Virus record (IMG/VR): IMGVR_UViG_2778261176_000013 | Span: 1-12,423 of that record | DNA from: a virus | Lineage: Duplodnaviria; Heunggongvirae; Uroviricota; Caudoviricetes | Length of the DNA stretch: 12,423 bases | Reading direction: 5' to 3' (one strand) | In this document: in pieces, positions 1 to 12,423 of the stretch | Numbering within the stretch: the stretch's first letter is position 1 | Layout of the letters: each line of letters starts with the position of its first letter | Made by a program: the position numbers and the translations under genes | The notes under the pieces: model-generated | The model's database searches: none | What the model saw: only the letters and a program-made list of their open reading frames with translations | What the model was told of the DNA's origin: nothing

Positions 1-342
1 TTAGCCATTCTGATTTTCCTGCATCATGAGAAATACAATCATGGCGGCGCGGAGAGGTCTGGTATCAAATATTGGTCTTACGCCTTTTGCATCAACACAC
101 CATTCAGTTAACTGGTCTAAGATAGAAATCCTGTGTTTCTCAATAATCGGCCATGAGGCGCTAGGATCATTGCAGTAGTCAGGTAAAGGGTTTAATGGCT
201 CAAAAGTTGTATCAGTATTTCCGTAATACCATTTGTTGGTGTTATTCCCTGATGTTTCCGGTTTACATGCCCAAAGGCCTTTAAAAATTATGTCTCCTAC
301 CATTCTGTTAATTTCAAAATCACTTAACTGTGAATAGTCCAT
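1..342 (-). CDS. Hypothetical prophage protein (113 aa)
   Basis: ORF-track frame 1..345. ATG at 342..340 is preceded by AGGAGGTGA and overlaps the TGA stop of the upstream gene (TGATG). Stop TAA at 3..1. No family recognised. Confidence 0.6.
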
Positions 343-944
343 CACTTCACCTCCTGCGGCGGTTCTGGTAGAGGCATCCAGTGGGTTACGAGAACATATT
401 CGACATCACCCTCAGGACTGTCATAGAACAATCCAGAGTGGGATTCGTAGAATGCGATGTAACGCCACCCTGAATGAGTTTGAACAACAACTTCCTGCCC
501 GTCATCCGGCATTCGCTCACTACAGCTTATCCAACCATCCGGAGTTACCGGAGAGTTGCCCGATAGTTTGTTCAACTTGTAAGTCTGGCTTACAGGTTTG
601 GCACCATGAAGCATGGTGGCGCGGCAGGCGTTCCAGCCTTCATCAAAGCCGACTATGCCATTATTTAAAGACGGACGAGCATCTGGCACCACCGGCACTG
701 GCCTGGCTATATATAGCGGCTGAACATACCAGCCCTTTGATAACCAACTGTCAGCAATGTTTTTACTCCTCGTTATTGCCGGAATACCTAAGCCATTTTC
801 TGAATGCAGCCATGCCACCGGCTCCTCTTCTAGCGATGCCAGAGCAATTTCATAAGCCCGGCGCTCAATATTGTCTCGCACGTCCAGGCTGCCTATGCGT
901 TCTTTGATTTCTTTAATCATTTCTTTGTCGGTTAAAGTTGTCAT
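342..944 (-). CDS. DUF551-like prophage protein (200 aa)
   Basis: ATG at 944 with GAGGA 9 nt upstream. C-terminal motif [10 protein letters not shown] matches my recollection of the DUF551 signature; the family label is tentative. Confidence 0.7.
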
Positions 945-947
945 GTG

Positions 948-1235
948 TTAGTCCTCATCCACTTCAACGCCATCTTTCAGCGTGATGCCGTGCCAATCAT
1001 CAGCCCAACTGGTTAGCCCTGGCGCATCAATGCTAGGCATATAAACGCTTGCAGTGTGGTAGCCCTTATCGTTATCAATGCTGGCAACGTGCTCGCCGTT
1101 GTATGCGCTCAGCGTGTCCAGGACGCTATAAAACTTTCCTCCGGCTGCCCTGAAATCCTTTACAGCCTTCACAAGGCGATTCCACGCTTTTTCCTGTTCT
1201 GGCGTCAGGTCGATTAATTCCTGCAAAGTTGCCAT
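948..1235 (-). CDS. Hypothetical prophage protein (95 aa)
   Basis: Start trimmed to ATG at 1235, which has AAGGAGGG directly upstream and lies 1 nt after the TGA stop of the upstream gene (TGATATG). The ORF-track start at 1265 would overlap that gene. Confidence 0.6.
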   Translation of the reverse strand: MATLQELIDLTPEQEKAWNRLVKAVKDFRAAGGKFYSVLDTLSAYNGEHVASIDNDKGYHTASVYMPSIDAPGLTSWADDWHGITLKDGVEVDED

Positions 1236-1236
1236 A

Positions 1237-1965
1237 TCACCCTCCTTTGATGCCAATGCCAGCAAGCCAGTTTCTTATGCCGATATATTCAGCGTTCCTG
1301 AAACCGCCATTTACATATATAAATGGCAAGCGAAGATTGTGACCATTGGCTGCCAGGTAGTCTTTACAACCCTGTTCGGTGAAACAGCAGGTAACGAATT
1401 CATCAATATCTTTCACAGCAACGCGCCGCCATTTTTCTGGTGGTTCCCGAAAGTTTTCATGAAGTAGTTCGAGACGACGACTTTGGCGTTTATTGGCTTC
1501 ATTGCCATCTTCATCAACCCAGACAATCCTGTCATAGTCATAATCAGCATCAACAACGATTTCGCGCTTTTGATACACACAAAACATAGGGTCTGACGTT
1601 ATTCGATTATCCTGTGTTCGAATATTTTCACCGATGATGCCAAACGAATCTGGTGCAGATTTTGTCTTCAACTCTTCGATACGTTTGCTTTGAGCTTCCA
1701 GTTCATCAAGAAGCGCAAGCATGGTAGCCGGACTGGCTGCGGCGATGAATTCAGCATTTGCCTGCTGTTCCATTTGGAAATCTTCATCGAAACCGCTTTC
1801 AGGATGCGCTCCTTCAATTCTGCAAATGGGAATATATCCAGCAGCCTCGCGATGAATTAGCGCATCATCACCATCAAATCGGCCCTCTCCATATTCGAGC
1901 GACCATACACCACACGTTGCTTTCTCTGCCTTTTCACGCAGTGCCTGATAGTCAATCTTGCTCAC
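1237..1965 (-). CDS. ead/Ea22-like family protein (242 aa)
   Basis: Start trimmed to GTG at 1965, with AAGGAGGAAACC upstream and a GTGA overlap with the upstream stop. Protein begins SKIDYQALREKAEKA and contains LALLDELEAQSKRIEELK, which resembles Ea22-type prophage proteins as I recall them. Confidence 0.65.
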   Translation of the reverse strand: MSKIDYQALREKAEKATCGVWSLEYGEGRFDGDDALIHREAAGYIPICRIEGAHPESGFDEDFQMEQQANAEFIAAASPATMLALLDELEAQSKRIEELKTKSAPDSFGIIGENIRTQDNRITSDPMFCVYQKREIVVDADYDYDRIVWVDEDGNEANKRQSRRLELLHENFREPPEKWRRVAVKDIDEFVTCCFTEQGCKDYLAANGHNLRLPFIYVNGGFRNAEYIGIRNWLAGIGIKGG

Positions 1966-2621
1966 TGGTTTCCTCCTTTGCGAAGCTGTTCCGCACAATC
2001 CAGCAGGGCGTCCGTCGCTTCTTTCACCGTAACGATGTCGCCATCGTCCAGCCCGACAACCGTCGCGTTCTTAACGAACACCGAGCAAAGGTCATTAAAC
2101 GCCTGCGCCCGCACTTCAGCCAGGCATTTGCGAAACTCGGAAACGTACTGTTCGACGCTCATTCCCCAGCTAAGTGGACATTCATTGAATGTTTCGCCTT
2201 CGTGCTCTTCATCAGGTAGCTCTTTGGTAAAGAACTCACGTTCAATGGCGTGGAGTGTGTCAGCAAAACGACGTAAGTTACTCAAACCTGTCGTAATGGA
2301 GAATTCAGGAGCATCACATCCGACGCCCATCTGCTGATAAACGGCGGTTTTGAAGGCCTTCAGCCCCGCATTCTCCGCCGCCAACGCCGAAAACTTCTCG
2401 TGTGCCAACTTAACAGCCGCATCAGCCTGCTTAATTGACTCAATCGCTTTCTGCTGGTCTTCGGCCAGCGCATTAGCACGCACCAGTTGCACTTCCAGTT
2501 GCGTTGCCAAATCGCTGATCAGCTTTGCCACACTGCGCATATCAACGGCACCACATTCTGCTTTCAGTTCCGAAGCCATCTCATGCCCGGCGGCAACTAA
2601 CCCTTTGATATTACTTTCCAT
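1962..2621 (-). CDS. Hypothetical coiled-coil prophage protein (219 aa)
   Basis: ATG at 2621 with GAGGGT 5-6 nt upstream. N-terminal half is Ala/Glu/Lys/Gln-rich (coiled-coil-like). Stop overlaps the start of the Ea22-like gene (translational coupling). Confidence 0.65.
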   Translation of the reverse strand: MESNIKGLVAAGHEMASELKAECGAVDMRSVAKLISDLATQLEVQLVRANALAEDQQKAIESIKQADAAVKLAHEKFSALAAENAGLKAFKTAVYQQMGVGCDAPEFSITTGLSNLRRFADTLHAIEREFFTKELPDEEHEGETFNECPLSWGMSVEQYVSEFRKCLAEVRAQAFNDLCSVFVKNATVVGLDDGDIVTVKEATDALLDCAEQLRKGGNQ

Positions 2622-2682
2622 CTTTACCCTCGCTTATCCACATAACTTATTGATTACATTGATAACTAAAAAGATCGTCGAT

Positions 2683-3027
2683 TCAGAACTCTTCGATGTT
2701 CCAGCCACCACCTGTTTTCTTTGGTTTAACCGTTACCCCGATGATTCGGAACGGATACTGATCTGCGGCGACTTTGGTTTTCACCCTGGCGTCGTCGGTC
2801 CAGAAACCTTTCACTTCGTGCAGTTCCATCTCTCCGGTGGCGAGCATCACAGCGAAATCTGGCGTATAGAACGTGTTGTCAGCTAACCGCAGCTTGATAC
2901 CCTCGAATCGATACCAGGCGATTTCCCCTGCACGTTTACGCAGCTCAAGGTGCTGGCAATACGCAGATTCAGTTTTGTTCATCTGGCCTGTTTTGAGTCG
3001 ACCAAGAGCCTGTATCTGTTTTCTCAT
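2683..3027 (-). CDS. DUF1064-like protein with PD-(D/E)xK-type motif (114 aa)
   Basis: ATG at 3027 with GAGGT upstream. Contains YTPDF...ELHEVKG, a PD-x(n)-ExK arrangement typical of restriction-endonuclease-fold nucleases. DUF1064 assignment is from memory. Confidence 0.65.
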   Translation of the reverse strand: MRKQIQALGRLKTGQMNKTESAYCQHLELRKRAGEIAWYRFEGIKLRLADNTFYTPDFAVMLATGEMELHEVKGFWTDDARVKTKVAADQYPFRIIGVTVKPKKTGGGWNIEEF

Positions 3028-3115
3028 GATTTACCTCTGAGGTAATTAAAAACCACATAAGACATGAAATCAATAGAGTTTATAATATTTTGTTACCTAA
3101 CAGGTAATTATCGAG
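3028..3115 (-). promoter_or_regulatory. Second PL-like promoter-operator cassette between the P-like and DUF1064-like genes
   Basis: Minus-strand reading: operator B (3093-3107), 19-bp gap, -35 TTGATT (3073..3068), 17-bp spacer, -10 TTTAAT (3050..3045), operator A (3031-3045) overlapping the -10 and the SD of the gene starting at 3027. Shares CTATTGA and ATTACCTCA with the PL-like region. Confidence 0.5.
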
Positions 3116-3119
3116 GCGT

Positions 3120-3139
3120 AAAAAAATGCGCTATCGCGC
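3120..3139 (-). terminator. Weak tR2-like intrinsic terminator immediately after the P-like gene
   Basis: On the minus strand GCGC-GATA-GCGC, then A, then T7. The stem is only 4 bp. Confidence 0.4.
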
Positions 3140-3144
3140 TGGTA

Positions 3145-3921
3145 TTACTTGATAAATCCTGCCGCCTTTCCCCGCCTGTATTCCTCCATCAGCCACTGCG
3201 CCGGTGTTATTCCCCCAAGGGTGGCGGCGTTAGGCATGCACCCGAAACTTCGCCCTGGTGGATGGTAAACGTCTCTCCCTGTGTCCGGAGGTGTACTCAT
3301 GGGCTCTGGCTTTGCCTGTATGCTGATCACCGGATCGGGTATCTGCTGTCCGGAAGCCACCTTTTTCGCCCAATCATCGAGCAGCCTGCGCGCGTGTTTC
3401 TCAACCTCAATCTCGCTAAGCTGGCGCTGATACATTGCACGGCGGGTATCACATACGACCCAGTACATAACCGGATGTCGCCACGGGAATCTTTCGGGAC
3501 CACCAGGATATAAACTTTTTTCCTTGCTGTACCGGTGAAACTCCGCCATCACATCGTCAATGGTGACGCCAAGAACCATCTTGCTGTCTTTGCACCACTT
3601 GATGAATTGCCCAGGCGACGGCCAGAACGGAGATTCACTGGCGCGGGCGTGGCGCATACCAGCGTTAACCTGTTCCATTGTTGTGATCCCATTCTCCAGA
3701 AACGCAAGCATCCATTGCTTACGGAATTCATTAAGTTTGTTCTGCTCCCTTATGGTCGAAACGCTTGCAGGAAATGCAGCCTGTAACTGGACAAATAGTT
3801 CATTGAAAATTCTAGCAACCTGCTCCTTTTTGCCATTGCTGTCACGCCGCTCTTCATGCACAGCAACACCATGCTCACGTAAGCGATCGTACTCATTGAG
3901 AAGTTCTGGAGTTGATTTCAT
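3145..3921 (-). CDS. Replication protein P-like (DnaB helicase loader)
   Basis: [44 protein letters not shown] closely parallels the lambda P segment [23 protein letters not shown]...PFLPSPGQFVAWC as I recall it. Start overlaps the end of the O-like gene, as in lambda. Confidence 0.85.
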
Positions 3922-4723
3922 CCCACACCCCTTCTATCCAGTCAGTGTTATTCCAGTCAAGCTCATCGCTTTTCCCGGCGTTTTTTGATTTTCCCCTGAT
4001 ATGATTTACGTGCCTGGCGAATTTTTGTTCCCACTGAACCTGCGTGAACACTTTGCCCTCAGCCATCCAGTAATCCCGGAATGCAGCAAGTTCAGCAGGT
4101 GTAAATTCCGGTTCCGGCAGGGCCGTTCCCCACAGCGCAGCACGCCGTCGAAAATCCGGCGACGGATGCCAGCCATCGGTCATCGGAAATTTCCCAATAG
4201 GTTCACTCAGGCCATCCAGAAATGCAGGTTCTGCCACCTGCAACGGCGTACCGTTCGCTTCACTGGTCGGATCACTCTCGCGCGCGTGCGCTATGTGTGG
4301 GGTTTTATATATATCTTCCTCTTCCTCTTCCTCTGGTAACTCCTTTTGTAACGCTGTTGGCGTTACTTTTTGCGTTACTCGTTTTCGATGCTCTGCCACT
4401 CTTCTATTCGTAAGTGCACGTTTTTTCGATGATTCTCCATTATGTCGCTCAAAGTTTGGAAGAATTAGTTTGCCGTCATGATAAGCAAGCCATCCGACGC
4501 TAATGAGGGCGTCAGCAAATCCTGTAATAAAAGCGAGTCTATCAAGTACTCCTTTTGTAACGCTGCCAGCGTTACCGTCTATTGTTTGCTGGTCAGCCCA
4601 TGCCCATATACGAACCAGCTTTCCAAGAACAGCATCTGGATCAATACCCAGAATTTCTGCTATCTGAAAAATTTCAGGTTTATCAGGAGTGATAACTTCA
4701 ACCTTAATCCAGCTGCTTGCCAT
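3893..4723 (-). CDS. Replication initiator / replisome organiser (O-like)
   Basis: Sits immediately upstream of and overlapping the P-like gene. Start trimmed to ATG at 4723 (AGAGGGGAAA SD); the ORF-track GTG at 4741 is less likely. Has an acidic linker (EEEEEED) and contains palindromic iteron-like DNA repeats. Confidence 0.75.
4341..4383. repeat. Iteron-like palindrome cluster inside the O-like gene (candidate origin element)
   Basis: CTCCTTTTGTAACGCTG-TTG-GCGTTAC, then TTTTT-GCGTTAC. Palindrome GTAACGC/GCGTTAC at 4348-4366 plus a third half-site at 4372-4378. Adjacent to (CG)4 at 4281-4288, AT-rich TTTTATATATAT at 4303-4314 and a (CTTCCT)3 repeat. Confidence 0.5.
4560..4585. repeat. Second copy of the iteron-like element inside the O-like gene
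   Basis: TCCTTTTGTAACGCTG-C-CAGCGTTAC; 19-bp perfect palindrome at 4567-4585. The shared 17-nt left arm is identical to the copy at 4341, but the two copies fall in different reading frames of the O-like ORF. Confidence 0.5.
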
Positions 4724-4916
4724 AGGTTTCCCCTCTTGCACTCTTTAGTGCACAAGCAAATTCATTACGATGGCGGTTGGCGCTATTCATTGCACATTCA
4801 ACACATGTTCCGTTCAGAACATACCTTTCAGAGAGATGGCCGTGACGGCACCGCTTTCCTGTGAAATAGCGATTTAACCCGGCTTTTGCGGCCTCCATTC
4901 TGGTTACTATCTTCAA
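4704..4916 (-). CDS. Small zinc-ribbon protein in the cII position (64-70 aa)
   Basis: Cys/His cluster CRHGH...CVEC. Lies between the cro-like and O-like genes. Start is ambiguous: TTG at 4916 (AAGGGG upstream) or ATG at 4898. Overlaps the O-like start by about 20 nt in another frame. Confidence 0.45.
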
Positions 4917-4994
4917 TTTTTCCGCCCCTTTTTGTTATTGATATTGGCTATTTTGCACAATTGGAAAATTTGATCAACCAGATTTGGTTTTTTA

Positions 4995-5009
4995 TTACCT
5001 TTGAGGTAC
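4995..5009. promoter_or_regulatory. Isolated operator-family site downstream of the cro-like gene
   Basis: TTACC-TTTGA-GGTAC (9/10 half-site match). Preceded on the minus strand by CATATCTATT, the same 10-mer found upstream of the PL-like -35. Confidence 0.4.
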
Positions 5010-5019
5010 GAATAGATAT

Positions 5020-5043
5020 GAAAAGACCGCCGGGTGGCGGTCT
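5020..5043 (-). terminator. tR1-like hairpin between the cro-like gene and the cII-position ORF
   Basis: Perfect 8-bp stem AGACCGCC / GGCGGTCT with a 4-nt loop, followed on the minus strand by TTTT then CATATCTATT. Confidence 0.55.
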
Positions 5044-5064
5044 ACAGAGGGTTGTAGCTGGATA

Positions 5065-5295
5065 TCATGAGTAGAAGAAGTATGCCAGTTCTGCTTTTGA
5101 GCGCAGCCATTGTCTTGTTTTACAGGCTTTAAAAAGCCCATTCATCAATACTTTACCTGGCATTTTGCGCTTACCTGTTAAGTGAGTCTGGATATAGTGA
5201 CTCGTCGTTCCGGCTTCCTGTGCGAAGGCTTCACGCTCATCCGGAGTAAGTGCAAGCCAGTGCTTTTTGAAATCGAAATGTCCGTTATCGCTCAT
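5065..5295 (-). CDS. Cro-like HTH DNA-binding protein (76 aa)
   Basis: Small protein divergent from the repressor gene, with an HTH-like segment REAFAQEAGTTSHYIQTHLTGKR. It is the first gene of the operon containing O and P. Confidence 0.65.
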   Translation of the reverse strand: MSDNGHFDFKKHWLALTPDEREAFAQEAGTTSHYIQTHLTGKRKMPGKVLMNGLFKACKTRQWLRSKAELAYFFYS

Positions 5296-5449
5296 AGCTA
5301 TTGCCTGATATTTATTTCAGATAATAAATATTCACCCATAAGGTAACAAAAATCAAGGATAGTTACCCATGAGGTGCATTTACCTGTTGGGTAATATTGC
5401 TTTAAATTGAATCATCTACTGATTCATATATGAGGCGATTTTCCAGAAA
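5296..5449. promoter_or_regulatory. Divergent repressor/cro control region (OR-like) with three operator-type sites
   Basis: Three sites of the ATTACC-N5-GGTAAT family: 5332-5346 (TCACC-CATAA-GGTAA, 9/10), 5363-5377 (TTACC-CATGA-GGTGC, 8/10), 5380-5394 (TTACC-TGTTG-GGTAA, perfect). Candidate minus-strand promoter: -35 TTGTTA 5349..5344, -10 TATTAT 5326..5321. Confidence 0.6.
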
Positions 5450-6034
5450 ATGAAAAGTATCCAGGACGTCCGCAGGCAAAATCTCAACGACTTGATCGAC
5501 CGTGAATTCAATGGTGTTCAGACGCGGATGGCAGAAAAACTTGGAACTCAGGCAAATCTGGTAAACCGCTGGGCTCTTGGCAAGAAGGTTATCGGCGACC
5601 AGGTTGCGCGAAAAATTGAAGCTGCCGCCAATAAACCACGTAACTGGCTTGATATCGATCGCTCGCTTTCTCAGGAAGGTTTTCAGCCTGTCGGCCCAAG
5701 CGACATTGGTCAGCTGGCGGCTCACAACCTGGAACGCTGGATGAGCGAAAGCCGCGACCTTTCAACTCAGGGAAAACTTCACCGCGCATCCGGCGTCGCC
5801 CAGGTGACAATCAGCCGCCTGTTAAACAATGAGGTCAGTGTTTCCATTTCCACCCTGGAGAATGTTGCATCAGCATTCGGGCGTCACGGCTATGAATTAC
5901 TGATTCACCCGCACGACCCTGCGACCATCAACTATGACCGCTCGCGCTACGCATTGTTACCCGAAACCGAGAAAGCAAAGATCGAAAGTTACATTGAATT
6001 TGTCATCAACCAGAACGAAAAAAACAAACAATAA
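5450..6034 (+). CDS. CI-like immunity repressor with two HTH domains and no S24 peptidase domain (194 aa)
   Basis: Two XRE-type HTH segments (GVQTRMAEKLGTQANLVNRW and ASGVAQVTISRLLNNEVSVSISTLENVASAF). No Ser/Lys autopeptidase region recognisable. Divergent from cro across an operator-rich intergenic region and followed by a strong intrinsic terminator. Confidence 0.7.
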   Translation: MKSIQDVRRQNLNDLIDREFNGVQTRMAEKLGTQANLVNRWALGKKVIGDQVARKIEAAANKPRNWLDIDRSLSQEGFQPVGPSDIGQLAAHNLERWMSESRDLSTQGKLHRASGVAQVTISRLLNNEVSVSISTLENVASAFGRHGYELLIHPHDPATINYDRSRYALLPETEKAKIESYIEFVINQNEKNKQ

Positions 6035-6055
6035 AATCATATTTTTCAGTAAGTA

Positions 6056-6078
6056 AGCCGCCTTCTGGCGGCTTTTTT
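6056..6078 (+). terminator. Intrinsic terminator downstream of the CI-like repressor gene
   Basis: AGCCGCC-TTCT-GGCGGCT stem-loop followed by a T6 tract. Confidence 0.75.
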
Positions 6079-6084
6079 ATTGCC

Positions 6085-6187
6085 TATACTATTACCTAAT
6101 GGGTAATTTTTTTAACTCATATCTATTGACACCAAACCAAATACGCATAATTATTACCTCAACGGTAACAGACCGAGGTAACAAGTT
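6085..6187 (+). promoter_or_regulatory. PL-like early promoter flanked by two perfect operators
   Basis: -35 TTGACA at 6126-6131, with a -10-like CATAATTA at 6146-6153. Operator G (6092-6106) lies 19 bp upstream of -35; operator H (6154-6168) abuts the -10 and covers the likely start site. Confidence 0.6.
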
Positions 6188-6340
6188 ATGCAGTGGAAAA
6201 TCATCAACGGTTGGTACTGCGTTACTGCATGCGGATTCATGAGCTGGAAGTTCCGCACCTTACAGGAAGGCATTAAGTGGGCTTTCGTCAGCAAAGAAGC
6301 TCGCGATGTGGCCAACGATAACGAGATATGGGAGGGCTGA
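6188..6340 (+). CDS. Hypothetical Trp-rich small protein (50 aa), first gene of the PL-like operon; not in the supplied ORF track
   Basis: ATG at 6188 with GAGG 9 nt upstream, 20 nt after operator H. Hand translation: MQWKIINGWYCVTACGFMSWKFRTLQEGIKWAFVSKEARDVANDNEIWEG. Stop TGA at 6338-6340, 2 nt before the next ATG. Confidence 0.45.
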   Translation: MQWKIINGWYCVTACGFMSWKFRTLQEGIKWAFVSKEARDVANDNEIWEG

Positions 6341-6342
6341 TA

Positions 6343-6642
6343 ATGAACGTTAATCAGCAGAAAAATCTTCAAAAAATCATGCTGGCATTCGACAAGGACT
6401 ACCGCCTGTCAGAACAGCTATATGACCGACAAGTTGAACTGATCGAGAGCATCCGGCTTCATCAACTAGCCTCAACTTTCGACGCTGTAACAGGTAAAGG
6501 CGTTCGCCAGGAAGTACTGGAGGCCGCTAAAGACAGTCCAGAGTTCGAAGAACTGATGGATTCCTACCGGCGCGAGGCAATGGCAATTATCGCCCGCTGG
6601 GATCTGGCGGATCAGCTTGATGGACAGAGGGACGCGGCATGA
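6343..6642 (+). CDS. Hypothetical protein (99 aa) in the Gam/RacC position upstream of the exonuclease
   Basis: ATG at 6343 preceded by GGGAGGG. Stop overlaps the exonuclease start (ATGA). No family recognised. Confidence 0.6.
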   Translation: MNVNQQKNLQKIMLAFDKDYRLSEQLYDRQVELIESIRLHQLASTFDAVTGKGVRQEVLEAAKDSPEFEELMDSYRREAMAIIARWDLADQLDGQRDAA

Positions 6643-7538
6643 TGCGGAACGCTGGAATCATGGATAGAACAAAATACATCGGAGGAAGCGATGTTGCAGG
6701 GATTCTTGGAATTAGCCCATGGCGCACCCCGCTTGAGGTTTATCTGGATAAGGTCCAGCCACGTGTCAAACCAGTAGACCCAAGCAAGCAGAAAGTTTTC
6801 ACGCGTGGCCAGCGTATGGAGCCATACGTAATAGACCTGCTTTCTGAGGAAACAGGGATGGAAATCGTTCATCGCGGAAACCGCTATATCCACCGTGATT
6901 ACGATTTTATTGCAGCTGAGATCGATGCAGAAGCAGCGTCAGGCGAGAACATTGAGATCAAAACAGTTAGTCCGTTCAAAGCCAAAGAATGGGGAGAAAT
7001 CCAGACAGATGCAATTCCTGTGCATTACACGGCCCAGGCCATGCACGGGTTGATGGTTACAAACAAACAGGTATGCGTTTTCGGTGTGCTTATCGGTGGC
7101 GACGACTTCCGAATCTATCGGGTTGAGCGTGATGAAGAAACTATCCAGGCGATCTTAGAAAAAGAAATCGCTTTCTGGGACCGAGTGAAAAATCTTAACC
7201 CGCCGGAAGCTACCAGCGTAAGCGATGTATCGCTGATGTTTGAGAAAGATGCCGGGACAAGTATCGAGGCTGACGGAAAGGCACTCTCACTATTCAACGA
7301 TCTACGAGACATGAAGTCACGCAGAAAATTACTGGAAGAAGAAATAGCTATATCAGAAGAGAAGCTGAAGATGTACATGCAAGAGCACTCAGTCCTGACC
7401 CTAGACGGAAAGCCGCTCTGCACATGGAAATCTCAGATCAGCAACAGATTCGACCAGAAGCTATTCCAGTCAGTACACCCTGAGTTATTCGAAAAATTCA
7501 AAACAACAACGACACAACGCGTCTTCAGAATGAAGTAA
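6639..7538 (+). CDS. YqaJ-type phage exonuclease (RecE/Red-alpha functional analogue)
   Basis: N-terminal KYIGGSDVAGILGISPWRTPLEVY is the hallmark of YqaJ-like viral recombinase exonucleases. Immediately upstream of recT. Confidence 0.85.
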   Translation: MMRNAGIMDRTKYIGGSDVAGILGISPWRTPLEVYLDKVQPRVKPVDPSKQKVFTRGQRMEPYVIDLLSEETGMEIVHRGNRYIHRDYDFIAAEIDAEAASGENIEIKTVSPFKAKEWGEIQTDAIPVHYTAQAMHGLMVTNKQVCVFGVLIGGDDFRIYRVERDEETIQAILEKEIAFWDRVKNLNPPEATSVSDVSLMFEKDAGTSIEADGKALSLFNDLRDMKSRRKLLEEEIAISEEKLKMYMQEHSVLTLDGKPLCTWKSQISNRFDQKLFQSVHPELFEKFKTTTTQRVFRMK

Positions 7539-7547
7539 GGAGAAAAA

Positions 7548-8570
7548 ATGTCTATCAATGCACTTAAGGCAGCAGCTACCGGTAACCAAGTTGCACATCA
7601 TAATGAGAAACCAACAACTCTGGCCGGACTTCTGGCAGACCCAAAAATTAAAGCTCAGATGGCTTTGGCACTTCCAAAGCACATGACAGCAGACCGTCTG
7701 GCGCGCATAGCAACCACAGAGATCCGAAAGGTTCCAAAACTTGCATCATGCGACCAAGCCAGCTTCCTGGGGGCAATTATGCAATGTGCCCAATTGGGTC
7801 TTGAACCAGGCGGAGCTCTTGGACACGCTTACCTGATACCGTTCGACAAACGCCAGAAAGTAAATGGAAGATGGGAAACCGTATCTACAGAAGCACAGCT
7901 GATTATCGGCTATCGCGGAATGATTGACCTTGCCCGCCGCTCTGGGCAGATCCTGAGTATCTCAGCTCGTACCGTACATACAAACGACAAATTCAGCTAC
8001 TCATACGGCATGGAAGAAACGCTCGAGCATTTACCTTGCGAAACAGGTGACCGCGGAGAATTAACACACGTTTACGCCGTTGCACGACTGAAAGATGGCG
8101 GAGTCCAATTTGAAGTTATGAGCCGGGCAGCCGTTGAGAAAGTTCGTGCACTGAGCAAAGCCGGTAGCAGTGGCCCATGGGTTGATCACTTCGATGAGAT
8201 GGCTAAAAAAACAGTAATTCGCCGACTGTTCAAATATCTTCCTGTTTCTATTGAAATGCAGAAGGCTGTTGTTATGGATGAGCGCGCTGAAGCTGGACTT
8301 AGCCAAGATAACGCAGCTGTTATCACTGGTGAATATTCCGTAGTTGACGATGAGCGTCAACACCTATCGCCAATTTCAGATTCAGAACGAGAAGAAGCTC
8401 GAGAATATATCATCGCGATACTTAATAGCCTGGATCCATCTGCTGAAGATGCAAAAACGATGTTCAAGCGCGCTGAAAATGAAATTAACACCATGGCTGA
8501 AAAGCTCGGTGATGAATATCACCAAAAATTCATGATGACGCTTAACGATATGCGTCCAGAATTCGAGTAA
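7548..8570 (+). CDS. recT: RecT single-strand annealing recombinase
   Basis: AAGGAG SD. Long stretches match Rac RecT as I recall it: LPKHMTADRLARIATTEIRKVPKL, QLIIGYRGMIDLARRSGQI, THVYAVARLKDGG.QFEVM, EMAKKT.IRRLFKYLPVSIE. Confidence 0.92.
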   Translation: MSINALKAAATGNQVAHHNEKPTTLAGLLADPKIKAQMALALPKHMTADRLARIATTEIRKVPKLASCDQASFLGAIMQCAQLGLEPGGALGHAYLIPFDKRQKVNGRWETVSTEAQLIIGYRGMIDLARRSGQILSISARTVHTNDKFSYSYGMEETLEHLPCETGDRGELTHVYAVARLKDGGVQFEVMSRAAVEKVRALSKAGSSGPWVDHFDEMAKKTVIRRLFKYLPVSIEMQKAVVMDERAEAGLSQDNAAVITGEYSVVDDERQHLSPISDSEREEAREYIIAILNSLDPSAEDAKTMFKRAENEINTMAEKLGDEYHQKFMMTLNDMRPEFE

Positions 8571-8619
8571 CCACCACCGCGGCGCCACGTGCGCCTCACT
8601 GCAACCAAGAGAGGTATTC

Positions 8620-8868
8620 ATGAAAGGTGCATTAGGTAAGAAAGAACTCCTGGCGGTGGTGCCACTGTCATGGAGCACTATCGACCGTATGGAGCGCGCA
8701 GGGGAATTTCCTAAACGCTGGTATATCACCGATAAACGCTGCGCATGGAACCGTGACGAAGTTGAGCGTTGGCTTGATGAACGTCAGGCAGCAAGCCCGG
8801 CAGAGTTCCAGGGTAAAAAGCCTCCTGTTCAGCAACGTGTATATCGTCCTGTGAGCAACGCTGCATGA
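8620..8868 (+). CDS. AlpA/Xis-family small DNA-binding protein (excisionase-like regulator)
   Basis: AGAGAGG SD. Motif SWSTIDRMERAGEFPKRWYITDKRCAWNRDEVERWL resembles AlpA/excisionase winged-helix proteins. Confidence 0.7.
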   Translation: MKGALGKKELLAVVPLSWSTIDRMERAGEFPKRWYITDKRCAWNRDEVERWLDERQAASPAEFQGKKPPVQQRVYRPVSNAA

Positions 8869-8977
8869 GTGCGCTGCTAAGGCACTGGAGCAAATGGTCA
8901 GGATGGTACTTATTCCTGGCCTCTGTTTCAGCATGGCTTTATCTGCTGGCATTAATTTTCAGAGAGGGTTGGATTAA

Positions 8978-9277
8978 GTGAGAAAGTTAAGCCGACTTGA
9001 AAAATATCACATGAACAAGGTTTCAATGCGCAGTCCGTCAAAGATTGTCGCCGTTACTCCTGCGGCGATAGAGATCGAAAAACGCGCGATTGAAAGAGAG
9101 AAAAAAGGGCAGTTCCGCATTGCCGCTCACCTTTGGCTTCAGTGTATGGATGTTGCTTCTGGTGATGTTGAGCGTGCAAGGATCGCGGTTCGCAGGGACC
9201 AATGTATCACAAAAGGTAACGGCCTTCGCCGTGGCGACTATAGCGGCATAGGATGTTGTGGGGTGGTTTATGACTAA
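8978..9277 (+). CDS. PerC-like putative transcriptional regulator (99 aa; start uncertain)
   Basis: GTG at 8978 preceded by AGAGAGGG; internal ATGs at 9011 and 9026 are alternatives. RIAAHLWLQCMDVASGDVERARIAVRRDQC resembles the PerC-family pattern. Overlaps the methyltransferase start. Confidence 0.45.
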   Translation: MRKLSRLEKYHMNKVSMRSPSKIVAVTPAAIEIEKRAIEREKKGQFRIAAHLWLQCMDVASGDVERARIAVRRDQCITKGNGLRRGDYSGIGCCGVVYD

Positions 9278-9920
9278 GAAATACACACTAATCTATGCAG
9301 ATCCACCCTGGGTATACCGGGACAAAGCCGCAGATGGTAATCGCGGTGCCGGTTTTAAATATCCGGTTATGAGTGTGCTGGACATCTGCCGCCTTCCTGT
9401 GTGGGATTTGGCCGATGAAAACTGTCTGTTGGCCATGTGGTGGGTGCCAACACAACCACTCGAAGCACTAAAAGTTATTGAAGCCTGGGGATTCCGTCTG
9501 ATGACCATGAAGGGATTCACGTGGATAAAATGTGGTAGTCGACAACCAGATAAACTGGTTATGGGTATGGGTCACATGACTCGCGCCAATAGTGAAGATT
9601 GCCTGTTTGCGGTAAAGGGAAAACTACCTCCGCGCATTAATGCAGGGATCGTTCAGTCATTTACCGCACCGCGACTTGAGCATTCAAGAAAACCAGATGT
9701 CGTTCGTGAAAAACTTGTGCAATTGTTAGGCGATGTTTCTCGCATTGAACTGTTCGCCCGCCAGTCGTCTCATGGCTTCGATGTTTGGGGTAATCAGTGC
9801 GAAGACCCGGCAGTGCAACTACACCCTGGATACGCGTTGGATATTGGCGGATTAACAAATGCATTCAGCAATTCTCCGCTGTCACCAACAGACAACCAGG
9901 GGCGGGAGCGTGCAGCATGA
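9270..9920 (+). CDS. MT-A70-family DNA N6-adenine methyltransferase (orphan, no adjacent restriction enzyme)
   Basis: N-terminal YTLIYADPPWVY carries the DPPW catalytic motif. ATG at 9270 (GTG at 9258 is an alternative). Stop overlaps the start of the next ORF (ATGA). Confidence 0.8.
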   Translation: MTKKYTLIYADPPWVYRDKAADGNRGAGFKYPVMSVLDICRLPVWDLADENCLLAMWWVPTQPLEALKVIEAWGFRLMTMKGFTWIKCGSRQPDKLVMGMGHMTRANSEDCLFAVKGKLPPRINAGIVQSFTAPRLEHSRKPDVVREKLVQLLGDVSRIELFARQSSHGFDVWGNQCEDPAVQLHPGYALDIGGLTNAFSNSPLSPTDNQGRERAA

Positions 9921-10165
9921 AGCAGATTATGGTTGCACACAACGGCGTCAGGTTTGAAGTCGTCATGGTTTTGACTAAGTTCCACAATGATGAGGTATTG
10001 CACAGAAAAGAAACTGTAACTTACCGTTATAAACACCGCAGTTCAGCTGTTAGAAAATTACGGAAGATTGCGGAAGAACTAAAAAATGATCCTCATCGTG
10101 TTATTGAGGTAAAAGGCAACCCATATAAAATCAAAACTTCAGTGGAGCTAAGACATATGCAATAA
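9917..10165 (+). CDS. Hypothetical basic protein (82 aa), coupled to the methyltransferase
   Basis: ATG at 9917 overlaps the methyltransferase stop, with GGGAGCG upstream. Lys/Arg-rich. Followed by a 324-bp intergenic region with a terminator-like element. Confidence 0.5.
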   Translation: MKQIMVAHNGVRFEVVMVLTKFHNDEVLHRKETVTYRYKHRSSAVRKLRKIAEELKNDPHRVIEVKGNPYKIKTSVELRHMQ

Positions 10166-10296
10166 AATCACGCCTGACGAATCGCGATTATCTCGCTATT
10201 GGTATTGCAGAGATTGCTGGACTCAATGGCGCATGATTTGACAATGCCGCCAGAGCTATCGCATACTGACCGCACTAGAAAACAAACAGCGGTCAT

Positions 10297-10324
10297 CCGC
10301 ACCCGATAGCTTTGCGGCTTTTTT
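10297..10324 (+). terminator. Possible intrinsic terminator after the methyltransferase operon
   Basis: CCGCA ... TGCGG stem (5 bp) with an 11-nt loop, followed by C and a T6 tract. Confidence 0.35.
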
Positions 10325-10409
10325 ATGCCTGCAATCTGGCATAGTCACATCCGTACAAAGGTCGGGTGGAGAGGCGTAATACAACACCCGAAAGGGGAAT
10401 ATGCCCGGA

Positions 10410-10489
10410 GCTACTGTTTGTGCTCTAGTTGACACCCGATCACCAGTTACTAACTGGTTTTCGTAACTAAAAACAAACAGGAGGTCATC
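10410..10489 (+). promoter_or_regulatory. Antirepressor upstream region with TTGACA hexamer and a 15-bp perfect palindrome
   Basis: TTGACA at 10429-10434. Perfect palindrome CCAGTTA-C-TAACTGG at 10443-10457. No convincing -10 hexamer found by eye. Confidence 0.4.
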
Positions 10490-11140
10490 ATGACCAGTCA
10501 ACTCATCCCCGTATTCAACGGCACTATATCCAACGAAACCGCTCTTCTCGTTAATGCCCGTGATTTACACACTTTCCTCGATGTGGGTAAGCGATTTGCT
10601 TCGTGGATTGTCGAACGAATTGCTGAATATGGTTTCGTTGAAAATCAAGACTTTATGATTATTTCCCAAGTTCGGGAAAAAATAGGCAGAGGCCGTCCTG
10701 CAAAAGACTACCACCTCACCCTCGATACAGCCAAAGAGCTGGCGATGGTCGAGCGTAATGAAAAAGGTCGTCAGGTACGACGCTACTTCATTGAATGCGA
10801 GAAACGTTTAAGACAACAAGAAACAAAAGTGGAGAAGGTCTTGTCAGGCTTCATGCCCGCCATTATGGAGGCGATCAAGCTGGAAGACAAAAAAGAATAC
10901 AGTGCCCCACTGAAGCCCGGCTACCGCAGCCTGATTCACTCGCCGTCTGGTGTTCTCGGCCTGACGGAGAACTCACTGCTGATGAATCTGCTGAACCAGT
11001 TACAGGAAGACGGGCACGACGTATCGGGTGCGGCGGCGGAGCTGACCACCATGTTCTGCTACATCGTCGGTGTGAGCAAATGCCTGCGTGATATCCAGAC
11101 CCACGCGGAGTACATCAACGACAAGGCAGGGTTCTTCTGA
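10490..11140 (+). CDS. Phage antirepressor, AntA/AntB N-terminal domain type (216 aa)
   Basis: AGGAGG 7 nt upstream of ATG. N-terminal region (LIPVFNGT...ARDLHTFLDVGKRFASWIVERIAEYGFVENQDF...KDYHLTLDTAKELAMVERNEKGRQVRRYF) matches AntA/AntB antirepressor domains as I recall them. Confidence 0.75.
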   Translation: MTSQLIPVFNGTISNETALLVNARDLHTFLDVGKRFASWIVERIAEYGFVENQDFMIISQVREKIGRGRPAKDYHLTLDTAKELAMVERNEKGRQVRRYFIECEKRLRQQETKVEKVLSGFMPAIMEAIKLEDKKEYSAPLKPGYRSLIHSPSGVLGLTENSLLMNLLNQLQEDGHDVSGAAAELTTMFCYIVGVSKCLRDIQTHAEYINDKAGFF

Positions 11141-11172
11141 CGGGCGGCGGCACATGGATGTGTCGGGCAAAA

Positions 11173-12423
11173 TTATTCCCCCGCCATCCACTTCTCAAAC
11201 TTCGACGGGGAGAACGGAATCAGATCCGTATGCTCCCCGTCAATCCATGAATCAATCATATCGGCCCACTGCTGCAACATGTAGGCGCGCTGTCTGGCGT
11301 ATTCCGCTTTGTTGTATACGGCGCGCACACCTTTCTGCTCATGTGCCAGAGCCTTTTCAATCCAGTCTGAAGGATAACCAGCCTCATGCAACAACGTACT
11401 GGCTGTACGGCGCATATCATGTACAGTGAAGTCCTGAATATGCTCACCATCTTCATTTATTATTTTCACCGTTCTGTCGATCAGAGAGTTCAGCGCGGCA
11501 TTAGATAATGGCTTCCGGAAATTGTAACGACCAGGAACCAGATATTCACTTCCACCAGCGCACATCTGCAACCCGACCAATATATCCTGTGCCTGTTTAG
11601 GCAGGTAAATAACGTGCGCCCGGCTTCCCTTCATGCGGTCTGGAGGAATTGTCCATGTCCATTTTTTAAAATCTATTTCATCCCACGTTGCATTGGTGAA
11701 TTCGCCCTTACGAACCATAGTGATAAGCACCAGTTTTAAAGCCATTTTCATAGTGCCCATAGCACCAATGGCATCCAGCGTGCGGAAGAACAGGCCAATT
11801 TCTTCTGGTGTCAGTGTTCGCTCTCGTGGTTTAAATATGGCGATAGACGAAGGTTTAATGTCAGCCGCAGGATTAAACAAACCATGACCACGGTCATTGG
11901 CGTGACGGTATACGCTACTGATGATCTCCCTGGCCTGCACTGCTGTTGCCCGGCCACCGCGTTCGACAATCCGGTCACACAAATCACGAACCATCGATGT
12001 GGTAATTTCAGCCATCATTTTATTGCCAAGAACCGGAAGTATGTCACGGTCGATCACCGCCTGTTTCATTGCGCGGGTACTGTCAGCCAGGATGACGTGT
12101 TTCATATAACTGTCGGTATGTACCGCAAACGTCTCGGCACCACGAATCTTTTTGATACCGTCACGTTTAGCCGCAGCCGGTGACTGGCCTGCTTTAAGCA
12201 GCTTCTTTGCAGCAATCAGTTCTTCTCGCGCTTCTGCCAGGCTGATACCGTCACGCCCATACTGCCCGATTACCAGTGTTTCGCGGCGACCGTTGATACG
12301 GTAGTCATAGCGAAACGAGACCGTGCCTGACGTAAGCACAGCTACATACAGCCCGTCACGATCGGAGACCTTGTACAGTTTGTCCTGCGGCTTGAGGTTT
12401 TTTAATTTTGTATCGGTAAGCAC
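11173..12423 (-). CDS. Tyrosine integrase, P4-type (N-terminus truncated by window edge)
   Basis: N-terminal LTDTKLKNLKP...YKVSDRDGLYVAVLTSGTVSFRYDYRINGRRETL is typical of P4-like integrases. C-terminal catalytic region has HDMRRT and AHEQKGVRAVYNKAEY (conserved Tyr). The ORF runs to the last base of the window. Confidence 0.9.
   Translation of the reverse strand: MLTDTKLKNLKPQDKLYKVSDRDGLYVAVLTSGTVSFRYDYRINGRRETLVIGQYGRDGISLAEAREELIAAKKLLKAGQSPAAAKRDGIKKIRGAETFAVHTDSYMKHVILADSTRAMKQAVIDRDILPVLGNKMMAEITTSMVRDLCDRIVERGGRATAVQAREIISSVYRHANDRGHGLFNPAADIKPSSIAIFKPRERTLTPEEIGLFFRTLDAIGAMGTMKMALKLVLITMVRKGEFTNATWDEIDFKKWTWTIPPDRMKGSRAHVIYLPKQAQDILVGLQMCAGGSEYLVPGRYNFRKPLSNAALNSLIDRTVKIINEDGEHIQDFTVHDMRRTASTLLHEAGYPSDWIEKALAHEQKGVRAVYNKAEYARQRAYMLQQWADMIDSWIDGEHTDLIPFSPSKFEKWMAGE

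Follow-up and report, generated by a model that had tools for sequence, protein, structure and literature searches.

The 12,423-nt stretch of DNA analysed here (the window) is the early region of an E. coli prophage of the phiV10/epsilon15 type (Uetakevirus), and the three genes at 1237-3027 are the usual early lytic operon of this phage type. As a discovery they count for little: phiV10, SPN1S and enterobacterial prophages in their thousands are already on record with these genes, families and arrangement. On balance we favour the view that this is a repressor-controlled early operon in which a DUF1064 nuclease acting on branched DNA is followed by two accessory 'ea' genes unlinked to it. The three open reading frames reported by a first-pass annotation were found on the minus strand in this span, and the identities it gave them were upheld: a DUF1064 protein of the PD-(D/E)XK fold (114 aa, 2683-3027), a probable coiled-coil protein, here called Eae-like (219 aa, 1962-2621), and an Ead/Ea22-like protein (242 aa, 1237-1965).

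Position of the operon and its promoter cassette

Pfam assigned the genes upstream of the trio to a DnaT-domain initiator and a lambda-P-like loader, and YqaJ and RecT genes are also present in the window. The remaining three genes of the operon are tightly packed on the minus strand at 1-1235: a 95-aa gene (948-1235, PHROG 2821), a DUF551 gene (342-944) and a gene resembling P22 NinX (1-345), which abuts the left window edge. The junctions within and around this part are a 1-nt gap, a 3-nt gap and a 4-nt overlap. The 'nin position' proposed for the trio is borne out by the preceding initiator and loader genes and by the NinX-like gene. The order of repressor, cro, DnaT-domain gene, P, gap, DUF1064, variable genes and small terminase recurs in E. 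coli, Salmonella and Klebsiella. The placement of ea-type genes after the replication genes is not peculiar to the window: DUF1064 followed by ea-type genes is standard in the phiV10/SPN1S/Klebsiella Uetakevirus-type group.

Between the P-like gene and the DUF1064 gene lies a cassette termed P3 (3028-3144, minus strand). It contains a weak terminator hairpin (GCGCGATAGCGC, 3139-3128) with a T-run (3126-3120), an operator (TTACCTGTTAGGTAA, 3107-3093), a -35 hexamer TTGATT (3073-3068), a -10 hexamer TTTAAT (3050-3045) after a 17-nt spacer, and a further operator (TTACCTCAGAGGTAA, 3045-3031) that includes the Shine-Dalgarno sequence AGAGG; the DUF1064 gene starts with the ATG at 3027. Both hexamers were read off the sequence; a consensus scan did not call the P3 promoter because its imperfect -10 lacks the A at position 2. 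The second operator overlaps the -10 hexamer, the start site and the Shine-Dalgarno sequence. Seven operator matches were observed in the window against 0.21 expected, and the P3 operators share the consensus TTACC-N5-GGTAA with OR and OL. P3 aligned with the cassette at 6092-6168, located 3' of the gene for the 194-aa repressor (5450-6034), and is, by sequence, a paralogue of this cassette, from which the leftward early genes are driven. P3 is kept, with no change in either operator or in CTATTGA, in phiV10, SPN1S and E. coli prophages, and it is also conserved in Klebsiella prophages. The operator scan, the cassette alignment and the conservation in relatives all indicate that the promoter cassette noticed upstream of the trio is real.

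The separate repressor control suggested for the trio stood only in part. The promoter is indeed separate, but its operators show the TTACC-N5-GGTAA pattern also seen at OR and OL, pointing to the prophage's own repressor. A promoter independent of that repressor was looked for, and P3 was found to carry two repressor-type operators instead. Since an operator of the OR/OL type lies on either side of the promoter, the operon is probably kept silent in the lysogen by the prophage's own repressor, which argues against a role in prophage defence. The trio's operon would then constitute the third unit of early transcription in a temperate phage of the phiV10/epsilon15 type. Its predicted sigma-70-type promoter, flanked by two palindromic operators of 15 bp, lies in the 117 bp that separate the P-like helicase-loader gene from the DUF1064 gene and would fire with the other early operons upon infection or induction, as the anatomy of the region suggests. 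For annotation, the gain is a predicted third repressor-controlled promoter cassette, paralogous to the leftward early promoter.

The DUF1064 nuclease

The 114-aa protein matched Pfam DUF1064 (PF06356, PD-(D/E)XK clan) with 31.1 bits against a gathering cutoff of 24.7 (E=3.5e-7) and PHROG 190, labelled Holliday junction resolvase (E=5e-43). Relatives labelled DUF1064 number in the thousands. [quoted passage not shown] No report of a biochemically characterised DUF1064 protein was found in the literature searched, and 'resolvase' is for this family a label, not a result.

The top PDB sequence matches of the protein were all T7 endonuclease I (four distinct sequences) at non-significant E values of 0.1-1, and a profile hmmsearch against PDB sequences with a more diverse DUF1064 alignment gave no gain over E about 0.1. 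Alignment with T7 gene 3 by hhalign, for which the E-value is a pairwise one, gave 94% probability and 42% identity over 43 columns spanning D55, E65 and K67. The similarity is limited to 43-52 residues of the catalytic core, and the protein did not match Pfam Phage_endo_I. The aligned motif is YTPDF...E.KG, and the PDB entry of the E65K mutant placed E71 of the 114-aa protein on the catalytic E65. In a 13-sequence alignment that reaches down to 46% identity and takes in E. coli sequences as well as homologues in Vibrio and Klebsiella phages, E20, D57 and K73 were invariant, and position 71 was E in all sequences but that of LASTA, which has D. Hence E20, D57, E71 and K73 are candidate catalytic residues.

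The AF2 model of the protein was poor (pLDDT 54.9), its input alignment having held 24 sequences that were all at least 79% identical, and its well-predicted part is too small for comparison with T7 endonuclease I. The secondary structure predicted at low confidence comprises a helix (20-32), three strands (36-40, 58-62, 67-70), a helix (79-90) and a strand (96-100), an order that agrees with the alpha-beta-beta-beta-alpha-beta core expected to carry the E ... PD ... ExK motif. A Foldseek search of the PDB with this model gave no significant match, the best being the PD-(D/E)XK nucleases TT1808, DrdV and Bax1 (E>=0.3). Because the model was poor and the fold search non-significant, the link to T7 endonuclease I is one of sequence and profile evidence. 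On this evidence, the DUF1064 product belongs among the PD-(D/E)XK nucleases, has T7 endonuclease I as a probable relative, the only one of solved structure that the searches detected, and likely cuts DNA junctions.

In members of this phage type from E. coli, Salmonella and Klebsiella alike, the DUF1064 gene has a fixed position immediately 3' of the replication genes, and homologues outside the Uetakevirus group are found in unrelated phages such as Klebsiella phage LASTA, PEp14, F116 and X29. Neither phiV10 nor a PGAP-annotated complete prophage has an annotated RusA, NinG or RuvC gene, with many genes in these annotations being 'hypothetical'. In Vibrio phage X29 a DUF1064 gene occurs together with one annotated as RusA-like, so that the two need not be alternatives. 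The homology, the position and the lack of another annotated resolvase suggest that the DUF1064 protein would cut branched DNA, namely Holliday junctions and the forks or branches arising from YqaJ-exonuclease/RecT recombination and from replication, and that this cutting would let concatemers be packaged.

A nuclease of this kind might also serve another purpose, such as degradation of host DNA for nucleotides or cleavage as a site-specific or homing nuclease, or it might be a dead enzyme that binds DNA. Breakdown of host DNA is a further role of T7 endonuclease I (gene 3), and the resemblance to this enzyme covers just the catalytic core, both of which leave room for such functions. PD-(D/E)XK folds have many functions as well (PMC3424549). 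Taken together, however, we regard these options as quite unlikely. Conservation of the catalytic E/D/E/K set speaks against a dead enzyme, and the fixed syntenic position, with no sporadic insertion and no intein- or intron-like context, against a homing nuclease. Degradation of host DNA would presumably be harmful on lysogenisation, and we know of no temperate phage of this size that degrades the host chromosome. It is reasonable to annotate DUF1064 in this phage group as a predicted T7-endonuclease-I-like branched-DNA nuclease in the resolvase slot.

The Eae-like and Ea22-like genes

The 219-aa protein did not match any family in a Pfam scan but matched several PHROGs of unknown function. 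It has 6448 relatives, and among the matches listed most are named 'eae-like domain protein'. A crude heptad test gave a marginal coiled coil at about residues 24-95, as 6% of shuffles reached the observed score; relatives show an in-register deletion of 28 residues (four heptads), which fits a coiled coil. In alignments the N-terminus (1-54) is constant; a helical insert of 28 aa, present in some relatives only, follows it, and then come a central domain (83-171), a cassette of ~35 aa (172-208) that is hypervariable and a tail, AEQLRKGGNQ, that is again constant and whose codons hold the Shine-Dalgarno sequence and the start of the next gene.

The 242-aa gene starts with the GTG at 1965-1963, 6 nt past the Shine-Dalgarno sequence AAAGGAGG, and this GTG overlaps the TGA of the 219-aa gene, which confirms the GTGA stop/start overlap described earlier. 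The TTG start in a mechanical list of open reading frames, which would give 253 aa, was rejected; homologues begin with MSKIDYQ, and one of them has 242 aa at 99% identity. Pfam Ead_Ea22 (PF13935) matched residues 13-113 of the 253-aa frame, that is residues 2-102 of the 242-aa protein, with 82.9 bits against a gathering cutoff of 27 (E=4e-23). The 4-nt overlap recurs as a generic joint of the operon whichever gene precedes. The overlap and the ...LRKGGNQ* tail may together act as a joint for both translational coupling and recombination, recurring regardless of the upstream gene.

The Ea22-like protein begins with an N-domain that varies. A constant helix (NAEFIAAxxPATxLALLDELE) and a very short coiled coil come next, followed by a C-terminal domain (104-242). 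Almost all of the coiled coil is missing from this variant (242 aa vs 298 aa in common relatives), and the crude heptad test did not support it in the short form. The C-terminal domain is near-invariant and is found in 1450 clusters with many different N-termini, in phages of both Gram-negative and Gram-positive hosts. A Pfam scan of 41 diverse carriers gave no family covering the domain, its fold is shared solely by uncharacterised phage proteins, and it has no solved structural neighbour. About 25 of its residues are conserved in at least 90% of sequences and are mostly polar or cysteine, including Q118, D119, N120, R121, C194, E197, C200, D202, H209, N210, R223, N224, E226 and R231; this pattern suggests a binding or catalytic site. 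A domain without Pfam family or solved neighbour is only a mildly novel point. Being widespread, confidently foldable and without known relative, it is a fair target for studies of 'ea'-gene function.

Both the Eae-like and the Ea22-like proteins are modular and mosaic in alignments, and PHROG profiles fuse their modules in other combinations. The mosaic reassortment proposed in the first-pass annotation is supported by the DNA itself: window positions 901-1966 are 96.5% identical to exo-int early-left DNA of Stx phages such as PA28. When a conserved trio was sought across prophages, the nuclease and the two downstream genes were not kept together. Klebsiella prophages with identical DUF1064 proteins differ in the genes downstream. 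Since these genes vary even beside an identical DUF1064, the Eae-like and Ea22-like genes are mosaic accessory genes of the P22/lambda 'ea' pool and not partners of the nuclease. As members of the pool of P22 EaE and EaD and lambda Ea22, their products would each be a constant N-terminal and helical oligomerising scaffold on which the C-terminal modules can be exchanged. What is known of lambda Ea22 suggests, weakly, that they most likely adjust the course of infection by binding host factors.

A more specific reading is that these proteins are early counter-defence or host-takeover effectors, in which the scaffold carries swappable modules that inhibit immunity or host factors, the nuclease being left to DNA metabolism. 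An arms race would account for the mosaic diversity, including the extreme module shuffling and the hypervariable cassette, and early expression is what the repressor-controlled promoter would give. The fusion of the C-terminal domain to so many N-termini, its conserved polar and cysteine residues and a fold common only to uncharacterised phage proteins also fit. The literature searched held nothing specific on Ea22-like proteins in anti-defence or on Uetakevirus operators. We regard this reading as a tentative minority view. It is similarly doubtful, though conceivable, that the two genes belong to a large modular early-effector system in which the 139-residue C-terminal domain is a new enzymatic or ligand-binding fold targeting a host factor, for example of the immune system.

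The trio had also been put forward, speculatively, as cargo for defence or superinfection exclusion, in which the nuclease and two coupled partners would attack incoming phage DNA. In its favour, the operon has a nuclease fold, tightly packed genes of unknown function and a promoter of its own, and the SPC32N record labels a homologue 'putative restriction endonuclease'. However, the PADLOC-DB v2 models matched none of the six operon proteins at E values up to 0.1, and an NCBIfam scan of the same six gave noise alone. Placed between operators of the prophage's own repressor type, the promoter is expected to be off in the lysogen, when defence would be needed. The trio is not conserved as a unit. 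DUF1064 is a fixed backbone gene of this phage type and also occurs outside it, in phages such as LASTA and PEp14, and the known superinfection-immunity gene of phiV10, oac (O-acetyltransferase), is located in another part of that genome. To the extent that computation can show it, the nuclease also has the kind of homology that was to count against a defence role, namely to a housekeeping phage function, through PHROG 190 and the T7 endonuclease I core. A defence module is thus highly improbable and without evidence, and a false lead is removed.

Comparison with known systems

The closest counterparts are phiV10 p45-p55 and SPN1S_0047-0052 (Uetakevirus, epsilon15-like), which have the same backbone of repressor, cro, DnaT-domain initiator, P, terminator-bearing gap, DUF1064, eae-like gene, small genes and small terminase. 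The DUF1064 protein is 97% identical to phiV10 p45 and 94% identical to SPN1S_0047, and the phiV10 and SPN1S gaps contain the same paired operators 62 bp apart. In contrast, the Eae-like proteins of the window and phiV10 are only 54% identical, the place of the 242-aa Ea22-like gene is taken in phiV10 by a 74-aa gene and a DUF550 gene, and YqaJ and RecT are encoded by separate genes in the window but by a fused recET in the phiV10 annotation.

T7 endonuclease I (gene 3; PDB 1M0D, 1FZR, 2PFJ), a Holliday-junction resolvase, shares the PD-(D/E)XK core and the motif YTPDF...(V/h)E(T/v)KG with DUF1064, whose D57, E71 and K73 align with the catalytic D55, E65 and K67. Both are small proteins from early or middle phage genes. 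They belong to different Pfam families (Phage_endo_I vs DUF1064) with similarity confined to ~45 residues, and T7 endonuclease I is a junction-selective, domain-swapped dimer to which DUF1064 is likened by sequence and profile. Lambda Rap (NinG) and RusA occupy the same slot, in the early operon 3' of the replication genes, and have the same proposed job beside phage single-strand-annealing recombination; as neither family appeared in the Pfam or PHROG results, this analogy is positional and functional only. The role of DUF1064 would correspond to that of Rap/NinG or RusA in the lambda nin region and of gene 3 in T7.

Lambda Ea22 and P22 EaD/EaE have, as in the window, an N-terminal Ead_Ea22 domain, a coiled coil and a variable C-terminal domain, and are early genes under repressor control. 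PMC10834534 describes lambda Ea22 as a tetramer with a dimeric C-terminal domain. The same paper places lambda ea22 between exo and xis in the pL operon and not in the b region, to which Ea22-like genes had been assigned in the first-pass annotation. Searched against PDB sequences, the 242-aa protein found no relative; by this result its C-terminal domain is unrelated to that of lambda Ea22, a pro-lysogenic protein, for which the domain has been solved by NMR. While lambda ea22 lies in the exo-xis region of pL, the Ea22-like gene of the window follows the replication genes in the P3 operon; DNA nearly identical to this gene sits in the exo-int region of Stx phage PA28.

Gene order and shared backbone

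The window corresponds to the early region of a temperate phage that has integrated into an enterobacterial genome. The plus strand carries genes for an HTH repressor (194 aa, 5450-6034), a YqaJ-type exonuclease and RecT (6639-8570), AlpA, PerC, an MT-A70 methylase and an AntA-type antirepressor (10490-11140), and the integrase gene lies on the minus strand at the right edge (11173-12423). The exonuclease and RecT are encoded by separate genes; the phiV10 record has one fused 'recET' in the same place (L009 29722-31482). The repressor showed two HTH-like regions (Pfam matches at residues 21-61 and 104-147), and Pfam detected no peptidase domain in it. Since such a domain is missing and an AntA-type antirepressor gene is present, the prophage is probably induced via antirepression rather than RecA-stimulated self-cleavage.

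Leftwards from 5295, the minus strand encodes a cro-like protein, a small protein, a DnaT-domain initiator (3893-4741) and a lambda-P-like loader (P, 3145-3921). Beyond a 117-bp gap (3028-3144) follow the DUF1064 gene (114 aa, 2683-3027; Pfam DUF1064, E=3.5e-7), the Eae-like gene (219 aa, 1962-2621; no Pfam family) and the Ead/Ea22-like gene (242 aa, 1237-1965; Pfam Ead_Ea22, E=4e-23), all on the minus strand, and a close-packed 95-aa gene, a DUF551 gene and a P22 NinX-like gene finish the operon to the left edge. ORF and Pfam analyses found the three genes as the first-pass annotation had described them, including the overlap: the GTG start of the 242-aa frame shares GTGA with the preceding TGA, with AAAGGAGG 6 nt earlier, and the resulting MSKIDYQ start is also that of the homologues.

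The same backbone was found in phiV10, SPN1S, E. coli prophages in NZ_CP074830 and NZ_CP033884, and Klebsiella prophages, in the order repressor, cro, DnaT-domain gene, P, a gap of ~120 bp, DUF1064, variable small genes (Eae-like, Ead/Ea22, DUF550, DUF551 and others) and the small terminase subunit. The placement of ea-type genes after the replication genes is therefore the normal architecture of the genus and not peculiar to the window. In SPN1S, a single 'replication initiation protein' replaces the DnaT-domain gene and P, and short gut-metagenome contigs with a related gene keep the repressor-to-DnaT order, contain no P gene and stop just past DUF1064. One full relative with PGAP annotation is a Uetakevirus-type prophage of ~40 kb adjoining guaA. 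In the phage and complete-E. coli-genome collections, many records matched window 900-3200 piecewise, and none covered 80% or more of it. The suggested mosaic reassortment was borne out by window 901-1966, which starts inside the DUF551 gene, crosses the 95-aa gene, takes in most of the Ea22-like gene and is 96.5% identical to Stx-phage DNA (e.g. PA28) from the exonuclease-integrase interval of the early-left operon. In a related complete prophage (L017), a moron-like insertion with genes for a BRO-N protein and a YafO-family toxin sits between the tail-spike and structural genes (9167-10814), a genome part outside the window's coverage.

Repressor-type operators and a probable third early promoter

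When up to one mismatch is allowed, the motif TTACC-N5-GGTAA is present at seven window sites, where 0.21 would be expected. Two sites lie in the cro/repressor gap (5332 and 5380), where alignment revealed a third, more degenerate copy between them. Two others, 62 bp apart, lie downstream of the repressor gene (6092 and 6154) and enclose TTGACA-17-AATTAT directed into the YqaJ/RecT operon. A further pair, again 62 bp apart, occupies the P/DUF1064 gap (3093-3107 and 3031-3045). The single remaining site, TTACCTTTGAGGTAC with one mismatch (4995-5009), lies between the cro-like gene and the next gene, adjoins a terminator-like hairpin (5024-5043) and is conserved in phiV10 (L003 1463-1477) and a related locus (L001 7905-7919).

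The P/DUF1064 gap aligns to the cassette at 6092-6168, and the order in both is a terminator hairpin with a T-run, operator, CTATTGA (-35), 17 nt, an A/T-rich -10 and operator. The DUF1064-operon cassette (3031-3107) is a paralogue of the YqaJ/RecT-operon cassette. The hexamers in the gap are TTGATT (3073-3068) and TTTAAT (3050-3045), and operator 3031-3045 shares sequence with the -10 hexamer, extends over the expected start site and the Shine-Dalgarno sequence AGAGG, and stops 3 nt short of the ATG. Conservation of the cassette, its two operators and -35 included, extends to phiV10, SPN1S and two E. coli prophages, a Klebsiella prophage has a matching pair 62 bp apart immediately upstream of its DUF1064 gene, and the hairpin is an annotated terminator in the phiV10 record. 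The two-cassette pattern, with its 62-bp operator spacing, CTATTGA context and upstream terminator, is conserved from E. coli to Salmonella phages (L003 304-380 and 3421-3497; L004 1055-1131 and 3421-3497).

From these features we infer that the gap holds a third early promoter under the prophage's own repressor, and the operon genes should therefore be silent in the lysogen. This reading contradicts the separate repressor control proposed earlier, as these operators are of the same type as those in the rest of the window. In related prophages, similar sites located at the small terminase gene start or shortly before it, in a region outside the window (L010 7324-7338 and 7405-7419; L001 2557-2589), hint at a fourth repressor-controlled promoter, for late genes.

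Modular Eae-like and Ea22-like proteins

The Eae-like protein is a mosaic: its N-terminus and tail are constant, and its central domain is preceded by an optional insert of 28 residues and followed by a hypervariable cassette. The cassette (~35 residues, at least eight unrelated variants among close relatives) is flanked by constant AEVRAQ and AEQLRKGGNQ (residues 172-219, window 1962-2105). Because the codons of this tail, AAAGGAGGAAACCAGTGA, hold the Shine-Dalgarno sequence and start of the Ea22-like gene, the tail looks like a recombination joint. In NZ_CP033884 the same 4-nt overlap links another upstream gene to an Ea22-like gene, and the downstream genes of phiV10 are likewise chained through 4-nt overlaps; the overlap therefore reads as a generic coupling and recombination joint, not the mark of a dedicated pair. 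PHROG profiles contain Eae-like and Ea22-like modules fused in other orders, and Klebsiella prophages with an identical DUF1064 protein differ in their downstream gene sets.

The Ea22-like protein is also a mosaic, with a constant leader, a variable N-domain (at least four variants), a constant helix NAEFIAAxxPATxLALLDELE, a coiled-coil insert of 0, 28, 46, 56 or 74 residues (0 in the window's variant) and a near-invariant C-terminal domain (residues 104-242). This domain was found in 1450 clusters at E<=1e-3 among 1.84 billion cluster representatives. It can stand alone (141-160 aa) or occupy either the C-terminal or the N-terminal position, and some copies are fused to DUF550 or DUF551. About 25 of its positions are at least 90% conserved and mainly polar or cysteine, including Q118, D119, N120, R121, C194, E197, C200, D202, H209, N210, R223, N224, E226 and R231, which suggests a binding or catalytic site. 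The Ea22 of lambda and Stx phages, the sole experimental anchor of the family, is a tetramer with an N-domain, a coiled coil and a variable C-terminal domain and favours lysogeny (PMC7093339, PMC10834534).

The DUF1064 nuclease and the proposed role of the operon

The DUF1064 protein shares 97% identity with phiV10 p45 and 94% with SPN1S_0047, and matched PHROG 190, labelled Holliday junction resolvase (E=5e-43). Two queries, the protein itself and a 13-sequence profile, were run against all PDB sequences, and the best-scoring matches were T7 endonuclease I entries comprising four distinct sequences (E=0.1-1). YTPDF and hEvKG align on YTPDF and vEtKG of the T7 enzyme; mutant entry 1FZR (E65K) shows E71 falling on the catalytic E65, so that D57 pairs with D55 and K73 with K67. 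Pairwise hhalign of the DUF1064 alignment with T7 gene 3 matched 43 columns at 42% identity, with a probability of 94%. E20, D57 and K73 are invariant in homologues as distant as 46% identity, and E occupies position 71 except in phage LASTA, which has D. An AF2 model from a shallow alignment had a pLDDT of 55, and at this low confidence its top Foldseek matches were PD-(D/E)XK nucleases, none significant. Homologues occur in unrelated phages, among them F116, Bcep176, Vibrio X29, Erwinia PEp14 and Klebsiella LASTA, one being annotated 'endonuclease I-like'. Fold recognition had placed DUF1064 in the PD-(D/E)XK superfamily, near families modelled on T7 endonuclease I, and reported its co-occurrence with RecT, DnaC, DnaB and SSB (PMC1189080, PMC3424549); our literature search found no biochemical study of it. 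In our reading, the protein would be a T7-endonuclease-I-like branched-DNA endonuclease.

This proposed resolvase-like assignment, by PHROG label and T7 alignment, undercuts the earlier idea of a defence or superinfection-exclusion module, for which homology to a Holliday-junction resolvase had been named as a refutation. PADLOC models matched none of the operon proteins, and the main anatomical argument against such a role is the predicted silence in the lysogen. The operon is real but ordinary, being already present in catalogued phages, and the speculation about defence or exclusion finds no support. We favour, with moderate confidence, a repressor-controlled early lytic operon in which a T7-endonuclease-I-like junction or branch nuclease comes first and shuffled 'ea' accessory genes follow. 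We consider it unlikely that the modular Ea proteins act as effectors that target the host or counter its defences, with the C-terminal domain a new functional fold.

In such a lytic operon, the nuclease would work for the YqaJ/RecT system of recombination and replication and remove DNA branches ahead of packaging by the PacB-like terminase. Neither phiV10 nor the PGAP-annotated prophage has an annotated gene of the RusA, NinG/Rap or RuvC type. The slot that the DUF1064 nuclease would fill here is occupied in the lambda nin region by Rap or RusA.

Follow-up and report, generated by a model that had tools for sequence, protein, structure and literature searches.

The window, the whole stretch of 12,423 nucleotides analysed here, is the early region of a Uetakevirus prophage (an epsilon15/phiV10-like temperate podovirus) and is 99.1% identical to phage vB_EcoP_ZX5 (ZX5) across 3.8 kb. 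Its immunity region is carried by 541 of 5,426 complete E. coli genomes, and the RefSeq names of the products are limited to 'helix-turn-helix domain-containing protein' and 'hypothetical protein'. The repressor gene rep (5450-6034, plus strand) encodes a 194-aa SPC32H-type Rep, whose N-terminal domain is the DNA-binding one and whose C-terminal part serves oligomerisation and Ant binding. Rep is 100% identical to phiV10 gp40 and ZX5 ORF21, and its homology to SPC32H Rep (PDB 5D50_A, E=4e-42) extends over the full length, residues 1-190. The label CI-like, given in the initial annotation, had to be dropped: besides this homology, a domain search of Rep finds only helix-turn-helix families and no S24 peptidase domain. 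Repressors of the SPC32H type are reported to be inactivated through an antirepressor, not by self-cleavage. The stretch NLVNRW..G.K.(I/V)G of Rep is conserved in six phages, and its residues Y181 and F184 align with F187 and F190, the aromatic tetramer-interface positions of SPC32H Rep (PMC9986798). Rep of this family has been described as a tetramer that binds palindromic DNA through DNA-binding domain pairs contributed by different dimers (PMC9638917, on Kim et al. 2016), and the repression mechanism of the family 'has not been extensively characterized' (PMC9986798). An Ant homologue is encoded in ZX5 by a gene outside the window (85 aa, about 88% identical to SPC32H Ant; 5D50_E, E=4e-47), with a LexA-type box, CTGT-N8-ACAG, upstream of it (CTGTATATTTATACAG).

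Divergent from rep lies the gene for a 76-aa protein in the Cro position (5065-5295, minus strand), which matches PHROG 35 'transcriptional repressor' (E=5.6e-13) and is homologous to the Cro-position proteins of pOW20-A and Mcat9 and to SfV Cro. Its segment AGTTSHYIQ.HLTG, the probable recognition helix, is invariant in six phages. Compared with epsilon15, the Cro-like protein is 75% identical and Rep 41.5%; the better conservation of the former means that conservation alone is silent on which of the two binds a given site.

The initial annotation had picked out eight sites sharing a TTACC-N5-GGTAA core, and all eight were recovered with the same positions and match levels. Five are perfect (3031-3045, 3093-3107, 5380-5394, 6092-6106 and 6154-6168), 4995-5009 and 5332-5346 contain one mismatch each and 5363-5377 contains two. 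Only 0.01 perfect matches are expected in the window and none of 200 shuffles reached five; scanning the window returned zero perfect matches beyond these, as had been claimed. On the ORF map of the window, 8/8 sites fall between ORFs, again as first proposed. The other window matches with at most two mismatches (297, 2216, 4470 and 5171) lie inside ORFs at chance level (3.4 expected). The 17-mer ATTACC-N5-GGTAAT proposed for the whole family holds for 6091-6107 only; the outermost positions differ among the other sites, and the core that is strictly invariant shrinks to ACC-N7-GGT. For an independent search, a weight matrix was derived solely from the seven annotated sites of the epsilon15 record, rather than from the eight sites themselves as had been suggested, and was run on the window at a threshold of at least 10 bits. 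It found 7/8 sites against 0.52 expected, missing 5363-5377, a position that holds a perfect site in epsilon15, SPC32H and BUCT711.

We refer to the sites as candidate operators, without strand, in four intergenic regions (A to D). Region A is the switch, with three sites (5332, 5363 and 5380) between the divergent 76-aa gene and rep. O_A1 (5331-5347, TTCACCCATAAGGTAAC, 9/10) lies within the core of the leftward promoter of the cro-like gene (5321-5356, minus strand) and is found in 80/80 prophages. The scanner reads this promoter as TTGTTA-17-TATTAT (5349-5321); an alternative -35 is the genus-invariant TTGATT at 5356-5351, and AAAAATCAA in this region is invariant in six phages. O_A2 (5362-5378, GTTACCCATGAGGTGCA, 8/10), 31 bp from O_A1 and 17 bp from O_A3, is a conserved weak site, with a degenerate GGTGC arm that is also present in Tyrion and BUCT554 and an arm diversity of 0.000 in 80 prophages. 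O_A3 (5379-5395, TTTACCTGTTGGGTAAT) has a perfect core and is identical in 80/80 prophages. Judging from its letters, a weak rightward rep promoter (TTTACC-18-TAAATT) may use the left arm of O_A3, TTTACC, as its -35. The best site of the switch region would thereby overlap the sole plausible -35 found for rep, the reverse of lambda logic and a point against the sites being Rep operators.

Region B follows rep and its intrinsic terminator (6055-6082, plus strand), which was reported by the terminator scan and is annotated in phiV10. The PL-like promoter P_B (6126-6154, plus strand; TTGACA-17-AATTAT, scanner score 10/12) contains CTATTGAC and ATTATTACC, both invariant in six phages. Its upstream operator O_B1 (6091-6107, ATTACCTAATGGGTAAT, perfect core), centred near -62, is followed by an invariant T-tract and has a diversity of 0.000 in the arms versus 0.271 in the spacer. 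The downstream operator O_B2 (6153-6169, ATTACCTCAACGGTAAC, perfect core) overlaps the final 2 nt of the -10, with its centre at the predicted start site. The epsilon15 homologues of O_B1 and O_B2 are both annotated as repressor-binding.

In region C, a terminator-like element (3120-3139, minus strand; GCGC-GATA-GCGC followed by a T7 run) comes directly after the lambda-P-like gene (3145-3921). The terminator scan did not report this element, the stem being too short; it is annotated as a putative rho-independent terminator in phiV10, and GCGC..GCGC-T7 is invariant in six phages. Next is O_C1 (3092-3108, GTTACCTAACAGGTAAT, perfect core), the upstream operator of the leftward P_C, centred near -62, which is homologous to an epsilon15 site annotated protein_bind 'repressor' and shows diversities of 0.000 in the arms versus 0.448 in the spacer among 76 prophages. 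P_C itself (3045-3073, minus strand) is a candidate promoter read from the sequence, with a -35 TTGATT (3073-3068), 17 nt and a -10 TTTAAT (3050-3045); it is absent from the output of the consensus scanner because its -10 has no A at position 2. Its TATTGA and AATTACC junction are invariant in six phages. O_C2 (3030-3046, TTTACCTCTGAGGTAAT, perfect core), the downstream operator 62 bp from O_C1, shares bases with the -10 and the predicted start site and also with GAGG, which serves the DUF1064 gene (ATG 3027) as ribosome-binding site; the arms of O_C2 are invariant in six phages, with an arm diversity of 0.003 in 76 prophages.

Region D lies after the cro-like gene and its intrinsic terminator (5024-5043, minus strand; 8 pairs, 6 of them GC, with a T tail), which is annotated in phiV10. 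The candidate promoter P_D (4950-4977, minus strand), with a -35 TTGATC (4977-4972) and a -10-like CAAAAT/AAAATA, would be the promoter of the replication genes for the 70-aa, DnaT-domain and P-like proteins. It is not among the promoters called by the scanner in the window; GGTTGATC and AAAAT at this position are invariant in six phages. The single upstream operator O_D (4994-5010, ATTACCTTTGAGGTACG, 9/10) lies 17 bp from the P_D -35 and is present with at most one mismatch in 56/80 prophages. Downstream, this phage has a degenerate partner site; epsilon15, SPC32H and BUCT554 retain an ATTACC half-site beyond the P_D -10. That O_D stands without a partner here is a point against the operator explanation as regards repression of P_D.

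Regions B and C represent the same promoter cassette: an operator, 19 bp, a -35, 17 bp and a -10 overlapping a second operator. The two regions align without gaps at 74% identity, P_C on P_B, and D repeats the cassette a third time, its downstream operator being degenerate. A terminator precedes each of the leftward cassettes (C and D), and from this placement the 'extra' sites mark separately repressed transcription units. The sites after the cro-like and P-like genes are not anomalies: they repeat the promoter-operator cassette, each time behind a terminator.

All four intergenic regions carry the motif in phiV10, ZX5, Tyrion, BUCT554, BUCT711 and epsilon15 as well, and the aligned SPC32H regions carry the same operators; among six diverged relatives Rep identity goes down to 41-44% (53-54% in the N-terminal domain). 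Comparison of prophages with the same repressor, one of the checks originally put forward, shows arms that are near invariant and a spacer that is free: in 76-80 IMG/VR prophages with identical Rep, the arms have a diversity of 0.007, the N5 spacer 0.162 and the flanks 0.047 (arms versus spacer, p=3e-11). The pair spacing in regions B and C is 62 bp in every phage and prophage examined, with a single exception of 63 bp in BUCT711. In the complete ZX5 genome, which is 91.4% coding, 14/14 sites with at most one mismatch are intergenic, and sites also precede the late, ant and int transcription units, late operons included.

The closest known system is epsilon15 (GenBank AY150271.2), which has the identical 17-bp motif ATTACC-N5-GGTAAT, the same genus and the same gene order. 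Seven such 17-mers are annotated in that record as protein_bind 'repressor / lysogeny', including the homologues of O_B1, O_B2 and O_C1 and sites ahead of the terminase, portal and tailspike operons. The palindromes are thus a known kind of element and not a new element type. Differences from the window are the low identity of Rep mentioned above, a third site downstream of P_B and the lack of an O_D with at most one mismatch; the record also carries no annotation of the three rep-gp39 sites or of the O_C2 equivalent, all of which are present in the sequence. The SPC32H Rep/Ant switch (PDB 5D4Z, 5D50) is related through the full-length homology of Rep, the alignment of the operator regions and the Ant and LexA-type box of ZX5, with only about 34% identity between the two Rep proteins beyond the N-terminal domain.

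These observations lead us to assign a probability of roughly 85% to the reading that the eight palindromes are operators of the immunity repressor Rep, within an early region of the epsilon15/phiV10/SPC32H group. The proposal that they serve the immunity repressor and probably also the Cro-position protein is borne out by how the sites behave, as far as sequence can tell, and we regard the 76-aa protein as probably a second binder of the same sites. That the sites would be recognised only by this protein, or by another phage regulator, with Rep binding a different sequence, is improbable. The 76-aa protein, with its probable recognition helix AGTTSHYIQ.HLTG, outdoes Rep in genus-wide conservation and thereby parallels the conserved motif no less closely than Rep does, but the epsilon15 record credits the motif to the repressor, the switch region holds no other repeated palindrome, and NLVNRW..G.K.(I/V)G of Rep is itself conserved in six phages. 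Moreover, related palindromes (TTACC-N4-GGTAA, ATACC-N5-GGTAT and GTACC-N5-GGTAC) occur in the OR regions of S24-type CI repressors whose N-terminal domains are homologous. Still harder to sustain is the view that the palindromes are kept as parts of a duplicated promoter cassette (-35-like TTTACC, UP-element flanks, a ribosome-binding site in GAGGTAA) and bind no repressor. The gapless alignment of B and C, the -35-like look of TTTACC and the ribosome-binding GAGG in O_C2 agree with it; however, both arms are invariant even in the -62 sites, where they coincide with no promoter element, the spacer of 5 bp is free to vary, ZX5 and epsilon15 also have single sites and 18-bp pairs in different settings, and two-fold symmetry is needed by a dimeric helix-turn-helix binder and not by a promoter element. 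An RNA hairpin function (attenuators or processing sites) can practically be discarded, for although every site could fold into a 5-bp stem closed by a loop of 5 nt and several are situated in leaders, such an A/U-rich stem is weak, the upstream sites precede predicted promoters and follow terminators, and the arms never change and show no compensatory pairs, where a constraint on structure only would permit covariation.

Returning to Rep operators, the arrangement invites comparison with lambda: three operators separate divergent repressor and cro genes, and beyond the repressor gene a PL-like promoter has an operator region of its own. The N-terminal domain of Rep and the 76-aa protein are also distantly homologous to CI N-terminal domains and Cro proteins of lambdoid phages (H-19B, SfV, mEp043). 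The lambdoid OR/OL layout initially suggested stands for the three sites between repressor and cro and for the presence of sites round P_B. It fails for 'OL', which in lambda consists of tandem adjacent sites overlapping PL, whereas here two sites 62 bp apart bracket the promoter. The window differs from lambda also in its repressor, which has no S24 self-cleavage domain, and, as already recognised in the initial annotation, in the sites after the cro-like and P-like genes, here part of extra operator-guarded promoters that in ZX5 are also found before late operons. Lambda confines direct repression to PL and PR, with antitermination giving access to the genes beyond; here, operator-guarded cassettes come after terminators in regions C and D, and the ORFs scanned yielded no recognisable N- or Q-type antiterminator.

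From these features we infer binding by Rep and the Cro-like protein, the start sites and, with far less assurance, tetramer bridging of the 62-bp pairs. A single site of 15-17 bp would accommodate one pair of Rep N-terminal helix-turn-helix domains, and the reported tetramer, having two such pairs, could occupy two operators. The cassette, with an upstream operator near -62, a -35, a -10 and a downstream operator centred on +1, exists in two intact copies, P_B pointing rightward to recombination genes and P_C leftward to DUF1064 and nin-like genes; P_D, for the replication genes, is a third copy that lost its downstream operator, and the three-site switch separates the cro-like gene from rep. 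A terminator closes each of the rep, cro-like and P-like genes and is followed by an operator-guarded promoter, an order that suggests direct repression of each early unit and no antitermination cascade. During lytic growth the Cro-position protein probably occupies the same sites, and LexA-controlled Ant, encoded elsewhere in the phage, probably dismantles the Rep tetramer and brings about derepression.

LacI, GalR and Rco of pLS20 are looping tetramers that likewise use paired operators on about the same helical face (here 62 bp, about 5.9 turns) with an enclosed promoter. PMC9986798 groups the C-terminal tetramerisation domain of Rep with the looping domain of Rco, a protein with operators spaced by 75 bp. 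One Rep tetramer might, we suggest tentatively and at somewhat less than even odds, bridge two in-phase operators 62 bp apart in a micro-loop round the -35 and -10, and in this way directly gate essentially every unit (early, replication, late, ant and int) without antitermination. If true, this would be a tetramer-clamp design distinct from lambda and so far uncharacterised for the SPC32H-type Rep family. Straight DNA of 62 bp measures about 210 Å, against about 100 Å between the middle-domain pairs of the tetramer (PMC9986798), so that bridging by a single tetramer would need strong DNA bending.

Knowledge of the operators and promoter cassettes gives a map of the genes kept silent by the prophage, makes immunity groups predictable among epsilon15/phiV10-like prophages and provides defined DNA substrates to test repression by the unusual tetrameric Rep. 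The exact 62-bp operator pair is found in only 19 stretches in 596 Gb of species-representative genomes, 10 of which adjoin Rep, cro-like or DUF1064 homologues, in Enterobacterales.

Five perfect copies of the palindrome TTACC-N5-GGTAA are present in the 12.4-kb window (at 3031, 3093, 5380, 6092 and 6154), for 0.01 expected from shuffled sequences. Allowing up to two mismatches in the window scan added three imperfect sites (4995, 5332 and 5363), and four further matches that fall inside ORFs and are at chance level (3.4 expected). All eight sites lie between ORFs, as the initial annotation had observed. The same annotation had defined a 17-bp family, ATTACC-N5-GGTAAT; the outermost bases of the 17-mer vary, and only ACC-N7-GGT is invariant across the eight sites. 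The family also held in a weight-matrix scan, in which a matrix derived solely from the seven sites annotated in the GenBank record of another phage, epsilon15, recovered 7 of the 8 window sites at 10 bits or more (0.52 expected). A full-text literature search for the motif returned unrelated primer matches only.

Over the segment 2600-6400, identity is 99.1% with Escherichia phage vB_EcoP_ZX5 (hereafter ZX5) and 97-98% with TL-2011b, HEMP4 and phiV10, all four being Uetakevirus, that is, epsilon15-like temperate podoviruses. Leftward genes encode a 76-aa protein at the Cro position (5065-5295, minus strand), a 70-aa protein, a DnaT-domain replication protein (3893-4741, minus strand), a lambda-P-like protein and a DUF1064 (Holliday-junction resolvase-like) protein; rightward, the gene of the 194-aa repressor (rep) comes first, then two small genes and one for a YqaJ exonuclease. 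The immunity region (4990-6190) is carried, almost always on the chromosome, by 541 of 5,426 complete E. coli genomes; in most of them identity is 95-99% or higher, and RefSeq labels its products only as an HTH-domain protein and hypothetical proteins.

The classic lambdoid OR/OL layout proposed initially was not borne out, the pair in the PL-like region (region B) being 62 bp apart with the promoter between the two sites. More specifically, the rightward rep terminator (6055-6074) is followed by operator O_B1 (6091-6107), 19 bp, a -35 TTGACA (6126-6131), 17 bp, a -10 AATTAT (6149-6154) and operator O_B2 (6153-6169), which overlaps the -10 by 2 nt and whose centre coincides with the predicted start site. 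Region C, read on the minus strand, gives an ungapped alignment with region B (74% identity) and has the order P-like-gene terminator, O_C1 (3092-3108), 19 bp, TTGATT, 17 bp, TTTAAT and O_C2 (3030-3046). The DUF1064 gene takes its Shine-Dalgarno GAGG from the right arm of O_C2, GAGGTAA (locus 3027-3046). The leader of this gene would be only about 11 nt if the start site is the O_C2 centre. Region D, after the cro-like gene, contains a third copy of the cassette: terminator (5043-5024), O_D (4994-5010), 17 bp, an invariant -35 TTGATC and a -10-like AAAAT. Its downstream operator has decayed in the window phage, and an ATTACC half-site is found there in epsilon15, SPC32H and BUCT554. Pair spacing in regions B and C is 62 bp (about 5.9 helical turns) in every phage and prophage examined, with the sole exception of BUCT711 (63 bp). 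The sites after the cro-like and P-like genes are indeed foreign to the lambda layout, and the terminator-plus-cassette organisation accounts for them. Region A, between rep and the cro-like gene, contains three sites, O_A1 (5331-5347), O_A2 (5362-5378) and O_A3 (5379-5395), whose centres are 31 and 17 bp apart. The leftward cro-like promoter contains O_A1 (promoter scan; invariant TTGATT in the alignment), and O_A3 overlaps the sole candidate -35 found for rep, whose promoter we would guess from conserved columns to be TTTACC-18-TAAATT. A plus-strand promoter called by the scanner in region C (AAGACA-16-TATAAT, 3059-3086) is not conserved in relatives and was dismissed as chance.

In phiV10, ZX5, Tyrion, BUCT554, BUCT711 and epsilon15, all four of these intergenic regions carry the motif, even though Rep is as little as 41-44% identical over its length (N-terminal domain, 53-54%). 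The aligned SPC32H regions contain the same operators, and the conserved islands in each region's alignment are the operator arms, the -35 hexamers, the -10/operator junctions and the terminators. Operator sequences were then compared among prophages with the same repressor, as the initial annotation had suggested, and the arms were near-invariant: across 76-80 IMG/VR prophages, nucleotide diversity was 0.007 in the arms (ten positions), 0.162 in the spacer (five) and 0.047 in the flanks (20), with p=3e-11 for arm versus spacer. The IMG/VR scan gave prophages with 100% identical Rep only, a set that suits the selection footprint and not protein-site covariation. At O_C1, 53 distinct sequences among 76 loci leave the arms invariant. 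Because the arms never change and compensatory substitutions are absent, the pattern argues for recognition by a protein over an RNA hairpin. Spacers of the upstream (-62) operators (3093-3107 and 6092-6106) vary more than the surrounding intergenic DNA (0.45 and 0.27 vs 0.14 for their own flanks), and those of O_A3, O_A1 and O_B2 are nearly fixed in the prophages with identical Rep. The variability at the -62 operators could reflect neutral drift at non-contacted bases or affinity tuning.

The repressor is not CI-like as initially suggested: a domain search found no S24 peptidase domain in the 194-aa protein, and residues 1-190 align with Rep of Salmonella phage SPC32H (PDB 5D50_A, E=4e-42). 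SPC32H Rep binds DNA through its N-terminal domain, dimerises through a middle domain, and both tetramerises and contacts Ant through its C-terminal domain; it acts as a tetramer on palindromic sites and is inactivated by the tetrameric antirepressor Ant (PMC9638917; PMC9986798). In the alignment, the window repressor has Y181 and F184 where SPC32H Rep has its interface residues F187 and F190. Outside the window, ZX5 encodes an Ant homologue (85 aa, ZX5 2089-2346, minus strand; 5D50_E, E=4e-47) that is about 88% identical to SPC32H Ant, even though the two phages share only about 34% identity in Rep residues 73-194. Upstream of the ZX5 ant gene (2369-2384 and 2422-2438) are a CTGT-N8-ACAG LexA-type box (CTGTATATTTATACAG) and a Rep-type site (ATTACCTGAAAGGTAAT). 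The ZX5 paper, in which operators are not defined, names as anti-repressor a different protein, ORF4 (231 aa).

The 76-aa protein matches PHROG 35 ('transcriptional repressor'); its homologues include SfV Cro and the proteins at the Cro position in pOW20-A and Mcat9. The Rep N-terminal domain shares 33-39% identity with those of classical S24-type CI proteins (PseuP_224, Mcat9, pOW20-A, H-19B, mEp043 and SfV). Judging by these homologies, lambdoid ancestry applies to the DNA-binding parts of the switch and not to the repressor's C-terminal, induction-sensing part. A homologue search with the 73-aa N-terminal domain gave truncated proteins only, most of them near-identical, and no distant context. 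OR-region palindromes of the S24-type CI relatives are TTACC-N4-GGTAA in mEp043 (L096 1409-1465) and PseuP_224 (L090 2921-2976 and 3823), ATACC-N5-GGTAT in pOW20-A (L093 1378-1445), GTACC-N5-GGTAC in SfV (L095 1466-1484) and TTTACC-N5-GATAAA in H-19B (L091 1406-1470). The Rep-type N-terminal domain family appears, from sequence comparison, to have retained a TACC-type half-site even where the phages and the C-terminal domains differ widely. The 933W operators, considered as a possible characterised relative (mEp043 CI is annotated as 933W-like), were rejected, the 15-bp site not being of the TTACC type (consensus C, G, A, A, C, T at positions 1-6; PMC3317979).

Genome-wide background was assessed by scanning species-representative genomes (596 Gb) with the exact two-site pattern, two perfect sites 62 bp apart, which returned 19 stretches. 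Ten of these, all in Enterobacterales, adjoin homologues of Rep, the cro-like protein or DUF1064, and three of the ten have two pairs about 3 kb apart, like the window. In the whole ZX5 genome (91.4% coding), all 14 matches with at most one mismatch are intergenic. Beyond the window, ZX5 has a pair of Rep-type sites 18 bp apart directly upstream of the small terminase gene (19625-19657), and single intergenic sites ahead of the portal operon (22756-22770), ahead of int (8026-8040) and flanking ant/ash (978-992 and 2043-2057).

The window is the phiV10/ZX5-type E. coli prophage version of the known epsilon15/SPC32H system and not a new kind, since epsilon15 already has the motif on record as a repressor site and structures of the repressor family are known from SPC32H. 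Seven ATTACC-N5-GGTAAT 17-mers carry the label protein_bind 'repressor / lysogeny' in the epsilon15 GenBank record; among them are the homologues of O_B1, O_B2 and O_C1, and others precede the terminase, portal and tailspike operons. Three rep/gp39 sites (4885-4899, 4915-4929 and 4932-4946 of that record) lack annotation though perfect or 9/10, as does the equivalent of O_C2, the downstream partner of the site before the RuvC-like gene (2304-2318). Relative to the annotations examined, our analysis adds several points, some of which may already be described: the switch region with its three sites, together with O_C2; the operator-promoter-operator cassette as a repeated unit of fixed 62-bp spacing; its coupling to terminators, which explains the 'extra' sites; and the selection footprint of arms versus spacer.

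The initial proposal is supported in part: the observed sequence anatomy, conservation and protein homologies favour the reading of the eight sites as predicted operators of the repressor and of the Cro-like protein, but not the classic lambdoid layout or the CI-like repressor. Pairs of Rep N-terminal domains would bind each palindrome, and the Cro-position protein probably uses the same sites. At the region B and C promoters, the operator at +1 would block RNA polymerase and the one at -62 would add cooperativity, most economically through one tetramer bridging both sites over a bent promoter. Because a terminator and then an operator-guarded promoter come after each of the rep, cro-like and P-like genes, Rep would silence each transcription unit directly; in ZX5 and epsilon15 its reach would extend to the late operons and to the ant and int regions. 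Induction probably proceeds from LexA cleavage through Ant synthesis to disassembly of the Rep tetramer, by homology with SPC32H; work by Kim & Ryu in 2013 reportedly provides part of the basis for this route. The mechanism is weaker at O_D, which is unpaired in the window phage, and in the three-site region A (O_A1-O_A3), where O_A3 sits on the sole candidate -35 of rep. For bridging, 62 bp of DNA (about 210 Å) is long compared with the roughly 100 Å between the halves of a Rep-family tetramer (PMC9986798).

Two other features were noted in the window. A 28-nt direct repeat (ACTCCTTTTGTAACGCTG..GCGTTAC) occurs at 4339-4366 and 4548-4575, 209 bp apart; each copy contains a 19-bp palindrome, GTAACGC-N5-GCGTTAC, and both lie inside the DnaT-domain gene, making the pair a candidate replication origin or iteron set. 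At 10360-10449 (plus strand), an Rfam match to sRNA-Xcc1 (RF02221) scores 65.2 bits (gathering threshold 53; E=3e-10).

Follow-up and report, generated by a model that had tools for sequence, protein, structure and literature searches.

What allows the genes that lie past the replication genes of this prophage to be expressed? In lambda, the terminator tR2 sits just after gene P, ahead of the nin-type recombination and ea genes. The same problem of expressing genes past a terminator arises at the same genome position in the window, by which we mean the whole stretch of 12,423 nucleotides analysed here (IMGVR_UViG_2778261176_000013:1-12423). It covers the early region of a Uetakevirus prophage of the epsilon15/phiV10 type, and its region 2600-3600 shares 99.5% identity with Escherichia phage vB_EcoP_ZX5 (ZX5 below) and 97% with phiV10. 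Both phages belong to Uetakevirus, the genus of epsilon15-like temperate podoviruses. The rightward early genes are on the minus strand, and the repressor gene, PL and the leftward early genes are on the plus strand:

5450-6034, plus strand: repressor gene (Rep), 194 aa (Pfam HTH_3; PDB 5D50)
6055-6074, plus strand: strong terminator after the repressor gene (terminator scan; -14.9 kcal/mol)
6092-6168, plus strand: PL cassette, behind the strong terminator at 6055-6074
beyond PL, plus strand: small genes, then RecE-type and RecT-type genes
5295-5065, minus strand: cro-like gene
4916-4704, minus strand: small early gene
4741-3893, minus strand: DnaT-domain initiator gene
3921-3145 (stop 3147-3145), minus strand: lambda P-like replication gene (Pfam Phage_lambda_P PF06992, E 1.7e-55)
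3027-2683 (ATG 3027-3025), minus strand: DUF1064 gene, first of the downstream unit (Pfam E 3.5e-07)
downstream of the DUF1064 gene, minus strand: ea/nin-type genes, the last being NinX at 345-1

The DUF1064 protein was assigned to phrog_190 (E 5e-43), which PHROG annotates as a Holliday-junction resolvase. From 3027 to position 1, the terminator scan returned no terminator-like sites on the minus strand.

Between the P-like gene and the DUF1064 gene lies a cassette of 115 bp (3139-3025, minus strand). The initial annotation had proposed that a second PL-like promoter-operator cassette follows the P-like gene, headed by a short minus-strand terminator at 3120-3139. Every element of this proposal was found in its place, including the terminator, though the latter is weak and minimal. 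The hairpin starts 5 nt past the end of the P-like gene, and the elements follow in this order:

3139-3120, minus strand: hairpin GCGC (3139-3136)-GATA-GCGC (3131-3128), then A3127 and T7 (3126-3120)
3107-3093, minus strand: putative operator B (distal), TTACCTGTTAGGTAA, a palindrome centred at about -62 from the predicted start
3092-3074, minus strand: gap of 19 nt between operator B and the -35
3073-3068, minus strand: -35 TTGATT, within the conserved CTATTGA
3067-3051, minus strand: spacer of 17 nt
3050-3045, minus strand: -10 TTTAAT, overlapping operator A by its final T
3045-3031, minus strand: putative operator A (proximal), TTACCTCAGAGGTAA, a palindrome over the predicted start (about 3038) and GAGG
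3037-3034, minus strand: ribosome-binding site GAGG, within operator A and six bases ahead of the ATG at 3027

The corresponding elements at PL are:

6092-6106, plus strand: distal operator, followed by a 19-nt gap
6126-6131, plus strand: -35 TTGACA, followed by a 17-nt spacer
6149-6154, plus strand: -10 AATTAT
6154-6168, plus strand: proximal operator

The claim that the two loci share one geometry was borne out in the sequence: the operators are 62 bp apart from centre to centre in both, and 19 bp separate the upstream operator from the -35. The strings CTATTGA and ATTACCTCA, said to be common to the two, are present in both cassettes. We considered and rejected a recent duplication of PL as the origin of the cassette. 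Only functional motifs at equal spacing are shared, and the intervening sequence is not, so shared constraint is likelier than recent copying of PL.

To see how far this arrangement extends, we compared eight phages of Escherichia, Salmonella, Enterobacter and Klebsiella, picked by overall similarity and not by motif. Both operators were present exactly 62 bp apart in all eight, with variable centres, and the PL operators were 62 bp apart in seven and 63 bp apart in one. A scan of IMG/VR for paired palindromes yielded 75 distinct versions of the cassette and 64 of PL. Since such a scan fixes the half-sites by construction, we repeated it with anchoring on the hairpin and CTATTGA only. In this operator-independent set of 99 distinct versions, the half-sites were intact in 98 for operator B and in 97 for operator A. 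The non-consensus fraction per column was 0.002 in the half-sites. The centres varied far more, at 0.47 for B and 0.32 for A, and the fraction was 0.20 for the other columns between the operators and 0.29 for the ten bases that precede B. This pattern, which is expected of protein-binding palindromes, shows that both palindromes are under very strong purifying selection, and the less variable centre of A is in keeping with its second role as ribosome-binding site. Among complete E. coli genomes, 529 of 5,426 carried the cassette.

The palindromes are of a type that recurs in the window. With at most one mismatch allowed, the window holds seven copies of TTACCN5GGTAA where 0.21 would be expected; in 200 shuffles the count never got to seven. 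The cassette accounts for two of these sites, both exact TTACC-N5-GGTAA matches (3031-3045 and 3093-3107); PL and OR have two each, and the seventh follows the cro terminator. The two palindromes of the cassette are of the operator type of this phage's own repressor and are very probably Rep operators. Rep is a full-length homologue of SPC32H Rep (PDB 5D50, E 4e-42 over residues 1-190) and gave no match to a Pfam peptidase domain. At position 6, the distal operators of the cassette and of PL have the same base in 32 of 33 distinct loci, which perhaps represent two independent lineages. When IMG/VR was searched for a non-TTACC operator behind the same hairpin, as a swap of specificity in heteroimmune relatives would produce, the hits were only 14 ordinary terminators of no relation to the cassette.

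Upstream of the cro-like gene, the OR region (5332-5394) holds three sites:

5380-5394: OR site
5363-5377: OR site with 2 mismatches
5332-5346: OR site with 1 mismatch

These sites surround PR, for which the -35 is TTGATT (5356-5351) or TTGTTA (5349-5344). Their centres at 5387, 5370 and 5339 are spaced by 17 and 31 bp; OR of epsilon15 is laid out alike (17 and 30 bp), and no repressor site is annotated there.

Part of this finding is already in the public annotation. The epsilon15 genome record NC_004775.2, which reportedly goes with Kropinski et al. 2007, marks seven 'protein_bind: repressor (lysogeny)' sites at ATTACC-N5-GGTAAT palindromes. Three are at PL, and one each lies before the small terminase, gp3 and tail fibre genes. 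A further annotated site, 35906-35922, is the homologue of the cassette's operator B, so the distal site was on record. The same record leaves unmarked the proximal operator, promoter and hairpin of the cassette and the OR sites. The palindrome is the same in epsilon15 and the dispersed sites annotated there correspond to those in ZX5, while the PL-equivalent geometry and the genus-wide conservation were worked out here.

Across the 39.6-kb genome of ZX5, we found 10 exact sites, where chance would give 0.05, and 4 more with one mismatch. All 14 lie between annotated genes, at about nine intergenic loci: PL, OR, after cro, the cassette, two sites before the small terminase gene, one each before the gp3 homologue, tail fibre and integrase genes, and two around a Bro-N protein that the ZX5 authors named anti-repressor. 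Beyond the part that corresponds to the window, palindromes are at 978, 2043, 2423, 8026, 19625, 19643 and 22756 of ZX5. Operator or promoter coordinates were not found in the text of the ZX5 paper. Judged from the placement of these sites, Rep appears to control many units directly.

One such unit follows the cro-like gene (4950-5043, minus strand):

5043-5024, minus strand: strong terminator (-14.6 kcal/mol)
5009-4995, minus strand: degenerate operator GTACCTCAAAGGTAA, with one mismatch
4977-4950, minus strand: TTGATC-16-CAAAAT, 17 nt past the degenerate operator

The layout of terminator, degenerate operator and TTGATC was kept in seven phages, which suggests a separate promoter for the replication genes at this place.

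Within the cassette, the predicted promoter TTGATT-17-TTTAAT has 9 of 12 consensus matches and ranks 19 of 123,880 in the window by a position-weight matrix, compared with 2 for PL, 5 for PR and 25 for the element after cro; the matrix was built from consensus frequencies, and these ranks are indicative only. Nearly all sigma-70 promoters carry A as the second base of the -10. Here the -10 TTTAAT has T instead, and it is for this reason that a consensus scan did not call the promoter. The best -35 position was identical in all 75 distinct versions, at the same offset as in PL, and CTATTGA was present in 72 of these versions, which came from the operator-anchored search. The best sense promoter had a spacer of 17 or 18 bp, with TTTAAT in the E. 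coli type and TAAATT (18-bp spacer) elsewhere; the TAAATT lineages thus have the usual A at position 2 and T at position 6. The mean sense promoter score over the 75 versions was 10.8, versus 7.1 for shuffled spacers. Only 35% of versions exceeded the 95th percentile of the shuffles, a high score being not rare in an A/T-rich spacer.

Two further features of the promoter region recur. At four predicted ZX5 promoters, PL included, -10 and operator overlap by one base, a T that closes the former and opens the latter. In the 19-nt gap, a YAAAATAT block is conserved at about -53 to -47, where PL has T7, and this block is possibly an UP-element-like A/T tract. The spacer also holds a TRTGG block (3051-3055, minus strand, in the window), which is found in nearly all versions of the cassette and is missing from PL; it did not fit an extended -10 in any register.

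The hairpin forms the 5' edge of the conserved cassette. Its folding energy is -7.4 kcal/mol, compared with -14.9 for the terminator after the repressor gene and -14.6 for that after cro. The stem has 4 G-C pairs and is followed by the T7 tail; the terminator scan requires at least 5 pairs and for that reason passed over the hairpin. In the phiV10 record the hairpin is annotated as a putative terminator. Among 36 hairpin versions, GCGC-N4-GCGC-R-T7-AC was predominant, with a variable loop. As the stem is invariant, it offers no compensatory changes that would prove an RNA structure. With a hairpin this weak, termination may be slight; read-through probably adds to the output of the promoter, is not replaced by it and may account for much of the expression downstream.

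We therefore had to weigh whether a promoter acts here at all. The palindromes could be genuine Rep sites with no active promoter between them, serving as a roadblock or as long-range Rep anchors, with the downstream genes expressed by read-through of the hairpin from PR or from the post-cro promoter. The weak hairpin agrees with this, as do the T as second base of the -10, the silence of the consensus scan and the fact that most versions score within the range of shuffled A/T-rich spacers. A pure roadblock, however, would have no need of a conserved -35, and CTATTGA stands 19 bp from the distal operator in nearly all versions, as the -35 of PL does, with the best -35 position never shifting. 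Moreover, the junction of -10 and operator is the same as at three other predicted ZX5 promoters, and the -10 of other lineages reads TAAATT or TATAAA. We consider a cassette devoid of promoter activity unlikely. It is more improbable still that the working promoter, instead of or beside the sense promoter, is the one that the scan did call on the opposite strand:

3059-3086, plus strand: AAGACA-16-TATAAT, directed toward the 3' end of the P gene (10/12 matches)

Transcription from this site would begin at about 3093, within operator B, and give an RNA that is antisense to the 3' end of P and controlled by Rep. The site has a perfect TATAAT, ranks 22 of 123,880 by position weight and would place operator B at +1 to +15. 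Conservation speaks against it: over the 75 versions the mean score was 6.65 versus a shuffle mean of 7.07 and the positions shift, for which we rejected a conserved antisense promoter. As the antisense -10, TATAAT was seen in just 2 distinct versions from IMG/VR and TAGAAT in 21, every one of them belonging to the E. coli type. The plus strand also has no T-run terminator and no known RNA family at this place, Rfam giving no match at the cassette, and the antisense ORF 3064-3513 was treated as spurious after no family match in Pfam. We treat the plus-strand promoter-like site as a lineage-specific feature.

The edges of the cassette raise the further question of whether it is a mere recombination linker at a mosaic joint, with motifs that have no regulatory role. 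Homology with epsilon15 is limited to 3139-3025, and there the cassette lies between DnaT-type and RuvC-type resolvase genes. With SPN1S it sets in at 3140, and with Tyrion it stops at 3024, to resume past the downstream gene. The neighbours differ accordingly among phages, with a P or DnaT-type gene upstream and a DUF1064 or RuvC gene downstream. Since homology breaks exactly at the cassette edges (3139/3140 and 3024/3025), the unit from hairpin to start codon has been kept while the flanking genes were exchanged. An alignment with related prophages had been suggested as a check on whether the cassette is conserved or marks a recombination junction; it did both. Unrelated genes on both sides would suit a linker, but one maintained by recombination alone would not show so sharply patterned a variation, with 0.2% non-consensus per column in the half-sites and 20-47% elsewhere, and the same palindrome recurs at PL, OR and other intergenic sites. 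We regard a linker without regulatory function as very improbable, and a linker role would in any case be compatible with regulation. The first gene behind the cassette is either the DUF1064 gene (2683-3027, minus strand, in the window) or a RuvC-type resolvase gene (5113-5577 in L003, 4624-5088 in L006); unrelated genes with similar roles may thus occupy one slot behind it.

From these comparisons, the cassette is probably an active, Rep-repressed promoter unit for the downstream genes. In the mechanism that we propose, the weak hairpin with its T7 tail would partly end the replication-gene transcript. About 80 bp further on, the sigma-70-type TTGATT-17-TTTAAT would start a new transcript near 3038, which would extend at least as far as the edge of the window and take in the resolvase-like DUF1064 gene and the ea/nin-type genes. 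The predicted promoter is bracketed by the two TTACC-N5-GGTAA palindromes, one at the start site and one at about -62, on what would be the same helix face. In the lysogen, Rep on both palindromes would close the promoter, and removal of Rep by the antirepressor would let it fire at the same time as PL, PR and the rest of the promoters under Rep control across the genome. With a Rep-controlled promoter of their own, the downstream genes would need no N-type antiterminator.

The SPC32H Rep/Ant switch (PDB 5D50, 5D4Z) offers the closest view of how Rep might act and is said to have been described by Kim & Ryu 2013 and Kim et al. 2016. SPN1S, used as a stand-in for SPC32H given near-identical BLAST matches for both, carries the same cassette. 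According to the account of SPC32H in a later paper, Rep is a tetramer on palindromic sites, with DNA-binding pairs formed across dimers (PMC9638917, summarising PNAS 2016), and a tetrameric antirepressor frees it from DNA (PMC9638917). Paired palindromes suit a tetramer that has two DNA-binding pairs. Rep would bind at the cassette and may bridge its sites, 62 bp apart.

Dual-operator repression loops are known from lac O1/O3 and gal OE/OI. In these systems, too, a tetrameric repressor has one operator at the start site and a second, auxiliary one some 60 bp upstream that faces the same side of the helix. In the cassette, 62 bp corresponds to about 5.9 helical turns; the repressor is unrelated to the lac and gal proteins, and looping, like co-operative binding between the two operators, would follow by analogy. 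That one Rep tetramer bridges both cassette sites is possible, but we lean somewhat against it. More tentatively still, a single Rep tetramer, with DNA-binding pairs from different dimers, could clamp the palindromes at both PL and the cassette and enclose the entire polymerase-binding site in a very tight loop. The lytic programme of Uetakevirus would then be a one-repressor regulon of portable units without antitermination, in which the units double as module joints.

We also searched the window for components of lambda-type antitermination. The short early ORFs 6188-6340, 6328-6642 and 4704-4916 had no Pfam match and hit only PHROGs of unknown function, and none of their translations has an arginine-rich N terminus. 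No boxA (CGCTCTTTA) was present on the transcribed strands of the window. Matches with one mismatch numbered only 2, versus 2.7 by chance, and both are on the plus strand inside minus-strand replication genes. The earlier statement that the window has no recognisable N-like antiterminator or nut site was upheld as regards N-like families (Pfam, PHROGs) and, of the nut site, boxA on the transcribed strands. In view of the lack of N and boxA and of the repeated units, the early-right region looks like a series of separately repressible units and not like one antiterminated operon. Compared with lambda, it would have a separate repressible promoter behind a weak terminator, with no N-like protein or boxA found. 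The initial annotation had suggested that the nin-type genes are transcribed from their own repressor-controlled promoter rather than by antitermination. All that sequence comparison could address in this proposal was supported; as read-through probably contributes, 'in addition to' may fit better than 'rather than'.

This design has a counterpart in the P1 C1 regulon, which consists of many scattered, antirepressor-controlled operators and has no antitermination cascade. As with C1, one repressor would serve many promoters here (14 sites at about nine loci in ZX5; seven annotated in epsilon15). The operators of P1 are asymmetric 17-mers, and this phage differs from P1 in its palindromic operators, lambdoid gene order and podovirus virion. 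We know of no relationship between C1 and Rep, and the likeness is a design analogy only. Mycobacteriophage stoperators are also numerous, but they are asymmetric sites in one orientation inside transcribed regions. The sites described here are not stoperators, as they are palindromic and lie between genes. Several are located at a predicted -10 element: at least PL and the cassette have such a site, and the antirepressor region has two.

The cassette is thus an ordinary, known kind of phage control element that was already annotated in part, and the general view of phage regulation is unchanged, dual-operator promoters and dispersed repressor regulons being well known. What it would explain is how very common enterobacterial prophages express their post-replication genes without a lambda-type antiterminator. 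It would also provide a compact, portable promoter unit that is switchable by a repressor. Together, PL and the cassette form a natural target pair for studying how tetrameric Rep engages two palindromes, and the exact mosaic joint at the cassette bears on module swapping among phages.

Elsewhere in the window, we noted two features of the neighbouring early regions. In the early-left region, just upstream of an ORF at 10490-11140, Rfam sRNA-Xcc1 (RF02221) was matched over the full model length (65.2 bits against a gathering threshold of 53, E 3e-10). Two promoter-like sites, among the best of the window, lie just upstream of this match:

10104-10131: promoter-like site
10238-10267: promoter-like site
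10360-10449, plus strand: Rfam sRNA-Xcc1 match

Inside the DnaT-domain initiator gene are two 28-nt direct repeats with 89% identity, 209 bp apart:

4339-4366, plus strand: 28-nt direct repeat
4548-4575, plus strand: 28-nt direct repeat

Each repeat ends in a 19-bp palindrome (GTAACGCTG...CAGCGTTAC). By analogy with lambda O, the repeats may mark a replication origin within the initiator gene.

Follow-up and report, generated by a model that had tools for sequence, protein, structure and literature searches.

A candidate replication origin formed by two separated half-site clusters within the initiator gene of a TL-2011b-like prophage

The DNA analysed here, a 12.4-kb stretch of viral sequence (12,423 nucleotides; referred to as the window), carries on its minus strand a gene for a 276-aa protein that matches PHROG 2509, "replication initiation protein" (E=3.5e-129), and that is directly followed by, and overlaps at its end with, the gene for a lambda-P-like helicase loader (Table 1). 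Of 5426 complete E. coli genomes, 123 contain the entire allele of the window. The P-family neighbour varies within the family, other members having DnaC-like or DnaB neighbours. The C-terminal 70 residues of the initiator match PF17948, as in E. coli DnaT, whereas the N-terminal two-thirds are unrelated to that protein. The NCBIfam model for DnaT (NF002770) scored 93.7 bits, aligned to residues 171-252 only and remained below the equivalog cutoff of 201 bits, so that identity with full-length DnaT (primosomal protein I) was rejected and the PF17948 domain alone is present. The window protein is a phage initiator and not a primosome-restart factor. Current annotation pipelines label such genes only as "DnaT-like," "primosomal protein I" or "hypothetical."

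The N-terminal domain (N-domain, residues 1-114) did not match any Pfam family, even at E<=1, and belongs to a family of 6959 clusters at 50% identity (E<=1e-3). Its AF2 model is composed of helices and a β-hairpin (pLDDT 72.6), and a structure search returned weak fold matches only, many of which are winged-helix domains. A putative recognition helix is predicted at residues 69-75. Likewise, no match to PF04492 (Phage_rep_O) was detected in the initiator, even at E<=1, and an hhalign comparison of the N-domain profile with lambda O gave a probability of 0.3%, that is, no detectable similarity, so that "O-like" is a functional label only. Identity with DUF1376 (PF07120) was also rejected, since this model did not match the initiator but matched K-12 YdaU at 2.4e-26 in the same run, and hhalign of the N-domain against K-12 YdaU/DUF1376 gave no signal (probability 0.2%).

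Table 1. Features of the initiator locus (positions in the window; a dot marks features without strand).
Feature	Position	Strand	Description
Lambda-P-like helicase loader gene	3145-3921	-	PF06992 Phage_lambda_P, E=1.7e-55
Replication initiator gene	3893-4723	-	ORF, 276 aa, PHROG 2509; contains the candidate origin
DnaT-like DNA-binding domain	3977-4189	-	aa 179-249; PF17948, E=6.6e-19
(CG)4 alternating tract	4279-4286	.	~50 bp beyond the last half-site
AT-rich tract	4303-4314 (feature 4299-4314)	.	TTTTATATATAT; flanked by GGGG at 4299-4302
Polypyrimidine tract (+ strand)	4314-4334	.	polypurine (GAAGAG)n on the coding strand; adjoins cluster B
Cluster B (putative iterons)	4336-4378	.	four convergent half-sites, exact 12-bp spacing, > > < <
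Cluster B, half-site 1	4336-4342		GTAACTC (degenerate)
Cluster B, half-site 2	4348-4354		GTAACGC
Cluster B, half-site 3	4360-4366		GCGTTAC
Cluster B, half-site 4	4372-4378		GCGTTAC
28-nt direct repeat, copy 1	4339-4366	+	ACTCCTTTTGTAACGCTGTTGGCGTTAC; repeat search
N-terminal domain coding region	4381-4723	-	aa 1-114; presumed iteron-binding domain
28-nt direct repeat, copy 2	4548-4575	+	ACTCCTTTTGTAACGCTGCCAGCGTTAC; 89% identical, 209 bp from copy 1
Cluster A (putative iterons)	4557-4575	.	perfect 19-bp palindrome GTAACGCTGCCAGCGTTAC; half-sites 4557-4563 and 4569-4575

A repeat search of the window revealed a 28-nt element in two copies that match at 25 of 28 positions and are identical over the first 18 nt. 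The initial annotation had placed the second copy at 4560-4585, about 220 bp from the first; both sequences exist and copy 1 does extend to 4366, but copy 2 had been set approximately 10-12 nt too far to the right, and the start-to-start distance is 209 bp. Since 209 is not a multiple of three, the copies are read in different frames and, as had been noted, encode different peptides (VTPTALQKE vs. GNAGSVTKG). The two 19-bp palindromes described earlier were located at 4348-4366 (7-bp arms with a 5-nt spacer) and 4557-4575 (perfect, with 9-bp arms), and these are the only two places in the window at which the full pattern occurs with zero mismatches. The latter constitutes cluster A, which sits in the N-domain coding region and whose codons read G-N-A-G-S-V-T, while the former lies in cluster B (gene nt 346-388), within the codons of the inter-domain linker. 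A third GCGTTAC half-site had been correctly positioned at 4372-4378; beyond this, the degenerate GTAACTC turns cluster B into a symmetric > > < < array. Together, the clusters comprise six 7-bp half-sites of the GTAACGC type with 12-bp spacing. GTAACGC was observed seven times in the window (1.06 expected), a number reached in none of 200 shuffles, and five of the seven occurrences fall within the 228 bp between 4348 and 4575.

The acidic linker EEEEEED is the translation of the polypurine tract adjoining cluster B. In all clades for which half-sites were identified, such a tract comes after cluster B, its periodicity being either 6 bp or 5 bp, indicating that it is conserved independently of the encoded peptide. 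At the neighbouring AT-rich tract, for which the sequence and position reported initially are correct, the local GC content drops to 0.40, and ATATAAA(A/T) followed by a C-run is kept across the clade of the window and in phage epsilon15. The (CG)4 tract was also confirmed, although at 4279-4286 and not at 4281-4288, and has counterparts in epsilon15 (CGCGCGCGCG at the equivalent distance) and in BUCT554 (GCGCGCG). The order of CAGAG-polypurine, ATAT, CCCC and (CG)n is common to the window and epsilon15 despite their differing half-sites. The polypurine tract is a candidate part of an unwinding region, in which the AT-rich tract (4299-4314) is a candidate DNA-unwinding element.

Purifying selection acts on the repeats at the DNA level, whatever peptide they encode. 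The initial annotation had staked its reading on their presence in close homologues, and they are clearly present across more than 20 homologous loci (47-95% identical), in nearly all of which the half-sites are invariant. In about 20 loci GTAACGC-N5-GCGTTAC is found at gene nt ~149/161 and ~338-392, while the 5-bp spacers vary freely and all neighbouring genes vary as well. Loci with GTAACGC sites come from phages of Enterobacterales, Xanthomonas, Pseudomonas and others, with N-domain identities down to ~49-53%. Inspection of synonymous positions, as had been suggested, revealed that the arm codons of cluster A are frozen (GGT in 19/20, AAC in 20/20, AGC in 17/17 and GTT in 20/20), whereas other conserved Gly and Val positions of the same gene use three to four codons, the commonest at a frequency of 0.35-0.65. 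Codon bias was excluded as the cause, since other Gly, Val and Ser codons of the gene vary. The window and the loci L001, L002 and L005 share one reading frame across cluster B, and the other loci of the clade use a different one; the cluster B peptide is VTPTALQ in the window vs. N-A-x-S-V-T in relatives. The motif N-A-x-[S/G]-V-T occurs in 114 of 145 family representatives, with x being hypervariable, and the alternation of S and G (AGC/GGC) keeps GCGTTAC intact. A coding-level explanation of the repeats was thus excluded by the differing frame and the frozen synonymous sites, and the earlier claim that conservation acts on the DNA and not on the protein holds, with invariant arms, variable spacers and frozen synonymous arm positions.

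Adjacent half-sites are spaced by 12 bp in 80 of 104 pairs, and their orientation is always convergent. Further half-sites in direct orientation lie beside the palindromes, which makes the sites an array and not hairpins alone. The distance between clusters A and B is 189, 207, 219 or 231 bp in relatives (189-231 bp in the clade) and ~280-350 bp in other clades. The split into two clusters ~200 bp apart, which had been regarded as unusual, is in fact a conserved property of the family. A fixed helical phase was rejected: the 209 bp of the window correspond to ~19.9 turns, yet the distances in relatives keep no phase. Loci bearing the sites differ from one another in the C-domain, in the type of loader (P-like, DnaC-like or DnaB), in the genes upstream and in the repressor. 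The N-domain is the sole part common to all loci carrying GTAACGC sites, its co-inheritance with the sites being partly automatic since these lie inside or next to its coding sequence.

More distant homologues carry other half-sites, again in two clusters each, namely GTCCGCA in epsilon15, phiPSA1 and RPZH6, GTCTACA in Ralstonia phage Raharianne, and TGTCACA in Vibrio phage 1.211.A. The type of half-site largely follows the N-domain clade, but does so imperfectly, as the locus L026 has GTCCGCA while being only 31-34% identical to the N-domains of epsilon15, phiPSA1 and RPZH6. Clear repeats were also looked for in an Akkermansia MAG (L024) and in Cobetia phage Carin1 (L034), and none that were convincing were found in either. 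Gammaproteobacterial and betaproteobacterial phages and prophages contain members of the family, as do contigs attributed to Planctomycetota and Verrucomicrobiota.

Taken together, the region is probably where replication of a TL-2011b-like (Uetakevirus-type) prophage starts, an origin lying within the gene of its own initiator, and the repeated palindromes are, as judged from sequence comparison, most likely the sites at which the phage initiator binds for replication start. The best reading of the layout is a lambda-like origin that is split into two iteron clusters and served by an uncharacterised initiator family. The lambda origin consists of 19-bp inverted-repeat iterons in the central part of gene O together with an AT-rich tract, and two of the iterons and the AT tract are enough for unwinding (PMC7466680). 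In the lambda sequence, which was examined for comparison, the iterons occupy nt 349-433 of O and are followed by a purine/AT-rich tract; the analogy to the lambda origin drawn in the initial annotation thus holds in position, cluster B lying at nt 346-388. In lambda the origin, and in the window its putative counterpart, falls within the coding sequence of the initiator, where a linker joins the N-domain (DNA-binding in lambda, presumably so in the window) to the C-domain, with dyad symmetry of ~19 bp, a purine-asymmetric AT-rich tract downstream and a P-type loader gene next. Several dyad-symmetric repeats (putative initiator sites) at the junction of the two domains, and an AT-rich, strand-asymmetric region beside them (4314-4334 and 4303-4314), are what is seen in a lambda-type origin, and the comparative data support the proposal of an origin candidate within the O-like gene. 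By contrast, the N-domain shows no detectable similarity to lambda O and the C-domain is DnaT-like. Furthermore, lambda has four tandem 19-bp iterons ~20-24 bp apart, whereas the window has 7-bp half-sites on a 12-bp lattice oriented > > < <, in two clusters ~200 bp apart (three in many relatives), one of which is within the N-domain coding region.

A close parallel in layout is provided by the gp42-type initiator of Salmonella phage epsilon15 (Uetakevirus), which belongs to the same domain family (35% N-domain identity) and shares the DnaT-like C-domain, the two-cluster > > < < arrangement and a nearly identical module of polypurine, ATAT, CCCC and (CG)n. It differs in the half-site (GTCCGCA vs. 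GTAACGC) and in the position of cluster A (gene nt 54-96 vs. 149-167), and is not followed by a gene for a P-like loader. The epsilon15 record has no origin annotation over the stretch examined. In the Rac prophage (oriJ), an initiator-like gene, ydaU, also lies upstream of a helicase loader, and the linker of K-12 ydaU carries three TGTTCAAACA repeats. However, K-12 YdaU is a PF07120 (DUF1376) protein without similarity to the N-domain of the window, and GTAACGC is absent from the K-12 gene, which is a different allele. The gene called "ydaU" in GenBank MN652886 ("Escherichia phage Rac," with E. coli 442/2 as host) is a member of the window family and has GTAACGC sites.

Origin activity of the region is inferred, as is the following sequence of events. 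The GTAACGC half-sites would act as iterons recognised by the N-domain of the initiator, dimers of which probably bind to the convergent pairs, while additional protomers would occupy the half-sites that are repeated directly at a distance of 12 bp. The initiator would occupy both clusters, and the oligomers at A and B may bridge or wrap the DNA between them; since the distance between the clusters varies without fixed helical phase, such bridging is speculative. Bridging could impose torsional stress on the polypurine/AT tract (4299-4334) and lead to its melting, whereupon the DnaT-like C-terminal domain and the downstream lambda-P-like protein would bring in host DnaB. In the searchable literature, no experimental reports of binding or origin activity were found for any member of the family, nor was a published description of such an origin, the coverage of subscription journals being limited.

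The arrangement also invites comparison with iteron plasmids. The iterons of plasmids are direct repeats of ~17-22 bp located outside the rep coding region and beside an AT-rich unwinding element, while inverted repeats near the start of rep can be operators, which Rep proteins use for autoregulation. As with the Rep proteins of pPS10, F, R6K and P1, the initiator of the window putatively binds repeats, and winged-helix recognition may be common to both. The sites in the window differ in being 7-bp half-sites within the coding region, and neither Rep_3 nor any other plasmid Rep domain was matched in the window initiator. By analogy with the plasmid operators, the palindromes could be autoregulatory operators, instead of or besides an origin, by which the initiator throttles its own transcription. 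The sites are indeed inverted repeats, many relatives possess a third palindrome, located 19-43 bp upstream of the start codon, and an array bound within the gene would obstruct RNA polymerase. However, such an upstream copy is missing from the window, L001, L002 and L005, and cluster B is universally coupled to the polypurine/AT module, which an operator does not need, and has the position of the lambda origin. We therefore regard the operator explanation as rather unlikely, although the two functions are compatible and both can hold.

Much less probable is that the palindromes act as nucleic-acid hairpins (mRNA structure, an intrinsic terminator in antisense or a cruciform in the DNA) and not as protein sites. 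Both palindromes were picked up on the + (antisense) strand by a simple search for terminators, with site B being followed by TTTTT, and folding of the single strands gave z = -3.9 to -4.2. Yet the stems are short (7-9 bp, approximately -7 to -8 kcal/mol), the arms never vary and therefore offer no compensatory change in support of pairing, the additional half-sites in direct orientation at 12-bp steps cannot pair, and distant clades swap the half-site sequence as a unit. No Rfam family matched at the site. An intrinsic terminator in particular was rejected, given the match on the antisense strand only, the lack of a T-run at site A, the lack of covariation and the presence of direct-repeat half-sites. 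Similarly little weight is given to the idea that phage mosaicism accounts for the conserved blocks, which would be recombination joints kept identical by frequent module exchange at the linker between N- and C-domain, with no role in binding. The homology of the window to BUCT554, a Klebsiella phage or a Rac-like phage does begin or end at the linker, and C-terminal domains and loaders are swapped among loci, but cluster A lies centrally within the stretch that codes for the N-domain, away from any module boundary, and conservation is limited to the 7-bp arms with free spacers instead of extended blocks. It also persists at ~49-53% protein identity across host orders, where synonymous sites are otherwise saturated, and recombination leaves the palindromy, the 12-bp phasing and the clade-specific replacement of half-sites unexplained. 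Finally, it is highly implausible that a host factor or some other regulator of the phage (repressor, Cro or the 70-aa upstream protein) binds the sites in place of the initiator: inverted repeats of the immunity region also contain GGTAAC/GTTACC, but lack the CGC extension and have other spacing, loci sharing the sites have unrelated repressor, cro-like and upstream genes, and phages of closely related enterobacterial hosts have different half-sites (GTAACGC in E. coli TL-2011b vs. GTCCGCA in Salmonella epsilon15) that largely track the N-domain clade.

Beyond the reading of the region as an origin, a broader proposal can be made, which we regard as tentative and on balance doubtful, namely that a very large initiator family uses a distinct origin design of two or three separated arrays of 7-bp half-sites, which initiator oligomers would bridge into a loop. 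The arrays would lie on an 11-12-bp lattice inside the coding sequence of the initiator, the part for the DNA-binding domain included, and the bridged loop would both fire the polypurine unwinding element and throttle transcription of the initiator, thereby coupling its supply to firing. N-A-x-S/G-V-T would then be the imprint of a DNA site on the protein and not a functional peptide.

The initiator family, with ~7000 clusters at 50% identity, has no Pfam model, and no published description of it was found. If confirmed, the present assignment would provide an origin and a recognition code for this very common family, as well as a simple rule for finding origins in such phages and prophages, namely that the initiator gene contains two convergent arrays of half-sites, the second being followed by a polypurine/AT tract. 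GTAACGC, GTCCGCA, GTCTACA and TGTCACA would represent natural specificity variants for dissecting protein-DNA recognition, and the locus would be an example of how the constraint of a DNA-binding site shapes a protein sequence, even within the domain that presumably reads the site. The finding would also bear on the replication incompatibility of co-resident prophages and may aid the construction of ori-based vectors.

The half-site arrays inside the replication initiator gene are probably origin iterons bound by the initiator itself. A repeat search of the window recovered a 28-nt direct repeat at 4339-4366 and 4548-4575 (25/28 positions identical), each copy of which contains the 19-bp palindrome GTAACGC-N5-GCGTTAC; within the window, the mismatch-free full pattern occurs at these two sites only. 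The 7-bp half-site GTAACGC is present seven times on the two strands against 1.06 expected, a count reached in 0/200 shuffles, and five of the seven copies fall in 4348-4575. Cluster B is symmetric, with two rightward and then two leftward half-sites at exact 12-bp steps. The repeat sequences quoted in the initial annotation are indeed present, its AT tract and third half-site lie where it had placed them, and the two copies encode different peptides (VTPTALQKE versus GNAGSVTKG). However, the second copy had been put at 4560-4585, the spacing of about 220 bp is 209 bp from start to start, and (CG)4, given as 4281-4288, is shifted; the degenerate fourth half-site had been overlooked.

Coordinates of features in the window and of half-site clusters in distant homologues (gene nt, numbered within the initiator gene)
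Feature	Position	Strand	Sequence or match
Helicase loader, lambda-P-type, next gene downstream	3145-3921		PF06992, E=1.7e-55
Replication initiator ORF, 276 aa	3893-4723	-	
Alternating (CG)4	4279-4286		
AT tract	4303-4314		
Cluster B, fourth half-site (degenerate)	4336-4342		GTAACTC
Cluster B, third half-site	4372-4378		
Lys-Lys-Arg codons with flanks	4396-4426		TCGAAAAAACG
Terminator-like hairpin	5024-5043	-	AGACCGCC-ACCC-GGCGGTCT then TTT
cro-like gene	5065-5295		
Inverted repeat, repressor/cro intergenic	5342-5347 and 5362-5367		GGTAAC ... GTTACC
Second inverted repeat, repressor/cro intergenic	5380-5394		TTACC-TGTTG-GGTAA
Repressor-like protein, 194 aa	5450-6034	+	
sRNA-Xcc1	10360-10449	+	RF02221
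Vibrio phage 1.211.A	gene nt 165, 198 and 358, 372		TGTCACA
Ralstonia phage Raharianne	gene nt 141-178 and 357-384		GTCTACA
Salmonella phage epsilon15	gene nt 54-79 and 333-358		GTCCGCA
Pseudomonas phage phiPSA1	gene nt 65-79 and 354-389		GTCCGCA
Ralstonia phage RPZH6	gene nt 55-78 and 342-354		GTCCGCA
Phycisphaerae MAG (L026)	gene nt 73-95 and 421-454		GTCCGCA, 11-bp steps

The initiator matches PHROG 2509 'replication initiation protein' (E=3.5e-129). Residues 179-249 match PF17948, the DnaT DNA-binding domain, yet the protein scores 93.7 bits against the NCBIfam DnaT equivalog, far under its 201-bit cutoff; residues 1-114 (the N-domain) match no family in Pfam or NCBIfam. The initiator gene is preceded by a 70-aa ORF, a cro-like gene and a divergently oriented HTH repressor, the whole forming a lambdoid early-right operon. 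Escherichia phage TL-2011b matches this DNA at ~99% identity. Of 5426 complete E. coli genomes, 123 carry the full-length element, and in them the initiator is annotated only as 'DnaT-like ssDNA-binding domain-containing protein'. Between the cro-like gene and the 70-aa ORF with the replication genes sits a strong terminator-like hairpin, whose position resembles that of lambda tR1, suggesting that expression of the replication genes depends on antitermination or read-through. The two repressor/cro intergenic inverted repeats are probably immunity operators; their GTAAC also occurs in the iteron half-site, whereas the CGC extension is missing. The repressor-like protein matches HTH_3 at aa 106-147 and, weakly, the HTH-like YdaS_toxin family at aa 21-61, and may therefore contain two HTH units. 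The only Rfam family matched in the whole window is sRNA-Xcc1, at full length (65.2 bits, gathering score 53).

The window was first aligned with three phage homologues (Enterobacter phage BUCT554, Klebsiella phage ST11-OXA245phi3.2 and a Rac-like element), and 22 loci were then fetched from species-representative genomes with an N-domain profile. In nearly all loci of the window's clade (Samsonia, Rahnella, Pantoea, Serratia, Erwinia, Yersinia, Pectobacterium, Shigella/E. coli and others) the palindrome occurs at two places, gene nt ~149/161 and ~338-392, with invariant arms and 5-bp spacers that are free to vary. Xanthomonas phage CP2 and Pseudomonas phage PAN70 (N-domain identity about 49-54%) carry exact GTAACGC half-sites at both locations, the palindrome not always being complete. 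Across 22 loci, 80 of 104 pairs of neighbouring half-sites show a 12-bp step and 15 a 23-bp step, and the orientation is convergent without exception. Extra half-sites are present in many loci, as is a third palindrome that precedes the start codon by 19-43 bp; this upstream palindrome suggests, as a rival reading, an autoregulatory operator, a role compatible with that of an origin. N-domain homologues were also found in contigs L020, L021, L023, L024 and L026, attributed to Ignavibacteriae, Novipirellula (Planctomycetota), Lysobacterales, Akkermansia and Phycisphaerae, with exact GTAACGC palindromes in L020, L021 and L023; either the family has a very broad host range or these contigs are contaminated or mis-binned.

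When all window neighbour proteins were compared with the loci by tblastn, the N-domain was the sole element common to GTAACGC-bearing loci, which differ in C-terminal domain, loader (P-like, DnaC-like or DnaB), upstream genes and repressor. This co-inheritance is partly automatic, since the sites sit in or beside N-domain coding sequence. More telling are the distant homologues, which retain two clusters, made of other half-sites, within the first ~460 nt of the gene. In a pairwise matrix, N-domain identity is 47-72% among members of the GTAACGC group, and 61-72% within the epsilon15/phiPSA1/RPZH6 group, which shows 31-42% to the former. For the most part, the half-site type thus tracks the N-domain clade, the exception being the Phycisphaerae MAG, with GTCCGCA at just 31-34% identity to the epsilon15 group; in the Akkermansia MAG and Cobetia phage Carin1 homologues no convincing repeats were found. 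The palindromes might instead be bound by another protein, but TL-2011b-like phages and epsilon15, both enterobacterial, differ in half-site, which speaks against binding by a host factor.

When the codons of 20 homologues are aligned, the four degenerate codons within the arms of cluster A prove virtually invariant (GGT 19/20, AAC 20/20, AGC 17/17, GTT 20/20), while other conserved Gly, Val, Leu and Arg codons of the same gene are drawn from 3-6 codons, the commonest at 0.25-0.75. The only other codons comparably uniform are two AAA Lys codons at positions 100-101; the surrounding AAA AAA CGG stretch is nearly invariant DNA in the 20 homologues, which may reflect Lys codon preference or another DNA-level constraint. 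Cluster B is read V-T-P-T-A-L-Q in the window, BUCT554, the Klebsiella phage and Samsonia, and N-A-x-S-V-T, in the cluster A frame, in the remaining clade loci, with identical DNA arms under either frame. Among 145 family representatives at 50% identity, 114 contain N-A-x-[S/G]-V-T near residue 51 and/or at residues 114-143, where x is hypervariable and S/G alternates as AGC/GGC, neither of which breaks GCGTTAC. These three concordant lines (codons, frame and motif) show that selection targets the half-site DNA and not the peptide, which would make the motif an imprint of the DNA site. Both palindromes were listed by a terminator scan, but a hairpin or antisense terminator fits poorly with arms that do not covary, direct-repeat half-sites and a site A without a T-run. 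Mosaic recombination joints, like every other alternative, account for fewer observations than initiator-bound origin iterons.

Cluster B is followed, in coding orientation, by CAGAG, a polypurine repeat, an ATAT(A/T)-rich sequence, a C-run and, in some members, a (CG)n tract: ...GAGTTAC CAGAGGAAGAGGAAGAGGAAG ATATATATAAAA CCCC ... CGCGCGCG in the window and ...GCGGAC CAGAGAAGAGAAGAGAAGAGAAG ATATTAAA CCCC ... CGCGCGCGCG in epsilon15. The polypurine period is 6 bp in the window and 5 bp in several others, and it is therefore the purine/pyrimidine strand asymmetry that is conserved, not an acidic peptide. Alternating (CG)4-5 lies ~50 bp past the last half-site in the window, epsilon15 (about 1629-1638 of locus L032) and BUCT554 (L001); alternating tracts of this type have a propensity for Z-DNA. 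Four iterons span O-gene nt 349-433 in the annotated record of lambda and are followed by a purine-rich, AT-rich stretch; cluster B occupies gene nt 346-388. Lambda has its origin midway along O, with iterons that are 19-bp imperfect inverted repeats and an adjoining AT-rich tract, and unwinding requires at least two iterons plus this tract (PMC7466680). The likeness is one of function and position only, and the N-domain profile resembles neither lambda O (probability 0.3%) nor K-12 YdaU/DUF1376. K-12 Rac ydaU, a DUF1376 gene unrelated to the N-domain, has three exact copies of TGTTCAAACA in its inter-domain linker, two direct and one inverted (L004 4512-4577, NC_000913.3 about 1421511-1421576), which could be iterons of the Rac origin oriJ; their enrichment is modest, an equal count occurring in 7/200 shuffles with one mismatch allowed. 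The 'ydaU' of GenBank MN652886 ('Escherichia phage Rac', L003) belongs to the window's initiator family and not to DUF1376, with 70% N-domain identity and GTAACGC sites; the name ydaU covers two unrelated initiator types.

The initiator gene contains, at the position that the origin occupies in lambda, a two-cluster array with clade-specific half-sites under DNA-level selection, linked to the N-domain and adjoining a conserved polypurine/AT module. Classical lambdoid phages likewise have their origin within the gene of the initiator, so that the kind is already known. In the openly accessible literature searched, no description was found of this family as origin-binding, of its 7-bp half-site lattice or of conserved split clusters with one inside the DNA-binding-domain coding region, and all three appear undescribed there. 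The N-domain would bind the half-sites as dimers on convergent pairs, with extra protomers along the 12-bp lattice. Initiator assemblies at A, B and, if present, the upstream cluster would contact one another and deform the intervening DNA, the polypurine/AT tract at 4299-4334 would melt, and DnaB would be delivered by the DnaT-like C-domain and the P-like loader. The window and epsilon15 differ in half-sites and have the polypurine/AT module in common, a pattern that would be expected if an element conferring specificity were coupled to a generic unwinding element.

Follow-up and report, generated by a model that had tools for sequence, protein, structure and literature searches.

The zn gene beside the cI-cro switch of an epsilon15/phiV10-like prophage encodes a small Cys/His module related to the N-terminal modules of His-Me nucleases

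The stretch of viral DNA analysed here (12,423 nt; hereafter the window) contained, between its cro-like and O-like genes, a small gene designated zn, which, judging by its conservation, is a genuine, functional gene. Its product was assigned, from sequence comparison, as a single-module, nuclease-free member of a large protein family that usually fronts DNA nucleases, since the module is mostly found N-terminal to nuclease domains. New is the finding that a conserved gene next to the switch shares its module with the N-termini of thousands of His-Me nucleases, as are the CHCC ligand set, start codon, expression signals and recurrent replication-gene association of zn. Already known were the zn product as a hypothetical protein (epsilon15 gp40, phiV10 gp42, and WP_000706991.1 in databases) and the family as unannotated PHROGs; in the record of phage TL-2011b, zn was left unannotated, and a literature search found no published description of zn or of the CHCC module.

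The window belonged to an epsilon15/phiV10-like (Uetakevirus) prophage of E. coli integrated at guaA. The 951 bases around zn shared 100% identity with chromosomal prophages in many E. coli strains, the prophage of strain MCJCHV-1 adjoined guaA, and the proteins and gene order agreed with those of the epsilon15/phiV10 group (genus Uetakevirus) and the Stx phage TL-2011b. Matches to these 951 bases were present in 548 of 5,426 complete E. coli genomes (about 10%), with at least 80% query cover in 113. A published member of the group, vB_EcoP_ZX5, integrates at the 3′ end of guaA, and the tests in that study were limited to repressor, antirepressor and integrase (PMC9782041).

Extent, start codon and conservation of zn

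The zn coding sequence (nt 4704–4916, minus strand) had 70 codons, running from a TTG at nt 4916–4914 to a TAA at nt 4706–4704, exactly as the preliminary description had placed it between the cro-like and O-like genes; RefSeq contains the identical 213-nt CDS (WP_000706991.1). The predicted product was a basic protein of 70 aa and 7.9 kDa (net charge +7, pI 9.7) that included the stretch CRHGH...CVEC. The start codon, earlier regarded as ambiguous between TTG 4916 and ATG 4898, was fixed by the relatives. A Shine-Dalgarno sequence, AAGGGG (nt 4925–4930, minus strand), was situated 8 nt 5′ of the TTG and occupied the same place in all relatives, where it had the form GAGG, GGAGG or GGGG at 5 to 9 nt from the start; the codon at the start position was mostly GTG, and otherwise TTG or ATG. 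The N-terminal sequence MKIVTR was conserved, while Met7, encoded by ATG 4898, was not: several relatives had Ala, Leu or Val instead. Since MKIVTR and a start-position codon with its Shine-Dalgarno sequence were kept and Met7 was replaceable, the comparison assigned the start of zn to TTG 4916, not to ATG 4898. The prevalence of weak start codons suggests that zn may be translated at a low level.

At its 3′ end, zn overlapped the O-like gene by 20 nt in a different frame (nt 4704–4723, minus strand), in agreement with the overlap described before. The overlap follows from the RefSeq start of the O-like gene, an ATG at nt 4723–4721, which gives the N-terminus MASSWIK; similar N-termini were found in other O-like proteins (MAGDWIK and MARIRTIK). 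The Shine-Dalgarno sequence of the O-like gene, GAGGGG (nt 4730–4735), was located within zn codons 61 to 63 (ARGE), and this arrangement, together with the overlap, suggests possible translational coupling of the two genes.

Several lines of evidence set zn well apart from a chance ORF. Its product matched phrog_1081, a family with unknown function, with E = 2.2e-27 (residues 1–61 versus profile positions 1–61 of 67). Among 44 distinct alleles, dN/dS was 0.106 (dS about 1.4); the module alone gave 0.084, the tail 0.25. Interruption of the frame in relatives, which the preliminary description had named as refuting evidence, was not observed: premature stops occurred in none of 82 related loci, and the frame was intact across the first 61 codons. 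In a second sample of 80 further loci, for which a cro identical to that of the window was the sole criterion, zn was present in all 78 informative loci, the remaining two contigs stopping right after cro. One of these 78 carried a frameshift, at a position past the module, making one in about 160 loci overall. Invariant residues were encoded by freely varying synonymous codons, those at the 5′ end included, which places the constraint on the zn protein and not on an overlapping DNA signal; the same synonymous-site variation gave no sign of a regulatory DNA element embedded in the coding sequence.

The Cys/His module and its occurrence on nucleases

The module comprised residues 1–46 (nt 4779–4916, minus strand), as delimited by invariant alignment columns, an AlphaFold2 (AF2) pLDDT of 89 and the low dN/dS given above. 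Its putative ligands were C23 (nt 4848–4850), H27 (nt 4836–4838), C38 (nt 4803–4805) and C41 (nt 4794–4796), all on the minus strand, and the conserved residues of the module were R6, A9, G13, Y17-F-T-G20, G26 and R31. In close homologues, C23, G26, H27, C38 and C41 were invariant, and A9, G13, L14, R16, T19, G20, R31, N35, G36 and R50 were conserved as well; across modules, A9, G26 and R31 were each conserved at 94%. The spacing C-x3-H-x10-C-x2-C was invariant in every alignment made, and a further 335 modules, which were chosen by this pattern, had the same flanking consensus. Thus, a Cys/His pattern was kept across homologues, as the preliminary description had anticipated; of the zinc-binding pattern that it read in CRHGH...CVEC, C23, H27, C38 and C41 were borne out, but His25 was not conserved, nor was Cys55 further along the protein. 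Conservation and the modelled topology together predict a single zinc site made up of C23, H27, C38 and C41.

The remainder of the protein, residues 47–70 (nt 4707–4778, minus strand), formed a basic C-terminal helix and tail with the higher dN/dS, the AF2 helix spanning residues 39–65. Residues 65–70 were lineage-specific and of low model confidence (pLDDT<50 at 68–70), and most homologues ended after ARGEx, at residue 64. The predicted topology was a helix, two short strands and then a long helix, with C23 and H27 in the inter-strand loop and C38 and C41 at the N-terminus of the long helix. The predicted fold thus resembles a treble-clef or knuckle-plus-helix finger. The earlier label of a zinc-ribbon-like protein was not supported: the models had C-x3-H in a loop and C-x2-C at a helix start instead of two CxxC-type knuckles on beta-hairpins with a three-stranded sheet. 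That the product is a small Cys/His protein and not a CII-type helix-turn-helix (HTH) protein was in turn supported by the non-HTH model, the invariant ligand spacing and the lack of any Pfam family at E<=1. NCBIfam yielded nothing usable, fold searches against PDB chains gave no significant match for the module, and a sequence-profile search of the PDB returned chance matches only (E>=0.055). A His-Me catalytic core was absent, as no HNH or Endonuclease_7 Pfam match was obtained at E<=1 and the chain has no more than 70 residues. The idea that the module is itself a degenerate HNH core was rejected, the hhalign probability against the HNH core being 1.4%.

An exhaustive search with a profile built from close homologues put the size of the module family at 16,339 cluster representatives (E<=1e-3), of which 3,401 passed the stricter cut-off of E<=1e-10. 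The top 149 matches were proteins of 109 to 541 aa, 147 of which had two to four pattern-matched tandem copies, and HMMER gave up to five matched stretches per protein. The ligand spacing x10 was observed in 377 of 405 occurrences, and the module consensus was ..II.R.EA...GL.RYFTG.PCK.GH.AERYV..G.CVEC; the mean net charge of the modules was +4.0. HNH, HNH_5, HNH_4 or Endonuclease_7 domains were present in many module proteins. The module itself was covered by neither a Pfam nor an NCBIfam model, and no solved structure was found in the PDB.

A sample unbiased as to length was drawn by scanning viral contigs with a degenerate DNA pattern for YFTGKPCxxGH, which gave 113 complete ORFs: 4 of up to 100 aa, 8 of 101 to 160 aa and 101 longer than 160 aa. 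In about 90% of these viral carriers, the module was N-terminal in a longer protein, with the first Cys at median residue 24. Of the 101 long ORFs, 64 ended in a His-Me nuclease according to a motif search, and in nearly all of the other 37 the same kind of nuclease motif was recognized by eye. Examples include gp28 of Xanthomonas phage Murka (Murka_0028), with the module and PF01844; CDS0040 of E. coli phage SHIN8, a worked example of an N-terminal module followed by a nuclease; and an unannotated 205-aa TTG-start ORF of Klebsiella phage JD001 carrying both. The sites occupied by these three genes are typical of free-standing homing endonuclease genes.

For the modules fused to phage and bacterial nucleases, the most plausible role is DNA binding and targeting. 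The search thus defined a very large domain family, of more than 16,000 sequence clusters. Its members are probably zinc fingers with which homing-type nucleases target DNA, and their tandem arrays have the architecture that made C2H2 fingers engineerable. Annotation is also mended by these results, with regard to the TTG/GTG start, the zn gene missing in TL-2011b and the module-bearing HNH genes missed in other phage records.

Expression signals and gene order

The cro-like gene (76 aa, nt 5065–5295, minus strand, phrog_35) was divergent from a gene for a 194-aa two-HTH repressor-like protein (nt 5450–6034). Between the cro-like gene and zn lay a terminator-like hairpin (nt 5017–5043, minus strand) with the sequence AGACCGCC-ACCC-GGCGGTCT followed by TTTTC. 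The hairpin at nt 5024–5043 with its T run had a folding energy of -15 kcal/mol (z = -4.6) and was conserved in relatives, and the homologous hairpin of phiV10 has been annotated as a terminator. Next came an operator-like palindrome, TTACCTTTGAGGTAc (nt 4995–5009; repeat family D1), 17 nt 5′ of the -35 hexamer of a promoter-like element (nt 4949–4977, minus strand), which consisted of TTGATC (-35, nt 4972–4977), a spacer of 16 to 17 nt and cAAAATa (-10, nt 4949–4955). The operator-like site had the motif common to three cI/cro sites, and ACC-N6-GGTAAT was kept in relatives. Among 59 distinct cro-zn intergenic sequences, GGTAAT, GGTTGATC, AAAAT and ATATCAATAAC were near-invariant, and the intergenic DNA 3′ of the terminator was more conserved than the adjoining coding sequence. 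The promoter-like element was absent from the list returned by a generic promoter scan; its layout paralleled that of two other operator-flanked promoters.

The motif TTACC-N5-GGTAA had 19 matches in the window versus 1.57 expected, and these formed four clusters. Three sites lay between cI and cro, two flanked a TTGACA-17-AATTAT promoter just past the cI terminator, one was upstream of zn, and two flanked a TTGATT-17-TTTAAT promoter in the gap that separates the P-like gene from the DUF1064 gene. Given the terminator and the operator-flanked promoters, the early region seems to be divided by terminators into segments that each have a putative repressor-controlled promoter; the replication segment, headed by zn, is probably served by a promoter of this kind.

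A search of nt 4600–5500 with Rfam detected no RNA family, and the 5′ untranslated region and start region of zn showed no significant RNA structure (z about 0). Riboregulation of the zn start was rejected, there being no RNA structure and the inverted repeat I8 at the start codon not being conserved in relatives. Likewise, a DnaA box in the cro-zn intergenic region, perfect in one relative (L041), was set aside as not conserved.

Downstream of zn were the O-like replication initiator (nt 3893–4723, minus strand, with the RefSeq start), possessing a DnaT-like domain (PF17948, phrog_2509), and a helicase loader resembling lambda P. All Uetakevirus-like loci, even at 41% cI identity, had the same arrangement of cI, cro, about 150 nt and zn, and in each of the 78 informative loci zn came directly after cro. 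As an early gene at the immunity boundary, zn is conserved throughout a group that includes phiV10 (used in O157 typing/biocontrol), the serotype-converting phage epsilon15 and the Shiga-toxin phage TL-2011b. Positional orthologues with 55% to 63% identity were epsilon15 gp40, phiV10 gp42 and Tyrion gp42; these phages share cI, cro, the terminator, zn and the replication genes with the window, but their zn genes start with ATG, encode 66 to 69 aa with another C-terminal tail, and do not overlap the next gene.

What follows zn was variable. In the lineage of the window, the O-like gene came directly after zn with the 20-nt overlap, and in a few loci other O-like genes followed without overlap. 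Elsewhere, in 41 of 83 related loci, zn and the initiator were separated by an unrelated accessory gene (for example, cytosine-methylase-like, Ser/Thr-phosphatase-like, ASCH-like or PAPS-reductase-like), the ATG of which had a 4-nt overlap with the stop codon of zn; the O-like gene was located further downstream in every accessory-gene locus examined for one. Co-variation of zn alleles with cro/cI or O type was sought and not seen: phiV10 and the window had cI and cro 100% identical with zn at 61%, and Klebsiella phage ST11-OXA245phi3.2 (L088) and the window had O types 90% identical with zn at 49%. That zn alleles track neither cro nor O type argues against a specific partnership with either; the target of zn is therefore probably common to all Uetakevirus-like phages or to the host.

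Stand-alone homologues with modules 50% to 66% identical to that of zn were also found in unrelated metagenomic contigs. One was directly upstream of genes for an O/DnaT-like initiator, a primase and a helicase (L292), one lay between a DEAD helicase and a PriCT/Toprim/VapE primase (L293), one overlapped the start of a 687-aa primase/helicase gene (L294), and one followed genes for a YqaJ exonuclease, ERF and SSB (L295). Two more were among small unannotated ORFs, one of them a few genes downstream of a Prim-Pol-like gene. By gene context, the recurring setting of the stand-alone form is early DNA replication/recombination operons, not immunity regions. The idea of a replication-coupled regulator, voiced in the preliminary description, gains some support from those of these homologues that directly precede replication initiator or primase-helicase genes; in half of the zn-bearing relatives, however, an unrelated gene parts zn from O.

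Proposed role and comparison with known systems

The reading that we favour, and to which we give an even chance, is that zn encodes a small zinc-stabilised DNA-binding early protein that may act as a non-cutting accessory or regulator of the replication operon. After infection or induction, the weak TTG/GTG start would yield a low level of product, which would bind nucleic acid, most probably DNA, without cleaving it and would serve the early replication operon as an accessory or regulator. The gene sits behind a terminator, with its own presumed repressor-controlled promoter and probable translational coupling to whichever gene comes next in that operon. The tandem arrays of the module on DNA nucleases point to DNA as the ligand; small zinc fingers can bind protein or RNA too, and a search for a candidate DNA target or binding motif of the zn product returned none.

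A dedicated replication factor, which would bind the origin or the complex of initiator and helicase loader and without which phage DNA replication would start inefficiently, is a clearly less probable alternative. It would fit the constant position of zn upstream of the O-like and P-like genes in the same operon, with the 20-nt coupled overlap in the window, and the independent lineages in which zn directly precedes initiator or primase-helicase genes. However, accessory genes part zn from O in about half of the relatives, and at least three initiator types accompany zn, the sequence of which does not co-vary with them.

A sequence-specific regulator at the switch boundary, derived from a nuclease-free homing-endonuclease module that epsilon15/phiV10-like temperate phages, the Stx phage TL-2011b among them, would have domesticated, and controlling either lysis-lysogeny or the firing of replication through an undescribed fold, would be a bolder reading, and we think it rather unlikely. 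If it were true, the regulator at the switch boundary would be an analogue of CII or of an initiation control built on an undescribed zinc-finger fold, and the same fold would also form programmable-looking tandem arrays in thousands of nucleases. The interest of the gene would clearly rise with proof that it regulates the switch.

The other suggestion of the preliminary description, a functional analogue of CII, would make the zn product a non-homologous activator that is made after cro, switches on the repressor and/or integrase and promotes lysogeny. The gene is the first after cro and a terminator, as cII is after tR1; its place beside cI-cro is invariant; its product is basic and probably binds nucleic acid; and the CII role appears vacant, since no Phage_CII homologue was detected among the early genes of the window. 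Yet the cro-zn region and the 5′ codons of zn revealed neither a conserved antisense promoter of the PRE type nor a shared motif or binding repeats, the 5′ synonymous sites vary freely, unlike those of lambda cII where PRE overlaps, and the conserved cro-zn intergenic element reads toward zn, not cI. The 61% identity of zn alleles beside identical cI and cro, stand-alone homologues next to replication/recombination genes on contigs with no visible immunity genes, and a family that is mainly a nuclease appendage, lytic phages included, weigh against it further. An activator of this kind is thus distinctly improbable.

Small phage zinc fingers with protein- or RNA-directed roles exist, and the failure to find a DNA target for zn would agree with action on a host or phage protein such as RNA polymerase, or on mRNA, as with Ogr/Delta, TraR/DksA-like proteins and Mu Com. 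The zn product had, however, no Pfam match to Ogr_Delta, TraR/DksA or Com (none at E<=1), and the occurrence of tandem module arrays fused to DNA nucleases speaks for DNA as the ligand, making a protein- or RNA-binding finger very unlikely.

Scarcely more than a slight chance, and a trifle less than for the preceding reading, is given to a nuclease-free decoy, in which a domesticated homing-endonuclease targeting domain would occupy the target site of related HNH enzymes and so shield the phage genome, or would repress a neighbouring gene, as I-TevI does. The closest non-orthologous relatives of zn are indeed N-terminal domains of HNH enzymes with 50% to 60% identity (L083, L084, KsaM-C1 and JD001), and the hypervariable positions 22 and 28 beside the ligands would be compatible with an arms race. 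But a cognate nuclease or target site was not found, the fixed place at the immunity boundary is left unexplained, and the reading is purely inferential.

That zn is the functionless, decaying relic of a homing endonuclease gene, or no more than a leader ORF through which the next gene is translationally coupled, as the weak start (TTG or GTG), the overlap with the next gene and the lack of annotation in TL-2011b might suggest, is effectively excluded by the selection data, namely a module dN/dS of 0.08 with dS saturated, a single frameshift in about 160 loci, presence in 78 of 78 informative loci and residues that are invariant despite free synonymous variation.

Among known systems, lambda CII and P22 C1 resemble zn in being small, basic proteins of the rightward early operon, with genes that follow cro and a terminator. 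However, lambda CII is an HTH tetramer with no sequence or fold relationship to the Cys/His module of zn, lambda cII depends on antitermination at tR1 whereas zn appears to have its own operator-flanked promoter, and the cro-zn region and the 5′ codons of zn showed no CII-type target promoters. P2 Ogr, P4 Delta, 186 B, Mu Com and TraR/DksA-like proteins are, like the zn product, phage-encoded proteins of 60 to 75 aa with one zinc site, a predicted one in the case of zn. The Ogr-type spacing, C-x2-C-x22-C-x4-C, differs from the C-x3-H-x10-C-x2-C of zn, and these proteins, unlike the zn module, are not known as tandem arrays on nucleases.

The modular DNA-binding domains of homing endonucleases, such as NUMOD1/3/4, AP2 and IENR (PMC5714182), are similar to the zn-type module in being small units, single or in tandem, that are carried on His-Me nucleases and presumed to confer target specificity. 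They have HTH or AP2 folds without metal, whereas the zn-type unit is a Cys/His module attached N-terminally, and zn had no match to Pfam NUMOD or AP2.

The His-Me nucleases of phrog_1081, phrog_23777, phrog_15231 and the N-terminal part of phrog_1035 carry modules that are homologous to zn by profile, with 40% to 60% identity. These modules share with zn the C-x3-H-x10-C-x2-C spacing, the extreme N-terminal place and the flanking motif IxxR.EA...GL.RYFTG.PC..GH..ER....G.C..C. Unlike these nucleases, zn has one module and no nuclease domain, and whereas mobile endonuclease genes are scattered, zn is fixed at one position in a group of temperate phages.

Variable residues of zn and the adjoining intergenic DNA

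Within the zinc module of zn (- strand), variability was highest at residues 22 and 28 (2.7 and 2.5 bits, respectively; codons at nt 4851-4853 and 4833-4835), which flank the putative ligands C23 and H27, respectively. In prophages sharing an identical cro gene, the zn alleles varied at residue 22 only (P, T, Q, and S; R/Q in the window type). These two hypervariable positions may determine specificity or reflect an arms race. The cro-zn intergenic DNA (window nt 4940-5010, - strand), compared with the same region of the related loci L003 and L005-L088, was near-invariant across 59 distinct sequences, in contrast to the adjoining zn gene, whose synonymous sites were saturated. The conserved blocks were GGTAAT..GGTTGATC..AAAAT..ATATCAATAAC, and most of these sequences carried a GATC (Dam site) within a -35-like hexamer.

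Genes downstream of zn and annotation of related records

In the related loci L039-L082, one variable accessory gene was placed between the zn homologue and the O-like gene (locus coordinates ~3190-4400), with its ATG overlapping the zn stop codon by 4 nt. The types encoded include C5-cytosine-methylase-like, Ser/Thr-phosphatase-like, ASCH-like, and PAPS-reductase-like proteins. This gap looks like a moron insertion hotspot. In the window, the O-like gene shares 29 nt (nt 3893-3921) with the P-like gene, and the O-like protein possesses an acidic run, EEEEEED (~4310-4335), separating the N-terminal domain from a DnaT-like domain.

A zn orthologue sharing 98.6% identity was present, without annotation, in the record of Shiga-toxin phage TL-2011b (JQ011317.1 nt 6424-6633; L001 5001-5210). 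Similarly, Klebsiella phage JD001 (NC_020204.1 nt ~17086-17703, complement; L289 2001-2618) contained an unannotated ORF of 205 aa with a TTG start, whose product combines the zinc module with an HNH nuclease and which has head-morphogenesis genes on either side; this ORF probably represents a free-standing homing endonuclease gene overlooked in annotation. Among the proteins from the module profile search (P0026-P0174), those with 2-5 tandem modules gave spurious Pfam matches, to NCD3G in 17 of 149 and also to prokaryotic metallothionein. Automatic annotation of such proteins could go astray because no dedicated model exists for the zinc module.

Operator-like sites, repressor and antirepressor

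The operator-like palindrome TTACC-N5-GGTAA had 19 matches in the window versus 1.6 expected, grouped at four intergenic places (nt 3031-3045 and 3093-3107; 4995-5009; 5332-5346, 5363-5376, and 5380-5394; 6092-6106 and 6154-6168). The repressor-like protein (nt 5450-6034, + strand) possessed two HTH domains and no match to a self-cleaving (LexA-type) peptidase domain, and an AntA-type antirepressor gene (nt 10490-11140, + strand) was located close to the integrase gene. These features are consistent with antirepressor-driven induction, which has been reported for vB_EcoP_ZX5 (PMC9782041). Every early segment of the window appears to consist of a terminator followed by a promoter flanked by operator-like sites, with terminators at nt 5024-5043 and 6058-6079 insulating the cI-cro switch on its two sides. 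This layout differs from that of lambda.

Follow-up and report, generated by a model that had tools for sequence, protein, structure and literature searches.

The question raised by this locus is what a lone repressor operator does in the short intergenic DNA between the cro-like gene and the replication genes of a temperate phage. The window is the whole 12,423-nucleotide stretch of DNA that was analyzed. About 1.7 kb around the site matches Escherichia phages Phi05_2388 B and vB_EcoP_ZX5 at 99% identity and phiV10-type phages at 97-98%. By its sequence, the window represents a Uetakevirus immunity region; this phage is an epsilon15-like temperate podovirus of the phiV10/epsilon15 prophage type, and its repressor is that of phiV10. 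The family includes phiV10, which is used for O157 detection. Its prophages are common, and the intergenic block is present in 524 of 5,426 complete E. coli genomes.

The gene content was derived from the ORF list and from protein family comparisons. The repressor gene (5450-6034, plus strand) encodes a homologue of the tetrameric SPC32H Rep. The cro-like gene (5065-5295, minus strand) encodes a 76-residue HTH protein that matches PHROG 35, 'transcriptional repressor' (E 5.6e-13), and it corresponds in position to phiV10p41 and epsilon15 gp39. The minus strand continues with a 70-residue Cys-rich ORF that has a TTG start (4704-4916), a DnaT-like replication gene (3893-4741), a lambda-P-like replication gene (3145-3921), and a DUF1064 gene (2683-3027). 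An earlier reading of the sequence alone, called the sequence-only reading below, had referred to the 70-residue ORF as the cII-position ORF. We do not keep that label: the ORF belongs to PHROG 1081, a PHROG without assigned function, and the protein family comparison gave no CII-like signal. The leftward operon on the plus strand encodes a YqaJ-type exonuclease, RecT, a PerC-like protein, an MT-A70 methylase, and an AntA-domain protein. This last product is a 216-residue protein with an AntA/AntB antirepressor domain (10490-11140, plus strand), and it is distinct from the antirepressor discussed in the ZX5 paper. The ZX5 paper also gives a tRNA at record positions 14482-14558 (complement), which map to about 4658-4734 in the window, across the junction of the 70-residue ORF and the DnaT-like gene and about 300 bp from the site. 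ARAGORN found no tRNA anywhere in the window, so the tRNA of that paper is not supported. No Rfam match fell on the site in an E-value scan that covered 2800-6500; the two matches that it gave were both sub-threshold and both at the rep terminator.

Orthologous regions were collected from the phages phiV10, ZX5, Tyrion, epsilon15, SPN1S, PAT1, and BUCT711 and from six prophages, one each in Superficieibacter, Erwinia, Klebsiella, and Scandinavium and two in Citrobacter. Divergence was followed in an alignment of 10 lineages that extends from the cro-like stop codon to the next start codon, with repressor identity down to 42%. Polymorphism was followed in 46 haplotypes of the phiV10-immunity group. 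An IMG/VR scan gave 80 loci or contigs in which the repressor is identical throughout, a set that is informative on polymorphism and not on divergence. The GenBank records of phiV10, ZX5, Tyrion, epsilon15, SPN1S, SPC32H, BUCT711, and PAT1 leave the site and its promoter unannotated, in a comparison that covered these records. RefSeq E. coli genomes have no feature under the site, and a literature search for transcriptome data on the region returned nothing relevant. In the ZX5 paper promoters were predicted and operators were not mapped.

The three elements that the sequence-only reading named are all present on the minus strand where it put them, with small corrections. The first element past the cro-like gene is a hairpin, AGACCGCC-ACCC-GGCGGTCT (5043-5024, minus strand), that starts 21 nt past the stop codon and has an 8-bp stem with six G-C pairs and a 4-nt loop. 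It was detected by both a terminator scan and RNA folding. The fold of 5070-5005 has an energy of -15.7 kcal/mol (z = -3.4), a value equaled by 1 of 200 shuffles. The same hairpin is already labeled 'putative rho-independent terminator' in the phiV10 record (DQ126339), which gives the same label to the hairpins that follow the repressor gene and the P-like gene. The sequence-only reading had placed an 8-bp hairpin at 5024-5043 followed by TTTT. The hairpin is there, but the tail is UUUCAUAUCUAUU, in which TTT directly follows the stem and TTTT is obtained only by counting the last T of the stem. The U-run past the 8-bp stem is thus short (3-4 U). The segment UUUCAUAUCU satisfies the scanner rule (5 T in 8), with only 3-4 contiguous U compared to about 7-9 nt for a typical U-run.

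Across the 46 haplotypes, one position varies in each arm of the stem, one of the changes preserving a G-U pair, and three of the four loop positions are variable. A hairpin of -11 to -16 kcal/mol is found at the equivalent place in 10 lineages, and in Scandinavium (L012) the stem at this place has an unrelated sequence. The epsilon15 and Klebsiella clades (L004 2860-2900; L006, L010) keep the hairpin (-11 to -13 kcal/mol) with a tail that is C-rich instead of U-rich. Termination in these two clades may be weak or different, with PR transcripts reading through, and a separate replication promoter would then be less necessary there. In the window, the hairpin is predicted to be an intrinsic terminator of the ordinary kind that serves the cro-like gene.

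In lambda, tR1 depends on Rho, and N acts at nutR to overcome it. The likeness of the present site to tR1, nutR, and cII is one of position only, a termination signal after cro and before the replication genes. What stood of the proposed tR1 analogy is this placement after cro; the signal itself is of the hairpin type and not Rho-dependent. We did not find a boxA-like sequence near the site, and no N-like family was recognized among the products of the first genes from PL or of the genes on the cro side. Compared to lambda, this phage has a hairpin terminator, a repressor operator, and an apparently fresh promoter instead of antitermination.

The second element is a single candidate Rep operator, GTACCTCAAAGGTAA (5009-4995, center 5002), identified by pattern, weight matrix, and conservation. 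It agrees with TTACC-N5-GGTAA at 9 of the 10 specified positions and has an A at its center. The pattern itself gave 17 strand-hits in the window compared to 1.3 expected. The weight matrix was built, with the 4995-5009 site excluded, from OR and OL operators in 10 lineages, and its training sites score 14.5-24.4 bits. The excluded site scores 18.1 bits, within the OR range of 14.9 (OR2) to 21.9 (OR3). Exactly eight sites in the 12.4-kb window exceed 8 bits compared to 0.56 per shuffled window, and their centers are at 3038, 3100, 5002, 5339, 5370, 5387, 6099, and 6161.

Of 13 lineages, 11 keep the orthologous operator, with scores of 13-21 bits and a constant 17 nt between it and the TTGATC -35 downstream. 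Its center is constantly 23 nt from the GG of GGTTGAT in the lineages that keep the site. Erwinia (L009) and Scandinavium (L012) have lost the left half-site and kept the promoter blocks. The ACC and GGTAA cores of the operator are invariant among the 46 haplotypes, and the variation is confined to the outer T/C position (-6) and the central 5 nt, the same places that vary in the training sites. In SPN1S, a phage of the SPC32H species, the same site likewise follows the cro-like gene, and TTACC-N5-GGTAA is the operator for all of the full-length repressor relatives found. The more remote proteins of Paraburkholderia, Hydrogenovibrio, and Thiomicrospira (L014-L018) match over the N-terminal 70 residues only, and their loci yielded no usable repeated palindromes. 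An operator-like 15-mer in the cro-like gene, TCACTTAACAGGTAA (about 5171-5185), has two mismatches, scores less than 6 bits, is not conserved in Tyrion, and is probably a chance match. The sequence-only reading had assigned 4995-5009 to an operator family, and the score and the conservation bear this out. The site is a genuine Rep-family operator as judged from its sequence, with repressor binding predicted.

The repressor that would bind this operator aligns with SPC32H Rep (PDB 5D50) over its full length, residues 1-190, with an E value of 4e-42. The SPC32H, SPN1S, and epsilon15 Rep-operator systems are the closest known counterparts: they share the genus, the gene order, full-length repressor homology, and the operator consensus TTACC-N5-GGTAA. 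They differ in that this site and promoter are unannotated in their records and in that the window repressor shares only about 42% identity with those of epsilon15 and SPC32H. The form of Rep that binds DNA is a tetramer (PMC9638917). It has an N-terminal DNA-binding domain, a middle dimerization domain, and a C-terminal tetramerization domain for which the authors propose a DNA-looping 'TetDloop' fold, and the two middle-domain pairs, which adjoin the DNA-binding domains, are about 100 Å apart (PMC9986798). The same report describes the repression mechanism as 'not extensively characterized' (PMC9986798).

Two DNA-binding units on one tetramer invite the idea that the 4995-5009 site is an auxiliary operator. 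Situated about 337-385 bp from the three OR sites, it would mainly give the tetramer a second foothold. The cro-like gene would lie inside the loop, PR would be more tightly repressed, and the nearness of a promoter would be secondary. The models for such an arrangement are lac O2, which serves O1, and the flanking sites of coliphage 186 CI; loops formed by tetrameric repressors are well established in lac, gal, 186, and lambda. The OR operators (5332-5346, 5363-5377, and 5380-5394) flank PR, which has the -35 hexamer TTGATT (5356-5351, minus strand) that is invariant in all lineages. The odd number of OR sites is in keeping with looping, since the 4995-5009 site would complete two pairs, as is the retention of the site in 11 of 13 lineages. 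The distance from the operator to the PR-proximal OR site is 326, 337, 340, 341, or 351 bp, depending on the lineage, with no consistent helical phase. This variable phasing would by itself speak neither for nor against a loop. What does count against looping as the primary role is the combination of a variable distance to OR with an invariant distance to the -35, and the fact that both of the other upstream operators are parts of promoter cassettes. A fixed distance to the hexamers and a variable distance to OR indicate that the operator keeps register with the downstream promoter and not with OR. We consider the auxiliary-operator role unlikely on this evidence; it is compatible with a role at the downstream promoter and does not exclude it.

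The promoter in question, designated P_rep, lies on the minus strand directly past the operator. A 17-nt AT-rich stretch, TAAAAAACCAAATCTGG (4978-4994), delimited in the alignment of 10 lineages, separates the operator from a -35-like TTGATC (4977-4972) in which TTGAT is invariant in all lineages. A -10-like CAAAAT (4955-4950) follows 16 nt past the -35, which puts the inferred start near 4943 and the center of the operator at about -60. The hexamers agree with consensus at 8 of 12 positions, and the -10 has the A at position 2 and the T at position 6. A promoter scan with a cut-off of 9 did not call this pair. The AT-rich stretch may be UP-element-like: its runs of A6 (about -51 to -46) and AAA (-43 to -41) resemble the UP-element consensus. 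No second operator above 8 bits was found near the P_rep +1 in the window. In epsilon15-type phages, a site of 7 bits covers the ribosome-binding site, 72 bp downstream.

The argument that this weak match is a promoter comes from its conservation. TTGAT(C/A) and NAAAAT are 16-17 nt apart in 10 lineages while the sequence of the spacer differs. The blocks kept in these lineages are the GC-rich hairpin, the GGTAA(T) right half-site, the AT-rich stretch ending in CC(A/G)WAT(A/C)YGG, TTGAT(C/A), a T-rich spacer, and NAAAAT. The homology between the window and phiV10 ends at 4972, the last base of TTGATC. Past this base, including 4917-4971, the spacers, leaders, and first genes of the two phages are unrelated, and CAAAAT stands at 16-17 nt in both. 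These observations suggest that the promoter acts as a recombination joint between the immunity and replication modules. The sequence-only reading had raised the possibility that a regulated promoter serves the next ORF together with the O/P-like genes; the fixed spacing of the operator to the hexamer pair in 10 lineages favors it, and the 8 of 12 match of the hexamers weakens it.

The organization of P_rep recurs at two other places in the window. The PL cassette (6055-6168, plus strand) consists of the rep terminator (6055-6074), an operator (6092-6106), a 19-nt T-rich gap, the -35 TTGACA (6126-6131), a 17-nt spacer, the -10 AATTAT (6149-6154), and a +1 operator (6154-6168). A fourth cassette (3031-3139, minus strand) is composed of a hairpin (3139-3128) followed by T7, an operator (3107-3093), a 19-nt AT-rich gap, TTGATT (3073-3068), 17 nt, TTTAAT (3050-3045), and an operator (3045-3031), and the DUF1064 gene is next. 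The 3045-3031 operator overlaps the ribosome-binding site. Both cassettes have the same plan of terminator, operator, 19-nt AT-rich gap, TTGAYN, 17 nt, -10, and +1 operator, and in both the paired operators are 62 bp apart center to center. The P_rep region has the cro terminator, the 5009-4995 operator, a 17-nt A-rich gap, TTGATC, 16 nt, and CAAAAT, without a +1 operator. This common layout, anchored on the -35, identifies the P_rep region as a further terminator-operator-promoter cassette minus the start-site operator. P_rep had been proposed as a third regulated promoter, a count that overlooked the 3031-3107 cassette; it is one of four operator-bearing promoters.

In the epsilon15 record, four sites are annotated as bound by 'repressor'. 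Three of them are at OL and the fourth precedes the RuvC-like gene, and there is none at OR or after gp39. The same motif is present in the epsilon15 sequence at OR and after gp39 despite the lack of annotation. At the fourth cassette, the epsilon15 record marks the upstream operator only. The PL region of the epsilon15-type and Scandinavium lineages (L004/L005/L012) has a third operator about 78-92 bp past the +1 operator and before the first gene, which the window does not have.

The resemblance to PL extends to a short word between the hairpin and the operator. The 11-mer TCATATCTATT (5021-5011, minus strand) occurs again in the upstream/-35 region of PL (6117-6127, plus strand). The sequence-only reading had described a 10-mer that is identical to the bases preceding the PL -35. 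The identity is real and extends to 11 nt; the placement is not quite right, since the final two bases of the PL copy are the first two of the -35 TTGACA and the word is not wholly ahead of this hexamer. When the 148-nt intergenic segment was shuffled, a word of at least 11 nt common with the PL segment arose in 1.5% of the shuffles and one of at least 10 nt in 5.7%, in a test that was chosen post hoc. The significance of the shared word is borderline (P about 0.015); the match is suggestive, not strong. It is conserved in the phiV10 clade only (the window, Tyrion, L008, and L009) and is absent from the epsilon15 and Klebsiella clades, although the operator and promoter are kept there. A 16-nt segment, TCTTTTCATATCTATT, is fully conserved within the phiV10 clade, and the simplest reading is that it represents the U-rich tail of the terminator with TCATATCTATT as part of this tail. 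Against the suggested derivation of the word from PL stand the borderline P value and its absence from two clades.

The whole site could also be a decaying relic, a rearranged remnant of a duplicated PL cassette with no function beyond termination. PL has TCATATCTATT, the operator TACCTCAA-GGTAA, and the word AAACCAAAT as well, in another order. The +1 operator is absent here, and the left half-site is degenerate in two lineages. Against this reading, the operator and both hexamers persist across repressors that are 42% identical and across swapped replication modules, polymorphism spares the operator core, and TCATATCTATT, with its post hoc P of about 0.015, is absent in clades that keep everything else. 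We regard decay as highly improbable.

The position of the operator on the path of PR transcripts, 14 nt past the hairpin stem, suggests another role. The repressor bound at 4995-5009 could be a roadblock that halts polymerases leaking from PR through the terminator, which would keep the replication genes switched off in the lysogen. Bound proteins are known to act as roadblocks, and the gap between hairpin and operator measures 15-16 nt in every lineage, even where the hairpin has no U-run. However, the block from the hairpin to the -10 is rigid throughout, which means that the conserved gap does not discriminate between the models. Operators already cover PR, so in a lysogen few polymerases would get as far as the site. 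In the EcoRI Q111 experiments, polymerase reportedly stops roughly 14 bp before the bound protein. The RNA would accordingly end at about 5023, ahead of the release point of the terminator, and neither element would strengthen the action of the other. The related idea of repressor-assisted termination was discarded as geometrically unlikely, because a polymerase stopped at about 5023 is still before the release point. The equivalent operators at PL and at 3093-3107 are upstream of promoters, where a roadblock is needless, and the 4995-5009 operator tracks the promoter, not PR. A roadblock function is very unlikely in light of this geometry.

The interpretation that we favor, with moderate confidence, is that the site contains a terminator-insulated weak promoter for the replication operon that is gated by the tetrameric SPC32H-type repressor. 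From the conserved elements and their fixed geometry, we infer a junction of two early rightward transcription units. PR transcripts would end, at least partly, at the hairpin just past the cro-like gene, and P_rep, as a weak sigma-70 promoter, would restart transcription to express the 70-residue ORF and the DnaT-like and P-like genes. In the lysogen, the tetrameric repressor on the 4995-5009 operator would hold P_rep off. A lone operator at about -60 is clear of the polymerase core site, so repression would have to be indirect, and two routes seem likeliest. The bound repressor could deny polymerase its alpha-CTD/UP-type contacts at the A-rich stretch, or the second DNA-binding pair of the tetramer could loop to weak DNA near +1 or to OR.

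Both routes have counterparts in well-studied operons. GalR bound at OE, centered at -60.5, inhibits P1 via the alpha subunit of polymerase and is the precedent for inhibition from this position. Lac tetramers loop over 60-400 bp, and their looping is efficient in a range that includes the 62-bp operator pairs at PL and at 3031-3107, which fits Rep with its middle-domain pairs about 100 Å apart. The likeness to gal OE and to lac O2/O3 consists of a repressor site about 60 bp upstream of the start and a repressor capable of bridging. The differences are that the proteins are unrelated, that the partner site here is missing or weak, and that the polymerase contact is hypothetical here. Coliphage 186 FL/FR, TP901-1 OD, and lambda OL-OR resemble the present arrangement in having extra sites a few hundred bp from the switch and multimeric repressors. 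Their sites loop to the switch, whereas the fixed partner here is the local promoter and the distance to OR varies.

A more ambitious version combines these features. The early region would be a series of terminator-insulated cassettes under one tetrameric repressor that replaces lambda-style antitermination, and the lone operator would do double duty, silencing P_rep from -60 and closing a loop of about 340 bp to the odd third OR site around the cro-like gene. If this were true, one tetramer would couple the switch to replication control. We hold this version to be decidedly doubtful.

The terminator, the operator family, and the repressor were already known; the eighth operator and the accompanying promoter appear to be unannotated. 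The types of elements are all familiar, and their arrangement is sensible phage wiring with no new kind of element, a finding that opens no new question. The SPC32H system is the structural model for antirepressor-driven induction. If our favored interpretation is true, eight sites and four promoters with a gated replication promoter behind a terminator would refine the SPC32H-type induction model. It would also account for the swapping of replication modules at a fixed junction and would provide a clean test case for tetramer repression from -60.

Two minor features are located at the P_rep -35. A CC-N6-GG decamer, CCAAATCTGG (4988-4979, minus strand), is directly upstream of the hexamer, and its CC, AT, and GG are invariant in 10 lineages. 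A similar decamer is in the PL spacer (6137-6146, plus strand) of the phiV10 clade, and Tyrion has the identical CCATATATGG at both places. This decamer could be the site for a second regulator. The -35 TTGATC (4972-4977) also includes a GATC (Dam) site, and the leftward operon has a gene for an MT-A70 family methyltransferase (9258-9920); an effect of methylation on P_rep is possible.

Follow-up and report, generated by a model that had tools for sequence, protein, structure and literature searches.

The window analysed here, a single stretch of 12,423 nucleotides, carries the immunity repressor gene rep, a divergent gene for a Cro-like protein with operator palindromes between the two, and an AntA–Ant fusion gene, antA, which adjoins int and lies behind a structured RNA leader. 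Coordinates and the basis of each assignment are given in Table 1.

Table 1. Features of the repressor region and of the antA cassette (positions in the window; strand left empty for palindromic sites)
Feature	Position	Strand	Basis
Distal pair of perfect operator-like palindromes	3031-3045, 3093-3107		Motif scan
Cro-like gene, 76 aa, divergent from rep	5065-5295	-	phrog_35 'transcriptional repressor', E 5.6e-13
Cluster of three operators in the interval from the Cro-like gene to rep	5332-5346, 5363-5377, 5380-5394		TTACC-N5-GGTAA
Immunity repressor gene rep (SPC32H-Rep-type)	5450-6034	+	ATG start, 194 aa plus stop; ORF list and homology
Rep residues 1-62, N-terminal HTH, presumed DNA-binding domain	5450-5635	+	Weak YdaS/HTH_3 match at residues 21-67; 55% identity to SPC32H Rep
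Rep residues 85-152, second XRE-type HTH fold, counterpart of the SPC32H middle dimerization domain (MDD)	5702-5905	+	HTH_3 E 1.2e-5; five AlphaFold2 helices; 5D4Z TM 0.81
Rep residues 153-194, C-terminal tail, counterpart of the SPC32H CAD/TetDloop module	5906-6031	+	Conservation; 43% identity
Intrinsic terminator of rep	6055-6074	+	Terminator annotated in phiV10
Second operator pair	6092-6106, 6154-6168		Brackets promoter-like site 6126-6154 of the early operon downstream of rep
Promoter-like site TTGACA-18-CATACT, start of the antA leader	10238-10267	+	10/12 consensus positions; consensus match only
Candidate decoy hairpin, loop with same-sense copy of the antA RBS target ACAAACAG (10282-10289)	10268-10324	+	Fold; terminator-like hairpin and U-run follow
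Structured RNA, Rfam sRNA-Xcc1 (RF02221), c4-like build	10360-10449	+	65.2 bits vs gathering score 53, E 3e-10
RNA hairpin (the former palindrome), 7 bp, loop ACU, plus UUUU	10442-10461	+	Fold and covariation; closes the structured RNA at its 3' side
Target ACAAACAG (10473-10480) overlapping the antA Shine-Dalgarno AGGAGG (10479-10484)	10473-10484	+	Perfect 8-nt complement of the hairpin-2 loop
AntA–Ant fusion gene, 216 aa	10490-11140	+	Pfam and PDB homology
AntA domain of the fusion, residues 21-90	10550-10759	+	Pfam AntA (PF08346) E 8e-28, 97.2 bits vs gathering score 27
Ant-like domain of the fusion, residues 135-211	10892-11122	+	vs 5D50_E, Ant residues 3-79, E 5.4e-14

The repressor gene and its operators

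Rep is of an already known type. The identical protein (100% by protein comparison) is annotated in phiV10 as p40, with a GenBank note that already reads "two helix-turn-helix motifs", and the switch has been solved structurally in the Salmonella relative SPC32H. In a phmmer search, residues 1–190 of Rep aligned with residues 2–197 of SPC32H Rep (PDB 5D50_A) at an E-value of 4e-42. The Rep proteins of SPC32H and epsilon15 are 42–43% identical to that of the window. The epsilon15 homologue (gp38) is labelled 'repressor' in its GenBank record, and the major repressor of epsilon15 is reportedly among the genes that Kropinski et al. identified experimentally in 2007. Identity to SPC32H Rep was highest in the N-terminal domain (55%), lowest in the middle (32%) and 43% in the tail. 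Nearly all of the 86 Rep homologues were 190–200 aa long. Homologues were found in 37 of 50,697 phage records, and some 560 complete E. coli genomes have this repressor region, where the proteins are named "helix-turn-helix domain-containing proteins".

As the first-pass annotation had proposed, the protein occupies the CI position. Its gene is divergent from a Cro-like gene (a homologue of phiV10 p41 and epsilon15 gp39), and operator palindromes lie between them. The motif TTACC-N5-GGTAA occurs in the window at 7 sites with at most one mismatch, against 0.21 expected by chance, and its core is the same as that of the annotated repressor sites of epsilon15 and of the SPC32H sites. A minus-strand promoter-like site (5349–5321) overlaps the operator cluster. 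In epsilon15, repressor sites are annotated at the position equivalent to the second operator pair, and a further one is annotated downstream of the replication genes, comparable to the distal pair of the window. A weak Rfam match to RyhB at 6022–6080 (E 0.65) was merely the rep terminator.

Domain organization of Rep and absence of a peptidase

The same annotation had described the 194-aa protein as having two XRE-type HTH segments and nothing like the Ser–Lys peptidase fold of LexA and CI, and had named a profile search for HTH_XRE and Peptidase_S24 and a structure prediction as checks. Both descriptions stand. No Peptidase_S24 or LexA-like domain was found in Rep by Pfam at E-values up to 10, and an S24 domain is recorded in none of the 86 homologues. 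Whole Rep matched HTH_3 with an E-value of 1.2e-9 in two stretches, the better at residues 106–147. When residues 83–194 were searched alone, HTH_3 still matched at E 1.2e-5 (25.7 bits; cut-off 23 bits) and HTH_26 at E 2.5e-5, and the second HTH had a weak LacI-type match too. Residues 1–79 alone gave weak matches to a YdaS/Cro-like HTH (E 4e-4) and to HTH_3 (E 0.012), both under the curated cut-offs. Of the two HTH domains, the N-terminal one is the weaker match at the sequence level. An internal duplication as the origin of the two domains was ruled out, as they gave no alignment and no detectable mutual similarity.

The AlphaFold2 model of Rep, of moderate confidence (mean pLDDT 73.6, pTM 0.41; poor at residues 157–164), consists of two separate all-helical bundles (helices 4–59 and 85–151) and a tail with a long helix (172–193). 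The N-terminal bundle comprises helices 4–19, 24–31, 35–43 and 50–59 and has an NLVNRW stretch in common with SPC32H Rep. Fold matches were to HTH proteins only: Foldseek against the PDB returned SPC32H Rep first (5D50_A, 5D4Z), with a TM score of 0.81 on the C-terminal half, followed by the XRE-type HTH folds of SinR, ClgR, DdrO and HigA. The tail, at about residues 153–194, is a third conserved module that the first-pass annotation had overlooked; I160, Y162, D163, L170, P171 and F184 are invariant or near-invariant in 32 homologues. The order of modules is that of SPC32H Rep, as the alignment spans all three and the model has two bundles and a tail. In SPC32H Rep, according to secondary descriptions, the N-terminal domain is the DNA-binding domain, the second HTH-like domain is the dimerization domain (MDD), and the tail (CAD/TetDloop) serves in tetramerization and in docking of the antirepressor Ant.

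An AntA–Ant fusion behind a structured RNA leader

The 216-aa product of antA has two domains, whereas SPC32H Ant is a single-domain protein of about 86 aa; by BLASTP, the C-domain of the fusion is 38% identical to SPC32H Ant. The gene is an intact ORF with a strong Shine–Dalgarno sequence. The first-pass annotation had seen in this antirepressor, with a promoter and a palindrome of its own, the obvious route to induction. An antirepressor route is right for this repressor family, but AntA as the obvious SOS route was not supported: between 10160 and 10490 we found no LexA box (CTGT-N8-ACAG with at most one mismatch) upstream of antA, and no Rep operator. The supposed promoter, and the palindrome as its operator, were rejected as well: both belong to a structured RNA or close it at its 3' side. 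TTGACA at 10429 gave no promoter by consensus scan and the hexamer is part of the outer stem of this RNA, which is conserved, while the palindrome shows RNA-type covariation, changing across loci as a hairpin would (CCAG/CTGG, CCAC/GTGG, CCCTG/CAGGG). Elsewhere in the window, the only perfect CTGT-N8-ACAG is at 1372, within a coding region.

The RNA matches RF02221 over its full length (model positions 1–87 of 87). It is made up of an outer stem and two hairpins and ends in CACCA, with CUGUUUGU as the loop of hairpin 2 (10414–10421), and its folding energy has a z-score of -3.95. A homologue of sRNA-Xcc1 is abundant and poorly covered by ribosomes in EHEC EDL933. The C4 covariance model (RF01695) gave no match in 10150–10560 at E-values up to 10, nor was there an Rfam isrK match in the window; other antA/bro loci, including that of phiV10, have Rfam C4 and isrK at the same position. 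By position, the decoy hairpin corresponds to IsrK or to the a1b1 sites of P1.

Since the MAFFT alignment of the leaders was out of register in the variable loops, we compared cognate with non-cognate complementarity and applied a permutation test. Complementarity of at least 7 nt between loop and target was kept in 20 of 22 distinct variants; it was seen in 91% of cognate loop–RBS pairs and in 6.7% of non-cognate ones. In the permutation test of loop against antA RBS over 16 sequence classes, none of 20,000 permutations reached or exceeded the observed value. The decoy copy is present in 15 of the 16 classes and changes in step with the target. These regularities of sequence suggest that antA translation is probably held off by the c4-like leader RNA.

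Of 933 matching E. coli genomes, only 23 have 80% or more of the int-proximal stretch with the antA cassette in their alignment, and phiV10 lacks the cassette at this site. The best match over 9700–12423 is E. coli isolate A357 (99.3% identical).

A small Ant with a LexA box in complete relatives

In every complete relative examined (SPC32H, phiV10 with its identical Rep, and two prophages of E. coli) we found a small ant gene encoding 85–86 aa, with a perfect CTGT-N8-ACAG box 22–23 nt upstream of its start codon. In those relatives the gene adjoins the tailspike gene; the equivalent region lies outside the window. The SOS-linked inducer in the complete relatives, phiV10 included, is this small Ant. 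In SPC32H, according to secondary sources, Ant is under LexA control and inactivates Rep, and the Rep–Ant complex has a crystal structure (5D50). No other repressor family of this phage group is reported to be inactivated by an antirepressor. An Ant domain is present in 34–35 of the 50,697 phage records, and all Ant-positive records listed are also among the Rep matches listed.

Candidates for a small Ant inside the window did not withstand inspection. The 82-aa ORF at 9918–10165 was ruled out, as it had no PDB match. The ORFs just downstream of rep (6188–6340 and 6328–6642) were dropped because the annotated ant of SPC32H adjoins the tailspike gene.

Proposed regulation and alternatives

It is quite probable that the window is the early region, with the integrase, of a phiV10/epsilon15-like (Uetakevirus) E. 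coli prophage, that its 194-aa protein is an SPC32H-Rep-type immunity repressor disabled by Ant binding, and that AntA is an accessory second antirepressor. The N-terminal HTH of Rep would bind the TTACC-N5-GGTAA operators, which border two promoters, the divergent one of the Cro-like gene and that of the early operon beyond rep. The second HTH-like domain would serve as the dimerization domain, and the conserved C-terminal tail would build tetramers and offer the docking surface for the antirepressor. Since Rep has no S24 domain, it would be switched off by stoichiometric binding of Ant and not by RecA-stimulated self-cleavage. We infer non-cleavage and Ant binding from a homologue that is 42% identical overall, and likewise operator binding by Rep and the regulatory outcomes in this phage are inferred. 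To judge from the relatives, the SOS input would come through a small ant repressed by LexA; its place would be next to the tailspike gene, which the window does not include.

The AntA-type protein of the window, an AntA N-domain joined to an Ant-like C-domain, would be an accessory antirepressor beside the small Ant. That it binds Rep is plausible, its residues 135–211 being homologous to SPC32H Ant; as the identity is only 38%, however, its target could be a different repressor. In its leader, an antisense RNA of the sRNA-Xcc1 family would hold off translation by pairing one loop with the ribosome-binding site, and the upstream hairpin with the same target sequence may act as a decoy. For the cassette as a whole (10238–11140), the chances seem to us evenly balanced that it is a second, P1-immI-type immunity region in a podovirus, with the sRNA-Xcc1 RNA as a c4-like antisense repressor of the fused antirepressor, and with a decoy. 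The RNA-gated second antirepressor is the only element of the switch that is possibly new.

Two other readings concern Rep itself. That its two HTH domains are two DNA-binding domains is doubtful because the second HTH-like domain of SPC32H Rep is described as a dimerization domain. The fuller form of this idea, in which both domains bind and the operator is bipartite, with four HTH units per dimer, appears very unlikely. It would make sense of the second domain being the better HTH_3 match, over the Pfam cut-off, and of its weak LacI-type match. Yet secondary descriptions of the homologue assign DNA binding to the N-terminal domain and dimerization to this region, and each operator is a plain 15-bp palindrome built from one type of half-site. 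The N-terminal domain is also the most conserved of the modules (55%) and the second the least (32%), while the operator core is unchanged between the E. coli and the Salmonella phages. Scarcely credible is the further proposal that Rep is destroyed after DNA damage by an S24-independent route, for instance by a host or phage protease, with the antirepressors irrelevant. It runs against the co-crystallization of the SPC32H homologue with Ant (5D50), against the Ant-mediated inactivation given in secondary sources, and against the strict co-occurrence of the Ant domain with this Rep family in phage genomes.

The remaining readings turn on AntA. That it is the main inducer, expressed after DNA damage from its own operator-controlled promoter and inactivating Rep, as the first-pass annotation had it, is improbable, although the homology of its C-terminal domain to the Rep-binding Ant of SPC32H, the intact ORF with its strong Shine–Dalgarno sequence and the lack of a visible small ant within the window all speak for it. 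Upstream of the gene, however, the interval from 10160 to 10490 holds neither a LexA box nor a Rep operator; the palindrome shows the compensatory changes of an RNA hairpin, and TTGACA at 10429 is part of the conserved RNA. Moreover, the int-proximal stretch with the cassette aligns over at least 80% in only 23 of 933 genomes, against about 560 with the repressor region, and the cassette is absent from phiV10, while a small ant with a LexA box is present in all complete relatives examined. Alternatively, AntA–Ant may be an anti-immunity or cross-talk factor, as in immI of P1 or P22, that does not act on its own Rep in induction; it would be made when the phage enters a cell in which the c4-like RNA already present differs in its loop, and there it would inactivate the Rep proteins of related prophages. 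This is possible, though on the unlikely side. Its appeal lies in the architecture, which is that of P1 immI (decoy, antisense RNA, then ant), and in at least 15 loop specificities among close relatives, which suggest diversifying immunity classes. The closest relative has three Ant-domain genes in one prophage, and the Bro-N paralogue of phiV10 was named 'putative anti-immunity protein' by the authors of that genome. Against these points, the argument is purely inferential. An anti-immunity role is compatible with our preferred explanation, an Ant-inactivated Rep with AntA as accessory antirepressor, and does not exclude it.

For the repressor itself our analysis changes little, as the switch had already been solved in the Salmonella relative. 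For annotation, the "helix-turn-helix domain-containing proteins" of the roughly 560 complete E. coli genomes can be read as Rep-type immunity repressors, and induction in those genomes should depend on Ant proteins and not on RecA-stimulated cleavage. If the covariation reflects real regulation, sRNA-Xcc1, until now treated as a trans-acting sRNA with a link to virulence, would be a c4-like translational gate for antirepressors, and a widely annotated but functionally obscure RNA would gain a concrete function. Enterobacterial prophages would then fall into at least 15 loop-specificity (heteroimmunity) classes, and one non-cleavable repressor would receive two inputs, one from SOS by way of LexA and the small Ant, the other from an RNA-gated AntA–Ant.

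Comparison with known systems

The closest known system is Rep–Ant of SPC32H (5D4Z, 5D50), which is said to have been described by Kim & Ryu in 2013 and by Kim et al. in 2016. SPC32H belongs to the same phage genus and shares with the window a homologous repressor without S24, the order of its modules and the operator core. The window also has an Ant-homologous domain, and its relatives have the small ant with a LexA box at the place it has in SPC32H, beside the tailspike gene. On the other hand, the Rep proteins are only 42% identical and the host of the window phage is E. coli. SPC32H has only the small Ant, whereas the Ant-like domain of the window is fused to AntA, adjoins int and lies behind an RNA leader without a LexA box. 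phiV10 differs from the window in having a DUF1382 gene in place of the 82-aa ORF and the antA cassette; its own fused Ant paralogue is of the Bro-N type and adjoins the small ant, after isrK and C4 RNAs.

The leader of antA is best compared with immI of P1 and P7, where the c4 antisense RNA controls icd-ant. In both cases an RNA of about 80–90 nt, which folds into an outer stem and two hairpins and ends in a CCA-like sequence, lies upstream of ant in one transcription unit. One of its loops complements the ribosome-binding region, the target recurs further upstream, and the loop sequence sets the specificity, a role that for the window is predicted from the covariation. Unlike c4, the RNA of the window belongs to RF02221 and not to RF01695, and only one of its loops varies. 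Its target is the Shine–Dalgarno sequence of ant itself, without an icd-like upstream ORF, and it is found in a podovirus with another repressor.

A second parallel is the isrK-orf45-anrP locus of Gifsy-1, where a short terminated sRNA is made first and a read-through transcript after it; the latter is translationally silent for the antirepressor-like gene, and the short RNA activates this transcript in trans (Hershko-Shalev et al. 2016). Sister loci of the window have Rfam isrK and C4 at the corresponding position. The decoy of the window itself resembles this locus by position and logic only, and we identified no orf45-like coupling ORF.

The antirepressors of Gifsy and Fels-2 prophages and Tum of coliphage 186 present the same general arrangement, a LexA-repressed antirepressor that inactivates a non-cleavable repressor, but the folds of repressor and antirepressor are unrelated and we detected no sequence similarity. 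Rep shares with lambda CI and LexA, finally, an XRE-type HTH at the N-terminus, its CI place in the genome and several operators at divergent promoters; unlike them it is without the S24 Ser–Lys peptidase, and its oligomerization would rely on an HTH-like domain and a short tail.

Domain organisation of the repressor

We analysed Rep, the putative immunity repressor, by profile search, structure prediction and comparison with known structures. The ORF map bore out its reading frame and 194-aa length, and the two XRE-type HTH segments proposed in the first-pass annotation were recovered with Pfam HTH_3, AlphaFold2 and Foldseek. Whole Rep matched HTH_3 over two stretches (E 1.2e-9); residues 83–194 alone scored above the curated cut-off (E 1.2e-5), and residues 1–79 alone gave weak matches (YdaS/Cro-like HTH, E 4e-4; HTH_3, E 0.012). 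No similarity between the two HTH domains was detectable. The AlphaFold2 model (32 homologues as input; mean pLDDT 73.6) has separate helical bundles at residues 4–59 and 85–151 and a tail with a long terminal helix (172–193). Searched against the PDB with Foldseek, it ranked the repressor of Salmonella phage SPC32H first, followed by XRE-type HTH proteins. The claimed absence of a peptidase domain also held, as the profile search gave no match to an S24 or LexA-like domain at E up to 10, and none of 86 homologues, nearly all of 190–200 aa, has an S24 Pfam domain.

In a PDB sequence search, Rep matched over its full length chain A of 5D50 (E 4e-42), the ‘Repressor' of SPC32H complexed with its antirepressor, and also 5D4Z, the C-terminal half of that protein. 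According to secondary summaries, in SPC32H Rep DNA binding falls to the N-terminal domain, dimerisation to the middle one (MDD), and both tetramer formation and binding of the small antirepressor Ant to a C-terminal module (CAD, a p53-like TetDloop); Rep is a tetramer on DNA, which tetrameric Ant breaks by binding two Rep dimers. Such summaries also describe an SOS route in which LexA cleaves itself, antirepressor is made and the repressor is inhibited by protein–protein contact. Identity to SPC32H Rep was 55% over residues 1–62, with the stretch NLVNRW kept, 32% over residues 85–152 and 43% over the tail (153–194), where Y162, D163, L170, P171 and F184 are invariant in an alignment of 32 homologues. 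By analogy, we assign the first HTH (1–62) as the DNA-binding domain, the second (85–152) as the dimerisation domain, and the tail, overlooked in the first-pass annotation, as the tetramerisation and Ant-docking module.

Rep is 100% identical to p40 of Escherichia phage phiV10, annotated as ‘putative transcriptional repressor', and shares 42% identity with the epsilon15 repressor, from a Salmonella phage. The finding on the repressor is already explained by the published SPC32H work and the phiV10 annotation. phiV10 and epsilon15 are members of the genus Uetakevirus; complete relatives integrated as prophages adjoin guaA, and the central 1.4 kb of the window is present at ≥95% identity in about 560 of 5,426 complete E. 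coli genomes. Two genes encode the exonuclease (299 aa) and RecT (340 aa), as in epsilon15; the phiV10 record has one RecE-RecT fusion ORF at this place. An 82-aa ORF (MKQIMVAHNG...) takes the place of the phiV10 DUF1382 gene and gave no significant match in a PDB search; when a longer reading containing it (9797–10162) was scanned with Pfam, weak matches alone came up (E > 0.05).

Features of the window
Feature	Position	Strand	Remarks
DnaT-like and P-like replication genes			left of the switch; ORF map
Distal operator-like pair	3031–3045, 3093–3107		between P-like replication gene and DUF1064 gene
Extra operator-like palindrome	4995–5009		just upstream of terminator region of Cro-like gene
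Cro-like gene	5065–5295	minus	divergent from rep
Predicted operator, eighth copy	5363–5377		two mismatches; makes a three-site cluster between Cro-like gene and rep
rep	5450–6034	plus	194-aa ORF; ORF map
Promoter-like site	6126–6154		bracketed by a predicted operator pair; just downstream of rep terminator
Exonuclease and RecT genes	6639–8570		right of the switch
AlpA-like, PerC-like and methyltransferase genes			right of the switch
82-aa ORF	9918–10165		between methyltransferase gene and antA cassette
Promoter-like site	10238–10267		upstream of decoy hairpin
Candidate decoy	10282–10289		second ACAAACAG, same sense, in hairpin loop
Terminator-like element			after decoy hairpin
sRNA-Xcc1 (RF02221)	10360–10449		full length
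Hairpin-2 loop	10414–10421		CUGUUUGU
Palindrome	10442–10458		predicted hairpin plus U-run
Target	10473–10480		ACAAACAG, overlaps antA Shine-Dalgarno sequence
antA (AntA-family gene)	10490–11140	plus	right of the switch
Tyrosine integrase gene			right of the switch

Predicted operators of Rep

TTACC-N5-GGTAA palindromes with at most one mismatch occur seven times in the window, versus 0.21 expected from shuffles. The core is the same in the window, in four annotated repressor-binding sites of the epsilon15 record and in SPC32H. These predicted operators support a CI-like role of Rep, and their pattern fits a single half-site type read by a single HTH type. At the place equivalent to the window's remote palindromes, the epsilon15 record marks a repressor site. 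With a tetrameric repressor, remote palindromes could allow DNA looping.

Perfect palindromes of this kind flank the small LexA-controlled ant in SPC32H (20013) and in two E. coli prophages (L004, 39260 and 39641; L005, 38322), and therefore Rep may also repress the ant/tailspike intergenic promoters. NLVNRW and the operator core are kept between the E. coli and Salmonella phages despite 42% overall Rep identity, and for small Ant the identity is about 88%; what sets immunity specificity may therefore be the bases in the spacer or flanks, or else the oligomerisation domains of Rep.

Small Ant and the AntA-Ant fusion

The first-pass annotation had proposed induction through an antirepressor, with the AntA-type protein as the candidate. 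The class of mechanism is upheld by the homology to SPC32H Rep-Ant; AntA as the primary inducer is not, given the small ant of relatives and the lack of any LexA box or Rep operator ahead of antA. The annotated ant of SPC32H (86 aa) is preceded by TACTGTATGTTTATACAGTG; it adjoins the tailspike gene and is separated from rep by about 14 kb. Ant matched 35 phage records, essentially the set that carries Rep; homologues are 80–100% identical in 31, and the other four are Klebsiella phages (63–66%). The start codon of small ant is preceded, at 22–23 nt, by a perfect CTGT-N8-ACAG in SPC32H, two complete E. coli prophages and phiV10, whose Rep is identical to that of the window. As the small-ant region falls past the window's left end in prophage orientation, the SOS-linked route most likely exists outside the visible window.

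The product of antA has a Pfam AntA domain (residues 21–90), and a second stretch, residues 135–211, aligns with the antirepressor chain of 5D50 (E 5.4e-14, 38% identity). Judged by sequence, it therefore joins an AntA N-domain to an Ant-like domain and is a credible binder of Rep. In the phage collection the Ant-like domain is limited to 34 records of the Rep/Ant group. The AntA N-domain and leader are also present in Stx phages, at about 84% nucleotide identity, and there the antirepressors end in other C-terminal domains. Such a pattern fits an antirepressor built of modules, in which a common N-terminal cassette, putatively gated by RNA, is combined with a target-binding domain specific to the phage. 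Compared with Stx1/Stx2 phage antirepressor genes (H83–H110), window positions 10230–10804 are followed by a swapped C-terminal domain.

Three Ant-domain genes occur in the closest complete relative; they encode small Ant, a fusion of Bro-N to Ant, and the AntA-Ant fusion found in the window. Single prophages of this group have up to three, with Bro-N-Ant behind isrK and C4 and AntA-Ant behind sRNA-Xcc1 (L005, 37342–38625 and 3408–4058; L086, 1795–3044). The phiV10 Bro-N-Ant gene is apparently frameshift-split into p23 and p22. phiV10 has no AntA-Ant cassette at the corresponding site, and among 933 matching E. coli genomes just 23 aligned over 80% or more of the int-proximal stretch with the cassette.

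The antA leader RNA

The promoter and palindrome of antA had been read as a promoter-operator; this proved to be a misread leader RNA. An Rfam search found sRNA-Xcc1 here at 65.2 bits (gathering score 53), with a predicted fold of an outer stem, two hairpins and a 3′ CACCA (z-score −3.95). The palindrome forms the 3′ end of this RNA and has compensatory substitutions in related loci. The hairpin-2 loop is the exact complement of the target. We compared 80 related IMG/VR loci, which gave 40 distinct leaders in 16 sequence classes; loop, target and decoy covary across these classes. Complementarity of at least 7 nt was found in 20 of 22 cognate pairs versus 6.7% of non-cognate pairs, and none of 20,000 permutations reached the observed total. 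In EHEC EDL933 an sRNA-Xcc1 homologue is abundant and poorly ribosome-covered.

We observed the homology, the folds, the operators, the LexA boxes of relatives and the RNA covariation, and propose that Rep tetramers would keep the early promoters closed until, upon DNA damage, LexA leaves the small ant promoter and Ant binds the Rep tail, taking Rep off DNA without cleavage. AntA-Ant would be a second antirepressor, translationally silenced by its own c4-like RNA and released once the decoy titrates this RNA away or where the RNA is mismatched; its role may be anti-immunity or prophage cross-talk rather than SOS induction.

The putatively RNA-gated AntA-Ant cassette is the sole part that may be new. 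In the papers searched, sRNA-Xcc1 is treated as a virulence-linked trans-acting sRNA, with no link to c4-like control; one of them notes that in APSE phages it precedes an ORF6N-domain gene. At other loci, including phiV10, Rfam C4, with isrK ahead, occupies the corresponding position upstream of antA/bro genes. A further resemblance of the antA leader is to isrK-orf45-anrP of Gifsy-1, in which the short IsrK RNA must act on a read-through transcript to end its translational silence. The leader's layout of antisense loop, Shine-Dalgarno target and upstream decoy is the same design as in immI of P1/P7, whose c4 RNA prevents the antirepressor operon from being translated.

Follow-up and report, generated by a model that had tools for sequence, protein, structure and literature searches.

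A 50-codon gene of PHROG 898 predicted to head the Rep-repressed early-left operon of Uetakevirus-type temperate phages

We analysed a small open reading frame (ORF) at 6188..6340 on the plus strand of a 12,423-nt stretch of viral DNA (the window), which represents a phiV10/epsilon15-type (Uetakevirus) prophage of Escherichia coli. The frame encodes a 50-aa protein (MQWKIINGWYCVTACGFMSWKFRTLQEGIKWAFVSKEARDVANDNEIWEG; PHROG 898, phiV10 gp39, epsilon15 gp37) and is an already known gene, whose family has no assigned function. Its conservation marks it as a genuine protein-coding gene and places it among the core genes of Uetakevirus-type temperate phages of Enterobacterales, and the promoter-like and operator-like sites 5' of it indicate that it heads a Rep-repressed early-left operon, with an operator immediately 5' of its ribosome-binding site (RBS). 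We tentatively propose that derepression yields this product first and that it is a stoichiometric protein binder, with a conserved host protein as its most likely target.

Direct reading and translation place the start codon (ATG) at 6188, followed by 50 sense codons and a TGA stop at 6338-6340. A Shine-Dalgarno sequence (GAGG) is located at 6175-6178 on the plus strand, 9 nt 5' of the ATG, and GAGG or GGGG is kept at an equal distance from the ATG in most relatives. An earlier note on this DNA had described the ATG, the GAGG RBS, the 50 codons and the ATG of the next gene 2 nt later correctly, and it had also counted the five tryptophans accurately (W3, W9, W20, W31 and W48). It had reported three cysteines, however, and translation gives two (C11 and C15), together with two arginines and four lysines. 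The absence of the ORF from the track that had been supplied was attributed to a probable length cutoff, and the frame length fits this explanation: the ORF lister has a default of 60 aa, and the frame was listed only after the minimum had been lowered to 30 aa. Its designation as unlisted is accurate for that track only, since public genomes and PHROG 898 cover the ORF. That a 60-aa cutoff hides real genes is the main lesson of this ORF.

The protein is identical in amino acid sequence (100%) to phiV10 gp39 (PhiV10p39, YP_512294.1) and shares 79% amino acid identity with epsilon15 gp37 (NP_848245.1). It matches phrog_898 with E=1.9e-38 over residues 1-50 of the 50-position profile, and a RefSeq WP_ protein covers it in the closest E. 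coli genome. The annotated phage records among 36 carriers, including SPC32H, all label it a hypothetical protein. Public records thus already catalogue the ORF, and there is nothing new at the feature level. Among the papers searched, none mentions the accession numbers or PHROG 898, and a paper on phage vB_EcoP_ZX5 studied Rep, Ant and Int and not the 50-aa ORF (PMC9782041). PGAP misses the small ORF in at least one genome. In E. coli PEC399 (L106, 1569-1718), the homologue is intact over 49 codons, ends in IWE and is unannotated by RefSeq; a mosaic junction with a different downstream module falls in its last codons.

The 2.2-kb stretch around the ORF shares 98-99.6% identity with prophages in many E. 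coli chromosomes, and the prophage adjoins guaA in the closest genome. The segment comprising rep, the 50-aa ORF and the next gene is 96-98% identical to that of phiV10, vB_EcoP_ZX5, TL-2011b and other Uetakevirus phages, while Salmonella phage epsilon15 is ~79% identical to the window over the region around the ORF. A Cro-like gene (5065-5295, minus strand; PHROG 35) is followed by rep (5450..6034, plus strand), which has the same orientation as the small ORF and encodes a double-HTH repressor of the SPC32H/epsilon15 type (Pfam HTH_3, E=1.2e-9, two stretches); rep is annotated as the repressor in phiV10, epsilon15 and SPC32H. Downstream of the ORF and its neighbour, RefSeq annotation of near-identical genomes gives a YqaJ-type recombination exonuclease (6639..7538, plus strand), and RefSeq annotation likewise identifies a RecT single-strand annealing protein (7548..8570, plus strand). 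These are followed by genes for an AlpA-type excisionase, a 38-aa membrane protein, PerC, an MT-A70 methylase, a DUF1382 protein and the anti-repressor Ant (10490-11140, plus strand; PHROG 377, E=3.7e-66), after which the integrase gene is found on the minus strand.

Between rep and the small ORF, a terminator scan predicted a strong intrinsic terminator (given as 6055..6082 or as 6055-6074, plus strand) with an 8-bp GC-rich stem and a T-run, which would end the rep transcript; the phiV10 annotation has a terminator at the equivalent place after rep. A sigma-70-like early-left (PL-like) promoter is predicted at 6126..6154 on the plus strand (TTGACA and AATTAT separated by 17 nt, 10/12 consensus), with its -10 at 6149-6154. 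It is bracketed by two putative operators of the form TTACC-N5-GGTAA: O1 (TTACCTAATGGGTAA, 6092..6106) is a palindrome 5' of the -35, and O2 (TTACCTCAACGGTAA, 6154..6168) abuts the -10, ~34 nt 5' of the ATG. A promoter with two Rep-type operators therefore appears to head the ORF in the window, in keeping with the PL-like operon that the earlier note had described. Seven TTACC-N5-GGTAA sites occur in the window against 0.21 expected, and the epsilon15 record labels homologous palindromes as lysogeny repressor-binding sites. The seven palindromes (3031-3045, 3093-3107, 4995-5009, 5332-5346, 5380-5394, 6092-6106 and 6154-6168) form clusters between a DUF1064/resolvase-like gene and the P gene, around the Cro-like/rep divergent region and at the early-left promoter. 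Their half-sites are kept across phages that share no more than 40-55% identity in Rep, which leaves the basis of immunity specificity in question.

An operator is located 27-34 nt 5' of the small-ORF ATG in 16/16 loci examined, within two types of leader. In the short leader (the window, L085, L086, L090, L092, L100 and L101), O1 is at -95 from the ATG, the -35 element at -61 and O2, abutting the -10, at -33; TTGACA is found at -59 to -62 in all short-leader relatives. In the long leader (epsilon15, L084, L087-L089, L095, L096 and L099), the promoter, O1 and O2 are 100-220 nt 5' of the small ORF and a third operator occurs at about -28. The genes for phiV10 gp39 and epsilon15 gp37 have the same neighbours, with rep, the terminator and the operators on the 5' side and a gp36-like gene on the 3' side, although epsilon15 differs from the window, with its short leader and two operators, in having a ~100-nt leader and a third operator. 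The claim that the ORF occupies the first position of the operon holds in the window, where it follows the bracketed promoter directly, but not in L094 and L098, where the promoter is separated from the operator-ORF unit by one or two additional genes. Because of these extra genes, we regard the conserved element as the operator-RBS-ORF unit and not as strict first position.

GC-rich, hairpin-like inverted repeats were seen by eye in long leaders (L002 2915-2972 and the leaders of L088, L094 and L098). They occupy about -90 to -35 relative to the ATG of the small ORF, with the promoter-proximal operators on one side and the third operator on the other, and are followed in some cases by a T-rich run. 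These repeats, which the window does not have, could represent an attenuator or a processing site. In read-through RNA from rep, positions 6146-6160 (the -10 and the left part of O2) are predicted to pair with the Shine-Dalgarno sequence and AUG of the ORF (6175-6192), and a transcript start at ~6161 is predicted to free both. We did not adopt an RNA hairpin that hides the Shine-Dalgarno sequence and AUG, for which the z-score is -1.9 and alifold across six short-leader loci gives a weak consensus of -5.9 kcal/mol with one compensatory pair.

The frame is open over 48-51 codons in at least eight other genera. It is found in Salmonella (epsilon15), Scandinavium, Kluyvera, Pseudocitrobacter, Citrobacter (two species), Klebsiella and Erwinia dacicola, and also in distant metagenomic, Hafnia and Serratia-type relatives with 36-57% identity. 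Among nine close loci, 31/40 third codon positions are variable compared with 25/80 first and second positions (Fisher p=2e-6; 13/40 and 12/40 for positions 1 and 2, respectively), and dN/dS (Nei-Gojobori) is 0.04 for codons 2-18 and 0.14 for codons 2-40. In a set of 14 loci that includes distant members, and in which synonymous sites are near saturation, dN/dS is 0.18 for codons 2-18, 0.19 for codons 19-36 and 0.45 for the C-terminal tail. The segment MQWKIINGWYCVTACG is invariant in the close set, and this invariance is at the amino acid level, because 11 of the 18 third positions within it are variable. Among the variant alleles, P0001 and P0005 have duplications that keep the frame and not frameshifts, and nearly all alleles whose C-termini diverge and appear frameshifted are single-sequence clusters. 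A 50-codon ORF would by itself be weak evidence, because the window contains 144 ORFs of at least 30 aa; conservation lifts this one above chance. The comparison across relatives for which the earlier note had called, of conservation and dN/dS, thus finds the frame kept and under purifying selection (0.04-0.19 over codons 2-36).

The family is present in 36 phage records, which are the same records that carry full-length Rep, and the segment occurs in 558/5,426 complete E. coli genomes, or about one in ten. A profile search of 1.84 billion proteins gave 19 representatives at 50% identity, and a 5.8 billion-protein database gave 62 clusters at 90% identity, all from Enterobacterales. Every cluster with a source name is hypothetical or uncharacterised, and no fusions to other domains were found in either search; one match in these large databases, P0029, was a low-complexity false hit. 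All 21 aligned members match phrog_898, and the family shows the synteny of PHROG 898/epsilon15 gp37, being located 3' of a double-HTH Rep gene and operators and 5' of recombination genes. Pfam, NCBIfam and PADLOC scans of the 50-aa protein and of its 99-aa neighbour returned no match. The Uetakevirus group with this core gene includes epsilon15, phiV10 and SPC32H. SPC32H is a model for a non-canonical Rep-Ant switch, and phiV10 is in use as an O157 reporter phage. The gene is under very strong purifying selection, and at 50 aa it offers an inexpensive target for expression, deletion and pull-down work.

Residues M1, W3, G8, Y10, T13, G16, S19, F22, W31, F33 and A38 are invariant or near-invariant. 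In distant members, C11 is replaced by L, Y, F, H or I and C15 by S or a deletion; the cysteine ligands are dispensable there, which argues against a metal- or disulfide-dependent Cys protein. An AF2 model built from 21 sequences, including distant members, was of medium confidence (pLDDT 76, pTM 0.50) and has strands at residues 2-6, 9-13 and 19-22 and a helix at 25-48, with an invariant Asn-Gly (N7-G8) between strands 1 and 2, at the hairpin turn. A model from 14 close sequences was all-helix, with a pLDDT of 54, and was discarded as uninformative. From the former model, we infer a small soluble domain that consists of three beta strands and one helix, with a near-invariant, Trp/Tyr-rich beta-hairpin at its N-terminus. 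Its net charge is ~0 (-0.5 at pH 7), and its maximum KD19 is 0.57 (0.13-1.45 in relatives), against a membrane-span criterion of about 1.6 or more; the near-zero charge and the low hydropathy set the window protein apart from membrane proteins and from typical nucleic-acid binders. A membrane helix at residues 3-20 was likewise ruled out by hydropathy and by polar substitutions, such as GKRRE inside the segment in P0039. We found no specific structural or sequence relative outside the family; a search of the PDB with the family profile gave a TRPML2 transmembrane helix (E=0.24), a chance match.

The Shine-Dalgarno sequence of the next gene (GGGAGGG, 6330..6336, plus strand) can be read directly inside codons 48-50 of the ORF, and this gene (6343..6642, plus strand), which encodes a 99-aa, epsilon15 gp36-like protein of PHROG 856, begins with an ATG two bases after the TGA. 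The next start overlaps the small-ORF stop (as ATGA or GTGA) in 11/16 loci and is 2-4 nt beyond it in the rest. This spacing couples the small-ORF stop to the start codon that follows and indicates translational coupling into the recombination operon. The downstream gene itself is interchangeable. It can encode a gp36-like protein of 99-100 aa (PHROG 856), a Pfam Gam homologue (L099, E=3.6e-12), an 89-aa or 94-aa protein, a 300-348-aa protein or, directly after the ORF, a 550-aa RecE-like fusion, and an exonuclease (YqaJ or DUF3799) and then RecT are found at all loci for which enough sequence is available. In the small protein, the variable C-terminal tail travels with the downstream module and encodes the Shine-Dalgarno sequence of that module, which explains the higher C-terminal dN/dS.

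The 99-aa PHROG 856 gene occupies the slot that the Gam homologue has in L099. Its product has no Pfam match to Gam (PF06064), and comparison with the L099 Gam gave a pairwise BLASTP E-value of 5e-4 and an hhalign probability of 3.7-8.7%, which, at below 9%, does not support homology to Gam; the protein may be a nuclease inhibitor, either very divergent or analogous. The 300-348-aa proteins belong to no Pfam family, are named "coiled-coil" by PGAP and share a common motif, KGR...SLAAQVSRSKTAVEKPGRDYL. Their gene is an optional insert after the small ORF and before the ~100-aa gene and exonuclease (L085 2644-3627, L087 2647-3549, L089 2647-3639, L094/L096 ~4150-5196, L101 3249-4229 and L106 1727-2761).

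Under the explanation that we tentatively favour, the rep terminator and the operators would keep the ORF off in the lysogen, and the 50-aa protein would be the first product made on infection or induction. Its action would be stoichiometric, through binding to a protein and not to DNA or RNA. The partner would be conserved throughout Enterobacterales and would most likely be a housekeeping protein of the host, as for lambda Kil, CIII and Gam in host takeover or conditioning. A host partner is preferred over a phage partner because the next gene is interchangeable and because divergence of the small protein does not track that of Rep. In most relatives Rep is 40-59% identical, compared with 50-78% for the Cro-like protein and 42-84% for the 50-aa protein. 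Identity to the window copy is correlated between the 50-aa protein and the Cro-like protein (r=0.71) but not between the 50-aa protein and Rep (r=-0.24), which argues against tight co-evolution with Rep, and its N-terminus is invariant where Rep drops to ~41% identity. Rep behaves like an exchangeable immunity cassette, and the small genes flanking it are far more conserved.

Known small early proteins offer partial parallels for such a binder. Lambda Kil (47 aa, an FtsZ inhibitor) and P22 Kil resemble the 50-aa protein in size, in being encoded in an early-left operon and in the repression in the lysogen that we propose for the ORF, and the lambda order kil-gam-bet-exo resembles that of the operon in placing a small gene 5' of genes for an exonuclease and an annealing protein and, as in L099, for Gam. 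Unlike kil, however, the 50-aa ORF is promoter-proximal, a core gene and predicted to encode a beta-rich protein, and hhalign detected no homology to lambda Kil (probability 0.2%) or P22 Kil (0.4%). Lambda CIII (54 aa, an FtsH inhibitor) is likewise a small early-left protein with a conserved core, an amphipathic helix and a conserved host target, the last of which we propose for the ORF, but no CII-type partner was identified in the window and no homology to the CIII core helix was found (hhalign probability 0.5%).

The coupling to the downstream genes could also point to an accessory of the phage recombination module, which would tune recombination by RecT or the exonuclease and would be kept at a fixed ratio with their genes through translational coupling. 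P22 Arf (47 aa), an Erf cofactor, is similarly encoded by a tiny ORF that is translationally coupled in a recombination operon. Arf differs in being highly acidic and in overlapping erf directly, whereas two to four genes part the small ORF from RecT; in the window RecT is 1.2 kb 3' of the ORF, with two genes between them, and no homology to Arf was found (hhalign probability 0.1%). We consider this explanation unlikely.

It is similarly doubtful that the protein is a regulator of the phage's own programme, acting on Rep, RNA polymerase or the early transcript and thereby affecting lytic commitment, antitermination or lysogenisation. Such a role would suit a first position behind a Rep-controlled promoter, the operator next to the RBS in 16/16 loci, even where genes are inserted before the ORF, and the perfect co-occurrence with Rep in the phage collection. 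The protein has no HTH and is not basic, however; the Cro-like and Ant genes already fill switch roles, and neither the divergence of the protein nor its invariant N-terminus follows Rep. The lambda N gene is, like the ORF in the window, the first gene of a repressor-controlled leftward operon, but N differs from a protein that has a charge of ~0, no match to any Pfam family, N included, and no predicted terminators downstream. With two arginines in 50 residues there is no Arg-rich RNA-binding motif, which rules out an N-type antiterminator and upholds the earlier note, which had called the protein not arginine-rich and unlike lambda N. No plus-strand intrinsic terminator was predicted in 6100-11300 that would need antitermination, which also argues against an N analogue.

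We see a slim chance that the family founds a class of immediate-early effectors, as yet uncharacterised, in Rep/Ant-type (epsilon15-like) temperate phages. Its invariant Trp-rich beta-hairpin would then dock either onto the phage switch or onto a protein conserved in Enterobacterales, through a mechanism unlike that of Kil, CIII, Gam, N or Cro, and the operator-RBS-ORF unit would be obligatory because the gene must be silenced exceptionally tightly in the lysogen.

An anti-defence protein, acting early in infection against a bacterial immune system or a toxin-antitoxin-type abortive-infection module, is more improbable. Anti-defence genes are typically accessory and fast-evolving, whereas the 50-aa ORF is a core gene with low dN/dS, and the PADLOC scan, which covers defence proteins only, gave no match.

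It is very improbable that the ORF encodes a functionless peptide, whether as a leader whose translation loads ribosomes onto the coupled gene or as an attenuator of the trpL or TnaC type that senses Trp. Although the stop-start overlap or short spacing in all loci, the Shine-Dalgarno sequence inside the ORF and the five Trp codons would be compatible with such a peptide, the Trp codons are scattered (3, 9, 20, 31 and 48) instead of being in tandem, the ORF is not followed by a terminator, neither an Rfam leader nor any other RNA family scores above threshold within it, a foldable domain is predicted, and codons 2-36 are under purifying selection at the amino acid level (0.18-0.19) despite near-saturated synonymous change.

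Two further observations concern genes 3' of RecT. The ant gene is located between the DUF1382 gene and the integrase gene, with a promoter-like site at 10238-10267 and no LexA box (CTGT-N8-ACAG, at most one mismatch) found upstream of it, and the closest chromosome (L003) is without a ~1-kb segment that contains ant (window 10165-11173). The 38-aa ORF at 8865-8981 on the plus strand matches PHROG 17484, a membrane protein family (E=2.6e-27), and is a homologue of phiV10 gp35 and epsilon15 gp32, making it a second real gene under the 60-aa cutoff.

Follow-up and report, generated by a model that had tools for sequence, protein, structure and literature searches.

Gene order and sequence signals at the start of the early-left operon

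The window (the whole stretch of DNA analyzed, 12,423 nucleotides) is an integrated Uetakevirus (epsilon15/phiV10-like) prophage of Escherichia coli. Three closely packed genes at positions 6343 to 8570 on the + strand encode a 99-aa protein, a 299-aa nuclease of the YqaJ/lambda-exonuclease family, and a 340-aa RecT. They belong to the beginning of the early-left operon of the prophage (6126–8570), which appears to hold a complete lambda-Red-type recombination module with RecT instead of Red-beta as the annealase. The features of the region are as follows.

6055–6074, + strand: intrinsic-terminator-like hairpin and T run (8-bp stem with 6 GC pairs, then TTTTATT)
6126–6154, + strand: sigma-70-type promoter-like site (TTGACA, 17 nt, AATTAT; 10 of 12 positions match the consensus)
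6188–6340, + strand: gene for a 50-aa protein, the first in the operon (phrog_898, E 1.9e-38; homologue of epsilon15 gp37)
6343–6642, + strand: gene for the 99-aa Gam-like protein (phrog_856; homologue of epsilon15 gp36)
6639–7538, + strand: gene for the 299-aa YqaJ/lambda-exonuclease-family nuclease (PF09588, TIGR03033, phrog_434)
7548–8570, + strand: gene for the 340-aa RecT single-strand annealing protein (PF03837, NF007351)

The hairpin lies where the repressor gene (5450–6034) ends and sets the early-left operon apart from the repressor transcript; a terminator is annotated at the equivalent place in phiV10. The site at 6126–6154 was the sole sigma-70-like site on the + strand between 5900 and 8900 and, judged from its match to the consensus, is probably the early-left (pL-like) promoter of the operon. 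In epsilon15, repressor-binding sites are annotated in the equivalent interval. The 50-aa gene at the start of the operon, which the initial annotation of this DNA did not include, is conserved, with a homologue in 162 of 165 related loci; lambda Kil was considered as a relative of its product, but the two could not be aligned. Also absent from that annotation was the assignment to an epsilon15/phiV10-type prophage, in which the order of 99-aa gene, exonuclease gene, and recT is standard.

The 99-aa gene starts with the ATG at 6343, 6 nt after a GGGAGGG sequence and 2 nt past the stop of the 50-aa ORF. This start agrees with the RefSeq annotation, and the PHROG profile begins at the same residue. 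The stop of the 99-aa gene and the start of the exonuclease gene overlap in an ATGA (6639–6642), and 9 nt separate the exonuclease stop from the RecT start, with AAGGAG spanning the exonuclease stop. The three ORFs proposed in the initial annotation were all recovered on the + strand at 6343–6642, 6639–7538, and 7548–8570. Translational coupling, which had been claimed for all three, is a fair conclusion at the first junction, where the genes overlap, and a plausible one at the second, given the short gap and the AAGGAG.

The exonuclease matched PF09588 (YqaJ; E 2.7e-23, 83.3 bits against a cut-off of 22), TIGR03033 (88.9 bits, cut-off 68.05), and phrog_434 (E 1.3e-111), and had no match among PDB sequences. 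Its residues D96...E105-I-K107, which occur in the expected order as read from the sequence, would fit a PD-(D/E)XK motif. RecE was rejected as a relative: BLASTP found nothing significant against Rac RecE, and PF12684 was not matched. The RecT matched PF03837 (E 1e-56, 192.1 bits, cut-off 24), the NCBIfam RecT equivalog NF007351 over residues 4–274 (422.9 bits, cut-off 296), and Listeria RecT 7ub2 (E 3.4e-9). Its identity to Rac RecT was 59% over 251 aa, and this Rac-like core is followed by a C-terminal extension of ~70 aa (residues 271–340). These results bear out the earlier description of a strongly Rac-like RecT paired with a YqaJ-family nuclease and not with RecE.

Remote relationship of the 99-aa protein to lambda Gam

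RefSeq, INPHARED, PHROGs (phrog_856), Pfam, and NCBIfam give members of the 99-aa protein family no label beyond "hypothetical" or "unknown function", and literature searches (WP_001102257, epsilon15 RecT, phiV10/Uetakevirus Gam) retrieved no earlier description of the gene. The window protein gave no Pfam match even at E ≤ 10, no NCBIfam match, and no significant match to a PDB sequence; RacC, tried as a possible relative, gave no local alignment at E ≤ 100. A word-index protein search returned close relatives only, and a genome-contig search with a narrower alignment returned four species representatives, all from Enterobacterales. When 1.84 billion representatives were searched exhaustively with the profile, just 32 matched, indicating that the family is narrow.

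Comparison of the family profile with a profile of 16 Gam sequences using hhalign gave a probability of 87.5%, a P value of 3.6e-6, and a score of 36.5, with a collinear alignment of 57 columns (residues 32–88 against 33–90). As controls, the reversed profiles scored 14.9 and 11.3, 200 column shuffles scored 11.2 ± 2.2 (maximum 18.9), and 200 shuffles of seven-column blocks scored 13.3 ± 2.4 (maximum 22.8). When the family HMM was run against 177,635 PDB sequences, two Gam entries ranked first, albeit with an E value of only 0.21, and the Pfam Gam family PF06064 matched 1 of the 26 family members (E 0.0042). In addition, one member (P0058) bridges the two groups: plain BLASTP aligned 75 aa of it with lambda GamS (31% identity, E 4e-6), and it is 44–45% identical to the window protein, matches the family profile with an E value of 2e-18, and has the same synteny as the window. 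The profile–profile, profile–sequence, and bridging-member results are mutually independent. The 99-aa protein thus has a family connection after all, as a very diverged, remote homologue of GamS (98 aa); lambda Gam blocks RecBCD, a host enzyme that degrades DNA.

The predicted structure points in the same direction. A shallow alignment, restricted to sequences of 73% identity or more, gave an AlphaFold model with a pLDDT of 67.7 and a pTM of 0.34, which matched nothing in the PDB by Foldseek at E ≤ 0.001 and was discarded. Once eight distant members found by the exhaustive profile search had been added, the pLDDT rose from 67.7 to 93.2, with a pTM of 0.78. The resulting model is all-helical, like the all-alpha fold of GamS. 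Against the BFVD viral models, Foldseek found no match at E ≤ 0.001, and the best two hits, to unnamed proteins with TM scores of 0.78 and 0.73, gave no information. The protein is acidic (pI 4.71, net charge −6), as is the whole family (−4 to −9), although less so than Gam (−10 to −12). The homology spans the C-terminal two-thirds of the protein, in which the family and Gam have the motif G-x10-D-x2-EF(E/Q)E-x-M-x4-R-x5-IA in common. The relationship is visible solely through profiles, the bridging member, and the predicted fold.

Chance convergence of small acidic helical bundles, in which case the 99-aa gene would be an unrelated early gene, would account for the weak direct HMM-to-sequence E value against the PDB and for the poor first model that matched nothing. 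We consider it highly improbable, because Gam ranked first in two unbiased searches, the hhalign score lay about 10 standard deviations above the shuffled and reversed controls, the bridging member reached significance by BLASTP, and the alignment is collinear between proteins of equal length encoded at the same genomic position. The initial annotation had stated that the 99-aa protein resembles neither lambda Gam nor anything else recognizable, a statement that the profile comparison, the fold, and the BLASTP match of P0058 do not support. Its proposal that the protein is a candidate RecBCD or host-nuclease inhibitor by position only stands with regard to the gam/racC position and the candidate status, but Gam homology is now added to position.

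The similarity to the lambda Red system (GamS; PF06064; PDB 2UUZ and 5MBV) extends to the locus: in both, a small acidic all-helical protein of 98–99 aa is encoded directly upstream of an exonuclease and an annealase in an early-left operon, and the window nuclease belongs to the lambda-exonuclease/YqaJ family. The differences are also clear. The identity of the 99-aa protein to Gam is at most ~20%, too low for Pfam to detect; its N-terminal helix is unalignable and non-acidic; RecT takes the place of Red-beta as annealase; and the lambda order of gam, bet, exo is replaced by gam-like gene, exonuclease, annealase.

Exchange of recombinase cassettes behind the 99-aa gene

Among the closest described counterparts of the module is gp37-gp36-gp35-gp34 of epsilon15 (NC_004775), which has an identical architecture with proteins of 50, 99/100, 299, and 340 aa. 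The nucleotide identity over the module is 81%, and gp36 is 53% identical to the window 99-aa protein; gp36 and gp37 are annotated merely as hypothetical proteins. Epsilon15 differs in its Salmonella host and in the surrounding accessory genes. Besides its annotation in this phage, the combination of two small upstream genes with this exonuclease/RecT pair occurs in 78 complete E. coli genomes, and the gene order in epsilon15 means that the architecture was already on record.

Behind the same two small genes, phiV10 and the majority of E. coli Uetakevirus-like prophages carry a different cassette (type A). These small genes are 97% identical to those of the window at the nucleotide level, and the flanks and the ATGA junction are also shared. 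Homology between the window and phiV10 ends at 6642 and resumes at 8567, indicating that the swapped block consists of exactly the two recombinase genes. In these sister phages the block encodes a 273-aa nuclease of PF12684 that resembles the C-terminal part of RecE (51% identity to RecE residues 594–861) and a divergent RecT with scarcely any similarity to Rac RecT; in phiV10 itself only, the two are fused in one 586-aa ORF. The nucleases of the two cassettes are unrelated in sequence (PF09588 versus PF12684), whereas the RecTs can just barely be aligned and end in C-terminal tails that are unrelated. A C-terminal tail common to both kinds of RecT, which could have hinted at a shared partner, was rejected (hhalign P 0.37).

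The Rac module racC-recE-recT shares with the window the order of small gene, exonuclease, and RecT as well as the related RecT, but the window has a nuclease other than RecE, a small gene other than racC, and a RecT with the extra C-terminal tail. Given the type A block, this lineage has its Rac-like RecT in one cassette and its Rac-like RecE in another. The earlier description of the module as a hybrid is accurate to the extent that it reflects this real mosaicism, whereas its novelty was overstated in view of epsilon15 and the E. coli genomes. Pairs of the YqaJ/YqaK type, as in the Bacillus subtilis skin element and SPP1 (G34.1P/G35P), likewise combine a YqaJ-family nuclease of ~300 aa with a RecT-family annealase. 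No module of this type is known to have a Gam-fold gene upstream.

Among the 165 related loci, the 99-aa gene directly precedes the YqaJ and RecT genes in 38 and the RecE-like and RecT genes in 119; in 4 further loci, a 94-aa gene lies between it and the recombinase pair. The position upstream of exonuclease and annealase is thus kept in 161 of the 165, although all of these loci come from one phage lineage and the conservation may partly reflect common descent. Both cassettes were present at every divergence level of the 99-aa protein, and proteins 97–100% identical to one another were found before both. The 99-aa gene therefore holds a fixed position before two interchangeable recombinase cassettes. 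None of the 165 loci contains a classical Gam.

This arrangement bears on whether the 99-aa protein could be an accessory factor of the recombinase that loads, stabilizes, or regulates the exonuclease or RecT without inhibiting a host nuclease. Coordinated synthesis is suggested by the ATGA overlap that couples it to the exonuclease gene, and the 99-aa gene always adjoins the recombinase pair, as would be expected of such a factor. However, the occurrence of virtually the same protein before cassettes with unrelated nucleases and barely alignable RecTs makes a specific physical partner among their proteins unlikely, and the fold and profile evidence leads to Gam, which acts on a host enzyme. 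We therefore regard an accessory role as very unlikely.

Candidate target of the Gam-like protein

From the gene order and coupling, the families of the nuclease and RecT, the Gam-type fold and remote homology of the 99-aa protein, and its fixed position, we infer that the module is probably a complete lambda-Red-type unit in which the diverged Gam inhibits RecBCD at its DNA-end site. The Gam-like protein would be made first, in translational coupling with the nuclease, and would form an acidic helical dimer like that of GamS. This dimer would occupy the DNA-end-binding site of RecBCD, its presumed host target, and the block would protect the ends of linear phage DNA. The phage exonuclease, presumably acting in the 5'-3' direction like others of the YqaJ/lambda-Exo family, could then resect the ends, and RecT would anneal the resulting single strands.

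The residues that Gam uses to bind RecBCD give mixed indications. Those forming ion pairs with the complex are D48, E51, E65, E68, E70, D73, D74, D107, E111, E114, E118, and E125, of which E111, E114, and D74 pair with K288 and R297 of RecB and K1066 of RecC (PMC9836394 Table 1). In the alignment, E111 corresponds to E67 (conserved in 25 of 26 family members), E114 to E70 (24 of 26), and D74 to E32 (26 of 26). These are the only 3 of the 12 that the alignment keeps; the others are not conserved or fall within the unalignable N-terminus, and the family shows no evident equivalent of D48 or E51. Gam's N-terminal helix plugs the single-strand channel of RecB (PMC5218532). In the 99-aa protein, N-terminal helices are predicted at residues 3–17 and 20–34, the first 30 residues have no confident alignment to Gam, and the net charge of the N-terminal part is +1 in the family as against −2 in Gam.

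Lambda Gam has at least one further target besides RecBCD, namely KwaB of Kiwa, which it binds and inhibits, so the Gam fold alone does not fix the target. A Gam-fold protein might accordingly serve as a DNA mimic directed mainly at SbcCD, at KwaB, or at another defense nuclease or host factor that binds DNA or DNA ends. The helix that in Gam fills the 3'-ssDNA channel of RecB is unalignable and of opposite net charge here, few of the ion-pair residues are retained, and lambda Gam itself demonstrates that more than one target is possible, all of which would suit such a shift. Nevertheless, we consider a different main target unlikely. The three conserved acidic positions align with Gam residues that touch the RecB arm and RecC, and the classical gam position is kept before either cassette, which fits an inhibitor of an enzyme competing for DNA ends. 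Furthermore, comparison with Pfam and PHROG recognized no other RecBCD inhibitor in the window operon.

With inhibition of RecBCD as the preferred reading, what is new here is the recognition of the 99-aa protein as a relative of Gam, since the architecture of the module was known. The phrog_856 family can be renamed Gam-like, which is useful for annotation and does not define a new kind of system, and the relabeling would extend the known Gam-type host-nuclease inhibitors to podoviruses of the epsilon15/phiV10 type. Our understanding of how such modules work is unchanged. For recombineering, the cassette of inhibitor, nuclease, and RecT is now complete with three genes and could be tried as a unit. 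As a naturally diverged Gam with the same core and EF(E/Q)E acidic patch but a different N-terminal helix, the protein should also help in asking which parts of Gam matter for RecBCD inhibition and for being noticed by systems that respond to inhibitors of RecBCD (retron Ec48, cross-talk with Kiwa).

The N-terminal divergence also invites a more speculative reading, which we hold to be rather doubtful: that the family is a Gam-fold DNA mimic whose remodeled, non-acidic N-terminal helix confers a binding mode or target other than that of lambda Gam. Such a protein may act on another end-processing or defense complex, or may bind RecBCD without plugging the RecB channel. If this were true, the family would represent a new class of anti-defense specificity in about one in ten complete E. 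coli genomes (DNA of this region of the window was matched in 561 of 5,426), and it could either act as a new trigger of systems that guard RecBCD, such as retron Ec48, or fail to trigger them.

Organization of the operon

The three ORFs of the recombination module (99, 299, and 340 aa) were all found on the + strand where the initial annotation had placed them, and a 50-aa ORF missing from its list opens the operon.

Features of the window, with coordinates, strand where assigned, and description
5450-6034, two-HTH repressor gene
6055-6074, terminator-like hairpin downstream of the repressor gene (consensus match only)
6126-6154, + strand, sigma-70-like promoter site (TTGACA, 17 nt, AATTAT; consensus match only)
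6188-6340, + strand, 50-aa ORF (phrog_898, unknown function)
6343-6642, + strand, 99-aa ORF, start ATG at 6343
6639-7538, + strand, nuclease ORF, 299 aa (ORF reading)
7548-8570, + strand, RecT ORF, 340 aa (ORF reading)
8978-9277, + strand, PerC-family activator gene, 3' of the excisionase gene and read as the same operon
9258-9920, + strand, MT-A70 adenine methyltransferase gene, 3' of the excisionase gene and read as the same operon
10360-10449, + strand, sRNA-Xcc1 match (Rfam RF02221; 65.2 bits against a gathering score of 53)
10490-11140, AntA-type antirepressor gene, just downstream of the sRNA-Xcc1 match

The stop codon of the 50-aa ORF lies 2 nt ahead of the start of the 99-aa ORF, whose ATG is preceded at 6 nt by GGGAGGG. 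An ATGA overlap joins the 99-aa ORF stop to the nuclease start, and 9 nt separate the nuclease stop, which AAGGAG spans, from the RecT start. The promoter site at 6126-6154 is the sole + strand sigma-70-like site in the region, and no + strand terminator-like site was detected from the operon start up to 8900. Given this promoter, the packed ORFs, and the lack of a later terminator-like site, the unit reads as one operon comprising the 50-aa, 99-aa, nuclease, and RecT genes and continuing into an AlpA-type excisionase gene.

The 50-aa protein contains Trp and Cys, and a homologue is kept in 162 of the 165 loci in which a relative of the 99-aa protein was identified. Its gene occupies approximately the position of lambda kil; the protein has no similarity to lambda Kil. 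The longest PerC ORF, with a GTG start, encodes 99 aa, compared with 83 aa annotated in RefSeq relatives. The segment at ~9921-11173, which holds an 82-aa phrog_9805 gene, the sRNA, and the AntA gene, is absent from phage phiV10 and seems to have been inserted between the genes for the methyltransferase and the integrase. One Chi octamer (GCTGGTGG) occurs in the 12.4-kb window, at 11552-11559 on the - strand within the integrase gene; this count is at chance level, as 56 of 200 shuffles contained at least one.

Relationship of the 99-aa protein to lambda Gam

The 99-aa protein belongs to PHROG 856 ("unknown function"), is labeled "hypothetical protein" in RefSeq and phage records, and gave no match to Pfam or NCBIfam. 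The 99-aa profile, searched exhaustively against 1.84 billion representatives, returned 32 matches, which marks the family as narrow; every named source belongs to the Enterobacterales (Escherichia, Shigella, Salmonella, Citrobacter, Kluyvera, Klebsiella, Candidatus Erwinia dacicola, and Superficieibacter). On reading the sequences, we saw a likeness to lambda Gam in its C-terminal part, with the motif G-x10-D-x2-EF(E/Q)E-x-M-x4-R-x5-IA. An hhalign comparison of a 26-member family profile with a profile of 16 Gam sequences gave a probability of 87.5% (P 3.6e-6) over 57 collinear columns, 32-88 of the family against 33-90 of Gam. The alignment scored 36.5, and reversed-profile controls reached 14.9 and 11.3; 200 shuffles of single columns yielded 11.2 ± 2.2 with a maximum of 18.9, and 200 of seven-column blocks yielded 13.3 ± 2.4 with a maximum of 22.8.

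The family HMM ranked the Gam structures 5mbv_A and 2uuz_A at the top of 177,635 PDB sequences, with an E value of 0.21 that is not significant alone, and Pfam Gam was matched by one of the 26 members (E 0.0042), the best among the sub-threshold matches. P0058, a family member with 44-45% identity to the window protein and the same synteny, was aligned by plain BLASTP with GamS, the active short form of Gam, at 31% identity over 75 residues (E 4e-6). GamS comprises 98 aa, residues 41-138 of lambda Gam (PMC5218532), and thus agrees in length with the 99-aa protein. From the profile, HMM, Pfam, and P0058 results, we conclude that the 99-aa protein is very probably a remote homologue of lambda Gam, as judged by sequence comparison. 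It falls outside Pfam Gam at the HMM level, and the relationship is supported at the superfamily level and, by prediction, at the level of the fold. The hhalign P value and the P0058 alignment count against the earlier statement that this protein matches neither lambda Gam nor anything else recognized. No paper or database entry naming the gene Gam-like was found, the literature covered being open-access papers and preprints.

Nuclease, annealase, and cassette exchange

The 299-aa protein matched Pfam YqaJ (E 2.7e-23), scored above the cut-off of NCBIfam TIGR03033 ("lambda-exonuclease family"), and showed no similarity to Rac RecE by BLASTP. For the 340-aa protein, Pfam RecT gave an E value of 1e-56 and the NCBIfam RecT equivalog a score of 422.9 bits (cut-off 296); the protein shares 59% identity with Rac RecT over an alignment of 251 residues. 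By curated thresholds, the nuclease is therefore a YqaJ/lambda-exonuclease family member and the annealase a RecT family member, and the initial annotation was correct in pairing a Rac-like RecT with a YqaJ-type exonuclease, not RecE. The RecT protein carries a C-terminal extension of ~70 aa (residues 271-340; window 8358-8570), predicted to be helical, without counterpart in Rac RecT, and outside the NCBIfam RecT model (residues 4-274). This tail is unrelated to that of the alternative RecT type and, by analogy with the Red-beta C-terminal domain, could be a partner-specific part that binds the exonuclease or SSB.

The window DNA is 99% identical to prophages integrated beside guaA in many E. 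coli chromosomes. Over the entire module, it is 81% identical to epsilon15, a Salmonella phage of the genus Uetakevirus that has four genes of the same sizes, gp37 and gp36 (both annotated hypothetical), gp35 ("RecE-like exonuclease"), and gp34 (RecT), so this architecture had been recorded before. By contrast, phiV10 and many other relatives show ~97% identity to the first 543 query bases only, corresponding to the two small genes. Homology to phiV10 stops at 6642 and restarts at 8567, and the differing block is exactly the nuclease and RecT genes. Because the breakpoints relative to phiV10-type phages fall at the ATGA junction (6642/6643) and in the last codons of recT (8566/8567), cassette recombination appears to occur at gene boundaries.

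We examined the downstream genes in the 165 loci. The YqaJ nuclease (299 aa) and 340-aa RecT came next in 38, and a 273-aa PF12684 nuclease with a RecT of 293-322 aa in 119; four had a 94-aa gene ahead of the PF12684-type cassette, and the few others were contig ends or odd cases. The 273-aa nuclease shares 51% identity with Rac RecE (residues 594-861); the RecT that accompanies it has barely any similarity to Rac RecT (E 0.004 over 68 aa) or to the window RecT. Both cassettes occur at every divergence level, with 99-aa proteins of 30% to 100% identity to that of the window. The description of the module as a hybrid overstates its novelty, as epsilon15 shares the architecture; its real content is that, in this lineage, a Rac-like RecT is paired with a YqaJ nuclease and a Rac-like RecE domain with a different RecT, while the small upstream gene keeps its place.

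The 94-aa gene separates the RecE-like nuclease gene from the Gam-like gene (e.g., locus L153, 4282-4566), and in locus L171 a 337-aa gene (2980-3993) sits between the 50-aa and Gam-like genes; neither has a Pfam match. The annotated 586-aa "RecE-RecT fusion" (L002, 5539-7299) was found only in phiV10, that is, in L002 and its IMG/VR copy L039; in the other loci, the RecE-like cassette consists of two distinct genes that overlap as ATGA (e.g., L156, 4282-5981). A frameshift peculiar to the strain, or a sequencing error, may explain the fusion.

Probable target of the Gam-like protein

GamS is dimeric; its acidic side chains, at DNA-phosphate positions, block the DNA-end site of RecBCD, and its N-terminal helix fills the 3'-ssDNA channel of RecB (PMC5218532). 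The Gam-RecBCD ion-pair contacts are listed in Table 1 of PMC9836394. In the hhalign alignment, Gam contacts E111, E114, and D74 correspond to E67, E70, and E32 of the 99-aa family, and no fewer than 24 of the 26 members keep each of these; the remaining nine contacts either lack conservation or lie in the N-terminal 30 residues, where alignment is not confident. Helices are still predicted near the N-terminus of the 99-aa protein, at residues 3-17 and 20-34, and the net charge of this segment is +1 in the family compared with -2 in Gam. The protein is acidic overall (pI 4.7), but less so than Gam.

The 99-aa gene holds its position ahead of two unrelated recombinase cassettes, although all the loci come from one phage lineage, and a conserved position would count for more if the phages were unrelated. 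The gene is coupled in translation to the nuclease gene that follows it, whichever type that is, and no classical Gam was found in the 165 loci. Together, these observations agree with a host-acting protein rather than a specific phage partner. We regard inhibition of RecBCD as the probable function. Since lambda Gam also inhibits KwaB of Kiwa, besides RecBCD, the main alternative is that the 99-aa protein has a different or additional target. With RecBCD inhibition as the favored function, the module would work in the manner of lambda Red, with an inhibitor, a 5'-3' exonuclease, and an annealase; the annealase is RecT instead of Red-beta, and the gene order is common to Rac. The mechanism is not new, and the result is a useful re-annotation of a formerly hypothetical gene. 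It touches a region with DNA-level matches in 561 of 5,426 complete E. coli genomes, and the full window-type cassette is present in 78 of the 561.

What the first reader, a model, noticed from the sequence alone, without database searches (positions are those of the whole stretch)
10166..11140. Antirepressor with a long leader containing a perfect 15-bp palindrome that is not a LexA box
The antirepressor gene is preceded by 324 bp of non-coding DNA containing a terminator-like element, a TTGACA hexamer (10429-10434) and the perfect palindrome CCAGTTACTAACTGG (10443-10457). This palindrome differs from the ATTACC-N5-GGTAAT operator and does not fit the LexA consensus CTGT-N8-ACAG, so the antirepressor is probably controlled by a dedicated regulator not identified here. 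The antirepressor's C-terminal 100 residues match nothing I recognise.
Basis: seen in the sequence. Interest (0 to 1): 0.5.

Follow-up and report, generated by a model that had tools for sequence, protein, structure and literature searches.

The report
RNA-controlled antirepressor leader in a prophage
The long "leader" in front of this prophage antirepressor gene is not an empty spacer with a protein operator: it encodes a small structured RNA (Rfam family sRNA-Xcc1) whose loops are complementary to the antirepressor's ribosome-binding site, the same kind of RNA immunity switch that phage P1 uses (c4 RNA), and Shiga-toxin phages carry the same module.

Summary
Bases 10360-10449 match the Rfam family sRNA-Xcc1 above its curated threshold. 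The TTGACA hexamer and the left half of the palindrome lie inside or directly next to this RNA.

In about 100 related viral loci:
- The loop of the RNA's second hairpin is complementary to the sequence overlapping the Shine-Dalgarno site of the next gene. It is also complementary to a duplicate about 80 nt upstream. Both co-vary with the loop (at least 7 nt in 61-68% of loci, against 2-4% in cross-locus controls).
- The next gene is usually an antirepressor-type protein.

The order is promoter, target copy, leaky terminator, antisense RNA, target/SD, ant. That is the layout of the phage P1 immI region (a1b1, c4, a2b2, ant), although the Rfam C4 and isrK models do not match here.

The palindrome is a hairpin immediately 3' of the RNA's closing stem. 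Its stem co-varies in relatives. It is perfect only in this window (T10447 is C in all seven relatives). An 8+8 palindrome is expected by chance in about half of sequences of this size.

No LexA box and no CI-type operator lies in the leader. The Ant C-terminus matches known phage antirepressor families.

Verdict: a new variant of a known kind, of moderate interest.

The parts
10238..10267 (+). Sigma-70-type promoter, TTGACA-18 nt-CATACT (10 of 12 matches). It is the probable start of the whole leader/ant transcript, with the transcription start inferred near 10274.
   Evidence: Reported by the promoter scan. The -35 is conserved in 6 of 8 subfamily members and the -10 in 5. Homology to the Stx-phage ant loci begins exactly at 10238 (query position 73).
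10274..10289 (+). Upstream copy of the antisense targets: a1 (ACTAG, 10274-10278) and b1 (ACAAACAG, 10282-10289). It is equivalent to a1/b1 of P1 immI and is the likely seed of a short decoy RNA.
   Evidence: b1 is an exact 8-nt complement of the hairpin-2 loop, 78 nt before the RNA. Across the family an upstream complement of at least 7 nt occurs in 68% of loci, against 3.9% in cross-locus controls. The duplex energy is -12.0 kcal/mol.
10297..10324 (+). Rho-independent terminator-like hairpin (CCGCA / TGCGG, loop CCCGATAGCTT, then C and six T). It lies between the target copy and the RNA and probably acts as a leaky terminator that yields a leader RNA of about 50 nt.
   Evidence: Read directly from the sequence. 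It is almost invariant in the subfamily. An equivalent hairpin with a co-varying stem, a conserved CCCGNNAG loop and a T-run is found in 49 of 87 family loci. P1 has an analogous hairpin, matched by the isrK model.
10360..10449 (+). Structured small RNA of Rfam family sRNA-Xcc1. It has a 9-bp closing stem (10360-68 with 10433-41), hairpin 1 with a GAAA loop, hairpin 2 (10407-10426), a single-stranded junction and an ACCA tail.
   Evidence: cmscan gives 65.2 bits (gathering score 53), E = 3e-10, over the full model length. In the subfamily the closing stem is 98.6% paired, with compensatory changes. Folding gives a z-score of -3.2.
10414..10421 (+). b' antisense segment: the hairpin-2 loop, CTGTTTGT.
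   Evidence: It is an exact complement of 10473-10480 and of 10282-10289.
10426..10432 (+). a' antisense segment: the junction TAGTTGA.
   Evidence: Across the family, junction and target are complementary over at least 6 nt in 70% of loci, against 7.9% in controls. The junction target always lies 5' of the loop target (59 of 59). In this window it pairs with TAACTA 10464-69 (6 bp including one G-U) and with GTCAACT 10497-10503 (7 bp, -9.3 kcal/mol).
10442..10458 (+). The palindrome. It is a hairpin that begins at the ACCA directly after the closing stem, with a 7-8 bp stem in this window. In relatives the stem is 4-7 bp and the loop is a conserved CTACTAA.
   Evidence: The outer five pairs are 97% paired in the subfamily, and 3 of the 5 show changes on both sides. 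T10447 is C in all 7 relatives. A hairpin at this position is family-wide: mean MFE is -6.2 against -3.3 kcal/mol for shuffles (p = 5e-13), and it starts 0-1 nt from the stem in 65 of 99 loci.
10464..10484 (+). Target region in the ant 5'UTR: a2 (TAACTA, 10464-69), b2 (ACAAACAG, 10473-80) and the Shine-Dalgarno GGAGG (10480-84). The start codon is at 10490.
   Evidence: Located. Across the family, the 3' end of b2 lies 7-12 nt before the ATG, and an SD-like tetramer adjoins it in 56 of 62 loci.
10490..11140 (+). The ant gene, encoding a 216-aa antirepressor. It has an AntA N-terminal domain and a C-terminal module shared with epsilon15/phiV10-type phage antirepressors.
   Evidence: Pfam AntA, E = 8e-28. 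phrog_377 covers aa 1-210, and phrog_450, phrog_15539 and phrog_1760 cover the C-terminus. tblastn hits were found in 34 phage records.

Best explanation
The 324-nt leader is an RNA-based immunity module of the P1 c4 / Gifsy-1 IsrK type.

Proposed mechanism:
1. Transcription starts at the promoter at 10238-10267.
2. The first ~50 nt carry a copy of the target sequences (a1, b1), followed by a leaky terminator.
3. Read-through transcripts contain an ~88-nt structured RNA of the sRNA-Xcc1 family (10360-~10447).
4. Its hairpin-2 loop (b') and its 3' junction (a') base-pair with the ant 5'UTR at a2/b2. This covers the sequence abutting and overlapping the Shine-Dalgarno site and blocks translation of the antirepressor. 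The lysogen therefore stays repressed even though the leader is transcribed.
5. The short terminated leader RNA, or the same sequence in cis, can occupy the antisense loops and so relieve repression.
6. The palindrome is an RNA hairpin at the 3' edge of the small RNA. It may define or protect the 3' end, or insulate the RNA from its target. It is not a protein operator.

Shown here: family membership of the RNA, the complementarities, their co-variation across about 100 loci, the association with antirepressor genes, and conservation of the layout.

Inferred: translational repression, action in trans, processing (RNase P-like, by analogy with c4), the decoy role of the leader RNA, and the role of the hairpin.
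For: - Rfam sRNA-Xcc1 hit above the gathering score.
- An 8-nt exact complement between loop 10414-21 and 10473-80 (adjacent to and overlapping GGAGG), and also with 10282-89. Duplex energies are -11.3 and -12.0 kcal/mol.
- Among 77 distinct loop sequences from viral contigs, a complement of at least 7 nt lies downstream of the locus's own RNA in 61%, against 2.4% for other loci. Upstream the figures are 68% against 3.9%.
- Junction targets co-vary likewise, and their order is fixed in 59 of 59 loci.
- The next gene carries antirepressor-type domains. The per-family counts among 83 distinct proteins are P22_AR_C 16, KilA-N 12, Bro-N 11, AntA 8, P22_AR_N 7, pRha 7 and ORF6N 6; one protein can match more than one family.
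- P1 immI has the same order of parts and the same RNA topology: closing stem, two hairpins, antisense loop plus junction, CC-rich tail.
- In Gifsy-1 the short leader RNA IsrK activates translation of the downstream antirepressor 140-fold (PMC4825925).
- The founding sRNA-Xcc1 is a discrete 88-nt RNA by end-mapping (PMC2996969).
- EDL933 carries the element (69.1 bits) directly upstream of its Stx-phage Ant. An 89-nt sRNA-Xcc1 there is abundant with very low ribosome coverage (PMC5331693).
- No CI-type operator or LexA box lies in the leader.
Against: - There are no experimental data for this phage. Repression, processing and action in trans are all inferred.
- The Rfam C4, c4-a1b1 and isrK models do not match the window even at E <= 10. 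The resemblance to P1 is therefore architectural, and homology is not demonstrated.
- In this window the a'/a2 pairing is weak: 6 bp with one G-U. A better 7-bp site lies inside the coding region, so the second contact is ambiguous.
- The whole-RNA duplex energy against the target is only modestly better than with shuffled targets (18 of 500 shuffles do as well).
- Assigning the published EDL933 expression value to this locus rests on matching length and strand, and on a single listed copy. The coordinates differ by ~2.6 kb between assemblies.
- The strand-asymmetry test for the 3' hairpin was neutral, so a DNA-level role for the palindrome is not excluded.
Confidence: 0.75

Rival explanations
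1. One reading: ant has its own promoter using TTGACA at 10429-34, and the palindrome 10443-57 is the operator of a dedicated dimeric DNA-binding repressor encoded elsewhere in the prophage, as in P22 Mnt/Arc.
For: - The palindrome is perfect, sits just downstream of a consensus -35 hexamer, and is unique in the window.
- Co-varying symmetric changes in relatives are also what a co-evolving dimer operator would show.
- The sense/antisense folding test did not favour RNA.
Against: - No acceptable -10 hexamer lies 16-18 nt after TTGACA, and the scan reports no promoter there.
- TTGACA is part of the RNA's junction and closing stem. In other subfamilies it is replaced by TTTCGAAC, TTCTTAAC and similar sequences, which co-vary with downstream targets.
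- The perfect symmetry depends on T10447, which is C in the 99.4%-identical E. coli relative and in 6 others. There the element is a 4-7-bp stem with a conserved 7-nt loop, which is hairpin-like rather than operator-like.
- Hairpins of unrelated sequence occupy the same position, 0-1 nt after the closing stem, throughout the family.
- A palindrome of this size is expected by chance in about half of such windows.
Confidence: 0.06
2. The element acts purely in cis. The Xcc1-type fold is a leader structure that sequesters the ant ribosome-binding site within the same transcript, with a1/b1 as the alternative pairing partner (a structural switch). No diffusible small RNA is involved.
For: - All complementary partners lie on one transcript.
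- The minimum-free-energy fold of 10270-10500 pairs a1/b1 with the loop and junction in cis (z = -4.6).
- The co-variation data do not distinguish cis from trans pairing.
Against: - The founding family member is a discrete 88-nt RNA.
- The EDL933 homologue appears as an abundant 89-nt species.
- P1 c4 and P4 CI, which have the same layout, act in trans and set immunity specificity (PMC3632133; established P1 genetics).
- The 77 distinct loop sequences, and up to 4 copies per E. coli genome, fit a specificity or heteroimmunity role.
Confidence: 0.14
3. The RNA is a trans-acting regulator of host or virulence genes, as sRNA-Xcc1 is described in the Xanthomonas and Xylella literature, and its position before ant is incidental.
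For: Published descriptions treat sRNA-Xcc1 as a HrpG/HrpX-controlled virulence-linked sRNA with many predicted targets.
Against: - Those targets are computational predictions.
- Here the loop and junction co-vary with the adjacent gene's 5'UTR in most loci, and the adjacent genes are overwhelmingly antirepressor-type.
- In Xanthomonas integron cassettes the RNA also sits directly upstream of a toxic gene, symE.
Confidence: 0.05

Closest known systems
Phage P1/P7 immI region: c4 antisense RNA (Rfam C4, RF01695) with a1/b1 and a2/b2 targets controlling icd-ant
   Same: - The order of parts is the same: promoter, upstream target copy, terminator-like hairpin, ~80-90-nt RNA, downstream targets of which the loop target overlaps the SD, then the antirepressor gene.
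- The RNA topology is the same: closing stem, hairpin 1 with a tetraloop, hairpin 2 whose loop is one antisense segment, a single-stranded 3' junction as the other, and a CC-rich tail.
- Specificity is variable, which is analogous to P1/P7 heteroimmunity.
   Different: - The Rfam C4, c4-a1b1 and isrK models do not match the window, and the Xcc1 model does not match P1.
- Hairpin 1 here carries the invariant ATACAA...ACCCGNAAGGGGAA motif.
- There is no icd-like leader ORF; the target is the ant SD itself.
- No prophage-repressor operator overlaps the promoter, whereas P1 has C1 operator Op51.
- An extra conserved hairpin follows the closing stem.
Gifsy-1 IsrK / STnc1160 / orf45-anrP locus (Salmonella)
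   Same: - It is a lambdoid prophage.
- A short terminated leader RNA is made, and read-through of its terminator gives the antirepressor mRNA.
- A processed ~80-nt RNA lies downstream of the leader.
- The short RNA activates antirepressor translation in trans (PMC4825925).
   Different: - The sequence and structure families differ (isrK/C4 type against Xcc1 type).
- Gifsy-1 uses a coupled small ORF (orf45).
- The published mechanism emphasises the leader RNA remodelling the mRNA rather than repression by the downstream RNA.
Satellite phage P4 immunity: CI RNA with seqA/seqC
   Same: A processed small RNA is flanked by upstream and downstream complementary sequences on the same transcript.
   Different: P4 CI causes premature transcription termination of replication genes. 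It does not block translation of an antirepressor.
P22 immI: ant controlled by Mnt/Arc repressors and sar antisense RNA
   Same: Expression of an antirepressor gene is held down in lysogens, partly by an antisense RNA that pairs at the ant ribosome-binding site.
   Different: - sar is transcribed from the opposite strand of ant.
- The main control in P22 is by protein operators.
- Here no opposite-strand promoter or protein operator is evident, and the RNA is encoded upstream on the same strand.
sRNA-Xcc1 of Xanthomonas campestris (Rfam RF02221)
   Same: It has the same covariance-model family and the same size (an 88-nt mapped RNA).
   Different: It is described as an integron-borne, HrpG/HrpX-controlled, virulence-linked trans-acting sRNA. 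None of the papers found connects it to antirepressor or immunity control.

Membership tests
Rfam sRNA-Xcc1 (RF02221) | Covariance-model score at or above the curated gathering score (53 bits) over the full model | tested here: met
   65.2 bits over model positions 1-87 of 87, at 10360-10449 on the + strand.
Rfam sRNA-Xcc1 (RF02221) | Accumulates as a discrete RNA of about 88 nt | not testable with these tools
   Shown only for the Xcc founder and suggested for EDL933.
Rfam C4 antisense RNA (RF01695) and its clan CL00128 (c4-a1b1 RF03163); Rfam isrK (RF01394, no clan) | Covariance-model match | tested here: not met
   None of the three models hits window 10230-10500 even at E <= 10. P1 scores 68.8 (C4), 51.0 (c4-a1b1) and 35.1 (isrK, below its 50-bit gathering score) bits.
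c4-type immI system (functional architecture) | The RNA has two exposed segments complementary to two sites in the 5'UTR of the downstream gene, one of them overlapping the ribosome-binding site | tested here: met
   b' 10414-21 pairs with b2 10473-80, which overlaps the first base of GGAGG. a' 10426-31 pairs with a2 10464-69 (6 bp including one G-U). Family-wide co-variation supports both contacts.
c4-type immI system (functional architecture) | A duplicate of both targets (a1, b1) lies upstream of the RNA on the same strand | tested here: met
   ACTAG at 10274-78 and ACAAACAG at 10282-89. Across the family, 68% of loci have an upstream complement of at least 7 nt, against 3.9% in controls.
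c4-type immI system (functional architecture) | The controlled gene is an antirepressor | tested here: met
   AntA domain, and antirepressor-type domains dominate the family's downstream genes.
c4-type immI system (functional architecture) | A small leader ORF (icd/orf45) translationally coupled to ant | tested here: not met
   The SD GGAGG at 10480-84 and the ATG at 10490 belong to ant itself. Other family loci have ORFs of about 80 aa in this position, and these were not examined.
c4-type immI system (functional architecture) | 5' end generated by RNase P, 3' CCA-like tail, and action in trans as an immunity determinant | not testable with these tools
   ACCA follows the closing stem at 10442-45. 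Most family members start their 3' tail with CC.
c4-type immI system (functional architecture) | An operator of the prophage repressor at the module's promoter (P1 Op51) | tested here: not met
   No TTACC-N5-GGTAA-like site with 3 mismatches or fewer in 10166-10489. Such sites cluster at 3030, 3092, 4994, 5331, 5379, 6091 and 6153.
LexA-controlled antirepressors (Gifsy GfoA/GfhA, coliphage 186 Tum type) | A LexA box (CTGT-N8-ACAG) at the promoter | tested here: not met
   No match with 1 mismatch or fewer in the leader.
P22-type immI (Mnt/Arc operators plus sar) | A palindromic protein operator overlapping a functional ant promoter, with a convergent antisense promoter inside the ant 5' region | tested here: inconclusive
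   No -10 hexamer for TTGACA 10429-34. The palindrome behaves as a family-wide hairpin. A weak minus-strand promoter-like site at 10890-10862 is too far downstream. Protein binding cannot be tested with these tools.
AntA/AntB antirepressor (Pfam PF08346) | Domain score above the Pfam gathering score | tested here: met
   97.2 bits against a cut-off of 27, at aa 21-90.

The most novel reading that the evidence does not exclude
The whole sRNA-Xcc1 family is a second structural class of c4-type immunity RNAs. The family is widespread in temperate phages, including Shiga-toxin phages, and in integron cassettes, and is so far annotated as a Xanthomonas virulence sRNA. Under this reading it is a programmable two-site antisense repressor with a co-transcribed decoy (a three-RNA switch) that guards antirepressor and toxin genes. 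It would set heteroimmunity among co-resident lambdoid prophages, and it could provide an SOS-independent route to Stx-prophage induction by changing the ratio of decoy to antisense RNA.
Probability: 0.45. Interest if true: 0.65.

Novelty: new variant of a known kind. Interest (0 to 1): 0.5.

Why it matters
Antirepressors are a route to prophage induction that bypasses RecA cleavage of the repressor. The same module, with a different loop/target pair, sits in front of the antirepressor of Stx1 and Stx2 phages of E. coli O157:H7, where induction determines toxin output.

Recognising the leader as a c4-like RNA switch has three consequences:
- It explains why ant can be transcribed yet silent in lysogens.
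- It gives exact bases to mutate.
- It reassigns a function to an Rfam family that current papers interpret as a plant-pathogen virulence sRNA.

It also offers a naturally diverse set of orthogonal RNA/target pairs: 77 distinct loops in about 100 loci.

Tried and rejected
- **LexA box and CI-type operator.** Neither is present in the leader.
- **TTGACA 10429-34 as a promoter.** No -10 hexamer was found.
- **Palindrome as an intrinsic terminator.** Only 3 U follow the stem here. None of 99 family hairpins is followed by 4 or more U.
- **Sense versus antisense folding of the 3' hairpin, to separate an RNA role from a DNA role.** No asymmetry was seen (p = 0.22), so the test is uninformative.
- **RNAalifold on a MAFFT alignment of 82 family RNAs.** It recovered only fragments, because the alignment is not in structural register. 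I used per-locus complementarity statistics and a subfamily alignment instead.
- **My first coordinates for hairpin 1 in the pair count.** They were mis-registered: helix 4 is 47% paired and should be disregarded.
- **RyhB-like hit at 6022-6080.** It scores 24.5 bits, far below the gathering score of 55, and was treated as chance.
- **The Chen et al. 2011 sRNA-Xcc1 paper.** It is not held in the library.
- **The 81-aa minus-strand ORF at 10256-10501.** It overlaps the RNA but is not annotated in RefSeq relatives, so I regard it as spurious.
Full report
**Observation**

- An ORF at 10490-11140 encodes a 216-aa protein with a Pfam AntA domain at residues 21-90.
- The preceding ORF stops at 10165, which leaves 324 nt.
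- TTGACA is at 10429-10434.
- CCAGTTACTAACTGG is at 10443-10457, and the symmetry in fact extends to 8+1+8 at 10442-10458.
- A GC-rich hairpin followed by six T lies at 10297-10324.
- The leader contains no LexA-type box and no copy of the TTACC-N5-GGTAA sites. Those sites cluster around the repressor and early operons at 3030, 3092, 4994, 5331, 5379, 6091 and 6153.

The palindrome on its own is not statistically remarkable. About half of composition-matched random sequences of this length contain a perfect 8-arm palindrome, and the window has another at 4557-4575.

**What is really there**

A scan against Rfam finds a full-length match to family sRNA-Xcc1 (RF02221) at 10360-10449 on the + strand. 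It scores 65.2 bits against a gathering score of 53.

In that fold:
- 10360-10368 pairs with 10433-10441 to form the closing stem.
- Hairpin 1 carries the invariant ATACAA...ACCCGAAAGGGGAA motif.
- Hairpin 2 is 10407-10426, with loop CUGUUUG.
- 10427-10432 is a single-stranded junction.

The palindrome begins at the ACCA immediately after the stem. No -10 hexamer follows TTGACA. The only good promoter in the region is TTGACA-18-CATACT at 10238-10267, and that is exactly where homology to the Stx-phage ant loci begins.

**Comparative evidence**

Searching viral contigs for the invariant motif returned more than 100 diverse loci. By eye, and then by count, the loop of hairpin 2 is complementary to the sequence just 5' of and overlapping the Shine-Dalgarno site of the next gene, and the loop and target change together. 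Examples:
- Window: CTGTTTGT with ACAAACAG-GAGG.
- Stx phage PA4: TCTTATTTG with CAAATAAGGAGG.
- L005: CTTTGAAG with CTTCAAAGGAGG.

For 77 distinct loops:

| Comparison | Complement length | Own locus | Cross-locus control |
|---|---|---|---|
| Loop vs downstream 5-75 nt | at least 7 nt | 61% | 2.4% |
| Loop vs upstream 220 nt | at least 7 nt | 68% | 3.9% |
| Junction vs downstream | at least 6 nt | 70% | 7.9% |
| Junction vs upstream | at least 6 nt | 73% | 12% |

- The 3' end of the loop target lies 7-12 nt before the ATG, and an SD-like tetramer adjoins it in 56 of 62 cases.
- The junction target always lies 5' of the loop target (59 of 59).
- Of 83 distinct downstream proteins, most carry antirepressor-type domains (P22_AR_C 16, KilA-N 12, Bro-N 11, AntA 8, P22_AR_N 7, pRha 7, ORF6N 6).

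**The window's module in coordinates**

| Part | Coordinates |
|---|---|
| Promoter | 10238-10267 |
| a1 (ACTAG) | 10274-78 |
| b1 (ACAAACAG) | 10282-89 |
| Terminator-like hairpin plus six T | 10297-10324 |
| Small hairpin | 10325-42 |
| RNA | 10360-~10447 |
| b' | 10414-21 |
| a' | 10426-31 |
| 3' hairpin (the palindrome) | 10442-58 |
| a2 (TAACTA) | 10464-69 |
| b2 (ACAAACAG) | 10473-80 |
| SD (GGAGG) | 10480-84 |
| ATG | 10490 |

- Loop/target duplexes are -11.3 kcal/mol with b2 and -12.0 kcal/mol with b1.
- The junction also has a perfect 7-nt complement inside the coding region (GTCAACT, 10497-10503). This site is conserved in the closest relatives.
- The full leader folds much better than shuffles (z = -4.6). 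In that fold, a1/b1 occupy the antisense loop and junction in cis.

**Comparison with P1**

I fetched the annotated P1 immI region. Its order of parts is the same: promoters, a1, b1, a terminator-like hairpin, the 77-nt c4 RNA, a2, b2 overlapping the icd SD, then icd-ant.

The Rfam C4 consensus has the same topology as sRNA-Xcc1:
- a closing stem;
- hairpin 1 with a tetraloop;
- hairpin 2, whose large loop is one antisense element;
- a U-rich 3' junction that is the other antisense element;
- a CC-rich tail.

However, the C4, c4-a1b1 and isrK models do not score on the window even at E <= 10, and the Xcc1 model does not score on P1. I therefore treat this as something that works like a c4 system. 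I do not file it as a member of the C4 family.

Differences from P1:
- There is no icd-like leader ORF.
- No prophage-repressor operator sits at the promoter.
- An extra hairpin follows the closing stem.

The leader terminator is itself conserved across the Xcc1 family. It has a co-varying stem, a CCCGNNAG loop and a T-run in 49 of 87 loci. This parallels the IsrK-type leader RNA.

In Gifsy-1, read-through of the IsrK terminator gives the antirepressor mRNA, an ~80-nt RNA is processed from it, and the short IsrK RNA activates antirepressor translation 140-fold in trans (PMC4825925). IsrK-C4-type immunity has been noted in P1, P7, P4, N15 and lambdoid Salmonella prophages (PMC3632133).

**The palindrome**

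In an alignment of the window with seven relatives, the outer five pairs of the hairpin are 97% paired. Three of the five show changes on both sides: CCAG/CTGG, CCAT/ATGG, CCGG/CCGG and CCAC/GTGG. The loop CTACTAA is conserved.

The window's perfect symmetry depends on T10447. That base is C in all seven relatives, including the 99.4%-identical E. coli GF43 prophage.

Across the whole family, a hairpin of unrelated sequence starts 0-1 nt after the closing stem in 65 of 99 loci. These segments fold better than shuffles (-6.2 against -3.3 kcal/mol, p = 5e-13).

The hairpin is not a canonical terminator, because no U-run follows it. A sense/antisense energy comparison gave no strand bias, so a DNA-level role cannot be formally excluded.

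I interpret it as an RNA hairpin that marks or protects the 3' end of the small RNA, or that insulates the RNA from the target. This function is inferred.

**Expression evidence from the literature**

- The founding sRNA-Xcc1 is a discrete 88-nt RNA with mapped ends (PMC2996969).
- EDL933 carries the element (69.1 bits) directly upstream of its Stx-phage Ant.
- An RNA-seq/Ribo-seq study of EDL933 lists a single 89-nt minus-strand sRNA-Xcc1 with read counts comparable to CsrB and RNase P RNA and very low ribosome coverage (PMC5331693).
- The coordinates in that study differ by ~2.6 kb from the RefSeq assembly I could read, so identity of the locus is probable but not proven.
- APSE phages have the RNA upstream of an ORF6N protein.
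- Xanthomonas integron cassettes have it upstream of symE.
- None of the 24 papers that mention sRNA-Xcc1, nor a 2025 review of phage sRNAs, connects it with c4-type control of antirepressors.

**The Ant protein**

The C-terminal part is not orphan. The whole protein matches phrog_377 'anti-repressor Ant' over residues 1-210, and the C-terminus matches phrog_450, phrog_15539 and phrog_1760. tblastn finds the C-terminus in antirepressors of epsilon15/phiV10-like phages of Escherichia and Salmonella, and in Enterobacter and Klebsiella phages.

The Stx-phage homologues share only the leader and the first ~105 codons. This is consistent with a swappable C-terminal domain that recognises the repressor, which is an inference.

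**Verdict**

Its interpretation as a protein operator next to an ant promoter is not supported.

The best explanation, with confidence of about 0.75, is a c4/IsrK-like RNA switch built on an sRNA-Xcc1-family RNA that blocks the ant ribosome-binding site.

This is a new variant of a known kind. The mechanism class has been known since P1. Neither the use of this RNA family for it, nor its presence in front of Stx-phage antirepressors, was described in the literature I could search.

Noticed in passing
window 3030-3046, 3092-3108, 4994-5010, 5331-5347, 5379-5395, 6091-6107, 6153-6169: Seven TTACC-N5-GGTAA-type inverted repeats lie in three clusters. In total there are 12 matches with 3 mismatches or fewer, against 4.0 expected by chance. 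One cluster sits between the divergent cro-like (5065-5295, - strand) and repressor-like (5450-6034, + strand) genes. A second lies just after the repressor gene. A third, at 3030-3108, lies far from the immunity region, near the replication gene P.
   Followed up: partly
window 10302-10309 compared with 10433-10440: The loop of the leader terminator contains CACCCGAT, identical to the 3' strand of the small RNA's closing stem. It could therefore compete for the 5' strand GTCGGGTG (10361-68). A CCCG core in this loop is conserved across the family. No explanation was tested.
   Followed up: no
window 10449-10453, 10274-10278 and 10464-10469: The conserved loop of the 3' hairpin (CTACTAA in relatives) carries the same ACTA(A/G) motif as the a1 and a2 targets. 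This is possibly a third weak docking site for the junction.
   Followed up: no
L073 8261-8343 and 8643-8724; L067 (motif matches at 2288-2308 and 2822-2842): Some viral contigs carry two tandem copies of the motif. In L073 the two copies have different hairpin-2 loops and each is followed by its own 127-aa ORF; L067 was not examined further. Published Xylella genomes show arrays of up to five sRNA-Xcc1 copies, and in one strain a tandem run of C4, isrK and sRNA-Xcc1 hits.
   Followed up: no
about 15 viral loci, for example L011 5889-6128, L015, L018, L042, L049: In one subfamily the gene directly after the RNA is an ORF of about 80 aa with no Pfam match. It is possibly an icd/orf45-like leader ORF coupled to a downstream antirepressor.
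   Followed up: no
window 11173-12423 (- strand); L001: A P4-type integrase (Arm-DNA-bind_3 plus Phage_integrase domains) runs convergently to ant at the prophage end. In E. coli GF43 the prophage abuts guaA. The ~39-kb phages HEMP4 and phiv142-3 are the closest sequenced phages.
   Followed up: partly
window 4557-4575: A second perfect 8-arm palindrome lies inside the replication-gene region, within the DnaT-like ORF at 3893-4741.
   Followed up: no
window 6022-6080: A weak RyhB-like cmscan hit scores 24.5 bits against a gathering score of 55. It is essentially the terminator hairpin after the repressor gene and is probably chance.
   Followed up: no
window 9917-10165: The gene just upstream of the leader encodes 82 aa in the RefSeq annotation and matches phrog_9805, of unknown function. 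It sits between an MT-A70 methyltransferase gene and the ant module.
   Followed up: no
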